Assembly: GCA_964591445.1 (NCBI GenBank)
Contig: CAZQAW010000004.1
Location: 1 to 62,605 of the forward strand
Origin: an uncultured Candidatus Saccharibacteria bacterium
Lineage (GTDB): Bacteria > Patescibacteriota > Minisyncoccia > Phycocordibacterales > UBA9973
Direction of reading: 5' to 3'
DNA length: 62,605 bases
A program made the translations under genes and the position numbers. The notes below the pieces were generated by a model. The model had not been told where the DNA came from. It ran no database searches and saw only the letters and a list, made by a program, of their open reading frames with translations. Positions 1 through 62,605 of the stretch are shown here, piece after piece. How positions within the stretch are numbered: position 1 is the stretch's first letter; each line of letters starts with the position of its first letter.

Positions 1-16
1 AAATTTATAATTTTGT

Positions 17-46
17 AAGCGGGTATGAATAATACCCGCTTTTTTT
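17..46. terminator. Bidirectional intrinsic terminator
   Basis: AAGCGGGTAT-GAATA-ATACCCGCTT stem followed by a T run; lies downstream of the minus-strand tRNA. Confidence 0.75.
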
Positions 47-52
47 ATTTTG

Positions 53-124
53 TGACCCTACAGAGAATCGAACTCTGATTTAATCCTTGAGAAGGATCCG
101 TCCTAGCCGTTAGACGATAGGGCC
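53..124 (-). tRNA. tRNA-Glu (anticodon CTC), CCA not encoded
   Basis: Reverse complement GGCCCTA...TAGGGTC acceptor stem, anticodon arm GATCC-TTCTCAA-GGATT, T arm CAGAG-TTCGATT-CTCTG. Confidence 0.93.
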
Positions 125-209
125 TGTTTCTATGCCTTATTAGAATACAAGATTTTGCAGAAAAATCAAACTTTTTCGGGCGCTTTTTTATGCTATACTT
201 GCCGTATCT

Positions 210-1223
210 ATGGGACTTTTTTCGAAAAAACTTGGCATTGATTTGGGGACGGCAAACACTTTGGTGTACGTGCCTGGGAAGGGTATTGTCTTGAACGAAC
301 CTTCCGTCGTTGCTGTTTCAGAATTCGACAACAAGATCCTCGCCATCGGCGTTGAGGCCAAGAAAATGGTGGGAAAAACTCCCGAATCCATTATCGCTTA
401 CCGGCCAATGAAAGATGGCGTGATTGCAGATTATCGAGTTACCGAAGCAATGCTTCGCTACTTTATCGGCAAAGCGCTCGGGCCTTTTTCACTTTTTAAA
501 CCAGAAGTAATGATCTCCGTTCCGGCGGGCGTTACTTCGACAGAACGTCGGGCGGTTATCGAAGCTGCAATCAAAGCCGGCGCGAAGCAAGCGTTCGTGG
601 TCAAGGAGCCGATCTTGGCGGCAATCGGTGCAGGAATTCCCATTCATGAATCAAGCGGACATATGATCGTCGACATCGGCGGAGGAACGACAGACGTTGC
701 GGTTATCTCGCTCGGAGGAATTGTTGCTTCGACTTCGGTCAAATGCGCTGGGAATAAAATCGACCAAGCGATTGCAGACTATATTAAAAAAACGTTTAAC
801 CTTGCTATCGGAGACAAAACTGCGGAATATTTGAAAATAAAAATCGGTGCAGCGGTGCCGCTTGAAGAAGAACTAACGCTGACAATTAAAGGACGCGACT
901 TCATCCAAGGCTTGCCGCGTTCGGTGCAAGTTTCGACAAACGAAGTCGTCAAAGCTATCGACAAAGAATTGAAACAGATCATCAAAGCGATCAAAGACGT
1001 GCTGCAAGAAACTCCGCCCGAACTTGCGTCCGATATTATCGACCACGGTATCACGATGACAGGTGGCACATCACAGCTTCGCAACTTGCCAGACTTGGTG
1101 TACAGAAAAACCGGCGTGAAAGCGCAGCTCGCAGACGATGCACTTTTCTGTGTGGCAAAGGGCACAGGATCCGCGCTTGAACATTTGGACACTTACAAAA
1201 AAGCTATCATTAGCAAACGCTAA
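210..1223 (+). CDS. mreB: Rod shape-determining protein MreB
   Basis: GIDLGTANT, DIGGGTTD, GGTSQL actin-fold motifs; 337 aa. Confidence 0.97.
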   Translation: MGLFSKKLGIDLGTANTLVYVPGKGIVLNEPSVVAVSEFDNKILAIGVEAKKMVGKTPESIIAYRPMKDGVIADYRVTEAMLRYFIGKALGPFSLFKPEVMISVPAGVTSTERRAVIEAAIKAGAKQAFVVKEPILAAIGAGIPIHESSGHMIVDIGGGTTDVAVISLGGIVASTSVKCAGNKIDQAIADYIKKTFNLAIGDKTAEYLKIKIGAAVPLEEELTLTIKGRDFIQGLPRSVQVSTNEVVKAIDKELKQIIKAIKDVLQETPPELASDIIDHGITMTGGTSQLRNLPDLVYRKTGVKAQLADDALFCVAKGTGSALEHLDTYKKAIISKR

Positions 1224-1224
1224 T

Positions 1225-1932
1225 ATGAAAGAATTTCTCGCGCTCGCATTTAGCAAAGGAGAGCTCCACCATGCATACGTGTTGGAAGGAGAAAGCTCTG
1301 CGGTGGCGAGTATTGTAGAAAGTTTTTTGAAAGAGAATAATTTGCCTTACGAAGGCAATGCCGACTACGACAAAAGAATATACGAAAACTTTTCCATCGA
1401 AGACGCACGCGTGCTCAAAGAAAGCGCAGTCAGCAAGGCTTTTGGTGAAGGGAAGAGAATTTTCTTTTTAGATGTTGGCGCGTTCAACCGCGAAGCTGAA
1501 CATGCGCTTCTCAAACTTTTTGAAGAGCCGCTGGCGGGAACGCATTTCTTTATCCGCATGAACGACAGCTCGCACTTGCTACCGACGCTTCTTTCGCGCG
1601 TGATAGTTTTGAAAGATGAACATACTAAAACAGAAACTTCGCAAGCGAAAAGTTTTCTCAAGCTATCTGCAAAAGACCGTTTGGCGTACGTTGCCAAACT
1701 TGTTGTTGCTCATGACAAAGACGAAAGTTCCTTTGCGCTCAAGCACCAAGCTCGCTCGCTCATCCGCTCGCTCGCCACACATATCCACCAACAAGGTGTT
1801 TGGAAAACAGACCCGAAGCATGCATTTTATTTAGAAGAACTTACAAAAGCCGACGAATTCCTCCACCAACAAGGCGCTTCAGCGAAATTGTTGTTGGAGC
1901 ATCTTGCGCTCATACTCTCAATTGCATCTTGA
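1225..1932 (+). CDS. holB: Short DNA polymerase III delta-prime-like protein
   Basis: LHHAYVL, ALLKLFEEP, LLPTLLSRV motifs; start moved to the ATG just after the mreB stop. Confidence 0.75.
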   Translation: MKEFLALAFSKGELHHAYVLEGESSAVASIVESFLKENNLPYEGNADYDKRIYENFSIEDARVLKESAVSKAFGEGKRIFFLDVGAFNREAEHALLKLFEEPLAGTHFFIRMNDSSHLLPTLLSRVIVLKDEHTKTETSQAKSFLKLSAKDRLAYVAKLVVAHDKDESSFALKHQARSLIRSLATHIHQQGVWKTDPKHAFYLEELTKADEFLHQQGASAKLLLEHLALILSIAS

Positions 1933-1957
1933 CAGGTTATATAAGTTAGTGTATTCT
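1929..1957 (+). promoter_or_regulatory. Sigma70-like promoter of the AT-rich ORFan
   Basis: TTGACA-17 nt-TATTCT; -35 overlaps the holB stop codon. Confidence 0.7.
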
Positions 1958-1980
1958 CTGTAGAAATAAAAAATAGAAAA

Positions 1981-2583
1981 ATGATAACACACTTCGCTGA
2001 TGCATTTGAGTATGTAAACTCAAAGTATCTCTTTAACAAAGAAAACTATCCTGTAATAGGAAGTCTAACATCAGAACAAGTAAAAATTTTCTCACTGAAT
2101 CACGGATTACTACATGTTTTGAAATCTGCTAACAAAATCAATGACGATGTTCCTTTCCAGAAAAAGGACATCCGGAAACTTCAATGGATTATCCAACCGG
2201 ATGAAAAACTTGGAACCATCCCTTTAATTCAAAAAGTGGGGACACTTAAAATGCTTGTTAATATAATGTCACTTGCGCATGTAGCAGGAATTACAACGGA
2301 ACAAGTGAGCGAATTTAAAATACCTAGTGATGAAGAAATGACCATTTTGATTCCCAAGAATCAGATGAAGTTAAAAACCACTCCAACTTTTCCTGATACT
2401 ATTAGTTTTTTAGTTGAAAGTTTGGCTTGTTTTTTAGAAAATGCAGATCATAAAAACCAGTTGAATAATGAAGGTGTCCACGATTTGTTGAGAGCAGTAT
2501 TCCTTGCGACAATGTATTGGTTTGATGATTTCTGGGTCCGTGATTTCCTGAATCAAATTCCAAATGTGATGAAGAGTAAATAA
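1981..2583 (+). CDS. Hypothetical protein (AT-rich insert)
   Basis: 200-aa ORF with own promoter and A-rich leader; no recognised family. Confidence 0.75.
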   Translation: MITHFADAFEYVNSKYLFNKENYPVIGSLTSEQVKIFSLNHGLLHVLKSANKINDDVPFQKKDIRKLQWIIQPDEKLGTIPLIQKVGTLKMLVNIMSLAHVAGITTEQVSEFKIPSDEEMTILIPKNQMKLKTTPTFPDTISFLVESLACFLENADHKNQLNNEGVHDLLRAVFLATMYWFDDFWVRDFLNQIPNVMKSK

Positions 2584-2654
2584 TTTTTTTACAAGCCAAA
2601 CCGTAAAAGGGGAGGCTTTTTCTTTTTATCTGCACTGTGGTACACTTTCACCAT

Positions 2655-3191
2655 ATGGCATACAATTTTTCCACATTTAAAGAAGAAACAAAAAAAGTCG
2701 AAGAGTGGCTGGCAAATGCTTACAGCGGTTTGCATACCGGCCGGGCGACGCCCATCGTGCTTGACTCCGTGCAGATCGAATCTTACGGCACTCGCATGCC
2801 GGTGAAAAATGTCGCTTCTGTCTCGATTGAAGATCCAAAAACGCTTCGCGTAACGCCTTGGGACAAAACGCACATCAAAGAAATCGAAAAAGCTGTGCAA
2901 GCGGCAAACCTTGGGCTTTCTGTTGCGACAGACGAAGCTGGGCTTCGAGTGATATTTCCGATGCTGACCGAAGAGAACCGCATGAAGCTCGTCAAAGTAT
3001 TGAAAGAAAAATTGGAAGACGCGCGCATTTCCATCCGCAAAGAACGCGAAAGTGTGTTGAACGATATTAAAACGATTCCTTCCGAAGACGAGATTTTCAA
3101 CGCAAAGCAAGAACTTCAAGAACTTGTCGACAAAGCAAACGCAAACTTGGAAGCATTATTTGATAAGAAAGAAAAAGAAGTTTTGAATTAA
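2655..3191 (+). CDS. frr: Ribosome recycling factor
   Basis: TGRATP, VTPWDK, ARISIRKER motifs. Confidence 0.95.
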   Translation: MAYNFSTFKEETKKVEEWLANAYSGLHTGRATPIVLDSVQIESYGTRMPVKNVASVSIEDPKTLRVTPWDKTHIKEIEKAVQAANLGLSVATDEAGLRVIFPMLTEENRMKLVKVLKEKLEDARISIRKERESVLNDIKTIPSEDEIFNAKQELQELVDKANANLEALFDKKEKEVLN

Positions 3192-3194
3192 TTC

Positions 3195-4292
3195 ATGAGC
3201 ATCATACTTTTCATCGTTATCTTGGCAGTGCTTGTCATCTCGCACGAGTTCGGGCATTTTATTGTCGCACGCGCATTCGGTGTGCGAGTAGACGAGTTCG
3301 GCTTCGGGTATCCGCCTCGCCTTGCAAAGCTTTTTAAAAAAGGGGATACAGAATACACTTTGAACTGGCTGCCATTTGGAGGCTTTGTGAAAATCTTTGG
3401 AGAAAACCCAGACGACGAAAACACCAACGGCCCCGACAAAGCGCGAAGCTTTGTTCACAAACCAAAATGGCAGCAAGCGCTCATCCTGGTTGCTGGAGTT
3501 GTAGCAAACTTTGTGCTTGCGTGGATTCTCATTTCCATCAGCTTTATGTCTGGCTCTCCAGCTTCGACAGCGAGCGTGCCGTCTGGTACGACTATTACCG
3601 ACGCCGAGCTTGTCATTCTTGATGTCACCAAAGGTTCTCCGGCAGAAAATGCCGGGCTTGTGGTGGGGGATTCTATTTCTGCAATCCAATCTGGAAATGA
3701 AAAAGTAAACAATCCAACTCCGGATGGGCTTCGAGCATTCATTGCAAAACACGGCACGAACAACCTTACGCTGTATCTAAAAGATGAAGGCGCAGAGCGC
3801 ATTGTTACCGTCACGCCAGTCATGTCAGAAGGTGCAAATGTGCCGATCATCGGCATCCAGATGGATCAAGTCGGTATCGTGAAGCTTTCATTCTTCAAAG
3901 CGCTTGGCTACGGCTTTACCGAGTCTGTGCATATGACGGGTGCAATAGCAGTGTCTTTGTTTGACCTTGTGAAAAATGCTGTTGTTGGCAAAGCGGATTT
4001 TAGTCAGATTACCGGGCCAGTCGGCATTGTGGGTATTGTTGGAGACGCGGCAAAGTTCGGCTTCATCTATCTGCTTTCATTTACTGCGCTCATCTCGCTC
4101 AACTTGGCAGTCATCAACCTCATCCCATTCCCAGCGCTCGACGGAGGCCGCTTGCTCTTCATCGTTATAGAAAAAATAAAAGGCAGCCGCATCAAACCGC
4201 AAGTTGCCAACTGGTTGAACACCATAGGTTTTGGCTTACTCATCCTGCTCATGCTTGTGGTGACGTATCACGATATTGTGAAGTTGTTTTAA
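3195..4292 (+). CDS. rseP: RIP metalloprotease RseP (M50, PDZ)
   Basis: HEFGH, PFGGFV, NLIPFPALDGG motifs. Confidence 0.95.
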   Translation: MSIILFIVILAVLVISHEFGHFIVARAFGVRVDEFGFGYPPRLAKLFKKGDTEYTLNWLPFGGFVKIFGENPDDENTNGPDKARSFVHKPKWQQALILVAGVVANFVLAWILISISFMSGSPASTASVPSGTTITDAELVILDVTKGSPAENAGLVVGDSISAIQSGNEKVNNPTPDGLRAFIAKHGTNNLTLYLKDEGAERIVTVTPVMSEGANVPIIGIQMDQVGIVKLSFFKALGYGFTESVHMTGAIAVSLFDLVKNAVVGKADFSQITGPVGIVGIVGDAAKFGFIYLLSFTALISLNLAVINLIPFPALDGGRLLFIVIEKIKGSRIKPQVANWLNTIGFGLLILLMLVVTYHDIVKLF

Positions 4293-4309
4293 TTCTATTT
4301 TTTTTATTA

Positions 4310-4346
4310 AAAAACGCATGATTATTTTGTATAATCATGCGTTTTT
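4310..4346. terminator. Bidirectional terminator between convergent genes
   Basis: Perfect 16-bp stem AAAAACGCATGATTAT / ATAATCATGCGTTTTT, 5-nt loop. Confidence 0.85.
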
Positions 4347-4757
4347 GTTATTTGATTCAACTGGTTTACTCAAGCCGTACGAAAATGCAGTCATAAACAT
4401 AATTACGACTACGCAGTATGCTGAAAACTTTGGCATAGTTTCAAGAAAAAAAGTTGGATAAAACATTTTCTGGTAAATGTAAAAAAATACACACCCTGTG
4501 GCAATACCCGTAGTTCCAAATACTACTGTGCATAAACAAGCTCCTATTTCGTCAAATTGTTTTGCAATGTAGTACACTCGTAAGCTAGCAATGATTGTAT
4601 ATGTTACAAGCACTGCAAGTACTATCTTTACAAATATTTCTAATTCATTTGCGTTTGCAATGTGTAACTTTTGTTGTGATGCAATGCATGTGCTTATCAT
4701 GAGTAGAATAAGCATACATGTGCTACTTACGTTTATTATTTTTTCAAGTGTCCCCAT
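4335..4757 (-). CDS. Small multi-pass membrane protein (cassette 1)
   Basis: About four hydrophobic segments; start set at MGTLEK downstream of the repeated promoter. Confidence 0.7.
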   Translation of the reverse strand: MGTLEKIINVSSTCMLILLMISTCIASQQKLHIANANELEIFVKIVLAVLVTYTIIASLRVYYIAKQFDEIGACLCTVVFGTTGIATGCVFFYIYQKMFYPTFFLETMPKFSAYCVVVIMFMTAFSYGLSKPVESNNKNA

Positions 4758-4779
4758 GTGCTCTTGTTTTTTAGATTTC

Positions 4780-4816
4780 TTTTCAAAATACCACCAATCC
4801 ACACCATTTGTCAAAT
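4780..4816 (-). repeat. 37-bp direct repeat copy 1, reads as a sigma70 promoter on the minus strand
   Basis: ATTTGACA-AATGGTGTGGATTGGTGG-TATTTTGAAAA; identical at 5417-5453 and 6334-6370. Confidence 0.95.
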
Positions 4817-4818
4817 TA

Positions 4819-4845
4819 AAATCCCTGGTAGTATGCCAAGGATTT
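4819..4845 (-). terminator. Terminator of cassette 2, abutting the next promoter
   Basis: Minus strand AAATCCTTGG-CATACTA-CCAGGGATTT; G-U wobble only on the minus strand. Confidence 0.75.
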
Positions 4846-4861
4846 GAATTTTATAGTAAGT

Positions 4862-5404
4862 TTAAATCAATAGTATTAAATTATAAGATATGTGAACTAG
4901 TGACGTAAGAACAAAAGCTTTACTTATGTTCTTACTTTGCCACATATCTGTTTCAAAGATATAGCCACCGTATCTTAAATAGATAACTGAAAACCACACT
5001 CCAGACGTTCCTTGTACCAGTAAGCCATAAGGGTTACTATGGGCAATTCCAAACAACAACGAGCTTATGCCTACCGCAAGACAGATAATAAGTGGATGGT
5101 TTTTATTAAATTTCCAAATGAACATATCTTGAACAAATGTTAATGGCACAACTCTAAAAATAAGTTCTTCAATTGGACCGAATAAAACAATTTGTCTTAT
5201 TGTGGGTCTTACTCCACTGGTTTCCTCTGCTGCCAGTTCAAAATTTGCAAAAAGTACCAATAAAAATAGAGTTAAAACCGCAAAGACAAAAAGCATACAT
5301 AATCCAAAAAAATATCCAACCACAAATGCCGATAAGCTCAAATCTCTTGGATTAAAGATTTTTTTGCATAGACTGATAAAAAGCAAATTAATAGAGTATC
5401 CCAT
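4862..5404 (-). CDS. CPBP family intramembrane protease (CAAX/Abi-like, cassette 2)
   Basis: EELIFR (EExxxR), FGIAH (FxxxH), HISYN (HxxxN) motifs in a hydrophobic protein. Confidence 0.85.
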   Translation of the reverse strand: MGYSINLLFISLCKKIFNPRDLSLSAFVVGYFFGLCMLFVFAVLTLFLLVLFANFELAAEETSGVRPTIRQIVLFGPIEELIFRVVPLTFVQDMFIWKFNKNHPLIICLAVGISSLLFGIAHSNPYGLLVQGTSGVWFSVIYLRYGGYIFETDMWQSKNISKAFVLTSLVHISYNLILLI

Positions 5405-5416
5405 ATTTATTTTTTC

Positions 5417-5453
5417 TTTTCAAAATACCACCAATCCACACCATTTGTCAAAT
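5417..5453 (-). repeat. 37-bp direct repeat copy 2 (promoter)
   Basis: Identical to copy 1; identity with copy 1 extends to 46 bp (5413-5458 vs 4776-4821). Confidence 0.95.
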
Positions 5454-5458
5454 TAAAA

Positions 5459-5488
5459 GGTCCTGGAAATAGTACTATTCCCAGGACC
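5459..5488 (-). terminator. Terminator of cassette 3
   Basis: Minus strand GGTCCTGGGAATAG-TA-CTATTTCCAGGACC then TTTT. Confidence 0.85.
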
Positions 5489-5491
5489 TAC

Positions 5492-6319
5492 TTAGTGTAC
5501 CTTTATAGAATTTTCTTTTTCAATAATATGGAAAATTCTCTTGTTTGAATTTGTGTATGCCTTAAGCAACCTGAAGCCCATTTTTTCATGAAAAAGTATC
5601 GAACTATGATTATCTGGTGATACTTCTGTAATAACATGATCAACCGGAGATTCTTCAAAATGTTCATCAAGTTGACTAAACAAATGTCGGTACAACTGTT
5701 TCCCAATGCCACATCCAAAATATTTTCTATCTACGCCAATCTGGGCGATATACAGCGTGTTGTTCGGTTTTTTGCCTGTATGGACATCAACCATTTTCAC
5801 AAACTCGTTCATGAAAGGATGACTCTGTACGTCATATTTCATGAGCGCAATCAGGTATCCTAGGCATGCGTTTGATTTCTTGTCGATCGCTATGTATATT
5901 TGAGAAAAACCTCCTTTCTTGTTGAGGATAATTTTTTCTAAATATGATTGCGGGGTGAGAAGTGTGACAAAGCCTTTCTTGCTGTCTTTGGCTAGTAGGT
6001 AGTTCTGATGATTTTTAATCTGTAATTCAATGATGTGCGGTATGTCTTTAAAATTCGCATGTTTTATGTATATCTGTTTGTCAGACCGCTTGGGTGTTTT
6101 AGTATAAGTTACCTTGAGCTTGTAGTAAGCCATATGTTGGGCTTTTGTTGACCCAGGTTCTACTGAAATAACTTCCGCTTTTTTTACCTTGAGTAGGTAA
6201 CCCGGAACGTGTTTATGGAGTTCAATTTCGGCAGCATCACGGATATGCTTTGTGCGCTGGCCTTCTTGAGCCCAATGGTCAGGTTGGAATGTTTGGACGA
6301 TGTAAGTTTCTGTTGCCAT
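5492..6319 (-). CDS. GNAT family acetyltransferase with unknown N-terminal domain (cassette 3)
   Basis: LYIAQIGVDRKYFGCGIGKQLY acetyl-CoA motif A; N..SILFHEKMGF motif B. Confidence 0.85.
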   Translation of the reverse strand: MATETYIVQTFQPDHWAQEGQRTKHIRDAAEIELHKHVPGYLLKVKKAEVISVEPGSTKAQHMAYYKLKVTYTKTPKRSDKQIYIKHANFKDIPHIIELQIKNHQNYLLAKDSKKGFVTLLTPQSYLEKIILNKKGGFSQIYIAIDKKSNACLGYLIALMKYDVQSHPFMNEFVKMVDVHTGKKPNNTLYIAQIGVDRKYFGCGIGKQLYRHLFSQLDEHFEESPVDHVITEVSPDNHSSILFHEKMGFRLLKAYTNSNKRIFHIIEKENSIKVH

Positions 6320-6333
6320 TTGTTTGTTTTTTA

Positions 6334-6370
6334 TTTTCAAAATACCACCAATCCACACCATTTGTCAAAT
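6334..6370 (-). repeat. 37-bp direct repeat copy 3 (promoter)
   Basis: Identical 37-mer upstream of the GNAT gene. Confidence 0.95.
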
Positions 6371-6426
6371 GGCGATTTGCTTTGCTTGAGAAAACATGTT
6401 ATTCTAAAAACACTTTTGCCTTCGGG

Positions 6427-6458
6427 CCAGCCTTCACCAAGGTTACGGCCTGGCAGGC
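6427..6458 (+). repeat. GC-rich short palindromic element in the typA leader
   Basis: CCAG-CCTT-CACC-AAGG-TTACGGC-CTGG-CAGGC nested stems in an AT-rich spacer; translates PSPRLRPGR. Confidence 0.55.
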
Positions 6459-6498
6459 ATTTTTATTTTATTTGCTTCATTTTTAAGGATATTTATTT

Positions 6499-8298
6499 AT
6501 GGAAATTCGAAACATTGCGATCATCGCCCACGTGGACCACGGAAAAACGACTCTTACAGACAAACTCATGACCCAGTGCGGGATGGTAGAAGAGGGCGTG
6601 ACGATGGATTCAAACTCTATCGAACAAGAACGTGGAATCACGATCTATGCAAAAAACACTTCTGTTAACTACAAAGGCACAAAAATAAATATCGTAGACA
6701 CGCCAGGACACGCGGACTTTGGAAGTGAAGTTGAGCGTGTACTTCGCGCTATCGACTCGGTGCTTTTGCTTGTCGACGCGCAAGAAGGCCCGATGCCGCA
6801 AACTCGTTTCGTTTTGAAAAAGTCTCTAGAGCTTGGTTTGAAGCCGATCGTGGTCATCAACAAGATCGACAAGCCGGCCGCAGACCCGCACAAAGTGCAC
6901 GAAATGGTGCTTGAACTTTTCATGGAGCTCGGTGCAAACGACGAACAGCTCGATTTTGAAACGATCTACGCCATCGGCCGCGAAGGCGTTGCGAAAAGAA
7001 AACTCACAGACGAATCAAAAGACTTGTCTCCGCTTTTGGATTTGGTGTTAGAAAAAGTTGCTCCAGTTTCTGGATCGCTCGAAGACCAGCTTGTCGCGCA
7101 GGTGTTCAACTTGGGTTACGACAATTTCTTGGGGCGAATGGCTGTTGCGCGCGTATACGCTGGCTCTATCAAAATGGGGCAGACGATCATCGTCAAACAG
7201 TCAAACGGAACTTCTCGTACAGCGCGTGTCACAAAACTTTTTACATTTGAAGGAACAACTCGCAAAGAAGTACAAGAGGCGACGTATGGCGACATCGTGC
7301 TTGTCGCCGGAATTCCAGACGTATATATTGGAGAAACTATTTGCGGGAATGCTGAAACGCCCTCTCTTCCATCGATCTCGATCGACGAGCCAACTATCTC
7401 TCTTAACTTTTTGGTGAACGACTCGCCGTTTGCTGGTCGCGAAGGCAAGTTCGTCACCGGACGACAAATCCGCGAACGCTTGGAAAAAGAACTCGAAGTG
7501 AACGTTGGTTTGAAAGTAGATTTTTCTCCGGAAGAGTCTGGCAACGGCGGACCAAGTTTCTATAAAGTCTACGGTCGCGGAGAACTTCATATTGCAGTCT
7601 TGCTTGAAAATATGCGCCGCGAAGGATACGAACTTCAGGTGTCTCAGCCGCAAGTTATCATCAAAGAAGTTGATGGCGTGATGTCAGAACCATTTGAAGA
7701 ACTCATCATGGACGTGCCCGAAGAATCTTCAGGAACAGTTATCGAGAAAATCACGAAGCGTCGCGGAATGATGACACACATGCACGAGAAAAATGGCATT
7801 ATGCGATTGGTTTTTGATATTCCAACTCGCGGACTTTTGGGCTACCGAGGGCAATTCATCGTCGATACGAAAGGCGAGGGAATCATGTCTTCACGCGTGA
7901 GCGGATTTAAAGAAAAAGTGGGCGATATCAAAAAACGCGAAGCAGGTTCAATGGCCTCTATGGTGTCTGGAAAAGCGGTTGCGTTCGCGCTTGCCAACTT
8001 GCAAGAGCGCGGCACGATGTATATTGGCCACGGAACGGAAGTATATGAAGGCATGGTGGTTGGAAACGTCTTGAAAGGCGAAGAAATGTCTGTAAACCCG
8101 ACAAAAGGGAAGCAGCTTACAAACATGCGTGCATCCGGTTCTGACGAAGCTATCGTCCTTAAGCCTGCGTATACGCTCTCTATCGAGCGCGGGCTTGAGC
8201 TCATGGGCGAAGATGAATATTTGGAAGTTACGCCGCAGAGTGTACGTTTGCGCAAGAAGTATTTGACCGAGCTTGACCGAGTGCGTTCCAAGCGCTAA
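6499..8298 (+). CDS. typA: Translational GTPase TypA/BipA
   Basis: [33 protein letters not shown] motifs. Confidence 0.97.
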
Positions 8299-8332
8299 AT
8301 ATCAGACCAGGGTTTCCACAGTTGTCCACTTC

Positions 8333-8361
8333 TTGACTTGTTTATGAACTGATGCTATTAT
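8333..8361 (+). promoter_or_regulatory. Sigma70-like promoter
   Basis: TTGACT-17 nt-TATTAT with extended TG. Confidence 0.7.
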
Positions 8362-8407
8362 CAAAGTATTGATAAGAACACATTTAATATTTAATTTATT
8401 GTAAAGT

Positions 8408-9439
8408 ATGGCACAAAAAATTTCGTTCAAACCAAAGCAGGTTACAAAGAAAATTCTCGGGCATTTGCATGACCGCGCACACGACGTCGTTTCAAAGCGT
8501 TTTGGGCTTTCTGAAGACGCAGAACGCAAGACACTTGAAGCTATCGGAGAAATGTATGGCATCACCCGAGAACGCGTTCGTCAGATTGAAAATGCAGCGC
8601 TTACGTCTATCCGAAAAGGTGACGCATACAAAAGCGAGCAGGCTGTGTTTGACGAATTGAAAACGATCATCCACGAAATGGGCGCACTCGTGCCAGAACA
8701 AGAACTCCTTGAATCTATCTCCAAAGATCGCAATACTCAGAATCACGTGCATCTTTATCTCGTGCTCGGTGATGATTTTACAAAAGAAAAAGAAGATGAC
8801 AACTTTGCTGCACGATGGAGTGTGGATGAAGATATCTCCAAAGAAGTTCACGACTCGCTTCACAAACTCTACGCGTCACTTTCTGACGACGAACTCCTTT
8901 CTGAAAACGAAATCGTCACAAAGTTCATCGACCATTTGAAAAATGTGTCAGACAAATACAAGAATGAAGAGATCGCTCGCCGATGGCTCACTCTTTCAAA
9001 GAAAATCGCCAAGAATCCGCTCGGTGAATGGGGTAAGATCGATTCTTCAAACGTCAAAACTCGAGGAATCAAGGACTACGCATTCTTGATCATGCGAAAA
9101 CACGGCAGCCCGATGCACTTCAAAGAAGTCGCAAAGGCTATCGAAGCAACATTTAACAAAAAGACGCACGTTGCAACGACTCACAACGAACTTATCAAAG
9201 ACAAACGTTTCGTTCTCGTCGGCCGCGGTATTTACGCGCTCAAAGAATGGGGCTACGAAGGCGGAGTGGTGCGAGACGTGATCAAGAAAATCTTGAAAAA
9301 AGAAGGTCCGCTTTCCAAAGAAGATGTTGTTGAACGAGTTCTCAAAGAACGCTATCTTAAGAAAAACACTATCCTCGTAAACTTACAGAACGCAAAGTAT
9401 TTCAAAAAGAATAAAGCTGGACTCTACACAGTTGCGTAA
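8408..9439 (+). CDS. Sigma70 region-4 HTH fused to HARE-HTH/RNAP-delta-like winged helices
   Basis: N-terminal TLEAIGEMYGITRERVRQIE; C-terminal MHFKEVA...HNELIKDKRFVLVGRGIYALKEWG. Confidence 0.75.
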   Translation: MAQKISFKPKQVTKKILGHLHDRAHDVVSKRFGLSEDAERKTLEAIGEMYGITRERVRQIENAALTSIRKGDAYKSEQAVFDELKTIIHEMGALVPEQELLESISKDRNTQNHVHLYLVLGDDFTKEKEDDNFAARWSVDEDISKEVHDSLHKLYASLSDDELLSENEIVTKFIDHLKNVSDKYKNEEIARRWLTLSKKIAKNPLGEWGKIDSSNVKTRGIKDYAFLIMRKHGSPMHFKEVAKAIEATFNKKTHVATTHNELIKDKRFVLVGRGIYALKEWGYEGGVVRDVIKKILKKEGPLSKEDVVERVLKERYLKKNTILVNLQNAKYFKKNKAGLYTVA

Positions 9440-9441
9440 TA

Positions 9442-9476
9442 CAAAAACCTCTCGTCGAAAGATTGAGAGGTTTTTG
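9442..9476. terminator. Intrinsic terminator
   Basis: CAAAAACCTCTC / GAGAGGTTTTTG stem capped by GTC-GAAA-GAT. Confidence 0.8.
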
Positions 9477-9516
9477 CTTTGAAAAAAAACATACTCACGG
9501 TATACTTTCTATATAC

Positions 9517-10803
9517 ATGGGAGAAATATTTATCAAAGGTCTCGACTTTGTCTTTCACATCGTGGGCGCAACTGCGTTCATTTGGCTTCCTATTGTGCTC
9601 GGGTATATTGCTCTTACGTTATGGCATCATTACCTCGAATCGCAATTCGTGCATGGTATCAAATGGAAGCTTCTCGAAGTGCGCATTCCTCGCGATGTTG
9701 AAAAATCTCCGCAAGCGATGGAGCTTATTCTTTCAAATGCTTTGTATCAAGCTACCGACCCAAACTGGTATTACAAATATTGGGTGGGCCGCGCGCGACT
9801 ATGGTTTTCTCTAGAAATGGTGTCGCTTGAAGGCGAAGTGCATTTCTATATCCGTACACCGAGCAAGCTCAAAAACTTGGTGGAGACACAAATCTACGCG
9901 CAATATTCTCAAGCGGAAGTGATCGAAGTTCCGGATTATGCATTTCGTGTGCCTTCGCTTATGCATGGCAGCGAATGGGACATGTGGGGTTGCCAGTTCG
10001 CGCTTGAAAAACCGGACCCGTTTCCGGTGAAAACGTATATCGACTACGGTCTCGACAAAGCCGTCGGTTCCGAAGAAGAACAGAAGATCGATCCGCTTAC
10101 TCCGACGATCGAACTTTTAGGATCGTTCAAAAGAGGTGAACAAGCATGGATACAAATACTTATTCGCGCAAGCAAAAAGTCGTACCACAAGCACGGAACA
10201 TGGAACGATCATCATGGTTTTCATGATGAAGCAAACGTCGCCATTCAAACCATGCTTGCTCCGTACAAAAAAACAGAAACCGATGCCGAAGGTCATCCGC
10301 TTTCGGTTACGTACAATATCCCTGATTTTCTTAAAGACGATATAACTGCAATCAAGCGCAAATCTTCCAAACTTGCATTCGATACAATAGTTCGTGTTGT
10401 ATACACTGCCAAAAAAGTTGATTTTAATAAAGAAAACCAGCGCGCGCTCCGTCTCGCATTTAGACAGTACGCAACACCTACGTTAAATGCTTTCAAGCGT
10501 TATGGTTCGCCGGGCTATGCCTACCCATGGCAAGATCGTTCTGGAAAAAAGACACTCATGCAAAAAGAACATTTCTTGGATGCTTATAGAACTCGCTCCG
10601 GATTTTATCCAAAAGTTGAAGATACTTTTCATATGCCATGGCCGCTTTCTAAGCTGTATTCTGGGCATGCGGCAGAGCTTGCAGTTTTGAATACCGAAGA
10701 ACTCGCAACGATCTTCCACTTCCCAGGTCGTGTATCACAAACTACCTCGTTCAAACGTATTGATTCTAAGAAGAGCTCTCCGCCTTCGAACCTTCCTATT
10801 TAA
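9517..10803 (+). CDS. CPR-type membrane-anchored hypothetical protein
   Basis: N-terminal TM, LLEVRIPRDVEKSPQAME and FSLEMVSLEGEVHFYIR segments resembling proteins linked to VirB4/VirD4-like ATPases (recalled similarity). Confidence 0.7.
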   Translation: MGEIFIKGLDFVFHIVGATAFIWLPIVLGYIALTLWHHYLESQFVHGIKWKLLEVRIPRDVEKSPQAMELILSNALYQATDPNWYYKYWVGRARLWFSLEMVSLEGEVHFYIRTPSKLKNLVETQIYAQYSQAEVIEVPDYAFRVPSLMHGSEWDMWGCQFALEKPDPFPVKTYIDYGLDKAVGSEEEQKIDPLTPTIELLGSFKRGEQAWIQILIRASKKSYHKHGTWNDHHGFHDEANVAIQTMLAPYKKTETDAEGHPLSVTYNIPDFLKDDITAIKRKSSKLAFDTIVRVVYTAKKVDFNKENQRALRLAFRQYATPTLNAFKRYGSPGYAYPWQDRSGKKTLMQKEHFLDAYRTRSGFYPKVEDTFHMPWPLSKLYSGHAAELAVLNTEELATIFHFPGRVSQTTSFKRIDSKKSSPPSNLPI

Positions 10804-10806
10804 TGT

Positions 10807-11835
10807 ATGGACAACACTACCTACAACGGCTACGCACTTTCTTCACATGAAGATTTCGGCAAAGTGAATTTCAAACAAGGCAAGCCGCGTTTTTGGCGAT
10901 ATATCGTCGGGCTTTTTATCTTGCTCGTGGCGCTTGCTATTTTTGTCTATACCAAAGTTATTCCTGCGCCCAAAGATTTCCCAGCAGATTCTATTGTACT
11001 CATCGAAGAAGGAACGACGCTCAAAGAAGCTGCTAGTATGCTTAAAGAAAAACGTATCATTCGTTCACCGCTTTTGTTTCAGATGAGCGCGATTGTCTAT
11101 GGCGGCGAGAAAAATATCATCGATGGATATTATGGTTTCAAAACGCCGATTCCCGTATATGAAGTTGCACGGCGTGTTGTCCGTGGCGACCGCCAGCTTC
11201 CGCAAACGAAAATTACTATTCCCGAAGGCCTTTCGCTCAAGCAAATGGCCGACGTGTATGACGCAAAGCTTGAACAATTCGACAAAGAGAAATTCTTGAC
11301 GCTTACAAAAGGCAAAGAAGGATATTTGTTTCCCGACACGTACTTTTTCTTTCCATTTGAAAATGAAGAAAACGTGATAGAAAAAATGTCTGCAGTATTT
11401 GAAAAGAAAATCGCAAGCGTGCAAAATGATATCGACGCAAGCGGCCGCAGTTTGAAAGACATCATCATTATGGCGTCGATTATCGAAAAAGAATCAAGCG
11501 GCAACGGCGATCGAGAAATCATTTCCGGGATTTTGTGGAAGCGCATCGCGAAGGGAATTCGTTTGCAAGTTGACGCGACCTTTCTCTACATCAACGGCAA
11601 AGAGTCAAAAGAATTGACGTTGAAAGATTTGGATATTAACTCTCCTTACAATACATATCGCAATGCTGGACTTCCGCCTGGTCCGATCGTGAGCCCGGGG
11701 CTTGCCTCGATCAAAGCTGCGCTTCATCCGGAAGATTCTCCGTATCTTTTCTATTTGCATGATCCGACAGGGCAAGTTCATTTTGCAAAAACGTTTGACG
11801 AACACAAGAAAAATATTGCCGCGTACTTGCGCTAA
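10807..11835 (+). CDS. mltG: Endolytic transglycosylase MltG
   Basis: TM anchor, ASIIEKE catalytic Glu, SPYNTYRNAGLPPGPI, YLFYL. Confidence 0.95.
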   Translation: MDNTTYNGYALSSHEDFGKVNFKQGKPRFWRYIVGLFILLVALAIFVYTKVIPAPKDFPADSIVLIEEGTTLKEAASMLKEKRIIRSPLLFQMSAIVYGGEKNIIDGYYGFKTPIPVYEVARRVVRGDRQLPQTKITIPEGLSLKQMADVYDAKLEQFDKEKFLTLTKGKEGYLFPDTYFFFPFENEENVIEKMSAVFEKKIASVQNDIDASGRSLKDIIIMASIIEKESSGNGDREIISGILWKRIAKGIRLQVDATFLYINGKESKELTLKDLDINSPYNTYRNAGLPPGPIVSPGLASIKAALHPEDSPYLFYLHDPTGQVHFAKTFDEHKKNIAAYLR

Positions 11836-11853
11836 ATCTGCTATACTCAGTCT

Positions 11854-12402
11854 ATGCACAAGCGTTATCTGGCATTTCTCGATACTGAAACGACCGGCCT
11901 TGATCCGGCAATTCATGAAATCATACAAATTGGCGGGGTGATTGTGAAGCAAATCCTAACAGACGGAAAAGTGACTTTTGAAGTTGTCGATGAATTTGAA
12001 TACAAGGTAAAGCCAGAAAATATCGTTCAAGCCGACAAAGTAGCGCTTCGAGTGAATGGCTATGACGAAGCCGATTGGGTGTTTGCGTATACGCTCACAG
12101 AAGCGATGACGATGCTTGCTGAGAAAACGAAGGACTGCATTATGGTCGCGCACAATGCGCACTTTGATTTGAACTTTTTTGACGCGGCATGGAAGAAAAC
12201 CGGAATTGCAAACCCAATGCATTATTATGCGATCGATACGATTTCTGTCGCGTTTACAAAGTTGCAAGGGAAGAGCGAAATAGAAAAGCTTTCGCTTCGG
12301 GCACTTTCTGAATATTTTGGCTTAGAAAACAAAAATGCGCACACTGCGCTCTCTGACGCACGAACAACTTTTGAGCTTTACAAAAAGCTGATGCTATTGT
12401 AG
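11854..12402 (+). CDS. DEDDh 3'-5' exonuclease (DnaQ-like)
   Basis: FLDTETTGL, HNAHFD, HTALSDA motifs. Confidence 0.9.
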   Translation: MHKRYLAFLDTETTGLDPAIHEIIQIGGVIVKQILTDGKVTFEVVDEFEYKVKPENIVQADKVALRVNGYDEADWVFAYTLTEAMTMLAEKTKDCIMVAHNAHFDLNFFDAAWKKTGIANPMHYYAIDTISVAFTKLQGKSEIEKLSLRALSEYFGLENKNAHTALSDARTTFELYKKLMLL

Positions 12403-12533
12403 ATTAATAATTGCAAACATACAAAATATTCCTCAAAAAGCACGACATAATTTTCTGCTGAAAATTTGCTCTGCTCGGCTCGACAGCCTGCGCAAGGCTT
12501 TTCGAGAAATATTTTCTATGTTTGTCTTTCGCT

Positions 12534-13598
12534 ATGAAATTTTTACATAAAAAAACTGTATTTTTGGGTGTTTCTGGCGGAGTAGATTCTTCCGTCTCGG
12601 CAGCTTTGCTTTTGGAGCAAGGTTTTGACGTCGTGGGCGTGTTTATCAAAACATGGCAACCGGAATGGGTGCAGTGCACATGGCGCGATGAAAAGCGCGA
12701 CGCAATGCGTGTTTGCGCGCATCTTGGCATTCCGTTTTTATTTTTTGATTTTGAGCAAGAATACAAAGAAGGCGTTGCAGACTATATGATTGCCGAATAC
12801 AAAGCCGGCCGGACTCCGAACCCAGATGTCATGTGCAACAAAGAAATCAAATTTGGTGCATTTTACAAAAAAGCAAAAGCAATGGGGGCGGACTTTGTTG
12901 CGACTGGCCACTATGCACAAAACAAAAACAATACTCTCGTTGCAGGTCATGACGCAAACAAAGACCAAACGTATTTCTTGTGGACGATTCCGCACAATGT
13001 TTTACAAAACGTACTTTTCCCGATTGGACATTTGGAAAAGAAAGACGTGCGCAAGCTTGCCGAAAAATATAAGCTTCCAACTGCGACAAAAAAAGATAGC
13101 CAAGGTATTTGCTTCATTGGGCCAGTAGACATGAAGGATTTCCTTTTGCATTATATTGAAACAAAAAAGGGCAATGTGCTTGATGAAAAAGGCGCCATCA
13201 TTGGCTCGCACGACGGTGCGTTGCTCTACACGCTTGGTGAGCGACATGGATTTACTATCTCAACACAAACTCCTGACCAAGAGCCATATTTTATTATTGC
13301 AAAAGATATAAAAAACAATACGCTCACCGTTTCAAAAAATAAATTTACCAAAAGCGAAAACACATCACAGATGTTTGATCTCATTTCTTGCAATTGGATA
13401 AGTGCTGTTCCAGAAATTGGGAAAACATACAGCGCTCGCTTTCGTTATAGAGAAGCATTGTCTGAAGTACGCATCCTTGCAATAAAAGACAATACAGCTC
13501 ATATAGAAATAATCAACAAAGAAACCATCCTCACGCCAGGCCAGTCGGCGGTCTTGTACGAAAGTGAAACATGTTTAGGCGGGGGAATTATTGTGTAA
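12534..13598 (+). CDS. mnmA: tRNA 2-thiouridylase MnmA
   Basis: SGGVDSS, PNPDVMCN, ATGHYA, KDQTYFL, DSQGICF. Confidence 0.96.
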   Translation: MKFLHKKTVFLGVSGGVDSSVSAALLLEQGFDVVGVFIKTWQPEWVQCTWRDEKRDAMRVCAHLGIPFLFFDFEQEYKEGVADYMIAEYKAGRTPNPDVMCNKEIKFGAFYKKAKAMGADFVATGHYAQNKNNTLVAGHDANKDQTYFLWTIPHNVLQNVLFPIGHLEKKDVRKLAEKYKLPTATKKDSQGICFIGPVDMKDFLLHYIETKKGNVLDEKGAIIGSHDGALLYTLGERHGFTISTQTPDQEPYFIIAKDIKNNTLTVSKNKFTKSENTSQMFDLISCNWISAVPEIGKTYSARFRYREALSEVRILAIKDNTAHIEIINKETILTPGQSAVLYESETCLGGGIIV

Positions 13599-13645
13599 AG
13601 ATATTTTCCACTTCCAAAAAATACTTTACACGATATACTTAAGGT

Positions 13646-14107
13646 ATGTTCGGTTTTGAATACACTATCTTTTTCAATCTCGCCATGGCTATGTTGCTGG
13701 GTATGATTATTGGTGCAGAGCGTTTGTATGCGCACAAGACTGCAAGCATGCGTACGTACGCGCTCGCTTCGATGGGTTCGGCGCTTTTTGTTTCAATCGC
13801 ACTTTTTGGCGCAGGGCAACTTTCAGATATATATCCGGAGATCAATCCTTTTTTCATGATTGCGCAGATCATTACTGGTGTTGGCTTTTTGGGTGCAGGA
13901 CTCATCATTTATAAAAACGATCAACTTGTCGGGGTCACAAGCGCAACCGGCCTATGGGTTTCTGCTGGCATTGGCATTGCGTGCGGTTTTGGGATGATAA
14001 AGCTCGCGCTTATGGCAACACTTCTTGTACTCTTTATCTTTATCGTGCTCTGGTATATCGAACAAAAGCTCAAGAAGATAATGCCCGAAACGCAAAAAGA
14101 AGACTAA
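13646..14107 (+). CDS. MgtC/SapB family membrane protein
   Basis: IGAER, ASMRT, AQIITGVGFLGAG, TSATGLW. Confidence 0.9.
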   Translation: MFGFEYTIFFNLAMAMLLGMIIGAERLYAHKTASMRTYALASMGSALFVSIALFGAGQLSDIYPEINPFFMIAQIITGVGFLGAGLIIYKNDQLVGVTSATGLWVSAGIGIACGFGMIKLALMATLLVLFIFIVLWYIEQKLKKIMPETQKED

Positions 14108-14162
14108 ATATTCCCGAAATAAAAACCCTGACAAAAACGGGGTTTTTTGCTATACTTCCCAT

Positions 14163-15935
14163 ATGAAAATGCAAACTACGTGGGATTTGAAGAAGCTGTA
14201 TAACTCGCTTGATGATCCTCAGATGACGCGCGACATGGACGCGCTCGAAAAAGCTTATGCCGCTTTTGAAAAGAAATACAAAAATAACACAGCTTATCTT
14301 GCCGATAATACCAAACTCCTCCAAGCCCTCAAAGAATACGAGAAACTGATTGAATTAAAAAATCCAGGCATCTATCTTTTTTTGTATAAGGATATTGATT
14401 CCAGTAATCCAAAGGTTGAAGCAAAAAGCACAATGATTTCGCATCAGATGAGTGTTGCTTCAAACCGCATCGTATTTTTCTCCATCAACCTCGGCAAGCT
14501 TTCAAAGATACGACAGAAAGAACTTCTTGCTGATACAAAGTTTGCACATTTCTGGTATTTCTTGAAAGTGCTTTTCGACCAAAGCATGCATGATTTGACC
14601 GAAGCCGAAGAAAAAATAGTGAATCTGCTTTCACTTCCGGCGTATTCGATGTGGGTAGACGGACAGAAAAAGCTTCTTGGGATACAAACAATAAAATTCA
14701 AAGGTAAAGACATGCCGTTCACCGAAGCACTTGAGAAAGTAGCTTCGCTTCCAGTGAAAGACCGCCGCGCTGTGTGGAAACTTATTATTGAAAAAATGAA
14801 ATCAGTAAGTGCTTTTGCTGAAAGTGAACTCAATGCTGTCGTTACAGAAAAGAAAATTATAGATGAGCTTCGTGGTTACACAAAACCTTATAGCTCAACC
14901 GTACTCAAATACCAGAACGATGAAGAATCTGTCGAAAGTCTGGTGGGAACTGTAACTTCGCAGTTCCACATCGCTCAGCGTTTCTATAAAGTGAAGAAAC
15001 AGCTTTTAGGATTGCCGGAATTAACATACATCGACAAGTCTGTGAGCGCGGGTGAAGGTAAAAACAAGAAAAAATTTCCTTTTGACCAAGCAGTCAAGAT
15101 AGTAGAGAGCGCATTTTCAAAAGTAAACAAAAAATATGCAGATTATCTCCGCTCCTATCTTCAAGAAGGACAGATAGATGTATTTCCACGAAAAAATAAA
15201 CGAAGTGGTGGATACTGCGCTCCGTCTTTTGGCAATCCGACGTATATTCTACTTAATCACACAGATGACTTTCATTCAGTTACGACTCTTGCTCATGAGA
15301 TGGGGCATGCGATACATTCTGAATTTTCAAAAACACAACCGGCTTTGTATGAAGATGTAAGCACTTCTGTTGCTGAAGTTGCAAGCACGTTTTTTGAACA
15401 TTTTGCATTTGACGAAGTCTTTGAAACACTTTCAGAGAAAGAAAAAATGTATGCGCTTCACGACAGATTGAATAACGATATTTCGACTATCTTTCGACAG
15501 ATTGCGCTTTTTAACTTTGAAAATGAGCTTCATGTGACTATTCGTGAAAAAGGAACTCTTTCAAAAGATGAAATCGCAAAATTACTTGCTAAACATATGC
15601 GAGCGTACTTAGGCCCGGCTGTCAAAGTAACTGATGATGATGGCTATTCATTTATGTCCTGGCCGCATATCCGCTATTTCTTTTATGTATATTCATATGC
15701 TTATGGGCAGATTATTTCTCATGCTTTGTATGCAAAATACAAAGAAGACAACTCATATATACAAAAGGTGGATGAGTTTCTGAAAGCTGGCGGAAGCAAA
15801 AGCCCGGAGCAGATTTTCAAAGATATCGGTATCGATACGACCAGGCCTTCATTTTTCGAAGCGGGTTTGAAAAGCATCGAAGAAGACGTCATCCGTTTGG
15901 AAAAAATGGTCAAAAGTGCTACAACTAAAAAATAA
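14163..15935 (+). CDS. pepF: M3B oligoendopeptidase F
   Basis: TWDLKKLY N-terminus, LAHEMGH zinc motif, FYVYSYAYG. Confidence 0.9.
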   Translation: MKMQTTWDLKKLYNSLDDPQMTRDMDALEKAYAAFEKKYKNNTAYLADNTKLLQALKEYEKLIELKNPGIYLFLYKDIDSSNPKVEAKSTMISHQMSVASNRIVFFSINLGKLSKIRQKELLADTKFAHFWYFLKVLFDQSMHDLTEAEEKIVNLLSLPAYSMWVDGQKKLLGIQTIKFKGKDMPFTEALEKVASLPVKDRRAVWKLIIEKMKSVSAFAESELNAVVTEKKIIDELRGYTKPYSSTVLKYQNDEESVESLVGTVTSQFHIAQRFYKVKKQLLGLPELTYIDKSVSAGEGKNKKKFPFDQAVKIVESAFSKVNKKYADYLRSYLQEGQIDVFPRKNKRSGGYCAPSFGNPTYILLNHTDDFHSVTTLAHEMGHAIHSEFSKTQPALYEDVSTSVAEVASTFFEHFAFDEVFETLSEKEKMYALHDRLNNDISTIFRQIALFNFENELHVTIREKGTLSKDEIAKLLAKHMRAYLGPAVKVTDDDGYSFMSWPHIRYFFYVYSYAYGQIISHALYAKYKEDNSYIQKVDEFLKAGGSKSPEQIFKDIGIDTTRPSFFEAGLKSIEEDVIRLEKMVKSATTKK

Positions 15936-15936
15936 T

Positions 15937-17694
15937 ATGAACTCAACCGAAATCCGAAAACGTTTCATTGCCTTTTTTGAAAAGCGCGGGCATGCCGTGC
16001 TTCCTTCGGCTTCTTTGGTAACAACAGACGACGTAACTGCGACGAACGCAACGCTTTTTAATACTGCCGGAATGCAGCCGCTTGTGCCGTATCTTTTGGG
16101 TGAAGCGCATGTGAAAGGCAACCGCTTGGTCAATATTCAAAAATGCGTTCGCACTGTCGACCTTGACGAAGTTGGTGACAATACCCACCTGACATTTTTT
16201 GAAATGATGGGGAATTGGTCTTTGGGAGATTATTTTAAAAAAGATGCGATCACGTGGAGTTTCCAATTTCTAACAGACAAAGAAGAAGGTCTCGGTTTAC
16301 CGCTTGAACGATTGTACTTTACCGTTTTTGGTGGCAGCGACGTTGTCGAAAAAGATACTGAGTCTCTTGAAATCTGGAAATCTCTTGGCGTGCCGGAGCA
16401 CCGCATTTATTTCAAAAGTTCAAAATCAAACTGGTGGAGCGCTGGGCCCAATTCTCCTGCCGGACCTTCAACCGAAATGTTTTATGACGTGACTGGAACA
16501 CTTGGCGACATGTCGCAAGAAGCATTTGAAAAAAATGAAGATGAACAAAAAGTCGTTGAAATTTGGAACGACGTGTTCATGAGCTACAAACAAGAAGACG
16601 GAAAAGTTGCAGGCGAACTTCCTCAGAAAAATGTGGACACTGGTGCAGGGCTTGAACGTATCACCGCTGTGCTTACTGGAAAACAAACTGCATATGATAC
16701 GGATTTGTTTGCTGAAATAATGGGCAAGATCGATGAATTTACAACGAGCGCAGATATCCGCGCTCGAAGAATCGTTGCAGACCATATGCGAACTTCAGTA
16801 TTTCTGATGGCAGACGGAGTTGTGCCTGCGCCAACAGATAGAGGTTATATTCTTCGTCGCATCATTCGTCGTGCAGTTCGTTATGCAGATATACTCGGCA
16901 TGAAGCACGGCGCGCTCTACCATATTGCAAATGTTGTTATAGAAAAATACGGAGACATTTACACAAATTTGAAAGAACAAGCCGATGCAATCAAGAATGG
17001 CATTGAACACGAAGAAAGTAAATTCCGAGAGACGCTAACAAACGGCATGAGAGAATTTGAAAAAGGTACAGATGCTTTTACTCTTTTTACAACGTATGGT
17101 TTTCCGATTGAGCTGACAGAGGAACTGGCAAAAGAAAAGGGAATAACTATTGATCGAACAACCTTTGATCAGCAAATGATTGAACACCAAGCGCTTTCTC
17201 GCACTTCGTCCGCTGGCATGTTCAAAGGCGGGCTTGCAAACCATAAACCGGCAACTATCAAGCTTCACACTGCGCATCATTTGCTCTTGGCAGCTTTGCA
17301 AAATGTGTTAGGTAAAGATGTTAAACAACGGGGAAGTAATATTACAGAAGAAAGGTTACGCATAGACTTTTCTTTTGATAGAAAAATGACTGACGAAGAA
17401 AAGAAGCAAGTCGAAGACATGGTGAACGACTGGATCAAGCGCGACTTGAAGGTCGTAAAAAAAGAAATGCCAAAATCTGAAGCAGAAGCACTTGGCGCAG
17501 AAATGGAATTTGGTGCGAAATACGCAGACGTTGTTTCTGTGTACTTTATCGAAGACGAAAATGGCAAACATATTTCCAAAGAATTTTGCGGAGGCCCGCA
17601 CGTAGAACACACAGGCGAGCTCGGACATTTTACTTTACAAAAAGAAGAAGCGTCTTCGGCTGGTGTGCGACGCATCAAGGGAATCTTGAAATAA
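15937..17694 (+). CDS. alaS: Alanyl-tRNA synthetase, short form lacking C-Ala
   Basis: FNTAGMQPL, TFFEMMGNWS, DTGAGLERI, HTAHHLL and CGGPHV editing motifs; ends after GVRRIKGIL. Confidence 0.95.
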   Translation: MNSTEIRKRFIAFFEKRGHAVLPSASLVTTDDVTATNATLFNTAGMQPLVPYLLGEAHVKGNRLVNIQKCVRTVDLDEVGDNTHLTFFEMMGNWSLGDYFKKDAITWSFQFLTDKEEGLGLPLERLYFTVFGGSDVVEKDTESLEIWKSLGVPEHRIYFKSSKSNWWSAGPNSPAGPSTEMFYDVTGTLGDMSQEAFEKNEDEQKVVEIWNDVFMSYKQEDGKVAGELPQKNVDTGAGLERITAVLTGKQTAYDTDLFAEIMGKIDEFTTSADIRARRIVADHMRTSVFLMADGVVPAPTDRGYILRRIIRRAVRYADILGMKHGALYHIANVVIEKYGDIYTNLKEQADAIKNGIEHEESKFRETLTNGMREFEKGTDAFTLFTTYGFPIELTEELAKEKGITIDRTTFDQQMIEHQALSRTSSAGMFKGGLANHKPATIKLHTAHHLLLAALQNVLGKDVKQRGSNITEERLRIDFSFDRKMTDEEKKQVEDMVNDWIKRDLKVVKKEMPKSEAEALGAEMEFGAKYADVVSVYFIEDENGKHISKEFCGGPHVEHTGELGHFTLQKEEASSAGVRRIKGILK

Positions 17695-17736
17695 TTGTTC
17701 ACAGTTTGGAAAAATTCCTCATGCTATACTTTACGC

Positions 17737-18903
17737 ATGGGGATTTTTTCTTCCGAAAAACCACAACCATATCTCACGTATCTCATCATCGACATTGCGA
17801 CTGACGCAGTGCGAACTTCTTTTATGCGGGTAAGGCAAGACGTCCGTTCTCGGCCAGAAGTGCTTTCGTACGCAGAAACAAAACTAGAGATAGAAGAAGA
17901 GCGTTCCGATGTGGATGCGCTTGGCGACTACATGCTCCGGGCTCTTACACATACGCTCTCGATGCTTTCTCACAAAGGCATGTTCATTCCGGACTCGGTG
18001 CATTGCTTTTTGCATGCGCCATGGGTAGGCAGCCAAACTCGCATTGCAAAAATGCAGAAAGAAAAACCCTTCATATTAAGCGAGCAGATCGCAGGCGATA
18101 TTTTGTTGCGCGAAAGAGAAAGCTTTTTGCGAAGCGCCGGAGAAGAAATAACTGTCATCGAAGAGCAGATCATGAGCCTGAAGCACAATGGTTATGAAAT
18201 CCACAATCCGTTTGGCAAGTCGACGACAAGCATTGAAGCTTCAATCTTTTTTGCATTTTCTGAAAAACATATACTTGGAACTATTCGAGAAAAAATTGCG
18301 CAACTTGTACACGAGCGACCTGTCGTATTTCATTCGGCGCATTTTTCTTCGTTCGTTACAGTGCGCGATTTGAAAAATGAAGACGATGCATTTCTTCTTC
18401 TTTCCATTGGTGGCTTGGTGTCGCACGTGTCGCTCGTCACCAACGGACATTTGGAAAGAAGTGCGACATTTCCGTACGGAGTAGATGCTTTGTCTCGCGA
18501 ATTTGCACAAACTATCGGCAGATCAAAGAACGAAATTGCTTCGCTTGTGTCAGTGTACGCTGCCGGTCGTGCGCATGCATCGCTTGAAACACTTATCAAG
18601 CACGGAGCAAAACGCGCGCATCTTGCTTGGAACGAACATTTTGCAAACTCAATCACACATTTGAGCGAGAAAGCAACATTACCAAAGTCTCTGTATATTT
18701 TGCCGCAGACAAAACACGAATCACATCTCGCGCAACTTCTTTTTGGTAATGAAAGCAAGACTTATGCACATTTGCCGCACGATTTTAATGCTATACTTAT
18801 AGATACAAAACACGTGAGTCCGTTCGTACGATGGAGTTCGAGTGATCCGCATGATCTGTACACTATGCTCCACAGTATTTTTATTAGTCGTCGTTTATCA
18901 TAA
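17737..18903 (+). CDS. Divergent FtsA/PilM-like actin-fold protein
   Basis: LIIDIAT, LLLSIGGLVSHVSLV, FPYGVDALSRE segments. Confidence 0.55.
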   Translation: MGIFSSEKPQPYLTYLIIDIATDAVRTSFMRVRQDVRSRPEVLSYAETKLEIEEERSDVDALGDYMLRALTHTLSMLSHKGMFIPDSVHCFLHAPWVGSQTRIAKMQKEKPFILSEQIAGDILLRERESFLRSAGEEITVIEEQIMSLKHNGYEIHNPFGKSTTSIEASIFFAFSEKHILGTIREKIAQLVHERPVVFHSAHFSSFVTVRDLKNEDDAFLLLSIGGLVSHVSLVTNGHLERSATFPYGVDALSREFAQTIGRSKNEIASLVSVYAAGRAHASLETLIKHGAKRAHLAWNEHFANSITHLSEKATLPKSLYILPQTKHESHLAQLLFGNESKTYAHLPHDFNAILIDTKHVSPFVRWSSSDPHDLYTMLHSIFISRRLS

Positions 18904-18908
18904 ATCGC

Positions 18909-20240
18909 ATGGCAAAAAATATACTTCAAGATATAAAACCTCTTACTGCAAGTTCTGGTCGCAGAAGTGCTTCGGCTGACCGCATTGCTCCAATGCCAAA
19001 ACGGGAAGTCGAGCAGTACATTGCAGTCGAAGACCATGAAGAGCACACTACTATTCCTCCTGTTTCGTATGGAAGTTCAACACCAACACCTCGCAGAAGC
19101 CGTGGCTTCATTTGGGCTATTGTCGTACTCGCGCTTCTCGTACTTTTTGTAGCCGTTTCGTATGCATTTGAAGGCGCGACGGTCACAGTTACTCCAAAAG
19201 AAAAAACAGCAACGCTCGACAATTCATTTACAGCAGAAAAAGATGCTGTCGAAACAGGTTTACCGTTTGAAGTCGTAGCGCTTTCCGGAGAAGAAAGTAA
19301 AACATTTACTGGTACAGAAAAACGCACCGCCAACGACAAGGCAACGGGAACAGTAGTCATTTACAACGAATTCAGCACCGCTGCTCAGCCACTTCTTATT
19401 GAAACTCGTCTTGAAACCAAAGATGGCAAAATTTTCAAGACAGACAAAGCCGTGAAAGTTCCCGGTTATACAACAAAGGGTAACGAAATCATCCCTGGCT
19501 CTATCGAAGTCGGCATTCATGCTGACGCTCCCGGCCCAAGCTACAATATCAAAGCTTCTGACTTTACGATCCTTGGTTTCAAAGGCGGTCCAAAATACAC
19601 AAAGATATACGCTCGAAGCAAAACCGCGACCAGTGGCGGCGCGACAGGCGAGCTTTACACTTTGACTGCTGAAGAAAAAACAAAAGCAAAATCCGAGCTC
19701 ATCGACGCGCTTAAAGACAAGCTCATGAAGCAGGCGGTGAGCCAGATCCCAGAAGGATTTGTGTATTATCCTGGCGGAGTGGTGTACGACATCGACGAAT
19801 CTTCACTTTCTTTCGAAGGAGAATCTTCTACTGTCACCGGCACAGCCAAAGGCAAGATTTCCATCATACTTTTTGATCAGAAAAAACTTACAAGTGCTAT
19901 TGCTAAAGCTGCGGTAAGCCAATATGACGGACTTCCTGTAACTATCCCCGAGCTTCGCGATATCAACATGTCTTTGAAAACACTTTCTATTGACCCAACA
20001 ACTGCAAAACAAATTCCGTTTAAAATGGAAGGCGATGTGCACATAGTATGGGATGTGGATGGATCACAACTTGCCGAAGACTTGGCTGGTAAAGACAAAA
20101 ATACTGAAGCGCGTGGCATCCTTGAAAGTTGGAAGGGAATTGACACCGCAGAAATCTTGATCCGACCATTTTGGAAGCATTCTTTGCCTTCAAAATCTGC
20201 CGATATCAACGTCACCGTGGTTTCGAGTATGACCAAGTAA
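18909..20240 (+). CDS. Membrane-anchored protein with baseplate J-like domain
   Basis: Single TM then ATGTVVIYN...TRL...ADAPGPSYNI...FTI.G pattern. Confidence 0.55.
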   Translation: MAKNILQDIKPLTASSGRRSASADRIAPMPKREVEQYIAVEDHEEHTTIPPVSYGSSTPTPRRSRGFIWAIVVLALLVLFVAVSYAFEGATVTVTPKEKTATLDNSFTAEKDAVETGLPFEVVALSGEESKTFTGTEKRTANDKATGTVVIYNEFSTAAQPLLIETRLETKDGKIFKTDKAVKVPGYTTKGNEIIPGSIEVGIHADAPGPSYNIKASDFTILGFKGGPKYTKIYARSKTATSGGATGELYTLTAEEKTKAKSELIDALKDKLMKQAVSQIPEGFVYYPGGVVYDIDESSLSFEGESSTVTGTAKGKISIILFDQKKLTSAIAKAAVSQYDGLPVTIPELRDINMSLKTLSIDPTTAKQIPFKMEGDVHIVWDVDGSQLAEDLAGKDKNTEARGILESWKGIDTAEILIRPFWKHSLPSKSADINVTVVSSMTK

Positions 20241-20293
20241 ATCCACACTTGCAGGAAGCTTTTTTTTCTGTTATATTACCTATACACAAATAC

Positions 20294-20515
20294 ATGAGTG
20301 GTACCAACCAAGATCGAATAGAAACAGTAACAGGAATAGTCTCTGAGGCTCTTCCTAGTACGCTCTTTCGCGTAAAGCTTAAAGATGATCAAGAAATCCT
20401 TGCATATCTTTCTGGGAAAATGCGCATGAATCGCATCAAAGTTTTGGTGGGAGACAAGGTAGAAATCGTCCTTGATCCGTATGGTGGAAAAGGGAGGGTT
20501 GTCAAAAGAATGTAA
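20294..20515 (+). CDS. infA: Translation initiation factor IF-1
   Basis: EALPSTLFRV, YLSGKMRMNRIKVLVGDKV. Confidence 0.96.
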   Translation: MSGTNQDRIETVTGIVSEALPSTLFRVKLKDDQEILAYLSGKMRMNRIKVLVGDKVEIVLDPYGGKGRVVKRM

Positions 20516-20533
20516 ATAGTGTAGTATACGGGA

Positions 20534-20571
20534 GCTGTCTCACAACAGCCAATGTAAGGGTTAACACCCTT
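20534..20571 (+). promoter_or_regulatory. Two-hairpin leader upstream of rpmJ-rpsM
   Basis: GCTGT-CTCACA-ACAGC and AAGGGT-TAAC-ACCCTT. Confidence 0.4.
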
Positions 20572-20599
20572 CATTTTTAACTTAATTTGGACATATCGC

Positions 20600-20710
20600 A
20601 TGAAAGTAAGATCACGAGTTTCAAAAATGTGTGAAAAGTGCAAGATCGTAAAACGCAAGGGTCATTTGCGAGTTATTTGTGATAATCCAAAGCATAAACA
20701 GAAACAATAA
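20600..20710 (+). CDS. rpmJ: 50S ribosomal protein L36 (36 aa, absent from ORF track)
   Basis: [36 protein letters not shown]; zinc-ribbon form. Confidence 0.95.
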
Positions 20711-20722
20711 TTTTAATATTCT

Positions 20723-21103
20723 ATGAGAATACTTGGTATTACACTTCCAAATGAAAAGCGTCTCGATATTGCCCTTACCGCACTATACGGTATTGGTATT
20801 TCAAAGGCCCGTAAGATTTTAGATGAAGTCAAAGTTGAACACTCTGTGAAAGCAAAAGACATCTCTCCGGAAACAGAAAACAATATCCGAAAAATTGTTG
20901 AAGAGCTGAAGATTGAAGGTAACTTGAAGCGAGAAATTTCTGCAAATATCAAACGATTGAAAGACATTAAAGCATACCGAGGTATCCGACATCAGCGAAG
21001 CATGCCAGTACATGGCCAGCGCACAAAGACAAACTCTCGAACAGTTCGAGGAAACGTCCGAAAGACAATGTCATCTGGCCGCCGAAAGGAAAGTAAGACA
21101 TAA
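20723..21103 (+). CDS. rpsM: 30S ribosomal protein S13
   Basis: ALTALYGIG, YRGIRH, PVHGQRTKTN. Confidence 0.97.
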   Translation: MRILGITLPNEKRLDIALTALYGIGISKARKILDEVKVEHSVKAKDISPETENNIRKIVEELKIEGNLKREISANIKRLKDIKAYRGIRHQRSMPVHGQRTKTNSRTVRGNVRKTMSSGRRKESKT

Positions 21104-21135
21104 TTTAATTTATAAAATCACGATTGAGTCACACT

Positions 21136-21567
21136 ATGGGAAAAAAACGCATCATAACTAAAGAAGGAGGAGCCGAAGGAGCAAGCGCTGCTCGAGGTTC
21201 TTCACGAACACCAAAGAAGAAAATCACTTCTGGTACTTTGCACGTTGAAGCAACTTTCAACAACACAAAGGCTGTTGTGTCTGACAAAGAAGGCAACACA
21301 TTGTTTTGGTCTTCAGCCGGCATGCTCGGTTTTCGTGGTGCAAAGAAAGGCACTCCATTTGCTGCTTCAAAAGTAGGCGACGTTTTGGGTGAAAAGGCTT
21401 TTGCTCTTGGAATCAAAGACGTTGATGCGGTTGTCAAAGGCGTAGGATCAGGTCGTGAACCAACTATCCGTGCGTTTATCGCTCGCGGATTTGAGCTTTC
21501 AGGTATTCGTGATGTGACTCCAGTTCCTCACAATGGCCCGAAGCCAAAGAAGCCACGACGAGTATAA
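21136..21567 (+). CDS. rpsK: 30S ribosomal protein S11
   Basis: ATFNNT, KKGTPFAA, DVTPVPHNG. Confidence 0.97.
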   Translation: MGKKRIITKEGGAEGASAARGSSRTPKKKITSGTLHVEATFNNTKAVVSDKEGNTLFWSSAGMLGFRGAKKGTPFAASKVGDVLGEKAFALGIKDVDAVVKGVGSGREPTIRAFIARGFELSGIRDVTPVPHNGPKPKKPRRV

Positions 21568-21582
21568 TCTTATTTATTTTTT

Positions 21583-22191
21583 ATGATACAAGGACCTAAA
21601 TTTAAAATCTGCCGACGTCTCGGATCTGCGATCCACGAGAAATGCCAAACACAAAAGTTTGTTGTTTCTGAGGCTCGTCACAACAAAAAGAAAAGCTTGA
21701 AGAAGCCAAAACAAATGTCCGGCTTCGGCTCGCAGCTTCTCGAAAAGCAGAAGATCCGTTTCTCATACGGCGTATCTGAAAAGCAATTTTCAAACTACGT
21801 AAAGGATGCAGTTGCAACAAAAGGCGTTTCTGCATCAGATGCTCTGTATGAAAAGCTCGAATCTCGCCTCGACAACGTCGTCTACCGACTCGGACTTGCT
21901 CACACACGACCGCTCGCTCGACAGCTCGTTTCTCATGGCCACGTTACAGTCAACGGCAAGAAGTTGAACGTCGCGTCTTACCAAGTAAAGTCTGGCGACG
22001 TCGTAGCTGTCCGCGAAGGCAGCAAGAAAAGCGTCCTTTTTGCCGAACTCGACAAGAAACTCAAGAATTACTCAGTTCCAGCATGGCTCACATTTGACGC
22101 AACCAAGGCAGAAGCAAAAGTTGCCGGCAAGCCGAAAAACACCGAAGGCTTCCTCAACATCAACGCCGTTCTTGAATTCTACAGTCGCTAA
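21583..22191 (+). CDS. rpsD: 30S ribosomal protein S4
   Basis: LESRLDNVVYRLG, ARQLVSHGH. Confidence 0.97.
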   Translation: MIQGPKFKICRRLGSAIHEKCQTQKFVVSEARHNKKKSLKKPKQMSGFGSQLLEKQKIRFSYGVSEKQFSNYVKDAVATKGVSASDALYEKLESRLDNVVYRLGLAHTRPLARQLVSHGHVTVNGKKLNVASYQVKSGDVVAVREGSKKSVLFAELDKKLKNYSVPAWLTFDATKAEAKVAGKPKNTEGFLNINAVLEFYSR

Positions 22192-22252
22192 TCGTTTTAT
22201 TATCATTTCAAGTTTCAATTATTATTAGAAGTAAGTTTTGTAACACAAACAT

Positions 22253-23227
22253 ATGTCTCATAACATCATTTTGCCCTCAAAACCTCGCATAGTGCATGAA
22301 GAAGATACAAAAGGCGTTTACGAAATAGACGGCTTGTATCCAGGATACGGCCATACGCTCGGCAACTCTCTCCGCCGAATCATCCTTTCGTCTCTCCCGG
22401 GTGCAGCGATTACAAGTGTGAAGATCGACGGAGCTTCGCATGAATTTTCTGTGCTCGACGGTATGAAAGAAGACGTTGTCACACTTCTTCTCAATTTGAA
22501 GAAAGTACGTTTTCAGATGACAACAGACGAACCTCAGACTGCGACTATTTCTTTGAAAGGTATCAAGTCTGTAACCGCAAAGGACATCAAGGTGTCTGGT
22601 CAGCTTACAGTGCTTAACCCAGAACTTCACATTGCAGAACTTACTGACAAGAATGCAAACCTCAGTGTTGAACTCACTGTTGAACGCGGACTTGGTTTCG
22701 TGCAACGCGAAGCTCATCAGAAAGGCAAAGTAGACATTGGCACTATTGCTCTTGACGCAATTTTCACTCCTGTACGACGCGTGTCTTACGAAGTAGAAAA
22801 CATGCGCGTGGGCGACAAAACAAACCACAACCGACTTCGCATTAGCATCGAAACTGACGGCACTTTGTCTGCACGAGAAGCGCTTGAAAGCTCTATTGGC
22901 ATCATGATCGAACAGTTGAACGCGATCCTCGACTTCAAGCATGTTCTTCCAAAAGACGCTGACATGAAAGAAGAAAAAACATCTTCAAAAGATGAAGCTA
23001 CTCCATCTGGAGACAAAGAAGATTTGGCAGATGTTTTGAAGACTCGCATCGACACTCTTGACCTTTCAACTCGCACTTTGAACGCGCTTACGGAAGCCAA
23101 TATCCGTACAGTCGGCGGCATTGCGCGCAAGAAGAAAGAAGATTTGCTTGAACTTCCAGGAATGGGAGAAAAGGGAATTCAGGAGATTAAAAAGATTTTG
23201 AGTAGTTTTGGTATTACACTAAAGTAA
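22253..23227 (+). CDS. rpoA: RNA polymerase alpha subunit
   Basis: GYGHTLGNSLRRIILSSLPG, DAIFTPVRRV, alpha-CTD. Confidence 0.97.
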   Translation: MSHNIILPSKPRIVHEEDTKGVYEIDGLYPGYGHTLGNSLRRIILSSLPGAAITSVKIDGASHEFSVLDGMKEDVVTLLLNLKKVRFQMTTDEPQTATISLKGIKSVTAKDIKVSGQLTVLNPELHIAELTDKNANLSVELTVERGLGFVQREAHQKGKVDIGTIALDAIFTPVRRVSYEVENMRVGDKTNHNRLRISIETDGTLSAREALESSIGIMIEQLNAILDFKHVLPKDADMKEEKTSSKDEATPSGDKEDLADVLKTRIDTLDLSTRTLNALTEANIRTVGGIARKKKEDLLELPGMGEKGIQEIKKILSSFGITLK

Positions 23228-23236
23228 ATTGATTTT

Positions 23237-23590
23237 ATGAGACACCACAATTCAGTTCGAAAATTTGGAAGAAAGACAAACGTACGAAATGCGCTTTTGA
23301 AAGGGCTCGCTCTTTCTCTGATCAAGCATGGCCGTATTCAAACAACAGAAGCAAAAGCAAAAGAACTTCGACCATTCGTCGAAAAGCTGATTACTGTTGC
23401 GCGTCCAGGCACTGCGACAGCAAAGCGCATCGTCACATCACGACTTATGAACCGCGCTCCGGAAGTGAAGAAGTTTTTTGCAGATGTTGTGCCTCAATAT
23501 GCAGACCGAAAAGGCGGCTATACACGCATCTTGAAACTTCCTGCACGACTTGGCGATGGCAGCAAGATGGCTATTATTGAATTTGTATAA
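23237..23590 (+). CDS. rplQ: 50S ribosomal protein L17
   Basis: MRHH, TTEAKAKELR, GGYTRILK. Confidence 0.97.
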   Translation: MRHHNSVRKFGRKTNVRNALLKGLALSLIKHGRIQTTEAKAKELRPFVEKLITVARPGTATAKRIVTSRLMNRAPEVKKFFADVVPQYADRKGGYTRILKLPARLGDGSKMAIIEFV

Positions 23591-23609
23591 TTTTGAAATA
23601 TAAGGTACT

Positions 23610-23966
23610 ATGACAAGCGTTATGAAACACACAATCGATGCAGCAGGGAAATCACTCGGACGAGTAGCTAGTAAGGCTGCGGTTATTTTGATGGGCAAAA
23701 ATGAAGCAACATATGCTCCAAACAAGGTAACTCCTGTAAAGGTAGAAATTGTGAACGCTTCAAAGCTCAAACTTTCTGAAAAGAAACAGACAACGGTGTT
23801 TTATGAACGCTATAGTGGCTACCCAGGCGGTCTTACCAAGGAACGCATGGACGCACGTGCAGTCCGCAAAGGCTACAAAGTGATCGTCGAAGATGCGGTT
23901 TACGGCATGATCCCAGGCAACAAGCTCCGTGCTCGCATTATGAAGAACTTGATCGTTACCGAATAA
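23610..23966 (+). CDS. rplM: 50S ribosomal protein L13 (short form; start may be 23622)
   Basis: [20 protein letters not shown]. Confidence 0.93.
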
Positions 23967-23970
23967 ATAT

Positions 23971-24378
23971 ATGGAAAAGACAAAGACTAAAAAATACATA
24001 GAAACTGTTGGACGACGCAAGACTTCTTCTGCTCGCGTACGAGTAACTGAAGCTGCGAAGAACGTGTTCATGGTAAACGACAAGGAGATGAATGACTACT
24101 TCCCGACACAAGAACTCAAGCGCGTAGTCACAGGCCCTGTCAAAGAACTTGGCAAGGACTCTAAATTTGAAATCACTGTCAAAGTTTCTGGCGGTGGATC
24201 ACATTCTCAGGCAGAAGCAGTCCGACACGGCATCTCTCGAGCTCTCGTAGAAATGAACGAAGAAGACCGAGGAACACTCAAAAAAGCTGGTTTCTTGAAG
24301 CGAGACCCTCGCATCAAAGAACGCCGCAAGTTCGGTCTCAAGAAAGCTCGTAAGGCTCCACAATGGAGTAAACGTTAA
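23971..24378 (+). CDS. rpsI: 30S ribosomal protein S9
   Basis: [35 protein letters not shown]. Confidence 0.97.
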
Positions 24379-24396
24379 TCGAATCTCCAAACTCAA

Positions 24397-24421
24397 AAAA
24401 CCGCCCTTACCGGGCGGTTTT
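24397..24421 (+). terminator. Terminator of the ribosomal operon; T tract overlaps the next -35 box
   Basis: AAAACCGCCC-TTACC-GGGCGGTTTT; TTGACT at 24420-24425. Confidence 0.85.
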
Positions 24422-24495
24422 GACTTTTTACATATGTGTGCTATTATTGTAATGAATAAACAAATAACAACAAAATCACATTAAAACAAAAGAAG

Positions 24496-25089
24496 ATGTC
24501 TAAAACAACAACAGCACCACCGGAAAACTCACTGAATCTCAATGAGGTAAACAATTTTCAACAATTACTTATCAAGAATCTATCTTTAGATTCAGGAATC
24601 GTTAATAATTTTAAATACCGATTACAAAAGCACCCTCTGGGGGATAAGGTATTTTATCAACTTACTCACGATATTAAGATTGCTGAATATTACATTGAAG
24701 AATTGGCTTGCAATTCGTTTTTATCGGAGCAACAGTTCGTTAATGTACATAATCTCGCAAATCATCTGAGTAAAGAAAAATGGAAACATTTGGGTGAGCA
24801 CGGTTTTTTTAAAAAATATATCGTACATCCTCAGGCAGTGAAAAATCAAATATATATGCGTGACATATTTGATCTTGCAGGCCAGTATGCGAGTTGGATT
24901 AATTTTAAGAATACTATCCATGCCGTGCTTAGTGATGAAGTTGTCCTTACAAAAGATACATTTACTCATATCTTTTTTAATACCAAAAATGGCAAAGATA
25001 AGACCTTTGTCATTTTTAAGAACAATGAGATTACTAAGTACGGAAACATAAAAAAAATGATTGAGACCAAATATTCTCATTTTTTGTAA
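24496..25089 (+). CDS. Hypothetical protein (AT-rich insert)
   Basis: 197-aa ORF with own promoter and downstream hairpin. Confidence 0.75.
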   Translation: MSKTTTAPPENSLNLNEVNNFQQLLIKNLSLDSGIVNNFKYRLQKHPLGDKVFYQLTHDIKIAEYYIEELACNSFLSEQQFVNVHNLANHLSKEKWKHLGEHGFFKKYIVHPQAVKNQIYMRDIFDLAGQYASWINFKNTIHAVLSDEVVLTKDTFTHIFFNTKNGKDKTFVIFKNNEITKYGNIKKMIETKYSHFL

Positions 25090-25198
25090 AACAAATTTTT
25101 ACCCCAGCCAAAATACCGGCCGGGGTTTTTATGTACGGATACTTGACATATAGTATTAATTATGATAATATGTACTCGAACATAAAAAACAATTTTAT

Positions 25199-25759
25199 AT
25201 GAAAAAACTTAGTCTTATTGCGATTGTATTCTTCTGCGCATACGCAACCTTCGCCCAACAACGTTTAAGTTACCACATCAACACCGCAAACAATGCAGAT
25301 CAATCAGAGTTTACGATCACTGCACAGGTGTTTGCATCCAACAATAATAATGATGTATTTCACGGAGTAGCGAACGCATTTTCTAACCATGTTGGAAATG
25401 AGCTTAAAAGGCTTGCACCGGTTACCATTAAACCTAGTAGCATTTCCGTGGAACTTACTTACGAAGGAGCAGGTACTATGTCACTTACATACATTATTGT
25501 TTTACAAAAAACTATAAGTGGTGACGAAATGTACTATTTTGATCATAGAGGTGCACTGAGTGTATCTACTAATCAAGATGCTGCAAGAAATGATTCTCAG
25601 AGAAGATGTCTGGAACAGTTTAATGTTTCCATTAAGAATTTTAGAACTCAGTATGGAGAGAAAAATCTTATGACAAAAATTCCATACAATTATGGAACCA
25701 TTCAGAATGGAACTAACTATTGGTCAATTTCTGAAAGTTTCTTTGCATCAGCAAAGTAA
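25199..25759 (+). CDS. Secreted hypothetical protein
   Basis: Signal-peptide-like MKKLSLIAIVFFCAYATFA; promoter TTGACA-17-TAATAT upstream. Confidence 0.75.
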   Translation: MKKLSLIAIVFFCAYATFAQQRLSYHINTANNADQSEFTITAQVFASNNNNDVFHGVANAFSNHVGNELKRLAPVTIKPSSISVELTYEGAGTMSLTYIIVLQKTISGDEMYYFDHRGALSVSTNQDAARNDSQRRCLEQFNVSIKNFRTQYGEKNLMTKIPYNYGTIQNGTNYWSISESFFASAK

Positions 25760-25847
25760 AAGCACAGATAATTTATTTAAAAGCCGGATCAAATATGATT
25801 CGGTTTTTTTATTTGTCCAAATGAGAAAAATCCGTATAATAGAGGCT

Positions 25848-26432
25848 ATGAATGACGAGGAATTGAAGGACACAACTCATATCGAGCCCGAAGAAAACGT
25901 TTACGAGGACGTTGTGGAATTCGTCTACAACGAAGACGGAGAAGAAGATTTGAAGGCGACTTTGAAAAAGCTTCGTAAAGATTTGAAACAGGCGAGAACT
26001 GAAAAGCAAGAATATTTAACCAACTGGCAGAAAGAGCGAGCGGACTTTTTGAATTTTAAAAAAGATGAAGCTGAACGCGCAAAAGTTGTGAACTCTGTTG
26101 CGCGAGAAAGTTTTGCCGAGAGTTTGCTTCCGGTGTTGGACGCTTACGACATGGCATTCTCAAACAAAGAAGCTTGGGAAAAGGTGGACAAAAACTGGCG
26201 CATGGGTGTGGAGTATATTCACCAACAGCTTTTGAAAGTGCTTGCAGAAAATGGTATTGAAGAAATCCCGTCCAAAGAAGGCGACGCGTTTGATCCGAAT
26301 TTGCATCAGTCTGTGGAAATTATCAAAGAAGAAAGTAAGCCAGAAAATACGCTGGCAAAAATCTTGCAGAAAGGCTATAAAAACGGCTCACGTATTGTGC
26401 GCCCTGCCCGGGTGAATGTTTTTGGGAAATAA
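25848..26432 (+). CDS. grpE: Nucleotide exchange factor GrpE
   Basis: WQKERADFLNF, LLPVLD, FDPNLHQSV, QKGYK, RPARV; start reassigned to MNDEE. Confidence 0.95.
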   Translation: MNDEELKDTTHIEPEENVYEDVVEFVYNEDGEEDLKATLKKLRKDLKQARTEKQEYLTNWQKERADFLNFKKDEAERAKVVNSVARESFAESLLPVLDAYDMAFSNKEAWEKVDKNWRMGVEYIHQQLLKVLAENGIEEIPSKEGDAFDPNLHQSVEIIKEESKPENTLAKILQKGYKNGSRIVRPARVNVFGK

Positions 26433-26922
26433 AAAACCACTTCTTAATGAAGTGGTTAAATTTTTTAAAAACAATCTGCTAGGCCCTGTTTTTGCTTGAA
26501 CAGGTTACCGTAAAACGACACGACCCCGAATATAATAGACCCTTTCTAGCGGAGGGCATTACAACCTTTTAAGCGAAGTATTGCAATGTTTATCAGGCGG
26601 TAAATTCTCCTTCGTTTGACCCCGGCATTTTGAGCTTGGGAGTGTTTTAGCTCGTAATTATTTCAGCCCTATAAATTGCAAAAAGGGCATAGTACCTCAT
26701 GCAGAGAAGCAAATCGATATCCTCGCTATAAGACATCAATCTCTTATCATCTGCACTATTTCCATGATCCACGGTATAAAATATATATGGATAATCTCCG
26801 TTTTATTGTACGGAAAAGACAATTTCCCCATGTGTTAACCTTCCTTGGAGAACCTGAAGTGACCCCGCTCATTACGTTGTTATATTCGCAGATTGTTTCT
26901 GTGTAATGAACAGCTTTTACCT
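26430..26922 (-). ncRNA. Candidate ~490-nt non-coding transcript (or decayed gene)
   Basis: Minus promoter TTGCTT-17-TACCCT (26929-26957), minus-oriented terminator 26431-26457, 11-bp closing inverted repeat, no minus ORF >=60 aa. Confidence 0.35.
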
Positions 26923-27009
26923 ACTGAGAGGGTACCAGAATAAAGAAAGATAAGCAAACTATATGCTAAAATACATAAGTCGGTTTTATTTGATTTAATA
27001 TTTATTTTT

Positions 27010-27411
27010 ATGGACAAAGTACAACATTTTGAAATTCCTGTGGATGATATTGCTCGAGCGAAGGGTTTTTATGCGGCAAGCTTTGGCTGGCGCACAGCCG
27101 ACTGGCCAATGGCGGACGGCTCGACCTATGTCGGCATTTACACCGGCCCGACAGACGACAAGAACATGCTCGAAGAGAAAGGCTTTATCAACGGAGGCAT
27201 GTTCAAACGCGGTGGCAACTTTGCGCCGACAGCGCCGGTGATTACTCCTGTCGTGCAAGACATCGATGCGACAATTGCAAAGATTGAAGCAGCCGGCGGC
27301 GTTGTAGTTCAAACCAAAACAGAAATCCCAGGCATGGGCTATTATGCGTATGTGAAAGACTCAGAAGGGAATACAATCGGCATTTTTCAGGAAATAAAGA
27401 AAGCCGCATAA
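27010..27411 (+). CDS. VOC/glyoxalase family protein
   Basis: VQHFEIPVDD, GFINGGM, YAYVKDSEGNTIGI. Confidence 0.92.
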   Translation: MDKVQHFEIPVDDIARAKGFYAASFGWRTADWPMADGSTYVGIYTGPTDDKNMLEEKGFINGGMFKRGGNFAPTAPVITPVVQDIDATIAKIEAAGGVVVQTKTEIPGMGYYAYVKDSEGNTIGIFQEIKKAA

Positions 27412-27509
27412 CCACAAATTTACAATAAAAAGTCCTCCTCACCGAGGGCTTTTTATTTGACAAATTATAAAAACATGATACTATAAAGAAAATATAAAAT
27501 TTAAATCAA

Positions 27510-27842
27510 ATGAAAACATATCTGAGGTTATTTGTCGCAAATCCAGTAACAAGGTATAGTTTTATCTTACTACTCATCTCTGCCTTACTTACGAATAGTA
27601 AATTCTATTCCGTAGAGAATACTTATTTGCACTACAGTATTTCTTTGTTGTTTTGCACATCACTCAGTGTTCTTTTTGCAACAGTATTGGGACTCGATTC
27701 ATTGCGATCATACAATCGTTTTATGAAAGCACACCTTGCTGGTAAAAGAAAAATAACAGAGTGGGAGAAAAGTGTATATCCTTGCACTAATGCTGCACTC
27801 AAGTTAGCTCGAAAGGATATTGAAAAATTAGAAAAATTGTAG
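27510..27842 (+). CDS. Small membrane hypothetical protein
   Basis: Two TM segments; TTGACA-16-TACTAT promoter after the upstream terminator. Confidence 0.7.
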   Translation: MKTYLRLFVANPVTRYSFILLLISALLTNSKFYSVENTYLHYSISLLFCTSLSVLFATVLGLDSLRSYNRFMKAHLAGKRKITEWEKSVYPCTNAALKLARKDIEKLEKL

Positions 27843-27883
27843 AGCAATCTACTAAAAGGCTGGACTTAGTAAGTTCAGCCTTT

Positions 27884-28414
27884 TTATTTCCCAAAAACAT
27901 TAAACAGTACTTTCTCAGTTTCGCTGTCTAGTGAATCTGTCGTCAAAATCATGATCTCTGTCGTTAGGCCGAGATCTTTTTTTATGTTCGTAAACAAATG
28001 TTCAAATGGATATGGAGAAATCCAGGCGGAATTTTTGAGGCAGACAAAGCCGGCTTTTTTTAATAGGTAGCGAAGGCTTTCGCGTTCGGCTTTTCGACTT
28101 TCCGGCAAATCCAAAAGGATGATGCGCCATTTGCCGTCCCAGGTTGGGTTCAAGACCGCGGTGTCGTTTTCAAGCTTCAAACTATGAGCCTTTTTCTTGC
28201 CTTCTTTTGTCAGCCGGGCGTAGTCCTTTTGCCCGGAAGATATATTCTCTATCAAACCTGCCTCCCGAAGGCCTTTTATAGACCGTGTAAGGGCATATAA
28301 AGGCTTTTTAGAGCTGTTTTCTGCTAGGTTATGGGTAAGCTCGGGCAGGGAAATTGCGGGCTTCCCAGCAAGCAAAGTAAGGATTTTTTTAGAATAGTCA
28401 GGTTTTCTTGACAT
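27884..28414 (-). CDS. PaaX-like winged-helix regulator with Cas2/VapD-like domain
   Basis: LTKEG wing, WDGKWRIILLDLPE...[12 protein letters not shown]. Confidence 0.8.
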   Translation of the reverse strand: MSRKPDYSKKILTLLAGKPAISLPELTHNLAENSSKKPLYALTRSIKGLREAGLIENISSGQKDYARLTKEGKKKAHSLKLENDTAVLNPTWDGKWRIILLDLPESRKAERESLRYLLKKAGFVCLKNSAWISPYPFEHLFTNIKKDLGLTTEIMILTTDSLDSETEKVLFNVFGK

Positions 28415-28486
28415 AAGCAAATACTATCAGCTATAATCAATTTATACAAGTATTTCGCGGTCGCTAAAATTAAGTAAAATAAAATT

Positions 28487-28828
28487 ATGAATAATGAAAT
28501 AGCAAAATGTTTAGCTAGATTAACTGGTTTAAAATCAAACATCCCAACAGGGTGGGTTTTAGCAAAGTATGCAATTGAATTCAACTCAATAGTTGAGAAT
28601 TTAGAGAAAATTACAGAAGAAGATTTATCTGAATTTAAAATTCCTCCAAATGAGGTAAAACCTAGAGTTTCTGTTGCTTCTTCATTTGGTAATCAATATA
28701 CAAGCGAATCTTATTGTGATAGAGATTTTATAAAAATGAAGTTAGATAGTATTCTTTCATATTTTACAATTCTACTTCAACCAACTGAAATAAAAAATAA
28801 AATTGGATTTACAGTTGAAGATAATTAA
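28487..28828 (+). CDS. Hypothetical protein (AT-rich insert)
   Basis: 113-aa ORF ending KNKIGF, directly upstream of dnaK. Confidence 0.7.
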   Translation: MNNEIAKCLARLTGLKSNIPTGWVLAKYAIEFNSIVENLEKITEEDLSEFKIPPNEVKPRVSVASSFGNQYTSESYCDRDFIKMKLDSILSYFTILLQPTEIKNKIGFTVEDN

Positions 28829-28849
28829 AAATTAATTCATAAAAATCAT

Positions 28850-30766
28850 ATGTCAAAAATCATTGGAATCGACTTGGGTACAACTAACTCTGCTGTTGCC
28901 ATCATCGAAGGTGGACAGCCGAAAATTATTGAAAACATTGAAGGTGCTCGCACAACGCCTTCTATTGTTGCGCTTGCAAAAAACGGCGACCGCATGGTTG
29001 GACTTCTCGCAAAGCGACAAGCGGTAACAAACCCACAAAATACTATTTACGGAATCAAGCGCTTCATGGGCCACATGTTCGACGACCCAGAAGTTCAGAA
29101 AGATTTGAAAAACGTTCCGTTTAAACTTCAGAAAGGAAAGAACGGCGGAGTCGAAGTAAACATGAACGGAACTTGGATGACCCCAGAAGAAGTTTCTGCG
29201 ATGATTCTTACAAAAATCAAAACTGATGTTGAGGCAAAACTCGGCGAAAAGATTACAGAAGCGATTATTACTGTTCCTGCGTACTTCAACGACGCTCAGC
29301 GAAAAGCGACAAAAGATGCGGGCGCAATTGCCGGCCTCGATGTAAAGCGCATCATCAACGAACCAACAGCCGCTGCGCTTGCATACGGATTTAACTCAAA
29401 GAAAAATGAAAAGATCGTTGTGTACGACTTTGGAGGTGGAACGCTCGACGTGTCTGTGCTTGAAGTTGGAGACGATGTGATCGAAGTGAAATCTACAGAC
29501 GGAGACAGTCATTTGGGAGGCCGCGATATCGACCACAAGATCATCAACTGGATCGCAGATGAATTTAAAAAAGAATCTGGCGTCGATGTTCGCACAGACA
29601 TGCTTGCGCTTCAGCGTTTGGACGAAGCTGCAGAAAAAGCGAAGATTGAACTTTCAACTGCGGTAGAAACTGAAATCAATATTCCGTTTATTACTTCAAC
29701 AGCGGCTGGCCCTCAGCACTTGCTCTTGAAAATGTCTCGCGCTCAACTTGAATCTTTGGCCGAAGAATATATCAATCGTTCAATCGAAATCACAAAGCGC
29801 GCGATCGAAGCTTCTGGTTTCAAGTATTCTGACATCAACGAAATCATCATGGTGGGAGGTCAGACTCGCATGCCGAAAATTGTAGAAGAAGTGAAGAAAG
29901 TGTTTGGAAAAGATCCAAACCGTTCTATCAACCCAGACGAAGTTGTGGCTCTTGGAGCTGCGGTGCAAGGTGGAGTTTTGAAAGGCGAAGTTCGAGACGT
30001 TCTTTTGCTCGACGTTATCCCGCTTTCACTCGGAATCGAAACTTTGGGTGGCGTTGCAACAAAACTTATCGAGCGTAACACAACTATTCCAAGTTCAAAG
30101 TCGCAAGTGTTCTCGACAGCTGCCGACAACCAAACTTCTGTAGAAATTCACATTACGCAAGGTGAACGACCAATGGCTTCAGACAACAAATCTCTTGGAC
30201 GATTTATCTTGGACGGCATTCCGCCAGCACCGCGAGGCATGCCGCAAGTCGAAGTTTCTTTCGATGTTGACGCAAACGGAATCTTGAACGTAACCGCAAA
30301 AGACAAAGCTTCTGGAAAAGCGCAATCTATCCGCATCGAAGCTTCTGGCGGACTCAAAGATGAAGATATCAAACGCATGCAAGCTGAAGCTGAAGCAAAC
30401 GCCGAAGAAGACGCAAAGAAAAAAGAACTTGCTGATGCAAAGAACACTGCTGAAATGACCATCTTTACTGCAGAAAAATCTTTGAAAGAGTATGGTGACA
30501 AAGTTGAAGCAACTTTGAAGACAGCTGTTGAAGAAAAAATCACAGCACTTCGAACTGCAAAAGACGGTACTGACAAAGATGCAATCCATGCCGCAACCGA
30601 AGCTCTTTCAACAGAACTTTCTAAAATCGGCGAAGCAATGTCGGCCCAAGGCCGATCCGCCTCGGGCGGAGCAGAGGACCCTTCGACAAGCTCAGAGCAA
30701 GCAGCCGAAGTTCAAAACGAAGAAATTCCAAATGCTGAAGCAACCCCTGAAGAAAAAAGTGACTGA
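28850..30766 (+). CDS. dnaK: Chaperone DnaK
   Basis: [35 protein letters not shown]. Confidence 0.98.
30641..30670 (+). repeat. In-frame 30-nt twin-hairpin element in the dnaK tail ([10 protein letters not shown])
   Basis: TCGGCC-CAA-GGCCGA followed by TCCGCC-TCG-GGCGGA; both stems perfect. Confidence 0.8.
30679..30702 (+). repeat. Second short element in the dnaK tail (PSTSSEQA)
   Basis: CCCTTCGACAAGCTCAGAGCAAGC resembles a recurrent PSTSSG/PFDKLR coding insert (recalled, unverified). Confidence 0.45.
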
Positions 30767-30884
30767 GCAAAGTAAAAAATAATTTAATAAAAGCACAAAA
30801 AGAACCCTAAATCTAGGGTTCTTTTTGTGCTTGCTATTTTGTATTATTTGTTGTAATATATGTAAAACTAAAAATTATATTAAT

Positions 30885-31295
30885 ATGGCAAATACACAAT
30901 CAGCTTATTTTAACAGAACAGTAAGTTATTTAACAAATTTAATCCACAATAAAAGAAAGGATGATGGGGGCAACCAAAGACTCAATTCAAAATTGATTAT
31001 TTTGGAAAGTGTCTTCGCCACAAAAATTAGTGAGCTTGGGTTATTGCCTAGGACATTTAATGTCTTAAATAATTATAGTTCAAGCGAATTTTCTAAAATT
31101 AATACTTTTGAAGATTTAATGCACTTTGCTCCGGACGATTTTATTAAATTTAGAGGTTTTGGAAAAAAAAGCATGACGGATCTTATGAAAGTCATCTCTG
31201 AGAAAGGTTTTGAGTACGGAGAATACCAAGGCTCCAAATCTGCCCGAAATGATTGGTTCCATAATAATAATTGTTGGAAATTTGTTGGGAACTGA
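30885..31295 (+). CDS. Stand-alone RNA polymerase alpha-CTD-like protein
   Basis: ISELGLLPRTFNVL...INTFEDL...KFRGFGKKSMTDL aligns with the rpoA tail IDTLDLSTRTLNAL...IRTVGGI...LPGMGEKGIQEI. Confidence 0.75.
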   Translation: MANTQSAYFNRTVSYLTNLIHNKRKDDGGNQRLNSKLIILESVFATKISELGLLPRTFNVLNNYSSSEFSKINTFEDLMHFAPDDFIKFRGFGKKSMTDLMKVISEKGFEYGEYQGSKSARNDWFHNNNCWKFVGN

Positions 31296-31396
31296 AAATT
31301 TTAGACTCCACTATTTACTTTAAGCACCCAGATAGCGCCTAAAGCTCTGTCTGGTTTTTTTATTGCCGGAAAAATGGTATAATAGGTCACATTTAT

Positions 31397-32269
31397 ATGG
31401 CAAAAGATTATTACAAAACTCTTGGTGTGGGGAAAAATGCCAGCCAAGACGAAATCAAGAAAGCATTTCGCAAAATGGCGCACCAGTATCACCCCGACAA
31501 AAACAAGGGTGATGATTCGAAATTCAAAGAAATAAACGAAGCTTATCAAACTCTTTCCGATGAAAAGAAGCGTGCACAGTACGACCAATTTGGCAGTGAC
31601 GGACCATCCTTCGCCGGAGGAGGCTATGGCGCAGGGAGCCAAGGCTTTGGTGGTTTCGATTTTTCTGGATTTCAAAATGGCCAAGGCTTCGACATGGGAG
31701 ATTTGGGAGACATTTTCTCAGACTTTTTTTCCGCCCAAGGCGGACCAGCCTCGGGCTGGGGTGGTAGTCGAACACGTCGTGGTCGCGATATTTCGACTGA
31801 AATCAGCCTCGCATTTTCCGAGGCTGTTTTTGGCGTAGAAAAAACAATTGCGATTACAAAACAATCGACGTGCGAAACATGCAAAGGAAGTGGCGCAAAA
31901 CCTGGAACAAAGATGAAGACGTGTGCAAAATGTAAAGGCCAAGGACAGATCCGACAAACAAAAAGATCTATCTTGGGAACGTTTGAAAATGTAACAATGT
32001 GTGACGAATGTTTCGGGTCTGGCCAAACTCCGGAAGAAAAATGTGGAACTTGCAAAGGCCATGGCGTTCATAACAAACAAGAAACAATCAAGCTTACCAT
32101 TCCGTCCGGCATCAACAATGGCGAAATGGTAAAACTTTCAGGCTACGGCGAAGCAGTCTCGCACGGCAAAACAGGAGACTTGTACGTCAAAATAAAAATA
32201 AAGAAACCAGGCAAACTGTCACAAAAAGCAAAAGAAGCACTTGAAGTTTTGCAGAAAGAGGGGATATAG
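31397..32269 (+). CDS. dnaJ: Chaperone DnaJ, internally deleted (290 aa)
   Basis: J domain with HPD, G/F region, four CxxCxGxG motifs, only one C-terminal beta domain. Confidence 0.93.
31730..31759 (+). repeat. In-frame 30-nt twin-hairpin element in the dnaJ G/F linker ([10 protein letters not shown])
   Basis: TCCGCC-CAA-GGCGGA followed by CCAGCC-TCG-GGCTGG. Confidence 0.8.
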
Positions 32270-32301
32270 GATTTAAGTTTTTGTGCTACAATAAAAACAT
32301 T

Positions 32302-32691
32302 ATGGAACATTTCGGAGAACACGTGACAATAGACGGATACGGTGGAGATATGGAACTGCTTAATAGTGAATCCGGTGTCACAAATCTTATAAATGGCTTA
32401 GTTTCAAAACTCGGCATGCATGGGCTTATCGAGCCTGTTGTGGTTAATGCGCCCGACAATGGTATCAAAGACCCTGGTGGCTGGAGTGGTTTTATTATTA
32501 TTGCTGAAAGCCATATTGCAATACACACATTTCCGAAAAGGGGATTCGTAAGTGCCGACGTTTACACATGCCAAAATGGTTTAGATACTCAAACAGTCAT
32601 AGACACGTTCAAAGAAGCTTTCAAACTCAAAGATGTTGAGACGAACTTTATAAAGCGGGGGACTCGTTATCCTCTAAAAAATATTTATTAA
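32302..32691 (+). CDS. speD: S-adenosylmethionine decarboxylase proenzyme family (class 1B)
   Basis: GEHVTID, GWSGFIIIAESHIAIHTFP self-cleavage ESH motif, DVYTC. Confidence 0.88.
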   Translation: MEHFGEHVTIDGYGGDMELLNSESGVTNLINGLVSKLGMHGLIEPVVVNAPDNGIKDPGGWSGFIIIAESHIAIHTFPKRGFVSADVYTCQNGLDTQTVIDTFKEAFKLKDVETNFIKRGTRYPLKNIY

Positions 32692-32694
32692 AAC

Positions 32695-33324
32695 ATGGAT
32701 ATTGGAATTATCGCGGGCGGACTTTCTTTAATTGCTTTCGGAGTGTACATTTATAATATCATTTTTGGTCAGACTCGACCCTCTCGTTCGTCTTGGTGGA
32801 TTATTTCAGTTGTGTGGATTGTCCTACTTCTAAGCTCCCTTTCTTTATCTCCAGGAGAAACTTGGATAGAAAAATGGAATACACTACCGGCAAATTGGAT
32901 TTCGTTGGTGTATATTGTTGCTTCGCTTGTCATAGCAATTTTATCAATAAAAAAAGGTTCTGGCGAAAAGTGGGAATTTTTTGATTATTGCTGTGCTGTG
33001 CTCGCGGTAATATCTTTAGTATTTTACATTGGATTCCATGCGCCCTTATTAAGTCTCGTGACTGCTTTACTTGCTGACTTTTTCGGTATTTTACCAACAG
33101 TGAAAAATGCGTGGAGATATCCCCGCAACGAACATTTTTTCGCATGGTTGCTGGAAGTCGTCGCAAGTATTCTTACTCTAAGCTTGGTAACAAACTGGAC
33201 GCTGACACAAGAAGGATTTGCTCAGTGGGGAAGCCCAAGCTATCTCACTATTATGAATGGCTTAATTACTTTGTGTATTATGCGACGTTTCTTTTATAAA
33301 CGTGTACAAAACCAGAAATCTTGA
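32695..33324 (+). CDS. Multi-pass membrane hypothetical protein
   Basis: About seven hydrophobic segments; GQTRPSRSSWWI and PTVKNAWRYP internal repeat pattern. Confidence 0.75.
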   Translation: MDIGIIAGGLSLIAFGVYIYNIIFGQTRPSRSSWWIISVVWIVLLLSSLSLSPGETWIEKWNTLPANWISLVYIVASLVIAILSIKKGSGEKWEFFDYCCAVLAVISLVFYIGFHAPLLSLVTALLADFFGILPTVKNAWRYPRNEHFFAWLLEVVASILTLSLVTNWTLTQEGFAQWGSPSYLTIMNGLITLCIMRRFFYKRVQNQKS

Positions 33325-33339
33325 TATAGTTAGCAGTAT

Positions 33340-33489
33340 ATGAACCAGAATGACCAAACAATATACAGTAAAATTATCCTATGGGTTTTCTTGTTCTCCA
33401 TACTTTCTGCCTGCGTGCAATCATACTATCACTATATTGTAAAAAAAGATTTTCTTGTTACAGAAGAAGCTTCTCTTGAAACTAATTAA
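33340..33489 (+). CDS. 49-aa single-TM small protein (absent from ORF track)
   Basis: MNQNDQTIYSKIILWVFLFSILSACVQSYYHYIVKKDFLVTEEASLETN; TGA-TATAGT -10-like box upstream. Confidence 0.5.
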   Translation: MNQNDQTIYSKIILWVFLFSILSACVQSYYHYIVKKDFLVTEEASLETN

Positions 33490-33877
33490 AATCTTCCTCT
33501 TTGTAGCCGCGTCGTTCAAACCAATCTTCCTCGTAGTCTCTGTAATTACAAAGAAGTTCTTCGCCTTCATTGATGTCACGCATAGCAATATCTTTGTCGG
33601 GTGTTGATTGGATATTTGGAGTATTTGAAGAATGATTGATAAACCTTTGGTCATCCGCGCACATGATAAATTTGTTGATTGAATGATCGTAATAACAATG
33701 CCATAGGAATTTTTCTCTCGTTTCTTTTTCTAAAAAAGAAACATCTTTCTCCGTAAACTCAATATCAAGACCAGGGTCTCGCTGCCACGTAATTGTTCCT
33801 TTTGGAATAAATTGCGCAGCAAAAAGACCGATACCGTGAGTATCGCTTGTTTTAACACTTGTTCGGACTCGTAACAT
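33482..33877 (-). CDS. SET domain protein (putative lysine methyltransferase)
   Basis: HGIGLFA, RFINHS, EELLCNY SET motifs. Confidence 0.92.
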   Translation of the reverse strand: MLRVRTSVKTSDTHGIGLFAAQFIPKGTITWQRDPGLDIEFTEKDVSFLEKETREKFLWHCYYDHSINKFIMCADDQRFINHSSNTPNIQSTPDKDIAMRDINEGEELLCNYRDYEEDWFERRGYKEEDFN

Positions 33878-33898
33878 ATTGCTATACTATACACTATT

Positions 33899-34891
33899 AT
33901 GACTACAACAACAACGCGTCTGACTGCAAAACGAGTCTATCAAGCAACGTATGATTATTGTAAAAAAGCAGGGTATATTGCTGATCTTAGAAAAAGTTTA
34001 GAAGTGAGCGAAGAAGAGCGTTTCAATAAGCGTACTATTTCTCAAGAAGGGTTAGACATCTTAGATGCAGTTCATTGCGTGGATGATAAAAAACGATCGA
34101 TGCTTTTTCTTTCCGAAATAACTCGATCAGTGAAGCCAGGTATGTCAATTTTGGAAGCGGGTCTCGGTACCGGCATGCTTTCTTTTGGGGCTGCTATAAA
34201 ACAAGTGAAGGTGGTGGGTCTTGAAATCAACCAAGCTATTTTTAAACTTGCGCAAAAGATTCTTACTGCTCTTTCTATTCCACTTAAACTTGATATAAAG
34301 AATGTATATTTTCAAAAAGCTAACGCAATGAAATATAAAACAAAAGAAAAATTTGACGTTATCATAAGTGAAAATCTTTACACAGGCATGTTTTATGAAA
34401 AACAAGTCCAGATCATGAACCACTTAAGTACTTTTTTGAAAAAGAACGGCATAACTATACCATCTGCCATGCGAAGTGGTATTGTTCTTTCTGAAACTCG
34501 TTTTCCGTATGTTCCTAAAAGTCAGGAACTTTTTGTACCATTAGAAATAGGGAAATCACTCAAGATAACTCATCTTTCAAAGAGTACTACTTATTCAGAA
34601 CTTATTTTTTCCAAGAAAAATGCTCTAGGGGTAGATATCTCACTTAACGTTCCTATTATGCGAAGTGGGCACATTAACAGTGTGCTTGTCTGGTCAGAAG
34701 TGTTATTACCTAGTAAACGCGTTATAAAAAGAACTGATACAACTTTTCTCAATAATGATATCGTTATCTCTCTTAAAAAAACAATGCGGGTAAAAAAGGG
34801 AGAGACCATCCAGCTTACTTTACGTTACAAGTATGGCGATAAGCCCAACCAAGCTCGTATAGGTCTCAATTCTATTGGTAAAATAAAATAA
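33899..34891 (+). CDS. PRMT-like class I SAM-dependent methyltransferase
   Basis: ILEAGLGTGMLS, VVGLE, FDVIISENLYTGMFYEKQV double-E loop, beta-rich C-terminal domain. Confidence 0.8.
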   Translation: MTTTTTRLTAKRVYQATYDYCKKAGYIADLRKSLEVSEEERFNKRTISQEGLDILDAVHCVDDKKRSMLFLSEITRSVKPGMSILEAGLGTGMLSFGAAIKQVKVVGLEINQAIFKLAQKILTALSIPLKLDIKNVYFQKANAMKYKTKEKFDVIISENLYTGMFYEKQVQIMNHLSTFLKKNGITIPSAMRSGIVLSETRFPYVPKSQELFVPLEIGKSLKITHLSKSTTYSELIFSKKNALGVDISLNVPIMRSGHINSVLVWSEVLLPSKRVIKRTDTTFLNNDIVISLKKTMRVKKGETIQLTLRYKYGDKPNQARIGLNSIGKIK

Positions 34892-34909
34892 GTCTGTTAC
34901 TATATTGGT

Positions 34910-36565
34910 ATGCTTGCAGCACTTTGCAATTATCCTACTCCACAATTTCTTTTTTTCTCTGAAAATGTTCCGACTCTCGTATACTATTCTCACCTGCCAG
35001 TGATTGTCATCGCACTTCTTCTGGGTTTTTTCGTATACAAAAGAGGAGAAAATTCTCTGCCGAATAAAATCATGTTTTATACCCTGATGGCTTTTGCTGC
35101 GTGGGTACTTCTTGATTCAATATTCTGGGCCGCGAATAGAAGCGACATCATTATGTTTGTGTGGTCGCTTCAAGTACTTATCGAGCCAGCAGTTCATGCG
35201 GGGTGTCTCTATCTTATACAAGTCCTTATAACTAAAAAAGATACGTCCCCACAGCAAAAAGTATTACTTTTTGCCTTATATCTACCTATCATACTTCTAG
35301 TACCAACGCCGTTTATTCTTTCCAGCTTCGATCTTACAACATGTCTAAGTAATGAGACATTCTTTTCTTACTACACCTATGTCCTCGAAGGTATTTTCAC
35401 GCTTTGGATACTAGGGTTTGCTGTTAAGCATTATCGTCTTGCAAAAACTTTAGAGAAAAAAAGAGAAATTGCTTACCTCACATTCGGTATTATTTTATTT
35501 CTTGTGGCGTTTTCCTGGGGAGCAATTACAGGAAGCTTTGCTGAAGATTGGAACTTGGCACAGGCTGGTCTTATAGGAATGCCAATATTCGCTTTCTTTC
35601 TTGTGTATTCAATCGTTCGCTACCAAACTTTTAATATTAAACTTATTGCAAGTCAAGCTCTGGTTGCAGCACTTGTCATCTTGGTCGGTGCTCAATTTGT
35701 ATTCACTCAAAACACTACAGGACGAGTTCTGACTACAACTACTTTTCTTGGCGCTATTATTTTCGGAATCTTCCTTATCCGAAGTGTAAAACGTGAAATA
35801 CAGCAACGTAAAAGGACGGAAGAATTAGCAATTGACCTTGCCGAAGCGAATGAAAAGTTGAAAGGTCTTGACAAATTGAAGACTGAATTTCTTTCGCTTG
35901 CGTCACACCAACTTCGAAGTCCTTTGACCGCTATCAAAGGTTATGCTTCGATGCTGCTTGAAAATTCTTTTGGTGAACTGAGAGATCAAAAGCAACGCGA
36001 AGCAGTTGATCGTATTTTCCAATCAAGCATGAACCTCACCAAAACGGTGGAGGATTTGCTGAACGTTTCCAAGATCGAGCAAGGCGGCATGAAATACGAA
36101 TTCATGGAACTCGATGTTGCAAAACTTGCAGAAGAAATTACAAATGAACTTTCAGTTACGGCACAAAATAAAGGTTTGGCACTTACGTTTGAAACAGATG
36201 ACAGTAAACCGTATCTTATTTCGGGCGACTCAAACAAACTCCGCCAAGTGTTCGTGAACTTTATTGACAACTCTATCAAATATACCAAAGAGGGTTTTAT
36301 CAAAGTAAAAGTTGCTAAAAGCGAAGACAAGAAACAGATTGTTTTCTCTGTCACTGATTCGGGCATGGGTATGACGCCGGAAATCAAAGCGCAACTGTTC
36401 CAAAAATTTGCCCGCGCCGAAGGCGGCAAAATGAACGCCGGCGGCTCCGGCCTTGGACTTTACTTAGCAAAAGAAATCGTTGAAGCACATAAAGGAACAG
36501 TCGACGTCACATCGAGAGGCATGGAGCAGGGTTCTACTTTTTCTGTTACGCTTGCTTCGCTATAG
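34910..36565 (+). CDS. Membrane sensor histidine kinase (multi-TM, HisKA, HATPase_c)
   Basis: ASHQLRSPL H-box, NFIDNSIKY N-box, DSGMG, GSGLGL. Confidence 0.93.
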   Translation: MLAALCNYPTPQFLFFSENVPTLVYYSHLPVIVIALLLGFFVYKRGENSLPNKIMFYTLMAFAAWVLLDSIFWAANRSDIIMFVWSLQVLIEPAVHAGCLYLIQVLITKKDTSPQQKVLLFALYLPIILLVPTPFILSSFDLTTCLSNETFFSYYTYVLEGIFTLWILGFAVKHYRLAKTLEKKREIAYLTFGIILFLVAFSWGAITGSFAEDWNLAQAGLIGMPIFAFFLVYSIVRYQTFNIKLIASQALVAALVILVGAQFVFTQNTTGRVLTTTTFLGAIIFGIFLIRSVKREIQQRKRTEELAIDLAEANEKLKGLDKLKTEFLSLASHQLRSPLTAIKGYASMLLENSFGELRDQKQREAVDRIFQSSMNLTKTVEDLLNVSKIEQGGMKYEFMELDVAKLAEEITNELSVTAQNKGLALTFETDDSKPYLISGDSNKLRQVFVNFIDNSIKYTKEGFIKVKVAKSEDKKQIVFSVTDSGMGMTPEIKAQLFQKFARAEGGKMNAGGSGLGLYLAKEIVEAHKGTVDVTSRGMEQGSTFSVTLASL

Positions 36566-37741
36566 ACCTAGACCAAGCACTTTATCAAAAGCCAAAAGCG
36601 TGGCTTTTTTGTTTTCGTTTGAGACAGTTTTGTCTTTGAACATTTTCCAAGCAATACCAAGCGCTTTTGGAATTCCAAGATCTTTATTGATTGCTTCGTT
36701 AAACAGCGTGACATAGTTTGTATCGGGTTCGCCAACAACTTCGCCAAAGTTTTGGAACGTTTTGTGCAGTTTTGCGAGTGCAGTTGCCGCCGCATCCAAA
36801 CCTTCCCATGTAAAGTTGAGCGGTGTTTTGTAGTGGTTGAGCAAATTCAAATATCGAAAAGCAAGCGGGTCGTAGCCTTTTTCAACCACATCTCGCAAAG
36901 TATAAAAATTGTCTGCGGACTTTGCCATTTTCTTGCCGTCAACCAAAAGCCATTCGTTGTGCATCCAGATATTTACAAATTTGTGGCCAGTCGCACATTC
37001 AGACTGAGCGATTTCATTTTCATGATGGGGGAACATGTTGTCGCGTCCGCCAGTATGAATGTCTATGTGCTCACCGAGATTTTTCATACTCATAGCAGAA
37101 CACTCGATGTGCCAACCAGGTCGGCCTTTACCAAGTGACGTTTGCCAAAAAACATCTCCGTCAGTTTCGTCGTATGCTTTCCACAGTGCGAAATCTTGCA
37201 CGTTGTCTTTTTCGTATTCGTCGCTTTTGATGCGGCCGCTCGCATTGCTCTTCAAGCTTTCCATATCCAAATGCGCAAGCTTGCCGTATTCTTTATCTTT
37301 AGCGATGTCAAAATATACGCTGCCATCTTCGCTCTTGTAGGCGAAACCTTTTTCCAAAAGCGTTTCAATAATCGTCACCATTTCATCAATATAATCCGTC
37401 GCTTTCGGGTACACATCTGCCGGTAAGATATTCAGCATGTCACGGTCTTTGTAAAATTCTTCCGTGTAAAATTCGGTAAACTCTTTCAAACTTTTACTAG
37501 CTTTTTGTGAATCACGGATCGTTTTGTCGTCGATATCGGTCAAATTCATGACGTGTTTTACGTTGTAGTTATTGTATGAAAGCGTGCGTTTCAAAAGATC
37601 AGCAAATATATATGCTCGGTAGTTTCCGATATGTGGGTAGTTGTAAACAGTTGGACCACAAGTATAGAGACTTATTTGCGAAGCATTGATCGGCACAAAC
37701 TCTTCTTCTTTTTTTGTCAGGCTGTTGTAGATGGTAAGCAT
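36560..37741 (-). CDS. cysS: Cysteinyl-tRNA synthetase, C-terminally truncated (393 aa)
   Basis: TCGPTVY, HIGN, GWHIECSAM, FPHHENE, KMAKS; stops at DKVLGLGL. Confidence 0.92.
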   Translation of the reverse strand: MLTIYNSLTKKEEEFVPINASQISLYTCGPTVYNYPHIGNYRAYIFADLLKRTLSYNNYNVKHVMNLTDIDDKTIRDSQKASKSLKEFTEFYTEEFYKDRDMLNILPADVYPKATDYIDEMVTIIETLLEKGFAYKSEDGSVYFDIAKDKEYGKLAHLDMESLKSNASGRIKSDEYEKDNVQDFALWKAYDETDGDVFWQTSLGKGRPGWHIECSAMSMKNLGEHIDIHTGGRDNMFPHHENEIAQSECATGHKFVNIWMHNEWLLVDGKKMAKSADNFYTLRDVVEKGYDPLAFRYLNLLNHYKTPLNFTWEGLDAAATALAKLHKTFQNFGEVVGEPDTNYVTLFNEAINKDLGIPKALGIAWKMFKDKTVSNENKKATLLAFDKVLGLGL

Positions 37742-37742
37742 G

Positions 37743-38180
37743 TTAGAGCAAAACTATGAGGGCGATAAGTACGACGATAATAATGGCGATGAGGATGTTG
37801 GTAGTTCGAGAAGATTTCTTTGCGCGGGCGAGTTCGGCGTGCATTCCATGTTTAAATGCTTTGTAGTCTTTGTGGTACGCTTTTGCGAGTTCTTCGAGGA
37901 TAAGCATGTGCACGTATTCTACTTTTTCTGAAAATGGATTGTTGAGCGCTTGATGTGCAGACTCGAGCCGATAGCGCGCATGATCCAAAAATTCAAAATG
38001 CTTGTCGTGAACGGTAATGATCGTGTTTCCGCTACGCATTATTTTTAAAGGTGTGTCAAATACGACAAGTTCCTTGATCTGCATCCGCGGCAAGTCTTCC
38101 TCGGTAAAAGTAAACTCTTCCTCGGTTGGGCTTTGCAAATCCGTCCAAAGCAAATCCTTGTATTTATAGGTCGAAATCAC
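37743..38180 (-). CDS. Small protein with CorA-like N-terminus and one C-terminal TM
   Basis: YKDLLWTDLQSPTEEE resembles the CorA N-terminus; GTG start 6 nt after TATACT. Confidence 0.55.
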   Translation of the reverse strand: MISTYKYKDLLWTDLQSPTEEEFTFTEEDLPRMQIKELVVFDTPLKIMRSGNTIITVHDKHFEFLDHARYRLESAHQALNNPFSEKVEYVHMLILEELAKAYHKDYKAFKHGMHAELARAKKSSRTTNILIAIIIVVLIALIVLL

Positions 38181-38266
38181 ACCCCAAGTATAGGCCAAAA
38201 ATGCCTTAAACTCAAGGAATAAGCGGCTTTATTGACTTTTGTAAGCCATTCTGCTACTATTGCCGT

Positions 38267-38584
38267 ATGGAATTTGCAGTTATACAAACAGGCGGAAAGC
38301 AGTACAAAGTCTCTGTCGGAGACATTATTCGAGTTGAAAAACTCGGAGATGAGCTCAAAAAAGGCGACACAATCGTCTTTGACAAAGTGCTTCTCGTAGA
38401 CAATGGCAAAGATACAACTATCGGCACACCATTTATCGATGGAGCAAAAGTTGAGGCTACATTTGAAGATGCCGGCCGCGCAGACAAAGTCATGGTGGTA
38501 AAATACAAACAGAAAAGCCGGTACTTGAAGCGAAACGGCCACCGCCAGCCTTACTCTGAAGTCAAAATCAAAGCTATCGCATAA
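38267..38584 (+). CDS. rplU: 50S ribosomal protein L21
   Basis: FAVIQTGGKQYKV, GHRQPYS. Confidence 0.97.
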   Translation: MEFAVIQTGGKQYKVSVGDIIRVEKLGDELKKGDTIVFDKVLLVDNGKDTTIGTPFIDGAKVEATFEDAGRADKVMVVKYKQKSRYLKRNGHRQPYSEVKIKAIA

Positions 38585-38613
38585 ACAAAAAAAGCACCCA
38601 GAAGGGTGTTTTT

Positions 38614-39228
38614 TTATTGTCTATTTTTTAAAGCATTTTTGAGAGTATCTCTGTCAGAATATTCGAGTTCAGTGCCAGTGGAAAGTCCGCGGCCGAGACT
38701 TGAGATTTTCATTTTGTAGCTTTCGGCTTTTTTGTCCAAGACTTCGCGAATATAGGTGTCTGTATGGTCGCCATTTGGCGAAAGGGAAAAGGCGAGGATG
38801 ATTTCTTTGAGCGTTCCAGCTTTGCCATCAGCTTCGACACGCTTTTCGATTTCGTTGATGCGCACACGGCTTGAAGTATCTTTTTCTACCACCGGCACAA
38901 GTCCACCGAGCACAAAATAAAGCCCTTTGTAGACCCCGGATTTTTCCATGCTTTCGATATCAGCGTCTTTTTCGACAATCATGAGCGAAGTTTGGTCGCG
39001 GCGAGCGTCGTTGCAAATAAAACACATATCGCTTTCTGTTTTTTTGAAAAAGCGGAAACATTTCTTGCAGCGAGTAATATGCTTTTTGATTTCACTTATA
39101 CTGTCAGCCAAGTCGTTGACATAATATCCATCTGCAGAAAGCAGAAAATACACAAAGCGCTTTGCTTGGCGCTCGCCAATGCCCGGGAAGTGTGCGAAAA
39201 GTTTTGCAAGTTTAGAAAGTTCGTCCAT
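38614..39228 (-). CDS. recR: Recombination mediator RecR
   Basis: FPGIGERQAKR, CKKC...CFIC zinc finger, YFVLGG, GTELEYSD. Confidence 0.95.
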   Translation of the reverse strand: MDELSKLAKLFAHFPGIGERQAKRFVYFLLSADGYYVNDLADSISEIKKHITRCKKCFRFFKKTESDMCFICNDARRDQTSLMIVEKDADIESMEKSGVYKGLYFVLGGLVPVVEKDTSSRVRINEIEKRVEADGKAGTLKEIILAFSLSPNGDHTDTYIREVLDKKAESYKMKISSLGRGLSTGTELEYSDRDTLKNALKNRQ

Positions 39229-39231
39229 ATG

Positions 39232-40611
39232 TTAAAAGTCGCTAAATGAAGTCGGGGAGCTATTTGAAAATCCCTGATCATTTTTCTCGATACTAAGGAA
39301 CGAAGTCGTTTTCTCGTCGAAGTACAAGTCGACTTTGCCGACCGGGCCGTTACGATGCTTTTCAATCAAGATTTCAGCAATGTTTGGGCGATCGGAATTT
39401 TCGTTGTATTTGTCTTCGCGATGAATGAACATCACCACGTCGGCGTCTTGTTCGATAGAACCGGAATCGCGCAAGTCTGACAAGCGCGGCTTACCGCCGC
39501 GCGACTCCACCGCACGAGAAAGCTGAGAAAGCGCAAGTACCGGAACGTCGAGTTCACGAGCAAGTTGCTTGAGTGAGCGAGAAATTTCCGTCACTTGGTT
39601 CACCATCGAGTCATAGTTCTTGCTTGTCGTCATAAGCTGTAAGTAGTCGACAATGATGAGTCCAAGACCGTGTTCGCTTTTCAAACGTCGTGCAGCTGCG
39701 CGCATTTTTGAAATCGCGTTTCCGGCTTGGTCGTCGATGTAGATAGGCGCTTTGGCAAGCTTGTCGAGCGAGTCGCGGATTTTTGAGAATTCTTGGTCGG
39801 TAGAAAGTTTACCAGTGCGCAAATTCCATGAGTTCACACGAGACTCAGCAGACAGCAAACGTGTTGCAAGCTGCTGCGCGCTCATTTCCAAAGAGAAAAT
39901 ACCGACTGGCACATTGTGAAGCACGGCGGCGTTGCGAGCGATGTCGAGCGCAAGCGTGGTTTTACCCATCGAAGGTCGCGCCGCAAGGATGATGAGGTCT
40001 GAACGCTGGAAACCGGCAAGCATGTTGTCCAAATCTTTGTATCCAGTTGGAATGCCGCGCAAGTCGGCTTTTGATTCGTGCAATTTTTCAAGTTCTTCCC
40101 AAGCTTCGGACAACGTTTTCTTAAGCGTTGTAAACTTTTGTGTTTTTGGGCTTGATGTAATACCGAAGAGTTTCTTTTCGGCTTGGTCGAGCACATTGTC
40201 GAGCTCTTCGTCGGTCGATTCGAATGCCAAGTCGGCAATGTAATCTGACGCGTCGATCAAATTGCGAAACGTATATTTCTTGTGCACGATCTCTCCATAG
40301 TGTTTTGCATTGGTCGAAGAAGGAACCATGTTCACAAGCTCGGTCAAATACGTTCGTCCGCCGATCTGCTCTAACTGCATTTTTTCTTCAAGTTTGTTCG
40401 AGAGGGAAAGCAAGTCGATCGGCTCGTTCTTTACAGACAGGTCAAGCATTGCTTGGTAAATGATGCGATGCTTTTCCGCATAAAAAGAATCTGGTGCAAT
40501 AACGTCGGCAATATCAAAAAGTGCACTCGGTCGGAGCATAATAGAGCCAAGCACAGCCTTTTCAGAATCAAGACTTTGTGGCGGTATTCGCAAGTCACTT
40601 TTCTTTGCCAT
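39232..40611 (-). CDS. dnaB: Replicative DNA helicase DnaB
   Basis: AARPSMGKT, VDYLQLM, LSQLSR, SDLRDSGSIEQDAD. Confidence 0.97.
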   Translation of the reverse strand: MAKKSDLRIPPQSLDSEKAVLGSIMLRPSALFDIADVIAPDSFYAEKHRIIYQAMLDLSVKNEPIDLLSLSNKLEEKMQLEQIGGRTYLTELVNMVPSSTNAKHYGEIVHKKYTFRNLIDASDYIADLAFESTDEELDNVLDQAEKKLFGITSSPKTQKFTTLKKTLSEAWEELEKLHESKADLRGIPTGYKDLDNMLAGFQRSDLIILAARPSMGKTTLALDIARNAAVLHNVPVGIFSLEMSAQQLATRLLSAESRVNSWNLRTGKLSTDQEFSKIRDSLDKLAKAPIYIDDQAGNAISKMRAAARRLKSEHGLGLIIVDYLQLMTTSKNYDSMVNQVTEISRSLKQLARELDVPVLALSQLSRAVESRGGKPRLSDLRDSGSIEQDADVVMFIHREDKYNENSDRPNIAEILIEKHRNGPVGKVDLYFDEKTTSFLSIEKNDQGFSNSSPTSFSDF

Positions 40612-40746
40612 AACTAGAAAGATTGTAGCACGGCAGACTTATCAAAGAAAAATAAAGTTCCGCAAAAGCATGTTGGAAACGTGTGGAGAAATATTTGACT
40701 AAATAACTAATATATGTTAATTTAAGAAAAAACAAAAAACATAATT

Positions 40747-41652
40747 ATGAAGCAAAGAAAAAGTACCGAGGCTTTTGTAAGCGATCTTAAAAAAGCTGAA
40801 GGTTCATTAAGAGGCATCTTAACGAACCAATTTAAAGTTGAACCATCAAAAATCGTCTTGATTCAACAAGGATCTAGCAGTTTAAACGTTCTTTCAAAAG
40901 AACTTGTAGATGTTACACATGAAGTTGAGTACGGCAAAGAGCTAGGTTTTAGCAAACCTACAGTAGCAGGCCACGAAGGTAAAGTACTTTTTGGATTTAC
41001 AAAAGATGGCAACATACCGGTTGTGATACTGAAAGGACGAATGCATTTAAATGAGGGATATCTTCCTCGCCAAGTTGCGTGGCCCATTTTTCTTTTTGGA
41101 AATATAGGTATACGGAAAGTCATACTTACAAATGCAGTGGGAAGTACTCAAAAAAACAGACCGCCAGGAAGTATTGGGGTTATCAGTGATCATTTTAACT
41201 ATGTGCGCAAGGATCCATTTTACGGAGGACTTGCAAGAATGTTAGGAAAAAATAATCAATTTGTACCGATGGATAATATATATCATCCTGGCTATGCAAG
41301 AATAGCTTACTGTATCGGCAAACAAGATTTAAACCTAAATATACATCATGGTAAATATCTTATAAATATGGGGCCATCGTTTGAAACAAAACACGAAGTA
41401 GAAACATTTCGTGACGCTTTCGGAGTAGATTACATAGGCATGTCGTTGGTAATGGAAGCAATGGCTTCCAAACTGTACACTGATTTTGAAAACCCCGAAA
41501 AGTCTATGATGGTACTTGCTTTGTCGGGAGTATCAAACTATGCTGCCGGAATTTCTGAAGAATCGATAACTCATGAAAATAATTTGCGTGTATTAGAAGA
41601 GCTCGACAGTAATTTCTCTACACTCATTTATAAATGCATCCAAAGAATGTAA
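40747..41652 (+). CDS. Purine nucleoside phosphorylase (PNP/MTAP family), AT-rich insert
   Basis: GSS, VAGHEG, GRMHLNEGY, LTNAVG, GPSFET, IGMS, SNYAAG. Confidence 0.85.
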   Translation: MKQRKSTEAFVSDLKKAEGSLRGILTNQFKVEPSKIVLIQQGSSSLNVLSKELVDVTHEVEYGKELGFSKPTVAGHEGKVLFGFTKDGNIPVVILKGRMHLNEGYLPRQVAWPIFLFGNIGIRKVILTNAVGSTQKNRPPGSIGVISDHFNYVRKDPFYGGLARMLGKNNQFVPMDNIYHPGYARIAYCIGKQDLNLNIHHGKYLINMGPSFETKHEVETFRDAFGVDYIGMSLVMEAMASKLYTDFENPEKSMMVLALSGVSNYAAGISEESITHENNLRVLEELDSNFSTLIYKCIQRM

Positions 41653-41729
41653 AAGGAAATCAGAACTGGTGAAAACCCGCTTAATATAAGCGGGTTTTTT
41701 ATTTTTTGGCTTTCTGGTACAATGTTTTT

Positions 41730-42677
41730 ATGACTAAAAAGATCTTACTCTCAGGCGTCAAGCCTACCGGACGGCCTCATATTGGAAACTATTTTGGCGC
41801 GATGAAACAATTTGTCGATTTACAGAACGATTACCAGGCTTATGTGATGATTGCCGACTTGCACGCACTTACGACGGTGCAAAATACCGAAGAAATGCGA
41901 CAAATGACACGTGACCTTGTTTTGGACTATCTTGCTATCGGTCTTGATCCAGAGAATGTTGTTTTGTTCAAGCAATCAGAAGTCAGCGCTCACGCCGAGC
42001 TTGCGTGGGTCTTTGATTGTATTACAACAATGCCATATCTCATGCGCGCGCATGCATTCAAAGATTCTGAAGCAAAGAATAAAGAAATTAACGTTGGCGT
42101 GTTCAATTACCCAATGCTCATGGCGGCAGATATTTTACTTTACGATGCAGATGTCGTCCCAGTTGGTAAAGATCAAAAACAGCATATCGAATATGCTCGC
42201 GACACTGCGCAGAAATTCAACAATACTTTCAACATAGAACTTTTTAAACTTCCGGAAGATTTGATTATCGAATCTGTCGAAACTGTGCCTGGAACTGATG
42301 GACAAAAAATGTCAAAGAGTTATAAAAACACTATTCCACTTTTTGCAACTGACGAAGAAATTGAAAAGGCTGTGATGGGAATTGTGACGGATTCCGGTTC
42401 AGACATTCCAGAAAACGTCTACGCAATTCATAAACTATTCAGAGATGAAGCAGAATTAAAAGCGCTTTACGAAGAACACAAAGGCAAGTATAAAGCACTT
42501 AAAGATGCGCTAGCAGAAGATATTAAAAACTTTATCAAACCAATGCGAGAGCGAAGAGAAAAGTTCACCAGCCAACCAGATCTTGTAAAGAAAATTATCG
42601 ACCAAGGTAACAAAAAAGCAAACGAAGTTGCACAAGCAAAACTTCGTGAGATTAAGCGGGCTGTTGGGGTCTTATAA
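41730..42677 (+). CDS. trpS: Tryptophanyl-tRNA synthetase
   Basis: SGVKPTGRPHIGNY, YPMLMAADIL, KMSKS. Confidence 0.96.
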   Translation: MTKKILLSGVKPTGRPHIGNYFGAMKQFVDLQNDYQAYVMIADLHALTTVQNTEEMRQMTRDLVLDYLAIGLDPENVVLFKQSEVSAHAELAWVFDCITTMPYLMRAHAFKDSEAKNKEINVGVFNYPMLMAADILLYDADVVPVGKDQKQHIEYARDTAQKFNNTFNIELFKLPEDLIIESVETVPGTDGQKMSKSYKNTIPLFATDEEIEKAVMGIVTDSGSDIPENVYAIHKLFRDEAELKALYEEHKGKYKALKDALAEDIKNFIKPMRERREKFTSQPDLVKKIIDQGNKKANEVAQAKLREIKRAVGVL

Positions 42678-42713
42678 TTTGACACACCACAAATCAAAGC
42701 GTACACTGGTAAA

Positions 42714-42960
42714 TGAATTAGCTATGCCATACAAGTGAGTGCGGGAGGTTTTTTGAGTTTAGTTTTGTATTTTTCATAGTTTTTTTGTTTAGTTGTTTCT
42801 TTCGCTTGAATGGCATTTACAGGCAGATATACTTTATTAGGAAGGATGACCAGGGCGGCAACGTTCTGCAATTCTCAAGATCGGAGTTTGACTCCTTTCG
42901 AGTCCTTACTGAAAGTATGATTTGTACAAAGAGCGGGGGTCTTTTGATCCTCGCTTTTTT
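42714..42960 (+). ncRNA. Candidate structured small RNA
   Basis: Promoter TTGACA-17-TACACT (42679-42707), 15-bp stem around a U-rich loop, GCAA-capped hairpin, terminator 42932-42960. Confidence 0.5.
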
Positions 42961-42992
42961 ATTTGACACTTAACATAAAATTGCTCGGTCAC

Positions 42993-43085
42993 GACCGTAC
43001 CAGGTGCACCGGTTATACGGTCATTCCTCACACCTGAATCTATCCAGAGTATGTTACGTTAATGGCGGCATATTCTGGTTTTTTT
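42993..43085 (+). terminator. Hairpin plus a second terminator upstream of aspS
   Basis: GACCGTA...TACGGTC stem; CCAGAGTATG...CATATTCTGG followed by T7. Confidence 0.6.
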
Positions 43086-43123
43086 ATTTTTCTAAAAAGC
43101 AAACTTATGGTAGAATCACAACT

Positions 43124-44458
43124 ATGTCAGAACGTATATTTATAAAGGATTTGGAGGCTCATACTGGAGCCGAAGTTACTATTTGTGGGTGGATCAACGT
43201 GCGCCGCGACCAGGGGAAAATGGTCTTTTTTGATTTTCGCGATATGTCCGGCTACGTCCAGGGGGTTGTTTTACCGAATCAAACTGAAGCTCTTGAGATT
43301 GCCAAAGAAGCTCGCAGCGAGTGGGTTGTTGAAGTGAAAGGAAAAGTAAACGAACGCCCAGAGCGCAACCGCCAAGCCGACAAACAAAATGGAAACATTG
43401 AACTTGAGGTTCTTGGAATAAAAATTTTGAGTAAAGCACAAGAACTTCCATTTACATCCGACGCAGAACTCAACTTGGACACAATGCTCGACTATCGACC
43501 GCTTACTTTGCGACGAGAGCGCGAGCAGGCGATTTTCAAAACTCAGCATGTAATCCTTACTGCATTTCGTGAATATTTGAATTCACAACATTTTACAGAA
43601 TTTCAAGCGCCGAAGATCGTGGGTGGCGACGCCGAAGGCGGCGCTGGTGTTTTCAAGATTGAATATTTATACGAGCAAGCAGCATATCTTTCTACAAGCC
43701 CGCAACTTCACAAGCAAATGATGGTCGGGCCTTTTGAGCGTGTGTACGCAACCGGTCCGCAATTCCGCGCAGAAAAACATGCGACAACACGACATTTGAA
43801 CGAAATCTCGATGCTCGACTTTGAAATGGGCTTCATCAACGACCATCATGATGTGATGAACATGATTCAAAATACTTTGAAACATGTTGTAAAAAAAGTT
43901 GGGGAAGACGCAAAGCACGCGCTCAACTATTTCAAAATAGAACTTCCACTTACTCCAAAAAAGTTTCCAGCAATGAAGCTTCGTGAAGCACAGGAACTTA
44001 TCTACAAAGAAACAGGTGAAGACTGCCGCAACGAACCAGACCTTGAACCAGCGCACGAACGATGGCTCTGTGAATACGCCGCAAAGAATTTGGAAAGTGA
44101 TTTTATTTTCATAACGCACTACCCAGTTTCAAAACGTCCATTTTACACAATGGAAGATACAGAAGATCCAGGCTTTACAAAAAGCTTTGACTTGCTTTTC
44201 CGCGGCGTAGAAATCCTTTCTGGAAGTCAGCGCGTGCACGACTATGACATGTTGATTGAAAAAATTAAAGCAAAAGGTCTTGATCCAGAAAAATTTGAGT
44301 TTTATTTGATGGCTTTCAAATACGGACTTCCTCCGCATGGTGGCATCGGTATGGGGCTTGAACGTCTGACACAAAAATTCTTGGGCGTAGAGAACATCAA
44401 AGAAGCAACGCTCTTCCCGCGAGACATCAACCGCATCGACCAACGGCTTTCGAAATAG
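43124..44458 (+). CDS. aspS: Aspartyl-tRNA synthetase (archaeal/non-discriminating type)
   Basis: OB-fold VRRDQGK, STSPQLHKQ, FRAEK, YGLPPHGGIGMGLER; ~444 aa without the bacterial GAD insert. Confidence 0.9.
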   Translation: MSERIFIKDLEAHTGAEVTICGWINVRRDQGKMVFFDFRDMSGYVQGVVLPNQTEALEIAKEARSEWVVEVKGKVNERPERNRQADKQNGNIELEVLGIKILSKAQELPFTSDAELNLDTMLDYRPLTLRREREQAIFKTQHVILTAFREYLNSQHFTEFQAPKIVGGDAEGGAGVFKIEYLYEQAAYLSTSPQLHKQMMVGPFERVYATGPQFRAEKHATTRHLNEISMLDFEMGFINDHHDVMNMIQNTLKHVVKKVGEDAKHALNYFKIELPLTPKKFPAMKLREAQELIYKETGEDCRNEPDLEPAHERWLCEYAAKNLESDFIFITHYPVSKRPFYTMEDTEDPGFTKSFDLLFRGVEILSGSQRVHDYDMLIEKIKAKGLDPEKFEFYLMAFKYGLPPHGGIGMGLERLTQKFLGVENIKEATLFPRDINRIDQRLSK

Positions 44459-44479
44459 CCTCTATGGTATAATTTTACT

Positions 44480-45145
44480 ATGCCCGAAACAAATGCAATC
44501 ATCACTCAGCTCGGGGCCATGTCGTATTTTGGCATTTTTGGCGTTTCGCTTTTGGCAAATATGGTGGTGCCGGTGCCGGAAGAGATCGTGCTTCTTTCGC
44601 TCGGGTATTTGGTGGGAACAGGGCATCTGAGCTTTTTTATCCTCGTGCCGATCGTCATGGCAGGGCTTCTGATCAGCGACATTACGATTTTTTATTTGGC
44701 GAAAAGGGGAAGTAAATTCACGGGTTTTATCTACAGCAAATTCTTCGCGAAAAGACTTTCTGCGCACAGCGAATGGCTTGAAATTCATATCGACAAAGTA
44801 GTCTTCTTTGCAAGATTCCTCATGCAACTACGATTCCTCGGGCCGTTTTTAGCAGGACAGCAAAATATCTCATTTAAAAGATTTTTCAAATTTGACTTCT
44901 TGGCCATCCTTATCTACGTGCCGCTCTACATCGCCATCGGTTGGTATTTCCACACACGCATCGGCTTTATCTTAAGCGGTATCGGCTTGGTAAAAAATAT
45001 CATTCTCATCGTTATTGGCCTCGTACTTCTCGTCGCATTTTCAAAGTTCATGAGCCGGCTTATTTTTGGACCATACACACTTTCGTATCGCGGCAAGCCG
45101 GAAGAAAGAACTTTTATTCCATTTATCTACAAAATAAAAAAGTAA
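44480..45145 (+). CDS. DedA family membrane protein
   Basis: VPVPEEIVL, FARF, FLAG motifs. Confidence 0.88.
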   Translation: MPETNAIITQLGAMSYFGIFGVSLLANMVVPVPEEIVLLSLGYLVGTGHLSFFILVPIVMAGLLISDITIFYLAKRGSKFTGFIYSKFFAKRLSAHSEWLEIHIDKVVFFARFLMQLRFLGPFLAGQQNISFKRFFKFDFLAILIYVPLYIAIGWYFHTRIGFILSGIGLVKNIILIVIGLVLLVAFSKFMSRLIFGPYTLSYRGKPEERTFIPFIYKIKK

Positions 45146-45146
45146 C

Positions 45147-45953
45147 ATGGACGCTGATCGCACTTTATACAAAGTAAAAACTCCGATTTTCGAAGGCCCG
45201 CTTTCGCTTCTGCTCGACCTTATCGAGCGACGCAAGCTTTTCGTAAACGAAATCGCCCTTGCGCAAGTCACGGACGACTATGTTTCGTATATCAAGACGC
45301 TCCAAAACGAACAAGAAGGACAAACGACCGAAACAAAATTGCTTTCAGATATCACTTCGTTCATCATTATTGCGGCAACGCTTATCCTCATCAAGTCAAA
45401 ATCACTTTTGCCAAACATGCTTTTGACAGAAGAGGAAGAGAACGAAATCGGCACGCTCGAAGACCGCCTCAAACTGTACAAAGTTGCAAAAGACGCCGGC
45501 GAATACGTAAAAAAAGTATTCGGCAAGGCAACAATGTACGCACCGCTTGAGCGCAAAAACGATGAAGTAGTATTTACTCCGGACGAACGCATCACCACGA
45601 GCTTCATGCGCGAACTTGCAGGAGATGTGCTCCGCGCAATACCGAAAAAAGAAGTTTTGCCGGAAGTCGAAGTAAAAAAAGTTATCAGCATTGAAGAGAT
45701 GATTGGGAATTTAGGCAAGCGCATCGAAGAAGGATTTGCGACGAGCTTCCGAGAATTTTCTGGCCACAAAGGCACGCACACCAAAGAGGAAAAAGTGTTT
45801 GTGATTGTGTCTTTTCTTGCTATGCTGGAACTTGTACGCCAAGGCATTCTCGATGTTTTACAGAATGGACATTTTAACGAAATCGAAATGAAAAAAAGGG
45901 AGGACGCGGGCGACATTAACATGGAAGAGATCGAACAAGCTTATGAATCTTGA
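45147..45953 (+). CDS. scpA: Segregation and condensation protein A
   Basis: FEGPLSLLLDLI, FLAMLELVRQG. Confidence 0.93.
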   Translation: MDADRTLYKVKTPIFEGPLSLLLDLIERRKLFVNEIALAQVTDDYVSYIKTLQNEQEGQTTETKLLSDITSFIIIAATLILIKSKSLLPNMLLTEEEENEIGTLEDRLKLYKVAKDAGEYVKKVFGKATMYAPLERKNDEVVFTPDERITTSFMRELAGDVLRAIPKKEVLPEVEVKKVISIEEMIGNLGKRIEEGFATSFREFSGHKGTHTKEEKVFVIVSFLAMLELVRQGILDVLQNGHFNEIEMKKREDAGDINMEEIEQAYES

Positions 45954-46488
45954 TGCACAAATTGAAGCATTGCTTTTTTATACGGGTGAACCAATGGCAA
46001 AATCAAAACTTGCTTCTCTTTGTGATGTTGAGGTTGCAGATATTGAAAATGCGCTCGTAACACTCAGAGAAAAACTTACAGACCGTGGTATCAAACTTGT
46101 TGAGAAAGAACATGAAGTACTGCTTGCTACAAAAAAAGAAATGTCTGAAATCATAGAGAAGCTTCGTAAAGATGAAGTAAACAAAGAACTTTCAAAGGCA
46201 AGTTTGGAGACGCTTTCGATCATCTTGTATTCAGACAAGCCGACTCGCGCCGATATCGACTACATCCGTGGCGTGAATTCGAGCTTCATCTTGCGCAACT
46301 TGATGGTGCGCGGACTTATCGAGAAAACCGAACATCCGGACGACGCACGACGTTTTTACTACAAGCCGACATTTGAACTTTTGCAATGGATGGGCGCCGG
46401 CAATGTGAGCGAACTTCCGGAATACGATTCACTTCAAAAACTTTTCCGCGGCGAAATTGCAAACGAAGCCGAAGAACAACAAGCATAA
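45943..46488 (+). CDS. scpB: Segregation and condensation protein B
   Basis: IEALLF, LSKASLETLSII, IRGVNS. Confidence 0.93.
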   Translation: MNLDAQIEALLFYTGEPMAKSKLASLCDVEVADIENALVTLREKLTDRGIKLVEKEHEVLLATKKEMSEIIEKLRKDEVNKELSKASLETLSIILYSDKPTRADIDYIRGVNSSFILRNLMVRGLIEKTEHPDDARRFYYKPTFELLQWMGAGNVSELPEYDSLQKLFRGEIANEAEEQQA

Positions 46489-47450
46489 TGAAATTACAGA
46501 AACTCACACAACTTTTGCTTGTTTTGTTTTTGACAGCACTGCTCGCGCTGCAGTTTTTTGCTTCATATGAAAAACGTCTTGCCGAAGAGCGCGCATTCAA
46601 CCAGCTGTTTTCTCTTATTCCAAATCCGTTTAACGCCGTTGTTCTGGAAGCTCAAACAGCGTTGGTCATGGACCTCGACACGCACACGCCGATCTACGTC
46701 AAACATCCAAACCAGCCGCGGCCGATCGCTTCTATTACCAAACTCATGACTGCAGATATCGCGCTACGAACTATCGACCCGGAAGAAATAGTGGATATTA
46801 CTCCCGAAGCCTTGAAAGAAGAAGGGGAGTACGGATTAAAATCCGGCCAAAAATGGAAAGCGAAGGACCTGATCGCTTTCATGCTTATCGAATCTTCAAA
46901 CGACGCAGCACATGCGCTTCAGATGCATAGCGACGCGAAGCAAGCCATCGCCGAAAATGCTTTGACGCCTGGCAGATTCATCGACCTCATGAATGCGCGA
47001 GGCCAAGAACTCAACTTGCCGACAGCATTGTTTGGTAATCCGTCCGGACTTGATACAAAAGAAAAAACGCCGACTGCGTTTGCATCAGCAAAAGACACGG
47101 TGTATTTGCTCGATGATACATATACGAATTATCCGGACATTATTGGCACGACAAAATACGCAAAGTATCCGCTTCTCACACAAGAAGGCAAGGAATATAT
47201 TGCCGAAAATACGAACGACATCGCCGAGCTCATCCCAGGACTTCTGGCTTCTAAAACAGGCTTTACAGACAGTGCTGGTGGAAATCTGGTCATCTTGTAT
47301 CAAACAAAACAAGGCAAGCGGATCGGGGTCAGCGTGCTTGGATCTTCGCTCAAAGGACGTTTTGCCGACATAGAAGCCCTGGTCAACGCCACAAATACTT
47401 ATTTGGATGCCATTTATGCCTCACCGCTCAAAGAGTATTACCCTTGGTAG
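46488..47450 (+). CDS. D-alanyl-D-alanine carboxypeptidase (S11)
   Basis: SITK (SxxK), SSN (SxN), KTG; TAATG overlap with scpB. Confidence 0.9.
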   Translation: MKLQKLTQLLLVLFLTALLALQFFASYEKRLAEERAFNQLFSLIPNPFNAVVLEAQTALVMDLDTHTPIYVKHPNQPRPIASITKLMTADIALRTIDPEEIVDITPEALKEEGEYGLKSGQKWKAKDLIAFMLIESSNDAAHALQMHSDAKQAIAENALTPGRFIDLMNARGQELNLPTALFGNPSGLDTKEKTPTAFASAKDTVYLLDDTYTNYPDIIGTTKYAKYPLLTQEGKEYIAENTNDIAELIPGLLASKTGFTDSAGGNLVILYQTKQGKRIGVSVLGSSLKGRFADIEALVNATNTYLDAIYASPLKEYYPW

Positions 47451-47480
47451 GGCACAGCGCGTATAGTATACTTAAACATC

Positions 47481-48542
47481 ATGACCATCGTTGACGTTAT
47501 AAAAGTCTTTTTGCCGGCAACATTTACCTTTATCCTCGGCATTGCCATTACGCCCGTACTCTCGCACTATTTTTATAAGTACAAAATGTGGAAGAAGCGC
47601 GACCGTAGCCTCGACACTACGTCAGAAGCTTTCAAAGAAATTCATAAAGATAAAATCGCAACCGAACTTTCGACTCCATGCGTGGGCGGAAGTGTGATCT
47701 GGATTTCAGTACTTTTGTGTGTCGGTATTTTGTACGGGCTTTCACTTCTTTTTCCAACGCCATTTACCGTCAAGTTCAACTTCTTGAGCCGCGCACAGAC
47801 GCTTGTGCCGCTTGGCATCTTTGTACTCGGAGCATTGCTTGGGCTTATTGACGACATGCTCGAAATCCGCGGGCTTTCCAACTTTACTCGCAAAACAAAA
47901 TGGTACACGTGGGCAAAAATATGTAGCATTACCGCGATCGGCCTTGTTGCCGGACTATGGTTTTACAGCAAGCTCGGCATTTCAAGCATTGCGATTCCGT
48001 TTGACGGACGGCTTGAACTAGGACTTTTGTTTGTGCCGTTCGTCGTCGCACTCATGCTTGCAGTATTTTCTGGTGGAGTGATCGACGGTATCGACGGACT
48101 TTCCGGAGGGGTAATGGTTTCTATTTTTGTCGCGTACGCAGCGATTGCATTTTCACATCATCAGTTCGACATGGCGGCGCTGTGCGCGGCAATTGCTGGC
48201 GGCACGCTCGCATTTTTGTGGTTCAATATTCCGCCCGCCAGATTTTATATGGGAGAAACGGGAATGATGGCTCTCACTGTGACGCTTGGTGCGGTTGCAG
48301 TAATGACAGATTCTGTCCTCATACTCCCGATCGCAGCATTTCCGCTTCTTATCACTTCGCTTTCAGTTATTTTACAGAAAGCTTCACGCGCGCTTCGCAA
48401 CGGCAAACGCATTTTCAAAGTCGCGCCACTTCATCATCATTTCGAAGCAATCGGCTGGCCAAAATATAAAGTCACTATGCGCTATTGGGTCATTTCTATC
48501 GTCTGTGCGATTATCGGCATCGTTATTTCTTTTGTAAGCTGA
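47481..48542 (+). CDS. mraY: Phospho-MurNAc-pentapeptide transferase
   Basis: GLIDD, DGIDGL, FYMGETG, APLHHHFE. Confidence 0.93.
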   Translation: MTIVDVIKVFLPATFTFILGIAITPVLSHYFYKYKMWKKRDRSLDTTSEAFKEIHKDKIATELSTPCVGGSVIWISVLLCVGILYGLSLLFPTPFTVKFNFLSRAQTLVPLGIFVLGALLGLIDDMLEIRGLSNFTRKTKWYTWAKICSITAIGLVAGLWFYSKLGISSIAIPFDGRLELGLLFVPFVVALMLAVFSGGVIDGIDGLSGGVMVSIFVAYAAIAFSHHQFDMAALCAAIAGGTLAFLWFNIPPARFYMGETGMMALTVTLGAVAVMTDSVLILPIAAFPLLITSLSVILQKASRALRNGKRIFKVAPLHHHFEAIGWPKYKVTMRYWVISIVCAIIGIVISFVS

Positions 48543-49663
48543 TGAAAGCTCTCAAAGTCGACAAAGTGTTTCTCGGCATCGTCGGCGCGCTTGTCGTCGT
48601 CGGTCTTTTTGTTTTTATTTCGGCATCGCTCGGCATCTTGGCCAAGAACGAAACGAAGTTTTACGGCGTCCTCACCAGCCAGCTCATGGGGCTTGGAGCG
48701 GGGATAGTGGCTGGCTATATTGCATTTCGCATTCCGTATACTTTTTGGAAAAAATATTCGCTGTATCTTTTTATCGGTTCGCTTATCCTCACATTTTTAG
48801 TATTTGTGCCAGGTCTTGGATTTTCCCACGGCGGCGCGCAAAGATGGATATCGCTCGGATTTATTTCGTTCCAACCAGCAGAATTTCTCAAACTTTCGTT
48901 CCTCATGTACGCAGCGGCTTGGCTTTCGTATATCAAGAATAAAATTCATGACGCACGGTTTTCCGTTATGCCATTTCTTGGCATGTTGCTTGTCATCGCG
49001 CTTGTACTTCTTCGTCAACCGGATACGAAAAGTCTCATACTCATTTTTGCTTGCGGTATCGTCATGTTCTTTGTTTCGGGTTTGAATTTAAAATATCTGG
49101 CCTGGATCGTCGGTATCGGCATCATTGGTTTTGCAGTGCTTGTCATGTTCAAGCCGTATCTTCTTGAACGCGTCAAAACATTTATGGATCCATCTCACGA
49201 CCCGCGTGGCTCTTCGTACCAGATCCAGCAATCGCTCATTGCCATAGGCTCAGGCGGTATTTTCGGCAGAGGCTTCGGGCAAAGTATCGAAAAGTTCAGC
49301 TACTTGCCGGAACCGCAAGGTGACTCAATATTTGCAGTTGTTGGGGAAGAGTTTGGTTTCATAGGAACGGTAACTATTGTTGTGCTTTTCGTCGCATTCG
49401 CCCTCCGCGGGCTCCGCATTGCCAACCGCGCGCCCGACATGTTCAGTAGACTTCTCGTTACCGGAATTGTTATACTCTTTATAACCCAATCATTCTTGAA
49501 CATTGCAGCATTGGTCGGCATCTTTCCGCTTACCGGAGTTCCGCTTGTCTTTGTTTCGCACGGAGGCACGTCGCTCATGTTTGCGCTTGCCGGCATTGGA
49601 ATTATTTTACACATTTCGCAGTTTCAAAAGTCGGGCCATCTAGCACTCAAAGAAAAATCATAA
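48542..49663 (+). CDS. ftsW: SEDS peptidoglycan glycosyltransferase FtsW
   Basis: GAQRWI, FQPAEFLK, LPEPQGDSIFA, LVFVSHGGTS; between mraY and murG. Confidence 0.9.
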   Translation: MKALKVDKVFLGIVGALVVVGLFVFISASLGILAKNETKFYGVLTSQLMGLGAGIVAGYIAFRIPYTFWKKYSLYLFIGSLILTFLVFVPGLGFSHGGAQRWISLGFISFQPAEFLKLSFLMYAAAWLSYIKNKIHDARFSVMPFLGMLLVIALVLLRQPDTKSLILIFACGIVMFFVSGLNLKYLAWIVGIGIIGFAVLVMFKPYLLERVKTFMDPSHDPRGSSYQIQQSLIAIGSGGIFGRGFGQSIEKFSYLPEPQGDSIFAVVGEEFGFIGTVTIVVLFVAFALRGLRIANRAPDMFSRLLVTGIVILFITQSFLNIAALVGIFPLTGVPLVFVSHGGTSLMFALAGIGIILHISQFQKSGHLALKEKS

Positions 49664-49664
49664 T

Positions 49665-50792
49665 ATGAAAATTGTATTTACAACCGGAGGCACGGGCGGG
49701 CATTTCTATCCGGTCATTGCCATTGCCGAACAAGTGAACAAGATCATCGACCGCGACAAGATCGTCCAAGCGAAGTTGTATTATTTTTCTGACGACGCGT
49801 ACGACAAAGCGGCATTGTTTGACAACGGCATCGTGTACAAAAATATTCCGGCAGGGAAATTGCGTTTGTATTTTTCATTTCAAAACTTTTTTGATCTTTT
49901 TAAAACGGCGACAGGCATTGTAAACGCATTTCTTCAGCTCTTTTCGATTTTTCCCGACGTCGTTGTCGGCAAAGGCGGCTACGCAAGCTTTCCAACGCTT
50001 TTTGCTGCACGCATGCTCGGCATTCCGGTTGTCATTCACGAATCAGACTCGTATCCGGGTCGAGTAAACATTTGGGCAGGGAAGTTTGCCAAGCGAGTTG
50101 CGGTTTCTTTTCCCGAAGCTGCGCAGTATTTCCCTAAAGACCGAGTTGCATACAGCGGCCAGCCGATCCGCACCGAAATAGACCAAGCCGCCAAAGACGG
50201 CGTGCATGAATTTTTCAAACTTGATCCAAGTATTCCGACCATACTCATCATTGGCGGGTCTCTTGGTGCGCAAGTCATCAACGACGCCATCATCGACAGC
50301 TTGCCGACACTCGTTGACCGCTACCAGATCCTTCATCAGACAGGCGTTGCAAACTTTGAACAAGTGAAAAATACTGCCGGCATCGTGCTTGGCAACAGCC
50401 TAAACAAAGCTCGCTACCAACCATTTCCATTTATGAACAACTTGCAACTTCGCATGGCTTCCGGCGCAGCCGAAGTGGTGATCTCTCGCGGAGGCTCGAT
50501 GATTTTTGAAATTGCTTCATGGGGGGTGCCGAGCATCATTATTCCGATCACAAAATCAAATGGCGACCATCAGCGCAAAAATGCGTATACGTTCGCGGCT
50601 TCCGGTGGCGGCATAGTGATGGAAGAAGCGAACCTCACCGGCTCTGTCCTTGCCAGCGAACTCGAAAGACTGACTTCGAACAAAGAGCGCCTAGAAAAAA
50701 TGAAGCAAGCCGCCCAAGCCTTCGTGGTCAAAGACGCTGCGCTCCACATAGCGGAAGAGATCGTGAAAATCGCTTTATCGCATGAGAAATAA
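49665..50792 (+). CDS. murG: MurG glycosyltransferase
   Basis: GGTGGHFYP, GKGGYAS, GGSLGA, GDHQRKNA. Confidence 0.95.
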   Translation: MKIVFTTGGTGGHFYPVIAIAEQVNKIIDRDKIVQAKLYYFSDDAYDKAALFDNGIVYKNIPAGKLRLYFSFQNFFDLFKTATGIVNAFLQLFSIFPDVVVGKGGYASFPTLFAARMLGIPVVIHESDSYPGRVNIWAGKFAKRVAVSFPEAAQYFPKDRVAYSGQPIRTEIDQAAKDGVHEFFKLDPSIPTILIIGGSLGAQVINDAIIDSLPTLVDRYQILHQTGVANFEQVKNTAGIVLGNSLNKARYQPFPFMNNLQLRMASGAAEVVISRGGSMIFEIASWGVPSIIIPITKSNGDHQRKNAYTFAASGGGIVMEEANLTGSVLASELERLTSNKERLEKMKQAAQAFVVKDAALHIAEEIVKIALSHEK

Positions 50793-50842
50793 AAAAACTA
50801 CCTATTTCATTATCAGGTAGTTTTTTAATCTTTTGAAACGTA

Positions 50843-51172
50843 TTAGTAATGACCCAATCTATGTAATTTTCGAAAAGAATGATAGCTGTCTCTTGAAATA
50901 ATGTGCTGATTAAAAATATTAATAGAAACTTTTTTTCTGTCTGCCTCGCTTATACGATACATATGGTCATTATTTTTTTCAGCAATCAAACTATTATTAG
51001 CTGCTATTATTTCATCTAAAATCCAACGAAGAGGAAACTCATTATTTTCTGCTTCCCGAACTTCACCGACACTATTGCCAGTTTTATAAACGCCAGTTCG
51101 AATAGAGTTAACAATTTTAAGTCCTTTTTTCGAGAACTTTATTTCATAAGTAAAATACCAATATTTTTCCAT
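50843..51172 (-). CDS. Hypothetical protein (AT-rich insert)
   Basis: 109-aa ORF with promoter and bidirectional terminator near 50791-50826. Confidence 0.7.
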   Translation of the reverse strand: MEKYWYFTYEIKFSKKGLKIVNSIRTGVYKTGNSVGEVREAENNEFPLRWILDEIIAANNSLIAEKNNDHMYRISEADRKKVSINIFNQHIISRDSYHSFRKLHRLGHY

Positions 51173-51191
51173 AGTAATTTTATTTTTCTTT

Positions 51192-51220
51192 ATTGTATCA
51201 TTAATTTATATACTTGTCAA
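51192..51220 (-). promoter_or_regulatory. Near-consensus sigma70 promoter
   Basis: TTGACA-17 nt-TACAAT with extended TG. Confidence 0.8.
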
Positions 51221-51256
51221 CTCGAGAAAAAGCCTTATTTTTGCTAGAATGGCCTT

Positions 51257-52579
51257 ATGTCAGAACAGAAAGTTGTTACTCGTTTTGCGCCTAGTCCTAC
51301 GGGCAATTTGCATGCTGGCGGATACCGCACGGCTTTTTTTGCTTACCTTTTTGCTAAAAAACATGGTGGCACATTCATCCTCCGCATCGAAGACACAGAC
51401 AAAGAACGCTCGAAGCAAGAATACGCCGACGAGATCATTCGCGTGTTTGAAAAAATCGGTATCGCTTATGATGAAAAATATATTCAATCTGAGCACGTTG
51501 GCCGCCACAAAGAACTTTTGCAAAAACTCATTGCCGAAGACAAAGCGTATATTTCCAAAGAAGAAGCAAAAGATGGATCAGGCGTAATCAAAGATATCAT
51601 TCGTTTTCGAAATCCAAACAAAGTCGTAACATTTACCGACCTCATTCGCGGAGACATTTCTACTGACACAACAGACTTGGGTGATTTTGTTATTGCAAAA
51701 AATATTGACGAACCACTTTTTCATTTGGCGGTTGTTGCAGATGACCACGATGAAGGCGTGACCCATGTCGTTCGCGCCGAAGAACATATTGCAAACACTC
51801 CGCGACAAATTCTCATCCATGAAGCACTTGGCTTCAGCATCCCGCATTACGCGCACTTGCCGCTTGTGCTTGCGCCAGATAAAACAAAAATGTCAAAACG
51901 AAAAGGCGCAGTGCCGGTAGTAGAGTACTTAGAAATGGGCTATCTGCCAAGCGCACTTTTGAATGCAATATGTTTGTGTGGATGGAATCCAGGAACAGAG
52001 CAAGAAATCTTTTCTCGTGAAGAGCTTGAGCACGTTTTTGATTTAGACAAAGTTCAAAAAGCGGGAGCAGTTTTCAACGAAGAAAAACTAAATTGGTTTA
52101 ACAAAGAATATATAAAGAAACTAAGCAGTGAAGATTTTTGGAAGAATGCGGATAGATTTATTCCGGACTGGGTCAAGAAAAATGAAATAAAAACTCTAAC
52201 TATCGAAAACTTGATGCGCGATCGTATCGAGAAATTTGCTGACGTGGCGACTTTCTTCGAAGAACATGCTTTCCTTTTTTCAAAACCTGAATACAAAGCC
52301 GAACAGCTTTTATGGAAAGGAACTGCGACGAAAGAAAATACAAAAACACATATTGCAAAAGTGATCGAACTTTGTGAAGGTGTTGAAAATTGGAACAAAG
52401 ACGCGGTGCATGGAGCGGTATTTCCATATGCAGACCAGGCTGGCCGAGGAGAAGTTCTCTGGCCGATGCGCGTGGCACTTTCAGGAAAAGACAAATCTCC
52501 CGACCCTTTTACATTGGCAGAAATTCTTGGCAAAAAGGAGACACTCGAGCGACTCGAAGTTGCGAAATCGCTCCTTTAA
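51257..52579 (+). CDS. gltX: Glutamyl-tRNA synthetase
   Basis: RFAPSPTGNLHAG, LRIEDTD, KMSKR. Confidence 0.96.
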   Translation: MSEQKVVTRFAPSPTGNLHAGGYRTAFFAYLFAKKHGGTFILRIEDTDKERSKQEYADEIIRVFEKIGIAYDEKYIQSEHVGRHKELLQKLIAEDKAYISKEEAKDGSGVIKDIIRFRNPNKVVTFTDLIRGDISTDTTDLGDFVIAKNIDEPLFHLAVVADDHDEGVTHVVRAEEHIANTPRQILIHEALGFSIPHYAHLPLVLAPDKTKMSKRKGAVPVVEYLEMGYLPSALLNAICLCGWNPGTEQEIFSREELEHVFDLDKVQKAGAVFNEEKLNWFNKEYIKKLSSEDFWKNADRFIPDWVKKNEIKTLTIENLMRDRIEKFADVATFFEEHAFLFSKPEYKAEQLLWKGTATKENTKTHIAKVIELCEGVENWNKDAVHGAVFPYADQAGRGEVLWPMRVALSGKDKSPDPFTLAEILGKKETLERLEVAKSLL

Positions 52580-52596
52580 ACGTTAGTATATAACAC

Positions 52597-53871
52597 ATGG
52601 GTATTTTCAAACAGACATTTATTTTCATAGCTTTTTTTGTTGCAACGCCATTTCTTCTGCAAGCGCAAACAGCAGACGAACTCCAGCAGAAGATCAGCAC
52701 TCGCAACGCCGACATCGTCCGCCTTGAACAAGAAATCGCCGCGTACCAGAACGAGCTTGCGGAAACCGGCAAAGAAAAAGATACACTTTCCAAGTCTCTC
52801 AAGCAGCTCGACTTGAACAAGAAAAGTTTGCTGGCAGAAATCAACTTGACCGAAGACAAAATTGGCGAGAAGAATGACGAACTTGCAAGCTTGAGCGAAC
52901 AGATTACCGTCACCGGCGGACAGATCGACGTGAACAAAGAAGTAGTAAAGAACATGATCAAGCGCTTGAATGAAAGGGGAGACATGTCGCTTTTTGCGCT
53001 TGTGGCAAGCGGAGGCTCAATAGGCGATATATGGAAAGAGATCGACCGGATCGCAGCGCTCAACGACGAGCTTACGAACTCAACGACGAAACTTTCCGAA
53101 TCCAAAGTCATGCTCGAGCTTCATCAGCTTGAAGTAGAAACAATAAAACAAGATTTGGAAATGCTCAAAGAAAGTCAGAACGATCAGAAAAAAATTGTCG
53201 AACAAAATGCGAACGAGAAATCTCAGCTTTTGAAAGAAACAAAAAACAAAGAATCTGAATATCAAAAACTTCTTGCCGAAAAGAAAAAACAGAAAGAACA
53301 ATTTGCTTCCGAACTTCGCGACTACGAGAACAAGCTCGCATTCATCCTTGACCCGTCAAAACTTCCGCCTTCCGGTACAGGGATTTTGAGTTGGCCGCTT
53401 GATACGGTATACATTACGCAGCTCTTTGGCAAAACAGTCGCCGCCCAAAGGCTCTATGCTTCCGGCAGTCACAACGGCATCGACTTGAATGCAAAAATCG
53501 GCACGCCGGTAAAAGCGATGGCCGACGGCGTCGTGCTTGGTACCGGAGACACAGACGTGCAATGCAAAGGCGTTTCCTTCGGACGATTTGTTACAATCAA
53601 ATATGACAATGGACTTTCGAGCACGTTTGGACATTTGTCTGTCATTAAAGTTACAGATGGACAGCGCGTTTCTCGCGGCGAAGTCGTCGGCCTTTCCGGC
53701 AACACCGGCTATTCTACTGGGCCACATCTTCACGTTTCTGTGTACGCAAATGGCTCGGTCGAAGTCAAAACACTTCCATCCAAATCTTGCAAAGGCAAAG
53801 TACTCACACAGCCAATAGCCGCAACGAACGGCTACTTGGACCCGATGCTTTATTTACCGCCAAAAAACTAA
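52597..53871 (+). CDS. Coiled-coil M23 peptidase (EnvC/NlpD-like)
   Basis: Signal peptide, long coiled coil, HNGID and GPHLH zinc motifs. Confidence 0.9.
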   Translation: MGIFKQTFIFIAFFVATPFLLQAQTADELQQKISTRNADIVRLEQEIAAYQNELAETGKEKDTLSKSLKQLDLNKKSLLAEINLTEDKIGEKNDELASLSEQITVTGGQIDVNKEVVKNMIKRLNERGDMSLFALVASGGSIGDIWKEIDRIAALNDELTNSTTKLSESKVMLELHQLEVETIKQDLEMLKESQNDQKKIVEQNANEKSQLLKETKNKESEYQKLLAEKKKQKEQFASELRDYENKLAFILDPSKLPPSGTGILSWPLDTVYITQLFGKTVAAQRLYASGSHNGIDLNAKIGTPVKAMADGVVLGTGDTDVQCKGVSFGRFVTIKYDNGLSSTFGHLSVIKVTDGQRVSRGEVVGLSGNTGYSTGPHLHVSVYANGSVEVKTLPSKSCKGKVLTQPIAATNGYLDPMLYLPPKN

Positions 53872-53872
53872 C

Positions 53873-54889
53873 ATGCTAAAAAAAGTAAAACATTTTTACC
53901 AGCGATACGAAGTGCAGCTTTCATACGCCTCGCTCGCGCTCGGCTTCATCATCGACTCGCTGACACTTTCGCGCATCGACCGCATGTTCGACCTTTTGTG
54001 GGTGGCAGGGCATTTGGTCGTCGTGTCTGTCGCCCTCATCCTTTTCAACAAGTTCCGCGACAAAGACAAACTGCGTTTTGCTATGTCGCTCGTGCTTCAG
54101 TTCGGCTTCGGAGGATTGCTTTCGGCATGCTTTATTTTCTTTGCGCGTGGCGCGACGCTTTTCTTCAACTGGCCGTTCATGATACTTCTCGCGGTTGCAT
54201 TCATCGGCAGCGAATATTTCAAAAAGCATTACGAAAAACTCGCATTCCAAATCGCATTCCTCTACTTCGCACTTTTTTCTTTTTGTATCTTCTTCGTGCC
54301 GGTGGTGGTCAAGCGCATTGGCGACTGGATCTTTCTTTTATCCGGACTTACAAGTTTGATCTTCATTTCGCTCGTTCTTTTTATCTTGTACAAACTTACG
54401 CGTGAACAGCTCAAACAATCCGGCAAGATCACTATCGGCGCAGTTTCCGGCATCTTTCTACTCATCAATATTTTGTATTTCGCAAATCTCATCCCGCCAC
54501 TTCCTCTTTCGCTCAAAGACGCCGGCACGTATACCAACATTAGCAAAGTCGACGGCAATTATATTTTGGAAGGGAAGCAGAATACATTTTGGAATGTGCA
54601 CAACTTGAAGCCGAAGCATTTCGCTTACGGCAAAGATGTGTATGCTTACACCGCCATCTTTGCGCCGACAGATCTTTCAACGCCGATCATCCACGAATGG
54701 CAGCAATATGACACCAAGAAAAAAGAGTGGCGAACGCACAGCACCATTACGCTACGCATTCTAGGCGGCCGAGACGAAGGCTTCCGCACATATTCGAAAA
54801 GCTACACCCCGGCAAAAGGGAAATGGCGAGTAAACATCCGCACGACAGGCGGAGCACTCATCGGCCGGACAGCTTTTGTGGTAGACTAA
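53873..54889 (+). CDS. DUF2914-domain membrane protein
   Basis: Multi-TM N-terminus; C-terminal GGRDEGFRTYS...GKWRV...IGR. Confidence 0.75.
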   Translation: MLKKVKHFYQRYEVQLSYASLALGFIIDSLTLSRIDRMFDLLWVAGHLVVVSVALILFNKFRDKDKLRFAMSLVLQFGFGGLLSACFIFFARGATLFFNWPFMILLAVAFIGSEYFKKHYEKLAFQIAFLYFALFSFCIFFVPVVVKRIGDWIFLLSGLTSLIFISLVLFILYKLTREQLKQSGKITIGAVSGIFLLINILYFANLIPPLPLSLKDAGTYTNISKVDGNYILEGKQNTFWNVHNLKPKHFAYGKDVYAYTAIFAPTDLSTPIIHEWQQYDTKKKEWRTHSTITLRILGGRDEGFRTYSKSYTPAKGKWRVNIRTTGGALIGRTAFVVD

Positions 54890-54951
54890 ACCACTTTTGA
54901 CATACCTCTCTTTTTCTGATATAAAGAAGAAAACATAAAAAATAAGAAGCT

Positions 54952-55587
54952 ATGAGAAGAACAAAAGCAGACTGGGACAGAATACTGTTTGCCGGTCTTG
55001 AAACCTTGGCATTAGAGTTGGGATTTACAGAACTTACAGCCGAATTTATCGAAAAAGAAAAGACAGAACTAGGGCTTAAAGAACCTCTCTTCACTACTCG
55101 GATCAAAGATGTGGAAAATCAAGTTATCTTCCAAAAATGGGTAAAAGATTACTCTATCGTACTTATAACTTCTTTCGACAGGAACAAAAGAATGTTTACT
55201 GAGAAGGGTCGGATATGGATTCATGTAGTGTATACCCCAGAGGATAAGAAACATTACACCCGCTACTTTCGAAGAATTGGTATAGGTTTTATGGAAAACG
55301 TAAAACTTGAAATAGAGTTCTTAAATACATTGCTATTTATCAGACCACTCGATAAAAACAATAAACCAATGAGGATCTGGCAGAACCTGAAAAAAGGAGA
55401 GCTGTACTGGAAATCATTCCACAGCAACGAACGCAAAGACGTTAAACAAGGTTTGCGCTTAGAAATAGTGGAGCATGTAGATTCCATGCTGAAACAAAAA
55501 GGTTATTACTTTACCATTCGTAGAAAAAAGCTCGGCATTAAACATTTCGAAAGAGATCTGAGAAAAAAGTGGAGCAAAGCCGCTTGA
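54952..55587 (+). CDS. Hypothetical protein (AT-rich insert)
   Basis: 211-aa ORF; promoter TTGACA-17-TATAAA at 54897-54925. Confidence 0.75.
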   Translation: MRRTKADWDRILFAGLETLALELGFTELTAEFIEKEKTELGLKEPLFTTRIKDVENQVIFQKWVKDYSIVLITSFDRNKRMFTEKGRIWIHVVYTPEDKKHYTRYFRRIGIGFMENVKLEIEFLNTLLFIRPLDKNNKPMRIWQNLKKGELYWKSFHSNERKDVKQGLRLEIVEHVDSMLKQKGYYFTIRRKKLGIKHFERDLRKKWSKAA

Positions 55588-55652
55588 AAGTACAGTTGAG
55601 AAATGGGCCGTCAGTAAAAACTGGCGGCTTTTTTATATGGTAAAATAAAAAA

Positions 55653-56171
55653 ATGAAAAAGAAACTTGTCCGCGTAAAAGACTTGATGCAGAAAAACTAT
55701 TCGTACGAACTTTCGGAGCCTATGGGGAAGAACTTTCACCCCGACTTCAAGCCCGACCTGACACCAAAACAAATGCTCGCGCTCGGAGTGTTTGGCGGAG
55801 TGTATATGCGCGACTGTACAAAAGAATTCCCCAAAGACTGGTTTGCAAAAGCAAAGTTTGCACCCAAAAGCACGCACAAACATGTGGCAGAAATCAACTA
55901 CTTTAAAATAAATGCATCACAACCGCTTGCCGAGTGGCGACGCAAAGGCTGGATTTACAAAGACGACCCGCGCGGCTGGTTCCAGTGGTATTGCCGCTAT
56001 TTTATGGGCCGCAGGCTCCCAAAAGAAGACGAGAAGCAGATCAAGCGCTGGCGCGCCATTAGACGCCACATAGGCCAAATTGCAGCCCATTGCAGGGCAG
56101 GAGACACTACTTGCCGTCCGAGACAAAAACAAGCCCTCCTTCATTGGGCGTATGATACGAGAAAGATGTAA
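55653..56171 (+). CDS. Conserved hypothetical protein, W/R-rich
   Basis: FKPDLTPKQML.LGVFGG, DPRGWFQWYCRY..GRR, RQKQALLHWAYD. Confidence 0.8.
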   Translation: MKKKLVRVKDLMQKNYSYELSEPMGKNFHPDFKPDLTPKQMLALGVFGGVYMRDCTKEFPKDWFAKAKFAPKSTHKHVAEINYFKINASQPLAEWRRKGWIYKDDPRGWFQWYCRYFMGRRLPKEDEKQIKRWRAIRRHIGQIAAHCRAGDTTCRPRQKQALLHWAYDTRKM

Positions 56172-56305
56172 ACAAAAAAACTCCCCAAAACGCCAAGTTA
56201 AAGGGAGCTGATTTATTAAGGTTAAAAAACAATCTACCACTCATGCATCACTGCGGAAGCAATAGAATAAGCTTTAATCTGATTATACGGTCTTTTAACT
56301 TTCCG

Positions 56306-56857
56306 TCAATCATTCCGCTGAACAACTGGCATCTTTCCAGGTATTTGTTTTGAAGCCTCAAGCAGTTTGTACAAAACGCCAACTTCTTCTTCAGTAATAT
56401 TTGGCTGCAACAGAGCTTGTTGAAGCATTTTTACCCCATCTTCTTTTTTAGCAAAAGTGCCGGAATAAAAGTTTGGAGTAGTAAATTGCCAAAGATAAGA
56501 ATTTCCTGCAAGGGCCTTTTTAATTATCGGTTCAAGAGAATATGGATTGAATACTCCGGCAGCCTCTTCCAAACCAAATTCACGGGCCAGCTTCGTCATC
56601 GCTTTAAAGTGAATATCCTCCTCTTCATCAAGACTAAAGGGTAGATCAGAATGATGTACCTGGTTTGTCAATTCATGAAGAAAAAAGAGGTTAAATCCAT
56701 CTTCTTTCAATTTAGTCTTCTTGAGCATTAGCTCCATAATTTGCCGTTTTGTTACATAGGCAATACTCACTTTGTCCGGAGTATAGGCAATGGTGCAAGT
56801 CTTGGTCCCGCCAAGAGTCTCGAAAATAAGTCGAGGATATGTGTTTAAACTTTCCAT
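56306..56857 (-). CDS. Hypothetical protein (AT-rich insert)
   Basis: 183-aa ORF; minus promoter TTGACA-17-TATAAA at 56890-56918. Confidence 0.75.
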   Translation of the reverse strand: MESLNTYPRLIFETLGGTKTCTIAYTPDKVSIAYVTKRQIMELMLKKTKLKEDGFNLFFLHELTNQVHHSDLPFSLDEEEDIHFKAMTKLAREFGLEEAAGVFNPYSLEPIIKKALAGNSYLWQFTTPNFYSGTFAKKEDGVKMLQQALLQPNITEEEVGVLYKLLEASKQIPGKMPVVQRND

Positions 56858-56976
56858 ATGATATACTTTTAAGTTTTGTTGTTTGTTTTTTTATAGCACT
56901 TTTTATATATTGTGTCAAATACAAAATAATTTTAAACGGTATTTGTAAAATAGGGGATTTATGGGAAAATATATAA

Positions 56977-57162
56977 ATGAATAAAACTGCTTCAAGGAAT
57001 AAAAGTATTAAAAAAGACTTAAATAGAGTTTGTATAGTATGTAGTAAAAAGCTTAAGATCAAAGTTAAGGCAAATGGCTCTTATACAGGTGGTCATTATT
57101 TCGGGACTGTTACTCCAAAGAATATTGAGTATTGGGAGTGTGGGGAATGTTGTATCCAATAA
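56977..57162 (+). CDS. Small zinc-ribbon protein
   Basis: CIVC...GGHYFG...EYWECGEC. Confidence 0.7.
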   Translation: MNKTASRNKSIKKDLNRVCIVCSKKLKIKVKANGSYTGGHYFGTVTPKNIEYWECGECCIQ

Positions 57163-57194
57163 AAAAAACCGCCAATAAAGTTGGCGGTTTTTTT
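57162..57194. terminator. Bidirectional terminator
   Basis: AAAAAAACCGCCAA-TAAAG-TTGGCGGTTTTTTT. Confidence 0.85.
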
Positions 57195-57195
57195 A

Positions 57196-57354
57196 TTAAC
57201 ACTCTGGAAGAGACAAAAGATTATCTTTACCTGTCCAATCAGGTTTAGTTCGAATATATGGATTACGTCCATATGGTTCTACAACCTCAACCCATGTAAC
57301 TGCTCCACCAACACTTACAAAAAAGCAAATCGGAAGCCGTCTTTTGTATTTTAA
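57196..57354 (-). pseudogene. C-terminal remnant of a DUF3892-like gene
   Basis: Frame reads FFVSVGGAVTWVEVVEPYGRNPYIRTKPDWTGKDNLLSLPEC-stop; in-frame TAA at 57355-57357 upstream and no start codon. Confidence 0.6.
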
Positions 57355-57383
57355 TTATAATCCTAACATTTTCTACTTACAAC

Positions 57384-62605: not shown

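Follow-up and report, generated by a model that had tools for sequence, protein, structure and literature searches.

PeSL (promoter-early stem-loop) cassettes of T4-type phages place a terminator stem-loop and a sigma70-type promoter upstream of ORFans in hyperplastic regions of the genome. An ORFan found between two promoter/terminator motifs in one phage corresponds to a single motif in a relative, and mini-circles have been detected (Arbiol et al. 2010, PMC2839356; Comeau et al. 2014, PMC4122927). Exchange of different genes between the same conserved flanks has been described for the minimal mobile elements of Neisseria (Saunders & Snyder 2002, cited in PMC1538595) and for replacement flexible genomic islands (PMC4033161). 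CPR genomes are tiny and streamlined, and the ways in which accessory genes enter and leave them are poorly understood. The rseP-typA interval described here, located in a 62.6-kb window (the whole stretch of DNA that was analysed), offers a concrete testable case. It carries an islet of promoter-ORF-terminator modules whose number and identity vary among strains of ~95% ANI, with junctions that coincide with the edges of a repeated promoter, R. Individual cassettes have divergence histories unlike each other's and unlike those of the flanks. To our knowledge, gene shuffling at repeated promoter motifs is documented for T4-type phages (the PeSLs) and not for cellular chromosomes.

The promoter repeat and its three modules

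A sequence-only reading of this DNA had described three promoter-ORF-terminator cassettes sharing an identical 37-bp promoter. An exact search of the window confirmed three exact copies of the 37-mer TTTTCAAAATACCACCAATCCACACCATTTGTCAAAT at the positions given in that reading (Table 1). Promoter scoring found the same minus-strand arrangement in every copy, TTGACA-18-TATTTT with an extended TG before the -10, as had been claimed. No further 37-mer match with up to 3 mismatches was found in the window (0 in 100 shuffles), and a scan of the whole window with up to 13 mismatches gave no more R copies. Across the window, no other exact direct repeat within 4 kb reaches 22 nt. The 46-nt spans of copies 1 and 2 are identical throughout, and copy 3 shows 89% identity to them across that span. 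The predicted sigma70-type promoter preceding each module is ATTTGACAAATGGTGTGGATTGGTGGTATTTTGAAAAGAAA. Between the -10 and the first ATG lie 27 nt in the membrane-protein cassette, 17 nt in the CPBP cassette and 19 nt in the GNAT cassette.

Table 1. Features of the rseP-typA interval, in window positions
Feature	Position	Strand	Details
rseP, M50 site-2 protease, conserved left flank	3195..4292	+	PF02163, E=1.2e-57
Predicted bidirectional intrinsic terminator, common to rseP and the membrane-protein gene	4310..4346	.	16-bp stem, ~-19 kcal/mol on both strands, z=-6 to -7.5
Cassette 1 cargo, 140-aa multi-pass membrane protein	4335..4757	-	4-5 hydrophobic segments
R copy 1	4776..4821	-	37-mer core 4780-4816; -35 TTGACA 4814-4809; -10 TATTTT 4790-4785
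CPBP cassette terminator hairpin (predicted)	4819..4845	-	10-bp stem in DNA fold of 4770-4865
Cassette 2 cargo, 180-aa CPBP/Rce1-like intramembrane protease homologue, Abi type	4862..5404	-	PF02517, E=1.1e-8
R copy 2	5413..5458	-	37-mer core 5417-5453
GNAT cassette terminator hairpin (predicted)	5458..5489	-	14-bp stem, -12.9 kcal/mol, z=-4.1
Cassette 3 cargo, 275-aa GNAT acetyltransferase	5492..6319	-	PF00583, E=2.7e-10
R copy 3	6330..6375	-	37-mer core 6334-6370; back to back with typA promoter region
Right junction, candidate typA promoter and leader	6371..6498	+	candidate TTGCTT-17-TATTCT (sequence)
typA/bipA, conserved right flank	6499..8298	+	Pfam GTP_EFTU + BipA_C

The spacer of R contains a TGGTG...TGGTG direct repeat with 10-nt spacing. 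A role of this GT-rich spacer as an uptake sequence or Chi-like element was dropped, since none of the sub-motifs of R is enriched in the window. At its ATTTGACAAAT edge, R has an 11-nt perfect palindrome. The same sequence is present at an unrelated promoter (27455), so that it reads as the extended -35 of this organism and not as a site of special purpose. Apart from the -35, R has no resemblance to the other promoters of the window. Consensus TTGACA promoters were also seen in front of other low-GC ORFans in the window. As single-stranded DNA, R folds worse than shuffled sequences (MFE 0 to -0.3 kcal/mol, z=+1.3); the hairpins in the islet are unrelated terminators, one per cassette. The promoter activity of R, the start sites and the termination are predicted on the basis of consensus matches and of folding.

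The islet has a GC content of 33% vs ~48% in the flanks. The modules all lie on the minus strand, and in each a single ORF stands between a short A-rich 5' UTR and an intrinsic terminator. Folding and sequence confirmed that each gene has a different predicted terminator and that, at R copies 1 and 2, the T-tract (TTTTAA) of the upstream cassette's terminator abuts the -35. The typA leader on the right side holds a strong hairpin (6417-6459, -24.3 kcal/mol, z=-3.1) followed by a T-run. The three downstream genes are different, again as claimed. The membrane protein has no Pfam, PADLOC or PHROG match and no assigned family. The CPBP product also has an NCBIfam MroQ-like match (E=2.6e-5). The GNAT protein has a unique N-terminal extension of ~80 aa, and its best relative matches it over residues 84-273 only, at 47% identity. 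Few or no relatives were found for the cargo proteins. PADLOC gave nothing credible on the islet genes, PHROGs gave generic acetyltransferase matches only, and neither PADLOC nor NCBIfam assigned any cargo as an immunity gene. CPBP, alone among the cargo, is a family with known bacteriocin-immunity members. Our guess is that the cargo (small membrane proteins, CPBP/Abi-type and GNAT) resembles fast-evolving accessory or immunity-type genes.

The wider context is that of a bacterial chromosome (mreB, holB, frr, rseP, typA, alaS, ribosomal proteins and dnaK), and RecR is encoded in the window. Pfam scans of ~60 window ORFs found no integrase, recombinase or transposase, which agrees with the earlier observation that no recombinase is visible. 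A phage or plasmid origin was rejected after blastn of the islet gave no match among 50,697 phage and 72,556 plasmid records.

Variation of the islet among related strains

The rseP-typA interval was compared with contigs from ~12 other samples whose flanks are 94-97% identical. At least four configurations were found among these related strains (~95% ANI). Configuration A (membrane, CPBP and GNAT) is that of the window and of same-sample unitigs L001 and L004. Configuration B (membrane and CPBP) is found in L085, L086, L087 and L095. Configuration C (131-aa and 98-aa genes) is found in L002, L003 and L088, and is joined to rseP via L094 and L096. Configuration E (the 131-aa gene alone) is found in L092. 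This comparison, which the sequence-only reading had called for, shows cassette gain, loss and replacement with junctions at R edges.

Configurations A and B differ by exactly one unit, made of part of R, the GNAT UTR, ORF and terminator, and part of R. A single crossover between direct R copies would be expected to give just this difference. What is R-GNAT-terminator-R in the window is a single R in L085 and L095. The GNAT gene was seen only in the window's strain and sample SRR12762304 and is missing from all four configuration B contigs; Logan unitig L004 independently carries GNAT, its hairpin (5458-5489) and the repeat. The membrane gene is also present in L085, L087, L090, L091, L093 and L095, and the CPBP hairpin (4819-4845) travels with the CPBP cassette in L085, L093 and L095. 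Other strains carry a fourth, unrelated cargo under R, a 131-aa membrane protein. It was considered as a homologue of the 140-aa membrane protein and rejected, as no homology was found. R occurs with four downstream cargos (membrane, CPBP, GNAT and 131-aa) and in four upstream contexts (the typA junction and the terminators of the GNAT, CPBP and 98-aa genes).

Between the A/B and C/E types, sequence outside R was replaced too. Because this replacement extends beyond R, R alone is insufficient to account for all the variation. The terminator at 4310-4346 is specific to the A/B islet type, and C-type L094 and L096 carry a AAAAAAGCGATCAGAAATTTCTGATCGCTTTTT hairpin instead. In the E-type strain (L092) the join to rseP lies outside the sequence seen. 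At the other end, ~45 nt of the typA junction are replaced by an alternative segment in C-type L002, L003 and L088. In L002 and L003, a TypA protein identical to that of the window lies next to different cargo.

Divergence was uneven along the interval. Compared with the window, L093 differs by 4.9% in rseP and 0.7% in the membrane gene (Fisher p=3e-5), while L085 differs by 5.9% in the membrane gene, 1.1% in CPBP (p=3e-5) and 4.2% in typA. At the rseP 3' end, 11 third-position SNPs are clustered at 4226-4259 vs L093 and L096, followed by an abrupt drop in divergence. The SNP pattern marks the rseP 3' end as an apparent recombination boundary, and the haplotype blocks there are reshuffled independently of islet type. 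SNP peaks at boundaries have been described for islands exchanged by homologous recombination (PMC4033161).

The zero divergence of the repeat claimed earlier holds in the window's strain and fails in related strains, in which the copies differ by 1-4 bases. Orthologous R copies differ between strains at 0-4 of 37 positions (0-11%), a drift close to the flank rate. All eight full copies (8/8) keep an invariant -35 and T1, A2 and T6 of the -10. Judged by this pattern, R appears to behave as a working promoter without exceptional constraint. Recent stacking of cassettes, which had been deduced from the zero divergence, is less well founded than claimed: the window's R allele is the consensus of all copies, and three copies without substitution at the observed strain divergence have a chance of ~6% (a rough estimate), which is low and not extreme. 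Gene conversion as a necessary cause of the three identical copies was rejected on the same two grounds.

R was found only at the rseP-typA interval. Exact scans gave 0 matches for the 23-mer ATACCACCAATCCACACCATTTG in genome, viral and metagenome contigs and 0 matches for the 21-mer AATCCACACCATTTGTCAAAT in metagenome and viral contigs. These public collections (n=3) also missed known R carriers (the window's own genome and JGI contigs L085-L087 and L093), and the JGI and Logan samples that contain R are evidently not part of them, so that the empty core scans say little on R elsewhere. A composite peptide query made of translations of R, intended to catch gene calls running through it, gave 0 candidates in an index that also missed the 289-aa GNAT call of the window itself. 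Ca. Nomurabacteria and similar genomes (RseP up to 57% identical) keep mreB-holB-frr-rseP and have no typA nearby, and they are therefore uninformative on the islet. No analogous repeat array was found in 80 related or unrelated loci; one candidate (L005) was rejected because its repeats lie inside coding sequence.

Probable exchange at the repeat and alternative explanations

We consider it probable, with some reserve, that the modules are shuffled by homologous recombination at the shared promoter and the conserved flanks. At a first level, single cassettes would be lost or gained by homologous recombination between direct R copies, over 37-46 bp of identity. Loop-out between two R copies would release a circle with one R, and insertion would be the reverse of loop-out or a double crossover with incoming DNA. 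The inserted gene would arrive with a ready promoter, and its terminator would insulate the next gene. At a second level, homologous recombination in the conserved flanks would swap whole islet types, together with the terminator next to rseP and 45 nt of the typA promoter region. A dedicated recombinase would be unnecessary. As the copies are identical, the crossover point within R is not locatable. A shared stretch of 37-46 bp comes close to the shortest that RecA-dependent exchange can use, so exchange rates may be low.

The sequence-only reading had proposed an integron-like array with the promoter itself as the recombination site. In its strict form, R or its palindromic ATTTGACAAAT edge would be the attachment site of a site-specific recombinase encoded elsewhere (e.g., Xer-type, as for pdif modules and IMEX elements). 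Cassette junctions do fall repeatedly at the 11-nt palindrome, all cassettes have one orientation, and the visible genome is 62.6 kb only, which would allow a recombinase in trans. We nevertheless regard such a system as quite improbable. The Pfam scans found no IntI-type or other recombinase in 62.6 kb, the repeat is unstructured and lacks an attC-like single-strand fold, and a separate promoter precedes every cassette. Inspection of R shows no 11-6-11 dif-like arrangement (3/11 positions of its right arm GATTGGTGGTA agree with the left-arm reverse complement). Recurrence of the palindrome at the unrelated promoter (27455) and the mosaic SNP patterns in the flanks, typical of homologous recombination, also speak against it, and L085 has the same two genes in the same order, yet its promoter copies have diverged. 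It was concluded that the earlier interpretation is partly supported: the three separate modules are supported and the integron-like label is not. Relatives vary in their cassettes, and a 131-aa cargo lies under the same promoter, so that the outcomes named in the sequence-only reading as refuting it did not arise.

A different explanation keeps R as a shared regulatory element, i.e., a strong promoter with a spacer operator serving one regulon, selected or imported ready-made, with exchange only via the flanks or by ordinary indels. The invariant -35 and key -10 positions fit such an element, the TGGTG repeat in the spacer could bind a regulator, the TTGACA promoters of other low-GC ORFans are in keeping with it, and flank-based replacement is clear between the A/B and C/E types. 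We consider it rather unlikely. The spacer and -10 vary among orthologues at about the neutral rate, and selection therefore cannot account for unrelated genes sharing all 37-46 positions. Two R copies mark the exact limits of the GNAT indel, divergence falls from 5.9% to 1.1% across R copy 1 from the membrane gene to CPBP, and no other window promoter shares more than the -35 with R. Assembly could in principle have produced a chimeric array if the repeat had collapsed or misjoined contigs of different strains; unitigs L001 and L004 break inside the repeat, and JGI contig L091, which joins a CPBP fragment to rplN, may be chimeric. An artefact is scarcely credible, however, as a repeat of just 37-46 nt is spanned by ordinary reads and the sequence on either side of each copy is unique. 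At least six independent assemblies reproduce the membrane-R-CPBP-R-typA order, and in these the copies differ and make the order unambiguous, and L004 independently confirms the R-GNAT-terminator-R unit.

Under the favoured homologous recombination at R and the flanks, the 37-46-nt promoter appears to double as an expression signal and as portable homology for adding, removing or swapping single genes. It is possible, and at present doubtful, that CPR/Patescibacteria have a promoter-defined system of gene capture and shuffling, in which one-promoter cassettes circulate as circles or taken-up DNA and insert wherever a copy is already resident, with the help of a recombinase in trans or with no dedicated enzyme at all. 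Such an 'integron without an integrase' would give ultra-small genomes a cheap turnover of accessory or immunity genes that are expressed on arrival. If exchange at a shared promoter is general, repeated promoters would point to places of gene flux in uncultured lineages, and would also account for breaks in assemblies and for gene calls extended too far at the N terminus there.

Comparison with known systems

Like integrons, the islet is a one-orientation array of single-gene cassettes with a recurring sequence, and its content varies between strains. Unlike integrons, it has no integrase adjoining the array, which is flanked by rseP and typA; R is unstructured and lies 5' of each ORF as promoter, whereas attC is folded and lies 3' of the ORF; and each cassette has a predicted promoter and terminator of its own, whereas integron cassettes use the common Pc. 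Xer-dependent modules (pdif/IMEX) differ in their 28-bp dif-like 11-6-11 site, which R lacks (arms 3/11, only ATTTGACAAAT palindromic). The rAID-1 orphan-immunity arrays of Bacteroidales (bioRxiv 10.1101/471110) share with the islet a skewed GC content, repetitive intergenic sequences and small accessory, possibly immunity-type genes. They have a conserved XerD-family recombinase, which is not found in the window, and comprise up to 31 genes. Phage morons are likewise promoter-ORF-terminator units of deviating GC between unrelated genes, but they are defined in prophages and lack a common promoter, and no phage genes are found in the window.

Minimal mobile elements and replacement flexible genomic islands resemble the islet in holding different genes between the same conserved flanks, in the lack of mobility genes, in flank homologous recombination and in SNP peaks at the boundary. 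They have no internal repeated junction, whereas here the shared promoter splits the island into singly exchangeable units. The PeSLs differ in being found in hyperplastic regions of T4-type phage genomes and not, as here, on a CPR bacterial chromosome, in which 1-3 cassettes occupy one locus. The promoter here is near-identical over 37-46 nt with cassette-specific stem-loops and no Shine-Dalgarno element, whereas the PeSLs are a degenerate motif family over ~100 bp. In both systems, a terminator stem-loop and a sigma70-type promoter lie upstream of ORFans, the cassette brings along a promoter and a terminator, an ORF between two motifs in one strain or phage stands against a single motif in a close relative, and homologous recombination between the motifs has been proposed. 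By this analogy, the islet is best read as a putative cellular counterpart of the modular shuffling by PeSLs.

Promoter repeat and cassettes of the rseP-typA islet

The 37-mer repeat R occurs exactly three times in the window, at the positions given by the sequence-only reading, and gave no match in 100 shuffles. A scan allowing up to 13 mismatches found no diverged relatives elsewhere in the window, and no sub-motif of R was over-represented. Each copy reads on the minus strand as a predicted promoter, TTGACA-18-TATTTT with TG before the -10. Copy 3 shares 41 of the 46 positions that are identical between copies 1 and 2. A different predicted hairpin terminates each of the three ORFs, and at copies 1 and 2 the T-tract (TTTTAA) of the upstream hairpin directly abuts the -35; both points agree with the earlier claims. 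The 2.1-kb block has 31-39% GC vs about 48% in rseP and typA. Public gene calls start inside R for the membrane protein (159 aa, TTG, 4758-4814) and the GNAT (289 aa, ATG, 6320-6361); both starts precede the predicted point of transcription initiation and are probably wrong over-extensions.

For the first ~80 GNAT residues, no relative was detectable in a set of 1.84 billion representative proteins, and the protein's best match (47% identity) covers residues 84-273 only. CCTGG...CCAGG (CCWGG) is found in the stems of all three R-abutting terminators (4819-4845, 5458-5489, and 590-620 in related contig L003), which are otherwise unrelated in sequence; it could be a chance occurrence in GC-poor DNA. 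The typA leader, downstream of a candidate typA promoter, contains a strong hairpin (-24.3 kcal/mol, z=-3.1) with a T-run after it, which looks like a terminator or attenuator ahead of typA. Contigs L002 and L003 lack ~30 nt of this hairpin and retain only a GCC-TCCG-GGC mini-hairpin.

Features in and around the islet and elsewhere in the window (promoters and terminators are predicted)
Feature	Position	Strand	Description
holB-frr insertion	1929-2640		Single gene; own promoter TTGACA-17-TATTCT; 200-aa ORF (1981-2583), 34% GC, no family match
SNP run, rseP 3' end	4226-4259		11 third-codon-position differences in 34 nt vs L093 and L096
Hairpin	4310-4346		Bidirectional, shared with rseP
Cassette 1 ORF, membrane protein	4335-4757	-	140 aa; 4-5 hydrophobic segments; no family match
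R copy 1	4780-4816	-	46 nt (4776-4821) identical to copy 2; -10 to first ATG, 27 nt
Hairpin	4819-4845		10-bp stem
Cassette 2 ORF, CPBP/Rce1-like	4862-5404	-	PF02517, E=1.1e-8
R copy 2	5417-5453	-	46 nt (5413-5458) identical to copy 1; -10 to first ATG, 17 nt
Hairpin	5458-5489		14-bp stem
Cassette 3 ORF, GNAT	5492-6319	-	PF00583, E=2.7e-10
R copy 3	6334-6370	-	-10 to first ATG, 19 nt
typA leader hairpin	6417-6459		
pepF-like M3 oligopeptidase gene	14157-15935		590 aa; between mgtC and alaS, immediately before the alaS start codon
Perfect TTGACA-N16-18-TAnnnT promoters	25143, 27457, 28408	+	Upstream of 186-, 110- and 113-aa ORFs
Perfect TTGACA-N16-18-TAnnnT promoter	51220	-	Upstream of 109-aa ORF
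Stand-alone RNA polymerase alpha C-terminal domain	30825-31295		156 aa, sole domain
SET-domain protein	33482-33877	-	131 aa
RecR	38614-39228		
Defence-type cluster	57419-62472		31-36% GC
DUF3800-V RNA	59941-60055		63 bits; adjoins DUF3800 protein

Islet configurations among strains

Related contigs, drawn from about a dozen further samples, were gathered by exact-protein look-ups and from 90%-identity cluster members; their flanking genes have 94-97% DNA identity to the window. As the cassette-shuffling idea would have it, the content of the rseP-typA interval varies, with at least four configurations. Type A (membrane, CPBP, GNAT) is found in the window and in SRR12762304 (unitigs L001 and L004); type B (membrane, CPBP) in JGI contigs L085, L086 and L087 and Logan L095; type C (a different terminator hairpin, a 131-aa membrane protein and a 98-aa protein) in L094+L003, L096+L088 and L002; and type E (the 131-aa protein alone) in L092. 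Exactly one unit, with a copy of R at each end, separates A from B; the two types share the typA-side junction (GCAAATC(G/A)CC|ATTTGACAAATGG...) and the CPBP 5' UTR. In C and E, R precedes the unrelated 131-aa gene as its predicted promoter, and in C the terminator of the 98-aa gene, different again, sits before R. Over all strains, R adjoins four distinct sequences on its upstream side and four distinct cargos. In the 98-aa module the promoter is degenerate (ATTTGACAAAAATGAAAAGAAG...), and a 45-nt stretch of typA promoter region is swapped there for unrelated sequence of equal length. This comparison is the decisive evidence. The islet and its variation among strains are real, not an artefact.

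Divergence from the window is mosaic, which also supports shuffling. L093 differs by 4.9% in rseP and 0.7% in the membrane gene (p=3e-5); L085 differs by 5.9% in the membrane gene, 1.1% in CPBP (p=3e-5) and 4.2% in typA. At the islet boundary, the 3' end of rseP carries a sharp SNP peak that immediately precedes the drop in divergence vs L093, and haplotype blocks there are common to different islet types in all combinations. Genomic islands that are exchanged through homologous recombination have been reported to show this boundary pattern (PMC4033161). Cargo genes are intact in all strains compared, with non-synonymous:synonymous ratios near 1 (e.g., 5:1 for the 98-aa gene, 2-3:4 for CPBP) vs 0:54 to 4:30 in rseP and typA; the cargo thus consists of fast-evolving accessory genes with putative functions.

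In JGI contig L091 (1990-2115), rseP, the membrane gene, R and a 3' part of CPBP are fused directly to the rplN (L14) upstream region; this is a genuine rearrangement truncating CPBP or else an assembly chimera.

Chromosomal setting and other variable loci

The window covers part of a bacterial chromosome (mreB, holB, frr, rseP, typA, alaS, ribosomal proteins, rpoA, grpE-dnaK-dnaJ, dnaB, recR, murG/ftsW and several aminoacyl-tRNA synthetases). Among species representatives, the closest are MAGs of Candidatus Nomurabacteria and other Patescibacteria, with RseP identity of at most 57%; in these genomes typA does not adjoin rseP. The islet shows no similarity to known phages and plasmids.

The holB-frr insertion is a second strain-variable locus: it is missing in six contigs (L085, L087, L089, L090, L094 and L096), and L093 has a 225-aa SAM-methyltransferase gene in its place. 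L085 and L086 lack the pepF-like gene, and the same leader runs into alaS. The few other perfect promoters in the window all lie upstream of short low-GC ORFs without family match, and these look like moron-type single-gene units; at 27430-27500 the layout is that of the R array, with a terminator hairpin whose T-tract abuts ATTTGACAAAT. The defence-type cluster encodes a type I R-M HsdM with HTH, a DUF3800 protein, HsdS and a Shedu SduA_C-domain protein. The alpha C-terminal domain and SET-domain proteins are oddities amid housekeeping genes.

Descent of the repeat and comparison with known systems

Orthologous R copies differ between strains at 0-4 of 37 positions (TATTTT to TAATTT or TAGTTT, one spacer G to C, and TGG to CAA beside the -35), while the -35 and T1, A2 and T6 of the -10 are invariant. 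R thus evolves like a working promoter and otherwise at about the neutral rate. Because of this drift, selection cannot account for unrelated genes sharing all 37-46 positions, and common descent of the copies by duplication or recombination is required. Zero divergence had been taken as a sign of recent stacking. The three window copies are indeed identical, but this carries less weight because the window has the consensus allele; the two copies in type B strains are 1 base (L095) or 3 bases (L085) apart. The palindromic edge of R, ATTTGACAAAT, recurs at an unrelated terminator-promoter junction (27455) and is therefore more likely to be an extended -35 of this organism than a site dedicated to recombination.

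The idea of cassette shuffling is supported. The proposed analogy to an integron fails on integrase, attC and Pc. A search of about 60 ORFs in the window detected no integrase, recombinase or transposase domain, in line with the earlier observation. An attC-like site was ruled out, as R is without structure as a single strand (MFE 0 to -0.3 kcal/mol, z=+1.3), as was a dif-like site, as R does not have the 11-6-11 layout.

In the PeSL model of T4-type phages, composite terminator/promoter motifs flank ORFans, an ORF is deleted or inserted when two motifs recombine, and the mini-circles that result have been demonstrated (PMC2839356; PMC4122927). Since the islet architecture and the A/B polymorphism fit this model, the locus may be read as a cellular analogue acting at two levels. 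By the pathway we infer, single cassettes would be exchanged through R x R homologous recombination, and the whole islet would be replaced through homologous recombination in the flanks, which resembles the minimal mobile elements of Neisseria. By this analogy, the locus would represent PeSL-like promoter-mediated modular shuffling, itself known from T4-type phages, in a CPR chromosome.

Follow-up and report, generated by a model that had tools for sequence, protein, structure and literature searches.

A dispersed 30-bp twin-hairpin element in genes and intergenic DNA of Patescibacteria, with a small GIY-YIG nuclease as its putative mobiliser

Rickettsia palindromic elements are selfish palindromic DNAs that lie in frame within many unrelated, often essential genes and are translated with them. 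The AT-rich, small genomes of fungal mitochondria carry GC clusters or double-hairpin elements ('byp' included), which are GC-rich two-hairpin units found also in coding regions; these organellar elements vary in length, are often not in frame, and in some cases are bypassed by the ribosome. Elements of the IS200/IS605 type insert beside a short sequence that they prefer and duplicate no target, while the seg genes of phage T4 are free-standing GIY-YIG homing endonuclease genes, one of which (segB) lies in a tRNA cluster. The REP/RAYT picture comes from the gamma-proteobacteria (PMC3116915, PMC2817692), where one end of REP sequences has a conserved tetranucleotide, GTAG or CGTC (PMC3733652). 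In rRNA genes of the Candidate Phyla Radiation (CPR), insertions other than group I and group II introns have been described that contain GIY-YIG ORFs, as have many short unexplained insertions at stem-loops (PMC11270868).

We examined two 30-nt twin hairpins in a window of 62,605 nucleotides (62.6 kb, the whole stretch of DNA that was analysed) from an uncultured Candidatus Saccharibacteria bacterium. The original prediction had read them as a mobile palindromic element similar to those of Rickettsia, inserted in frame in dnaK and dnaJ. Both copies and both host genes are on the forward strand. The dnaK copy, of the TCG/TCC variant (30641..30670, TCGGCC-CAA-GGCCGA-TCCGCC-TCG-GGCGGA), consists of a hairpin with loop CAA (30641-30655) and a hairpin with loop TCG (30656-30670), and its host is an ORF of 638 aa (28850..30766; PF00012, E = 1e-245). 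The dnaJ copy, of the TCC/CCA variant (31730..31759, TCCGCC-CAA-GGCGGA-CCAGCC-TCG-GGCTGG), likewise has a CAA hairpin (31730-31744) and a TCG hairpin (31745-31759), within an ORF of 290 aa (31397..32269) in which Pfam recognises a J domain and DnaJ_C. Offsets of 1791 nt (597x3) and 333 nt (111x3) within the ORFs place both copies on a codon boundary in phase 0, at codons 598-607 of dnaK and 112-121 of dnaJ, and each encodes a 10-residue insert. The predicted sequences, perfect stems and ten-codon extent starting on a codon boundary were exact in every detail. The predicted location in flexible regions also held, with the dnaK copy directly 3' of the conserved KIGEAM in the variable C-terminal tail, just past the HSP70 domain (Pfam residues 4-598), and the dnaJ copy at the end of the G/F linker, after DIFSDFF (J domain at residues 4-63 and DnaJ_C from residue 133, by Pfam).

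A structure-only scan of the window found 33 perfect 6-bp/3-nt hairpins compared with 23.6 expected. Adjacent perfect twins (6-3-6/6-3-6) were limited to these two, compared with 0.05 expected from shuffles, and chance matches to the loop-anchored pattern were 0.00. Folding as RNA gave the twin hairpin for both window copies at -18.7 kcal/mol (z = -2.5 and -3.2), and folding as DNA gave it on both strands at ~-12 kcal/mol (z = -3.2 to -4.1). The two copies are identical at 24 of 30 bases. Their six differences fall into three pairs, each compensated, an arrangement whose chance we calculated ourselves at ~1e-5. The compensatory nature of the differences, as originally proposed, was therefore borne out, but not the idea that the two copies had co-evolved in place. 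The dnaK 30-mer is letter-identical to copies at six other loci, and the dnaJ 30-mer, the commonest variant, to at least 19 other copies in the genome scan; since each window copy has letter-identical counterparts in other phyla, the two represent two variants of a family.

Genome scans were anchored on one loop combination, and the counts that follow are among the matches listed. At least 119 stretches matched the loop-anchored pattern across many CPR classes, and the 30-mer was present in dozens of Patescibacteria lineages, both in intergenic DNA and inside genes, although the taxon labels of many of these metagenome-assembled genomes are unreliable. The unit is a 6-bp stem with a C-R-A loop followed by a 6-bp stem with a T-Y-G loop; it is GC-rich and dyad-symmetric, and reverse-complementing the family consensus gives the same sequence. 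C-R-A and T-Y-G loops were found in 99 of the 116 perfect twins listed, whichever strand was read, and copies start with TCC, CCA, TCG, TCA or CCC. Single 15-nt half-elements were observed at two loci. The outer stems vary freely yet stay complementary, with all six unconstrained outer pairs complementary in 81 of the 98 low-GC matches listed compared with 6.9 (maximum 15) in shuffles. Stem changes kept the pairing though they were often non-synonymous (Gly>Arg, Gly>Trp, Ser>Pro, and stop codons too), in agreement with the earlier proposal that pairing rather than peptide is conserved. In its form the twin hairpin resembles REP/REPIN sequences, which are likewise dispersed, short (20-40 nt class), GC-rich palindromes in an inverted doublet, here of two 15-nt hairpins; it differs from REPs in having no GTAG/CGTC tag.

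Insertion of the element involves a unit of exactly 30 bp and no target duplication, and it favours T-T-(T/C)^(A/G)-A-A (TT^RAA-like) junctions that are symmetric on both strands. Among the 87 copies listed the 5' flank was T-rich (T at -2 in 62 and at -1 in 52) and the 3' flank A-rich (A at +2 in 70 and at +3 in 51). No direct repeats were observed at the junctions of these 87 copies or in filled-versus-empty comparisons, which showed plain insertion at TTT^GGT, ATG^GCR and GGF^DF; this sets the element apart from MITEs, which have the target-site duplication typical of their parent IS family. No donor-flank sequence was co-inserted in the copies compared. Nearly all copies had boundaries of exactly 30 nt, and identical 30-mers occurred across phyla and in unrelated proteins, which together require a precise copying or excision step, amounting to mobility. 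The element occurs in either orientation, and intergenic copies showed no strand bias (20 versus 14 by strand among the copies listed). Copies were absent from rRNA, RNase P and tmRNA in the 37 loci examined, and from curated phages, plasmids and E. coli. No Rfam family matched the element, the sole matches being weak ones to the dnaK terminator, and a literature search that included the element sequence as a text string returned no description of it. The twin hairpin is apparently an undescribed selfish DNA repeat of the CPR/Patescibacteria, and we are highly confident that it is dispersed and mobile, with the reading frame acting as a filter on its copies. This supports the original prediction of a mobile palindromic element in coding sequence, likened to those of Rickettsia.

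Forty-nine of the 87 listed copies were inside ORFs that read through them, and 40 of these 49 were in phase 0, which reads S/P-A-Q/R-G-x-S/P-A-S/L-G-x, with an in-frame stop in just one marginal case. Copies in other phases or with a TGA persist mainly outside genes. The in-gene copies are translated, and their hosts, confirmed with Pfam, included SecA, UvrA, UvrC, EF-Ts, AlaRS, AtpA, AtpD, RNase R, a UvrD-type helicase and the CCA-adding enzyme, with the insert mostly between domains, in linkers and in tails. No other site hosted the family as often as the DnaJ G/F linker, and other dnaJ genes carried copies at three or more different sites. Survival in essential genes can be attributed to the 30 nt amounting to ten codons and, in one phase and on either strand, to a small Gly/Ala/Ser-rich decapeptide. 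Like the Rickettsia elements, the twin hairpin lies in frame in diverse housekeeping genes; those elements are ~100-150 bp long, are described from Rickettsia-type genomes and have no known mobiliser, whereas the twin hairpin has 30 bp, is dyad-symmetric, belongs to Patescibacteria and comes with a candidate nuclease. Unlike the fungal mitochondrial elements it has a fixed length of 30 nt and is translated, and its stop-bearing variants are nearly all outside phase 0. REPs are extragenic, while most twin-hairpin copies with a clear context were inside genes, and the density observed here (2 copies per 62.6 kb) is low compared with REP/RAYT systems. Regulation specific to chaperones was rejected, with many unrelated genes serving as hosts and most dnaK and dnaJ orthologues lacking the element. 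A CIRCE/HrcA operator or an RNA thermometer was rejected as well, the copies being within coding sequence, missing from nearly all related dnaK loci and found in dozens of unrelated genes.

Comparison of orthologue tails found the element missing from 78 of 80 related dnaK loci. This result, along with the many copies elsewhere, runs opposite to the case in which all orthologues would carry the peptide and no other copies would exist, under which the original prediction was to be given up. Same-site dnaK copies were observed in the window and in L009 with element-free lineages in between, and the same insertion site recurs in unrelated lineages. Copies come and go between close strains. Strain X5, ~92% identical nearby, has neither copy, while its sister X3 has both, located in a mosaic patch of ~65 nt that is mosaic relative to the flanking SNPs and reaches ~35 nt to one side. 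The empty dnaJ site of X5 reads TTT^GGTGGTGGACAGCAAGCT, and the difference between its empty sites and the filled ones is 18 and 21 nt instead of 30, with extra indels adjoining both copies. The element had been called domesticated, but its absence from X5 and its patchiness among relatives leave nothing to suggest a host function. RNA-derived contigs, which may contain DNA, retained both window copies, and no 30-nt skip was reported in four metatranscriptome runs, in which contigs show presence rather than the absence of rare forms. Excision at the RNA level, as by a self-splicing intron-like insertion, was rejected since the RNA contigs run through both copies. In both RNA and DNA runs the depth spiked at the borders of the dnaJ copy and loose ends occurred there, indicating that the dnaJ element is repeated in the community.

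Seven of the ~85 listed copies were located 10-120 nt upstream of a GIY-YIG gene, and GIY-YIG was the only recurrent family flanking non-genic copies (25 Pfam families listed). The 62.6-kb window contained no GIY-YIG gene despite its two copies. Among the closest GIY-YIG loci, from a search for relatives with a 4-sequence alignment, 19 of 26 had a twin hairpin upstream of the ATG by structure-only detection, at a distance of 12-35 nt (132 nt in one). The genes encode 70-95 aa, are UPF0213-like and consist essentially of the catalytic domain alone (PF01541, E = 1.9e-15), with Y5, Y16, G18, R26, H30, N31 and E62 invariant in the alignment. The nearest solved relatives of the protein are BH0048 and EF2693, and no PADLOC defence-system model matched it. 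The order was constant, with a tRNA 5' fragment interrupted by the hairpin, followed by the GIY-YIG gene and an intact tRNA, and the twin hairpin is a fixed part of this GIY-YIG/tRNA cassette, in which 5-12 nt of the duplicated tRNA segment always follow the hairpin. The cassette precedes different tRNAs in otherwise similar neighbourhoods (L208 versus L221), and its tRNA fragment was at three loci diverged from the adjacent tRNA. A tRNA intron was considered for copies with tRNA-like flanks and rejected, as in-silico deletion of the 30 nt restored no tRNA; these flanks are the duplicated tRNA 5' fragments of the cassette.

Other GIY-YIG subclades had other hairpin types, and the type co-varied with the protein subclade. 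One of these types, a 20-nt palindrome, also occurs as in-frame solo copies in genes. We had predicted its exclusion from genes, which was wrong: it lies in frame in AlaRS and in a protein that by-eye reading suggested to be MnmA, which would make the inserted unit effectively 21 nt. About half of the more distant GIY-YIG homologues had neither a tRNA nor a hairpin nearby. The arrangement is like that of REP/RAYT in that the same hairpin flanks or precedes a small nuclease gene, with a single domesticated-looking gene per family, and in the co-variation of hairpin type with protein subclade. It differs in that the enzyme is a GIY-YIG protein (PF01541, UPF0213-like) and not a Y1 HUH transposase, and in the tight attachment of the cassette to a tRNA gene, with duplication of a tRNA 5' end. 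Like seg genes, the cassette shows the behaviour of a selfish insertion next to or inside tRNA genes, and as in GIY-YIG homing cassettes the catalytic domain has the conserved motif residues; enzymes of the Seg/I-TevI type have a C-terminal DNA-binding domain and no dispersed hairpin satellites, whereas the cassette proteins have the catalytic domain only. The rRNA gene insertions (PMC11270868) share the bacterial group and the GIY-YIG ORFs, but the hairpin, the tRNA-linked cassette and the in-frame copies in protein genes were not described there.

The best explanation, to which we assign a probability of about 0.6, is that the window copies are solo copies of a dispersed mobile twin-hairpin element with a putative GIY-YIG mobiliser. 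In this mechanism the GIY-YIG protein would be a nuclease that recognises structure, either a cruciform or a hairpin, and it would probably work on its symmetric substrate as a dimer, cutting symmetric AT-rich targets, excising the hairpin unit, or both. Solo copies would be non-autonomous derivatives, as REPs are to RAYTs. Pairing would stay perfect because foldable copies alone propagate, and the stem variants would be lineages of the element with no compensation in place. That the GIY-YIG protein itself moves the element is close to an even call, which we leave just short of even; we infer the role from position, the only link between the two. The cassette hairpin could instead serve the cassette itself, in expression or in blocking deletion between the tRNA repeats, and not mobility.

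Other explanations start from the same observations. The association with GIY-YIG genes could arise if the hairpin were a by-product of GIY-YIG cleavage, with AT-rich breaks repaired by hairpin capture or copying (a repair scar or templated insertion) and the alleles spread by short-patch recombination after DNA uptake. The mosaic patch of X3, the extra indels adjoining both window copies, the half-elements and the cassette hairpin's place near the end of the duplicated tRNA segment, like the mark of a cut site, all fit such a process; we regard it as unlikely, given the nearly constant 30-nt boundaries, the identical 30-mers across phyla and the lack of any co-inserted donor flank. We give slightly less weight again to a functional cis element, such as an mRNA stabiliser, a translational pause, a host-protein site or a 5'-UTR regulator of the GIY-YIG gene, selected in place and spread by ordinary recombination with no dedicated nuclease. 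Pairing is very strongly conserved, the copies are transcribed, and the constant 12-35 nt spacing upstream of the GIY-YIG start is where a 5'-UTR structure or operator would be expected; same-site copies in the CCA-adding enzyme (L085 and L120) are also 28/30 identical despite diverged orthologues. Such a function is difficult to reconcile with presence or absence between close strains and among relatives, with insertion in either orientation into any kind of gene and intergenic DNA, and with the lack of an Rfam match. The antisense RNA of the element preferentially folds otherwise, while the DNA is symmetric, and decaying copies have C.A as well as G.T mismatches, which indicates no clear RNA-type constraint.

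The mobiliser had originally been sought in a REP-associated HUH nuclease. A REP-like element moved by a RAYT, or by a different enzyme of the IS200/IS605 type that works on hairpins in single strands, would account for a small, GC-rich, palindromic unit that folds as single-stranded DNA and inserts without target duplication beside a short preferred sequence. The comparison of neighbourhoods gave this suggestion no support. All-against-all clustering near the ~85 listed copies found no recurrent transposase-like family, leaving the small GIY-YIG gene as the only recurrent neighbour, and a list of 25 Pfam families from flanking ORFs, beyond which a single hidden instance is possible, included no Y1/HUH domain. 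The element also lacks the tag, and target and element are symmetric on both strands. Strand-specific insertion was rejected on the unbiased intergenic copies, unlike the lagging-strand-targeted transposition of single-strand systems, and we consider an HUH enzyme improbable. Lastly, the palindrome might be a side effect of a Gly/Ser/Ala-rich low-complexity peptide (SAxGG x2) with codons TCC/GGA and GCC/GGC that are mutual reverse complements; TCC-GCC-xxx-GGC-GGA does encode S-A-x-G-G, and the inserts lie in Gly-rich linkers. This we regard as virtually refuted by the many intergenic, reversed and out-of-phase copies, by pairing kept at the expense of radical changes (G>W, G>R, S>P), stop codons included, and by identical 30-mers in unrelated proteins.

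The element accounts for puzzling 10-residue inserts in core CPR proteins (DnaK, DnaJ, SecA, ATP synthase, UvrA, aminoacyl-tRNA synthetases), and these inserts have consequences for alignment, phylogeny and structure modelling in the group. Assemblies are broken at the edges of the element, as seen in the depth spikes and loose ends, which matters for binning and strain analysis. Should the GIY-YIG link prove correct, the twin hairpin would be the first family of REP/MITE-like repeats linked with a GIY-YIG nuclease and not with the usual kinds of transposase, and a role would thereby be assigned to the widespread small UPF0213 GIY-YIG proteins. With a fixed 30-bp symmetric substrate and so small an enzyme, the hypothesis lends itself to direct tests in vitro. 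More tentatively, the twin hairpin and other GC hairpins such as CCTGCCTG-CCGG-CAGGCAGG may be the cis part of an unrecognised class of minimal, GIY-YIG-driven mobile elements, in which a nuclease located at tRNA 5' ends would respond to the structure of the DNA (a double cruciform), not to its sequence, and scatter 30-bp or ~21-bp units into symmetric AT-rich sites. If true, essential proteins throughout the Candidate Phyla Radiation would acquire flexible decapeptides ready-made from such elements. With the twin hairpin, selfish DNA proliferates in essential genes of some of the smallest and most streamlined genomes known.

The original prediction of twin hairpins lying in frame in dnaK and dnaJ was borne out in sequence, position and frame. 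The dnaK copy (30641-30670, + strand; TCGGCC-CAA-GGCCGA-TCCGCC-TCG-GGCGGA) and the dnaJ copy (31730-31759, + strand; TCCGCC-CAA-GGCGGA-CCAGCC-TCG-GGCTGG) both start at a codon boundary of their open reading frames (28850-30766 and 31397-32269, respectively, both + strand), and each encodes ten residues. By Pfam, the former lies directly C-terminal to the HSP70 domain and the latter in the G/F linker, with the J domain on one side and DnaJ_C on the other. A structure-only scan of the 62.6 kb window returned 33 perfect hairpins with a 6-bp stem and 3-nt loop against 23.6 expected, and only these two adjacent perfect twins against 0.05 expected. No chance matches to the loop-anchored pattern were found, and the element had no Rfam match. 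The two copies share 24 of 30 bases, the six differences forming three complementary pairs. Folded alone, the RNA of each copy adopts the twin hairpin (-18.7 kcal/mol), the DNA does so on both strands (about -12 kcal/mol, z = -3.2 to -4.1), and the antisense RNA favours a single long G.U-containing hairpin.

By its DnaK relatives the window belongs to the Patescibacteria (Nomurabacteria/Paceibacteria); the 80 related loci are 70-84% identical. Aligning the orthologues, the check proposed with the original prediction, showed the insert to be missing from nearly all of these. Since only two of the 80 carry the element and the remaining dnaK orthologues have ordinary, strongly variable tails, the insert is not an inherited peptide. 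In one of the two (L009) it occupies the same dnaK site as in the window, with stem 1 altered by two compensated pairs, and in the other (L050) it lies in dnaJ at another position within the G/F linker. The closest DnaK relatives of both the window and L009 are without the element, so their same-site copies were not simply inherited. The window DnaJ, like that of L050, is short (290 aa versus about 357-370 aa in relatives), its second C-terminal domain apparently missing and an 18-residue C-terminal tail retained.

Turnover of the element was also observed between strains; close relatives of the window locus are present in metagenome runs. X5, the locus of a freshwater strain, lacks both copies and reads ATG^GCG AAA ACG GGA GAA ACA AAC CCT (KIGEAM-AKTGETNP...) at the dnaK site and TTT^GGT GGT GGA CAG CAA GCT (DFF-GGGQQA-RTRR) at the dnaJ site, where ^ marks the junction. 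Both junctions are compatible with plain insertion, with extra small indels immediately downstream, and the two sites differ in net length by 18 and 21 nt rather than by 30. X3, from another strain, carries the copies; it shares with X5 15 differences from the window in 260 nt and departs from X5 in a single patch (30641-30704), where it equals the window. This mosaic indicates short-tract recombination of an element-bearing patch among strains. A single C>T in the X3 copy turns a G-C pair into G.T, and resident copies therefore decay. Both copies are retained in RNA-derived contigs, which span them and in which no 30-nt skip was seen, although rare forms may escape contig-based analysis. Depth spikes and many loose ends fall exactly at the element borders in the RNA contigs, showing that the 30-mer is repeated at further expressed loci. 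Directly 3' of dnaK, a long perfect palindrome with a T-run (30785-30840) is consistent with an intrinsic terminator and gave weak, spurious Rfam matches only. The 656-nt segment between dnaK and dnaJ (30741-31396) holds this hairpin as well as an ORF (30885-31295) in which an RNA polymerase alpha C-terminal domain was recognised (PF03118, E = 8e-8); as the segment is swapped for 42 nt in related strains, in DNA and RNA runs alike, the stand-alone alpha-CTD-like gene is an insertion/deletion polymorphism.

The window copies belong to a dispersed, dyad-symmetric 30-bp hairpin unit. The pattern GCCCAAGGC-N6-GCCTCGGGC, anchored on a single loop pair, was scanned in one genome per species, many records being MAGs with unreliable taxon labels. 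It matched at least 119 stretches, nearly all, among those listed, from many patescibacterial classes (Magasanik-, Falkow-, Uhr-, Moran-, Portnoy-, Doudna-, Giovannoni-, Nealson-, Staskawicz-, Buchanan- and Paceibacteria). The pattern leaves three outer base pairs of each stem unconstrained, and all six free pairs were complementary in 81 of 98 matches (low-GC loci, among the matches listed), against 6.9 expected and a maximum of 15 when 3' arms were shuffled among copies. The outer triplets TCC, CCA, TCG, TCA and CCC recur, each with its own complement, TGC, TTC, CTC, TCT and CCG are rare, and hairpin 1 and hairpin 2 types combine freely. Letter-identical copies in other phyla number at least six for the dnaK variant and at least 19 for the dnaJ variant among the matches listed. 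The differences between the window copies are thus family variants; they are paired, as the proposal of compensatory changes held, but did not co-evolve in place. No copy of the 30-mer occurs in curated plasmids or phages, or in any complete E. coli genome.

Loop order was C-R-A then T-Y-G in 99 of 116 perfect GC-rich twins on either strand (about 2 Mb of sequence), with the same trend in 24 copies found without loop constraint. As T-Y-G is C-R-A read from the opposite strand, the family consensus is identical on both strands, in effect an inverted pair of 15-nt palindromic units. The unit inserts without target duplication at AT-rich junctions that are likewise symmetric, T-T-(T/C)^(A/G)-A-A, with T at -2 and -1 in 62/87 and 52/87 copies, A/G at +1, and A at +2 and +3 in 70/87 and 51/87. 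Together with the DNA folds, this symmetry suggests that the unit is recognised as DNA, as a cruciform or by a dimer, rather than as an oriented RNA signal. Single 15-nt half-elements (CCCGCC-CAA/CGA-GGCGGG) beside full twins at L208 (about 2400-2454), L212 (about 2430-2458) and L145 suggest that the 15-nt hairpin is the modular unit.

Several copies lie in other settings. Two GC-rich (69%) viral contigs hold perfect twins (L282, 8297-8326, - strand; L284, 8291-8320, + strand) where they supply the final ten codons of a gene, with TAG, a ribosome-binding-like GGAGG and ATG next in order; they are one compensated pair apart (TCC/GGA versus TTC/GAA), and they extend the family past low-GC CPR genomes. 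Perfect or near-perfect copies, one with a half-element beside it, occur in GC-rich (0.62-0.67) non-CPR MAGs labelled Terriglobia or Acidiferrales (L144, L145, L128); these MAGs may be genuine hosts, or the copies may stem from misbinning or from horizontal spread. L193 has two copies 8 nt apart in tandem (element-AAAAACAC-element-AAAAACAC), and L134 has two in one protein, read by eye as prepilin peptidase. Some intergenic copies (L084, L123, L165, L173, L189) are flanked by AT-rich short-period repeats (ATTTTCAATTTT, GGAAATT x3, CCCTAAAT-like), at least some of them transcribed (wastewater metatranscriptomes; loose ends at window 31726/31758).

Within protein genes, copies survive in a benign phase. 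Forty-nine had an open frame through them, 33 forward and 7 reverse in phase 0, where the first base opens a codon, and 9 in other phases, with an in-frame stop in one marginal case only; variants whose stem makes a TGA in phase 0 were located in intergenic DNA or other phases. On either strand the phase 0 peptide is S/P-A-Q/R-G-x-S/P-A-S/L-G-x. Strand relative to neighbours was unbiased for intergenic copies (20 versus 14) and biased for in-gene copies (31 versus 10), as if copies were filtered by the peptide they encode rather than placed by a strand-specific insertion mechanism. We consider a mobile element filtered by reading frame highly probable (about 0.9). Hosts included the CCA-adding enzyme, UvrA, SecA, UvrC, EF-Ts, AlaRS, ATP synthase alpha and beta, RNase R and a UvrD-type helicase, with copies usually between Pfam domains. 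DnaJ was the commonest host, the element following a Phe codon at no fewer than three places (GGF|E|DF, DFF|E|GG, GGF|E|QGG, with E the element), and the L124 DnaJ has a second, reversed copy. The chaperone pair was hit twice in the window because the G/F linker is tolerant and rich in TTT^GAT-like targets.

An HUH/REP-associated mobiliser had been proposed, yet no transposase-like family recurred among the ORF neighbours of about 85 copies. Clustering returned instead one unexpected recurrent family of 70-95 aa with a GIY-YIG catalytic domain (PF01541, E = 1.9e-15), whose closest relatives of solved structure are the UPF0213 proteins BH0048 and EF2693 and which matched no defence models. Seven of the copies precede such a gene by 10-120 nt. 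In a reverse test, hairpins were sought by structure alone at 80 loci of GIY-YIG homologues across genomes, and a GC-rich twin lay 12-35 nt (in one case 132 nt) upstream of the start codon in 19 of the 26 closest homologues. The hairpin is a fixed member of a tRNA-linked cassette whose anatomy is constant across twin-bearing loci: a partial tRNA 5' copy (mostly Ser, also Tyr and Thr), split by the hairpin at a point that varies between acceptor, D-loop and anticodon loop, resumes for another 5-12 nt; a short leader then precedes the GIY-YIG ORF, and an intact tRNA of matching kind begins no more than about 35 nt from the stop codon or overlaps it. A tRNA of one of many kinds directly follows the gene at 33 of the 80 loci, its 5' end repeated upstream in 22 of the 33, and the twin is confined to tRNA-adjacent cassettes or loci cut by contig ends. 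At L202, L207 and L214 the fragment differs from the adjacent tRNA and so seems to move together with the cassette. A tRNA-Thr/tRNA-Tyr neighbourhood is common to L208 and L221, with the cassette before a different tRNA in each. At L213 (521-916), hairpin and GIY-YIG gene are duplicated in tandem with a period of 323 nt.

Hairpin type tracks protein subclade, and other GIY-YIG subclades have different hairpins in the equivalent place. In some, the tRNA 5' fragment is split by a second dispersed family, the perfect 20-nt palindrome CCTGCCTGCCGGCAGGCAGG, as in L014, from a lineage near the window's, where it splits a tRNA-Leu fragment before the GIY-YIG gene (7384-7403). Further sites of the palindrome are L115 (3041, 4687), L270 (2465), L275 (2452), L096, L103, L178 and L220. 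Solo in-frame copies (LPAGRQ / TCLPAGR) occur in two proteins, AlaRS and one identified by eye as MnmA, where the inserted length must be a multiple of three.

The element works like REP/REPIN-RAYT systems, but it is not extragenic and has no GTAG tag and no recurrent Y1 transposase neighbour. It also works like Rickettsia palindromic elements, although at 30 bp against 100-150 bp, and resembles mitochondrial double-hairpin GC clusters in form. A MITE was ruled out, as target duplication is lacking. A tRNA intron was rejected for copies with tRNA-like flanks, since removing the 30 nt restores no tRNA, and at none of 37 non-genic loci did the element lie inside rRNA, RNase P or tmRNA. GIY-YIG ORFs have been noted in non-intron insertions of CPR rRNA genes (PMC11270868). 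We found no prior description of the element in the literature, including searches with its sequence string as text.

Movement of the hairpin by the GIY-YIG protein, suggested by the cassettes, is a tentative reading to which we give slightly less than even odds. Alternatively, the hairpin could be a repair scar left by GIY-YIG cuts, or a cis element for the cassette itself, such as a leader structure or a spacer blocking deletion between the tRNA repeats; an unseen enzyme could also move it. The window has one tRNA gene and no GIY-YIG gene. Dimeric GIY-YIG restriction enzymes, and structure-specific SLX1, a relative of UPF0213, offer precedents for the GIY-YIG protein as mobiliser. It would mobilise the hairpin as RAYT does REP, acting symmetrically and probably as a structure-specific nuclease. 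Pairing probably stays perfect across the family because only foldable copies propagate.

Follow-up and report, generated by a model that had tools for sequence, protein, structure and literature searches.

The stretch of DNA analyzed here (the window) is the 62,605-nt contig C4 of the genome G000, which is 695 kb (~0.7 Mb) in size, is spread over 10 contigs, and is rated 100% complete. On the plus strand of the window, trpS ends with a TAA stop codon at 42675-42677 (last base, 42677) and aspS begins with an ATG at 43124, leaving a gap of 446 nt between the two genes. Set against a median intergenic gap of 48 nt across the genome, the trpS-aspS gap is unusual for this host. It contains two units, the candidate RNA unit that is the subject of this analysis (42679-42960) and a second hairpin and terminator unit on the same strand (42966-43085; z score of -2.84), which is a separate finding and ends with a terminator, T2, at 43044-43085. 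No convincing promoter was seen for the second unit: a TTGACA sequence at 42963 has no -10 box at 16 to 18 nt, and the -35 box that goes with TAAAAT at 42976-42981 is poor. The second unit may be a back-up terminator or another small RNA, and no internal duplication linking it to the first unit was found. Downstream of both, aspS appears to have a promoter of its own (plus strand, 43108-43126), in which an extended -10 box, TGgTAGAAT, is followed after 7 nt by the ATG at 43124, and a leaderless mRNA is predicted. The aspS genes of relatives show the same order of terminator, extended -10 box, and ATG. Because aspS has its own leaderless promoter, the upstream units are dispensable as an aspS leader.

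The candidate unit opens with a sigma-70-type promoter sequence, P1 (plus strand, 42679-42707), which starts 2 nt past the trpS stop codon and consists of TTGACA (42679-42684), a 17-nt spacer, and TACACT (42702-42707), with 10 of 12 matches. Across the genome, 99 intergenic promoter matches of at least 10/12 were observed, versus 23.8 +/- 4.2 in dinucleotide shuffles (~4-fold), and matches of this quality were ~8-fold denser in intergenic DNA than inside genes. About three in four of the intergenic matches are therefore real and about one in four is due to chance. By the host genome's own promoter statistics, P1 is a credible promoter, and the likelihood that it fires would be about three in four. 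P1 also has the same class and spacing as the promoters of two bona fide RNA genes of the host, those encoding RNase P RNA and the DUF3800-V RNA (TTGTCA/TTGACT, 17 nt, TATACT, at an equivalent distance from the 5' end). A weaker internal promoter-like match, with TTGAAT and TATACT separated by 16 nt (9 of 12 matches), lies at 42806-42833 on the plus strand.

At its other end, the unit is closed by an intrinsic terminator, T1 (plus strand, 42928-42960), in which a 14-bp stem (42928-42959) precedes a U6 tract. With a calculated energy of -20.4 kcal/mol and a z score of -7.4, T1 is predicted to be strong, above chance expectation. T1 is the first terminator downstream of trpS; none lies between the trpS stop codon and T1, and T1 therefore also ends trpS transcripts and is common to both. 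No antiterminator fold competing with T1 was found, the 5' arm of T1 being essentially unpaired when its 3' arm is removed, which gives the unit little resemblance to a switch.

Three parts make up the predicted fold of the RNA delimited by P1 and T1: a U-rich 5' hairpin, a Y-shaped domain that includes a GCAA tetraloop, and the hairpin of the terminator. The 5' hairpin (plus strand, 42724-42816) has a closing stem of 15 to 16 bp around a ~60-nt, U-rich, weakly paired interior (42745-42800). In this stem, the 15 positions of 42724-42738 face those of 42802-42816, all paired except for a single A/A mismatch and including one G-U pair, and the hairpin alone folds at about -20 kcal/mol (z score of -1.66). 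The middle domain (plus strand, 42823-42925) is a long outer stem that carries two hairpins, one at 42851-42868 capped by the GCAA loop (CAGGGCG-GCAA-CGTTCTG; 7 pairs, including 2 G-U pairs) and one formed by GGAGU/ACUCC at 42883-42895; it folds at -32.4 kcal/mol, with a z score of -2.82 on the plus strand versus -0.66 on the minus strand. The window contains 56 inverted repeats of at least 13 nt within 120 nt, and the 42724/42816 stem falls outside the 25 longest listed. In a background of ~400 intergenic windows of 108 nt taken from contigs C1 to C3 on both strands, a z score of -2.8 or lower was reached in 17.7% of the scored windows. Neither the 15-bp stem nor the fold energy is therefore out of the ordinary for intergenic DNA of this host. 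Taken as a whole, the region from 42712 to 42965 folds at -72.8 kcal/mol on the plus strand (z score of -3.2), which is above chance and stronger than on the minus strand (z score of -1.6). An earlier description made from the letters alone (the sequence-only reading) had listed the TTGACA-17-TACACT promoter, a 15-bp stem with one mismatch around a U-rich loop, the GNRA hairpin, and a terminator at 42932-42960. These are indeed present, the promoter at a match level above the shuffled expectation, the terminator with the energy and z score given above, and the stem at a quality that is common in the window.

Covariance searches against Rfam, which the sequence-only reading had put forward as a check, gave nothing at gathering scores when run on the unit, and E values of up to 10 added only terminator-type noise. 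ARAGORN identified neither a tRNA nor a tmRNA in the unit. BLASTN against 60 related genomes found no homologue, the unit is missing from a genome of the same genus, and no other copy was found by BLASTN within its own genome. With no second genomic copy and no phage or plasmid match, a repeat or mobile element was rejected as the identity of the unit. BLASTN and nhmmer searches of 160 trpS loci drawn from genome and metagenome collections also found no homologue, and a single-sequence covariance model run against 100 related genomes and the 160 trpS loci detected only terminator-like or U-rich look-alikes. Exact-pattern scans of genome and viral collections returned unrelated GC-rich genomes or nothing. 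Conservation in the trpS-aspS spacer of relatives, a further check named in that reading, was thus not seen among these 100 genomes and 160 loci, in which the nearest sampled TrpRS is 76 to 79% identical; one 2,657-nt Logan contig encodes an identical TrpRS.

The unit resembles housekeeping RNAs in its size range and in having a stand-alone promoter, as does the RNase P RNA gene of the host. RNase P RNA itself (78.8 bits) and tmRNA are both encoded elsewhere in the genome, which eliminates these two identities. 6S RNA (RF00013) had no match in the whole genome at E values of up to 10, and the predicted fold, with unpaired 5' and 3' ends and no rod with a central bubble, is not that of a 6S RNA. 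The GNRA hairpin and the lack of an SRP RNA match raised the idea of a divergent SRP RNA. However, the GCAA hairpin has an unbroken stem, without the CAGG/AGCA internal loop of SRP domain IV, and neither SRP RNA model (RF00169, RF01854) matched in this genome or in 40 to 41 related genomes. Neither an SRP54 nor an SRP_SPB domain was found in the genome, nor was a DTAGR motif in any frame, and searches for Ffh and FtsY in about 40 relatives returned only P-loop fragments and no true SRP54 GTPase. With Ffh and FtsY lacking from the genome and from 40 relatives, a divergent SRP RNA was rejected; the absence of SRP has already been published for Parcubacteria (PMC4508563).

Many members of the group have aspS downstream of trpS in the same orientation (96 loci). 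The gap between the two genes is shorter than 100 nt at 40 of these loci, 100 to 900 nt at 36, and larger at the other 20, and the content of the spacer varies among relatives, from a mere 0 to 16 nt to a T-box, small ORFs, or a gene for a protein of ~600 aa. In the nearest genomes, G023 (L246), G001 (L247), and G021 (L249), an ABC-exporter-like gene (~600 aa) lies between trpS and aspS; it is not present in the genome studied here. tblastn searches of the gap for aspS, the ABC exporter, and the small ORFs of relatives returned only noise, the one antisense match (E value of 2e-6, with a 446-nt database and 2,380 queries) being of low complexity. With no detectable trace in the gap, a relic of any of these three was rejected.

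In 18 of 82 loci of related Paceibacteria, a minimal Asp T-box is found directly ahead of aspS (for example, at L044:1321-1474 and L065:2837-3007). These leaders have a UGGC bulge and an ultrashort stem I, GAUCC-GGCUGACACCGG-GGAGG, whose hairpin loop presents GAC. The discriminator base of tRNA-Asp is G73, and the bulge fits it. Rfam scores these T-boxes below threshold, at 49.2 and 36.5 bits versus a gathering score of 93. A lineage-specific model (R2), built from the aspS leaders of 13 relatives, scored 27 to 158 bits on the leaders of 18 relatives and ~0 bits within 42678-43123, and the Rfam T-box model had no match in the gap at E values of up to 10. Most of the specifier look-alike GAC (42890-42892) is part of the GGAGU/ACUCC stem, and the next base is a U rather than a purine; the nearest look-alike of the T-box sequence, CAGGTGCACCGG at 43001-43012, is in the second unit, is one G short, and has its bulge on the wrong side. 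Local alignment of the gap to the leader of the closest relative gave a best z score of ~2.6, in T-rich sequence and below the best shuffle. The candidate unit thus shares with the minimal Asp T-box of relatives its position between trpS and aspS, its promoter-to-terminator layout, and a similar length, but a T-box has a T-box sequence, a UGGN bulge, a specifier hairpin, and an antiterminator, and the unit has none of these. A T-box (RF00230) or T-box relic was rejected on these grounds for either unit, the lineage model also giving no match to the second unit when a relic was considered there. As judged by these sequence searches, the aspS T-box is absent from the gap of this genome. The sole match of the lineage T-box model anywhere in the genome is at C6:30063-30289 (plus strand; 32.6 bits), and the genome therefore retains at least one T-box-like leader although aspS lacks its own.

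The sequence-only reading had also proposed a mechanism, in which the U-rich loop acts as an antisense regulator either of A-rich leader mRNAs in trans or of a peptide encoded in cis on the opposite strand. A -10 box ends exactly 6 nt upstream of the start codon in 58 genes, forming a sharp peak with a shoulder at 7 to 9 nt, and an SD-like motif (GGAG, GAGG, or AGGA at -20 to -4) precedes only 29 of 648 genes, counts that are approximate because the gene starts are rough (longest ORFs). From these sequence features, the host genome looks predominantly leaderless. The A-rich DNA upstream of start codons is therefore mostly untranscribed promoter and not mRNA, and if the RNA regulates by pairing, masking of SD or leader sequences cannot be its mode, because the host hardly has any. 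Hfq was not found in the host genome.

We paired the U-rich interior (42745-42800) with the region from -40 to +20 of 648 genes. The lowest energy, -32.0 kcal/mol, was reached by a duplex with the start region of the gene at C7:45561; the minima for 30 dinucleotide-shuffled loops averaged -29.4 +/- 2.05 kcal/mol, and 3 of the 30 reached -32 kcal/mol or better. Start regions were no better partners than gene interiors (means of -15.8 versus -16.1 kcal/mol and best values of -32.0 versus -33.6 kcal/mol). The middle domain gave no target signal above chance, and trpS and aspS ranked in the 30th to 56th percentile. Target prediction against the 5' regions of the genome thus did not bear out the proposal, its best energy not exceeding what shuffled loops achieve, and the likeness of the loop to start regions is compositional. 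On the opposite strand, the reverse complement of the loop does consist of an A-rich stretch followed by an ATG, and the minus-strand ORF of 19 codons that it opens (MKNTKLNSKNLPHSLVWHS) is present, as had been noted. However, this ORF has no minus-strand promoter, no SD sequence, and no -10 box at leaderless spacing. The 19-aa peptide is hydrophilic, and a type I toxin-antitoxin system, in which a small hydrophobic toxin would be expected, was rejected given the hydrophilic product and promoterless ORF. Overall, what stands of the sequence-only reading is a promoter-to-terminator, ORF-poor, plus-strand unit that makes a reasonable small-RNA candidate; its pairing mechanism is not supported.

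The reading that we favor, tentatively and at somewhat less than an even chance, is that the unit encodes a species-specific, separately transcribed, non-coding orphan RNA of ~245 to 250 nt that has its terminator in common with trpS. Transcription from P1 would begin near 42713 and would be stopped by T1 near 42960. T1 would also end trpS read-through transcripts, so that the same sequence would double as the trpS 3' UTR, and the unit would be laid out like a 3'-UTR small RNA transcribed from a promoter of its own. Type I 3'-UTR small RNAs, such as DapZ and MicL of enterobacteria, have their own promoter and use the terminator of the upstream gene. Like them, the unit has a promoter at the very end of the upstream gene, an intrinsic terminator common with the upstream mRNA, and a non-coding span of a few hundred nucleotides. 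Unlike in those systems, no Hfq, no seed-target signal above chance, and no conservation were found here, and the usual mode of SD masking is inapplicable in a host whose mRNAs are mostly leaderless. Of the hallmarks of a trans-acting small RNA, the unit would thus have a promoter and a terminator of its own around an apparently non-coding stretch, whereas an accessible seed with above-chance complementarity to targets was not found. The only mechanistic role that we can defend is that the unit would, together with T1 and T2, shield the leaderless promoter of aspS from transcription arriving from upstream. Beyond this proposed insulation, the unit is a candidate small RNA by virtue of its layout.

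The explanation that competes most directly with an orphan RNA, to which we give roughly half as much weight, is that the unit is non-functional spacer left by a local rearrangement. T1 would then be no more than the trpS terminator, and P1 would be a promoter that arose by chance or survives as a relic and yields a transcript without a role. The wide variation of the trpS-aspS spacer among relatives, where an ABC exporter gene, a T-box, or both occur at this position, fits such a history, as do the restriction of the sequence to this genome, fold scores that lie within the intergenic background, and the expectation that about one in four intergenic promoter matches of P1 quality arises by chance. 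However, no trace of the ABC exporter, aspS, or a T-box was detected in the stretch, a 0.7-Mb genome with a median gap of 48 nt rarely retains 446 nt of junk, and the promoter exactly opens, and the terminator closes, an ORF-free block. We consider it quite improbable that the unit is instead part of a long aspS leader that has replaced the T-box, with transcription from P1 conditionally reading through T1 and T2. A regulatory leader might be expected at this place, given the Asp T-box upstream of aspS in 18 of 82 loci of relatives, and the hairpin at 42883-42895, with its GAC and a preceding GAUC, is faintly like their short stem I; yet the codon of this hairpin is mostly within the stem, the lineage T-box model scores ~0 in the gap and the Rfam T-box model has no match at E values of up to 10, no antiterminator fold competing with T1 was found, and aspS carries an extended -10 box 7 nt ahead of its ATG and no SD sequence, with which translation from a 410-nt leader would be poor. 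The pairing of a stem-presented U-rich loop with A-rich starts in trans or with a minus-strand peptide mRNA is less probable still, and we regard it as very doubtful. The resemblance of the loop's reverse complement to A-rich sequence followed by ATG and the top duplex of -32 kcal/mol at C7:45561 speak for it, but they are offset by shuffled loops that pair as well, the lack of a preference for start regions over gene interiors, genes that are mostly leaderless and without SD motifs, a minus-strand ORF with neither promoter nor SD, and the failure to find Hfq.

Two further explanations would place a gene inside the unit. At the predicted transcription start, 5 nt past the -10 box, is the sequence ATG AAT TAG (plus strand, 42713-42721), and in the frame of this ATG a run of 83 open codons extends from the TAG to a TAA at 42971-42973. 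It is conceivable, but improbable, that this is a decayed leaderless gene for a small membrane protein, of which the promoter and terminator survive while the gene is dead. The ATG follows P1 after 5 nt, as in leaderless genes of the host, where this architecture is the norm; apart from the TAG at codon 3, the 83 further codons are open and include two hydrophobic stretches; shuffling gave an open frame this long in only 0.96% of cases for this frame and in 2.3% when any frame was allowed; and the trpS-aspS spacer of some relatives contains a small membrane ORF (~85 aa). Against this, the codon score of the frame (-0.136, versus 0.248 +/- 0.168 for genes) is below the 5th percentile of real genes, and phenylalanine and cysteine are in excess, at 19% versus 4.7% in the genome and 4.8% versus 0.8%, respectively. 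The frame crosses the terminator, with its stop codon lying past the U tract, and TAG is an ordinary stop codon in the host, used by 126 of 651 genes. No protein homologue of the 83-aa frame was found in a collection of 5.8 billion clusters, and it has no similarity to the small ORFs of relatives. A live small protein is the least probable of the readings considered and very unlikely to be correct. The reading frame would be an ATG ORF of 36 aa at 42810-42920 or a 24-aa form nested inside it (42846-42920), with P1 or the internal TTGAAT/TATACT match as the promoter. T1 begins 8 nt past the end of the ORF, an AGGAAGG motif lies ahead of the inner ATG, and the internal promoter-like match reaches 9 of 12 positions. 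However, the SD-like motif directly adjoins the inner ATG, SD motifs are rare in this host, and neither ATG is at a leaderless distance from a -10 box; in the unit, the only small ORF with a -10 box 6 nt upstream of its ATG is the two-codon ATG-AAT-TAG. The 36-aa ORF has no homologue among 1.84 billion representatives, its single match being a tandem-repeat artifact. From its sequence, then, the unit appears to hold no plausible gene.

Returning to the orphan RNA, its origin might lie in a former leader or small gene that was recycled as RNA. A bolder idea, which we think improbable, is that the trpS-aspS spacer of Paceibacteria is a recurrent birthplace of lineage-specific small RNAs upon the switch of aspS from a T-box to a leaderless promoter, the unit being one such replacement, linked in some way to the supply of Asp-tRNA or AspRS. 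If the RNA is real, it would add one more orphan small RNA in ultra-small uncultured bacteria, whose RNA regulators are almost unstudied. Because Hfq, SD sequences, and mRNA leaders are all missing from these bacteria, small RNAs cannot act in them in the textbook manner. By itself, the unit would be a modest candidate; more useful are the findings that aspS has lost its T-box here, that the genome has a leaderless architecture, and that start-site pairing is rejected. About five other promoter-to-terminator units free of ORFs (longest ORF of <15 codons, no tRNA) were seen in the genome. Two are in the window, both on the minus strand, at 56173-56309 and 57161-57382, and the others are at C1:72853-73029 (minus strand), C2:51494-51581 (plus strand), and C7:55947-56049 (plus strand). 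Going by their layout, these five are possible additional small-RNA genes.
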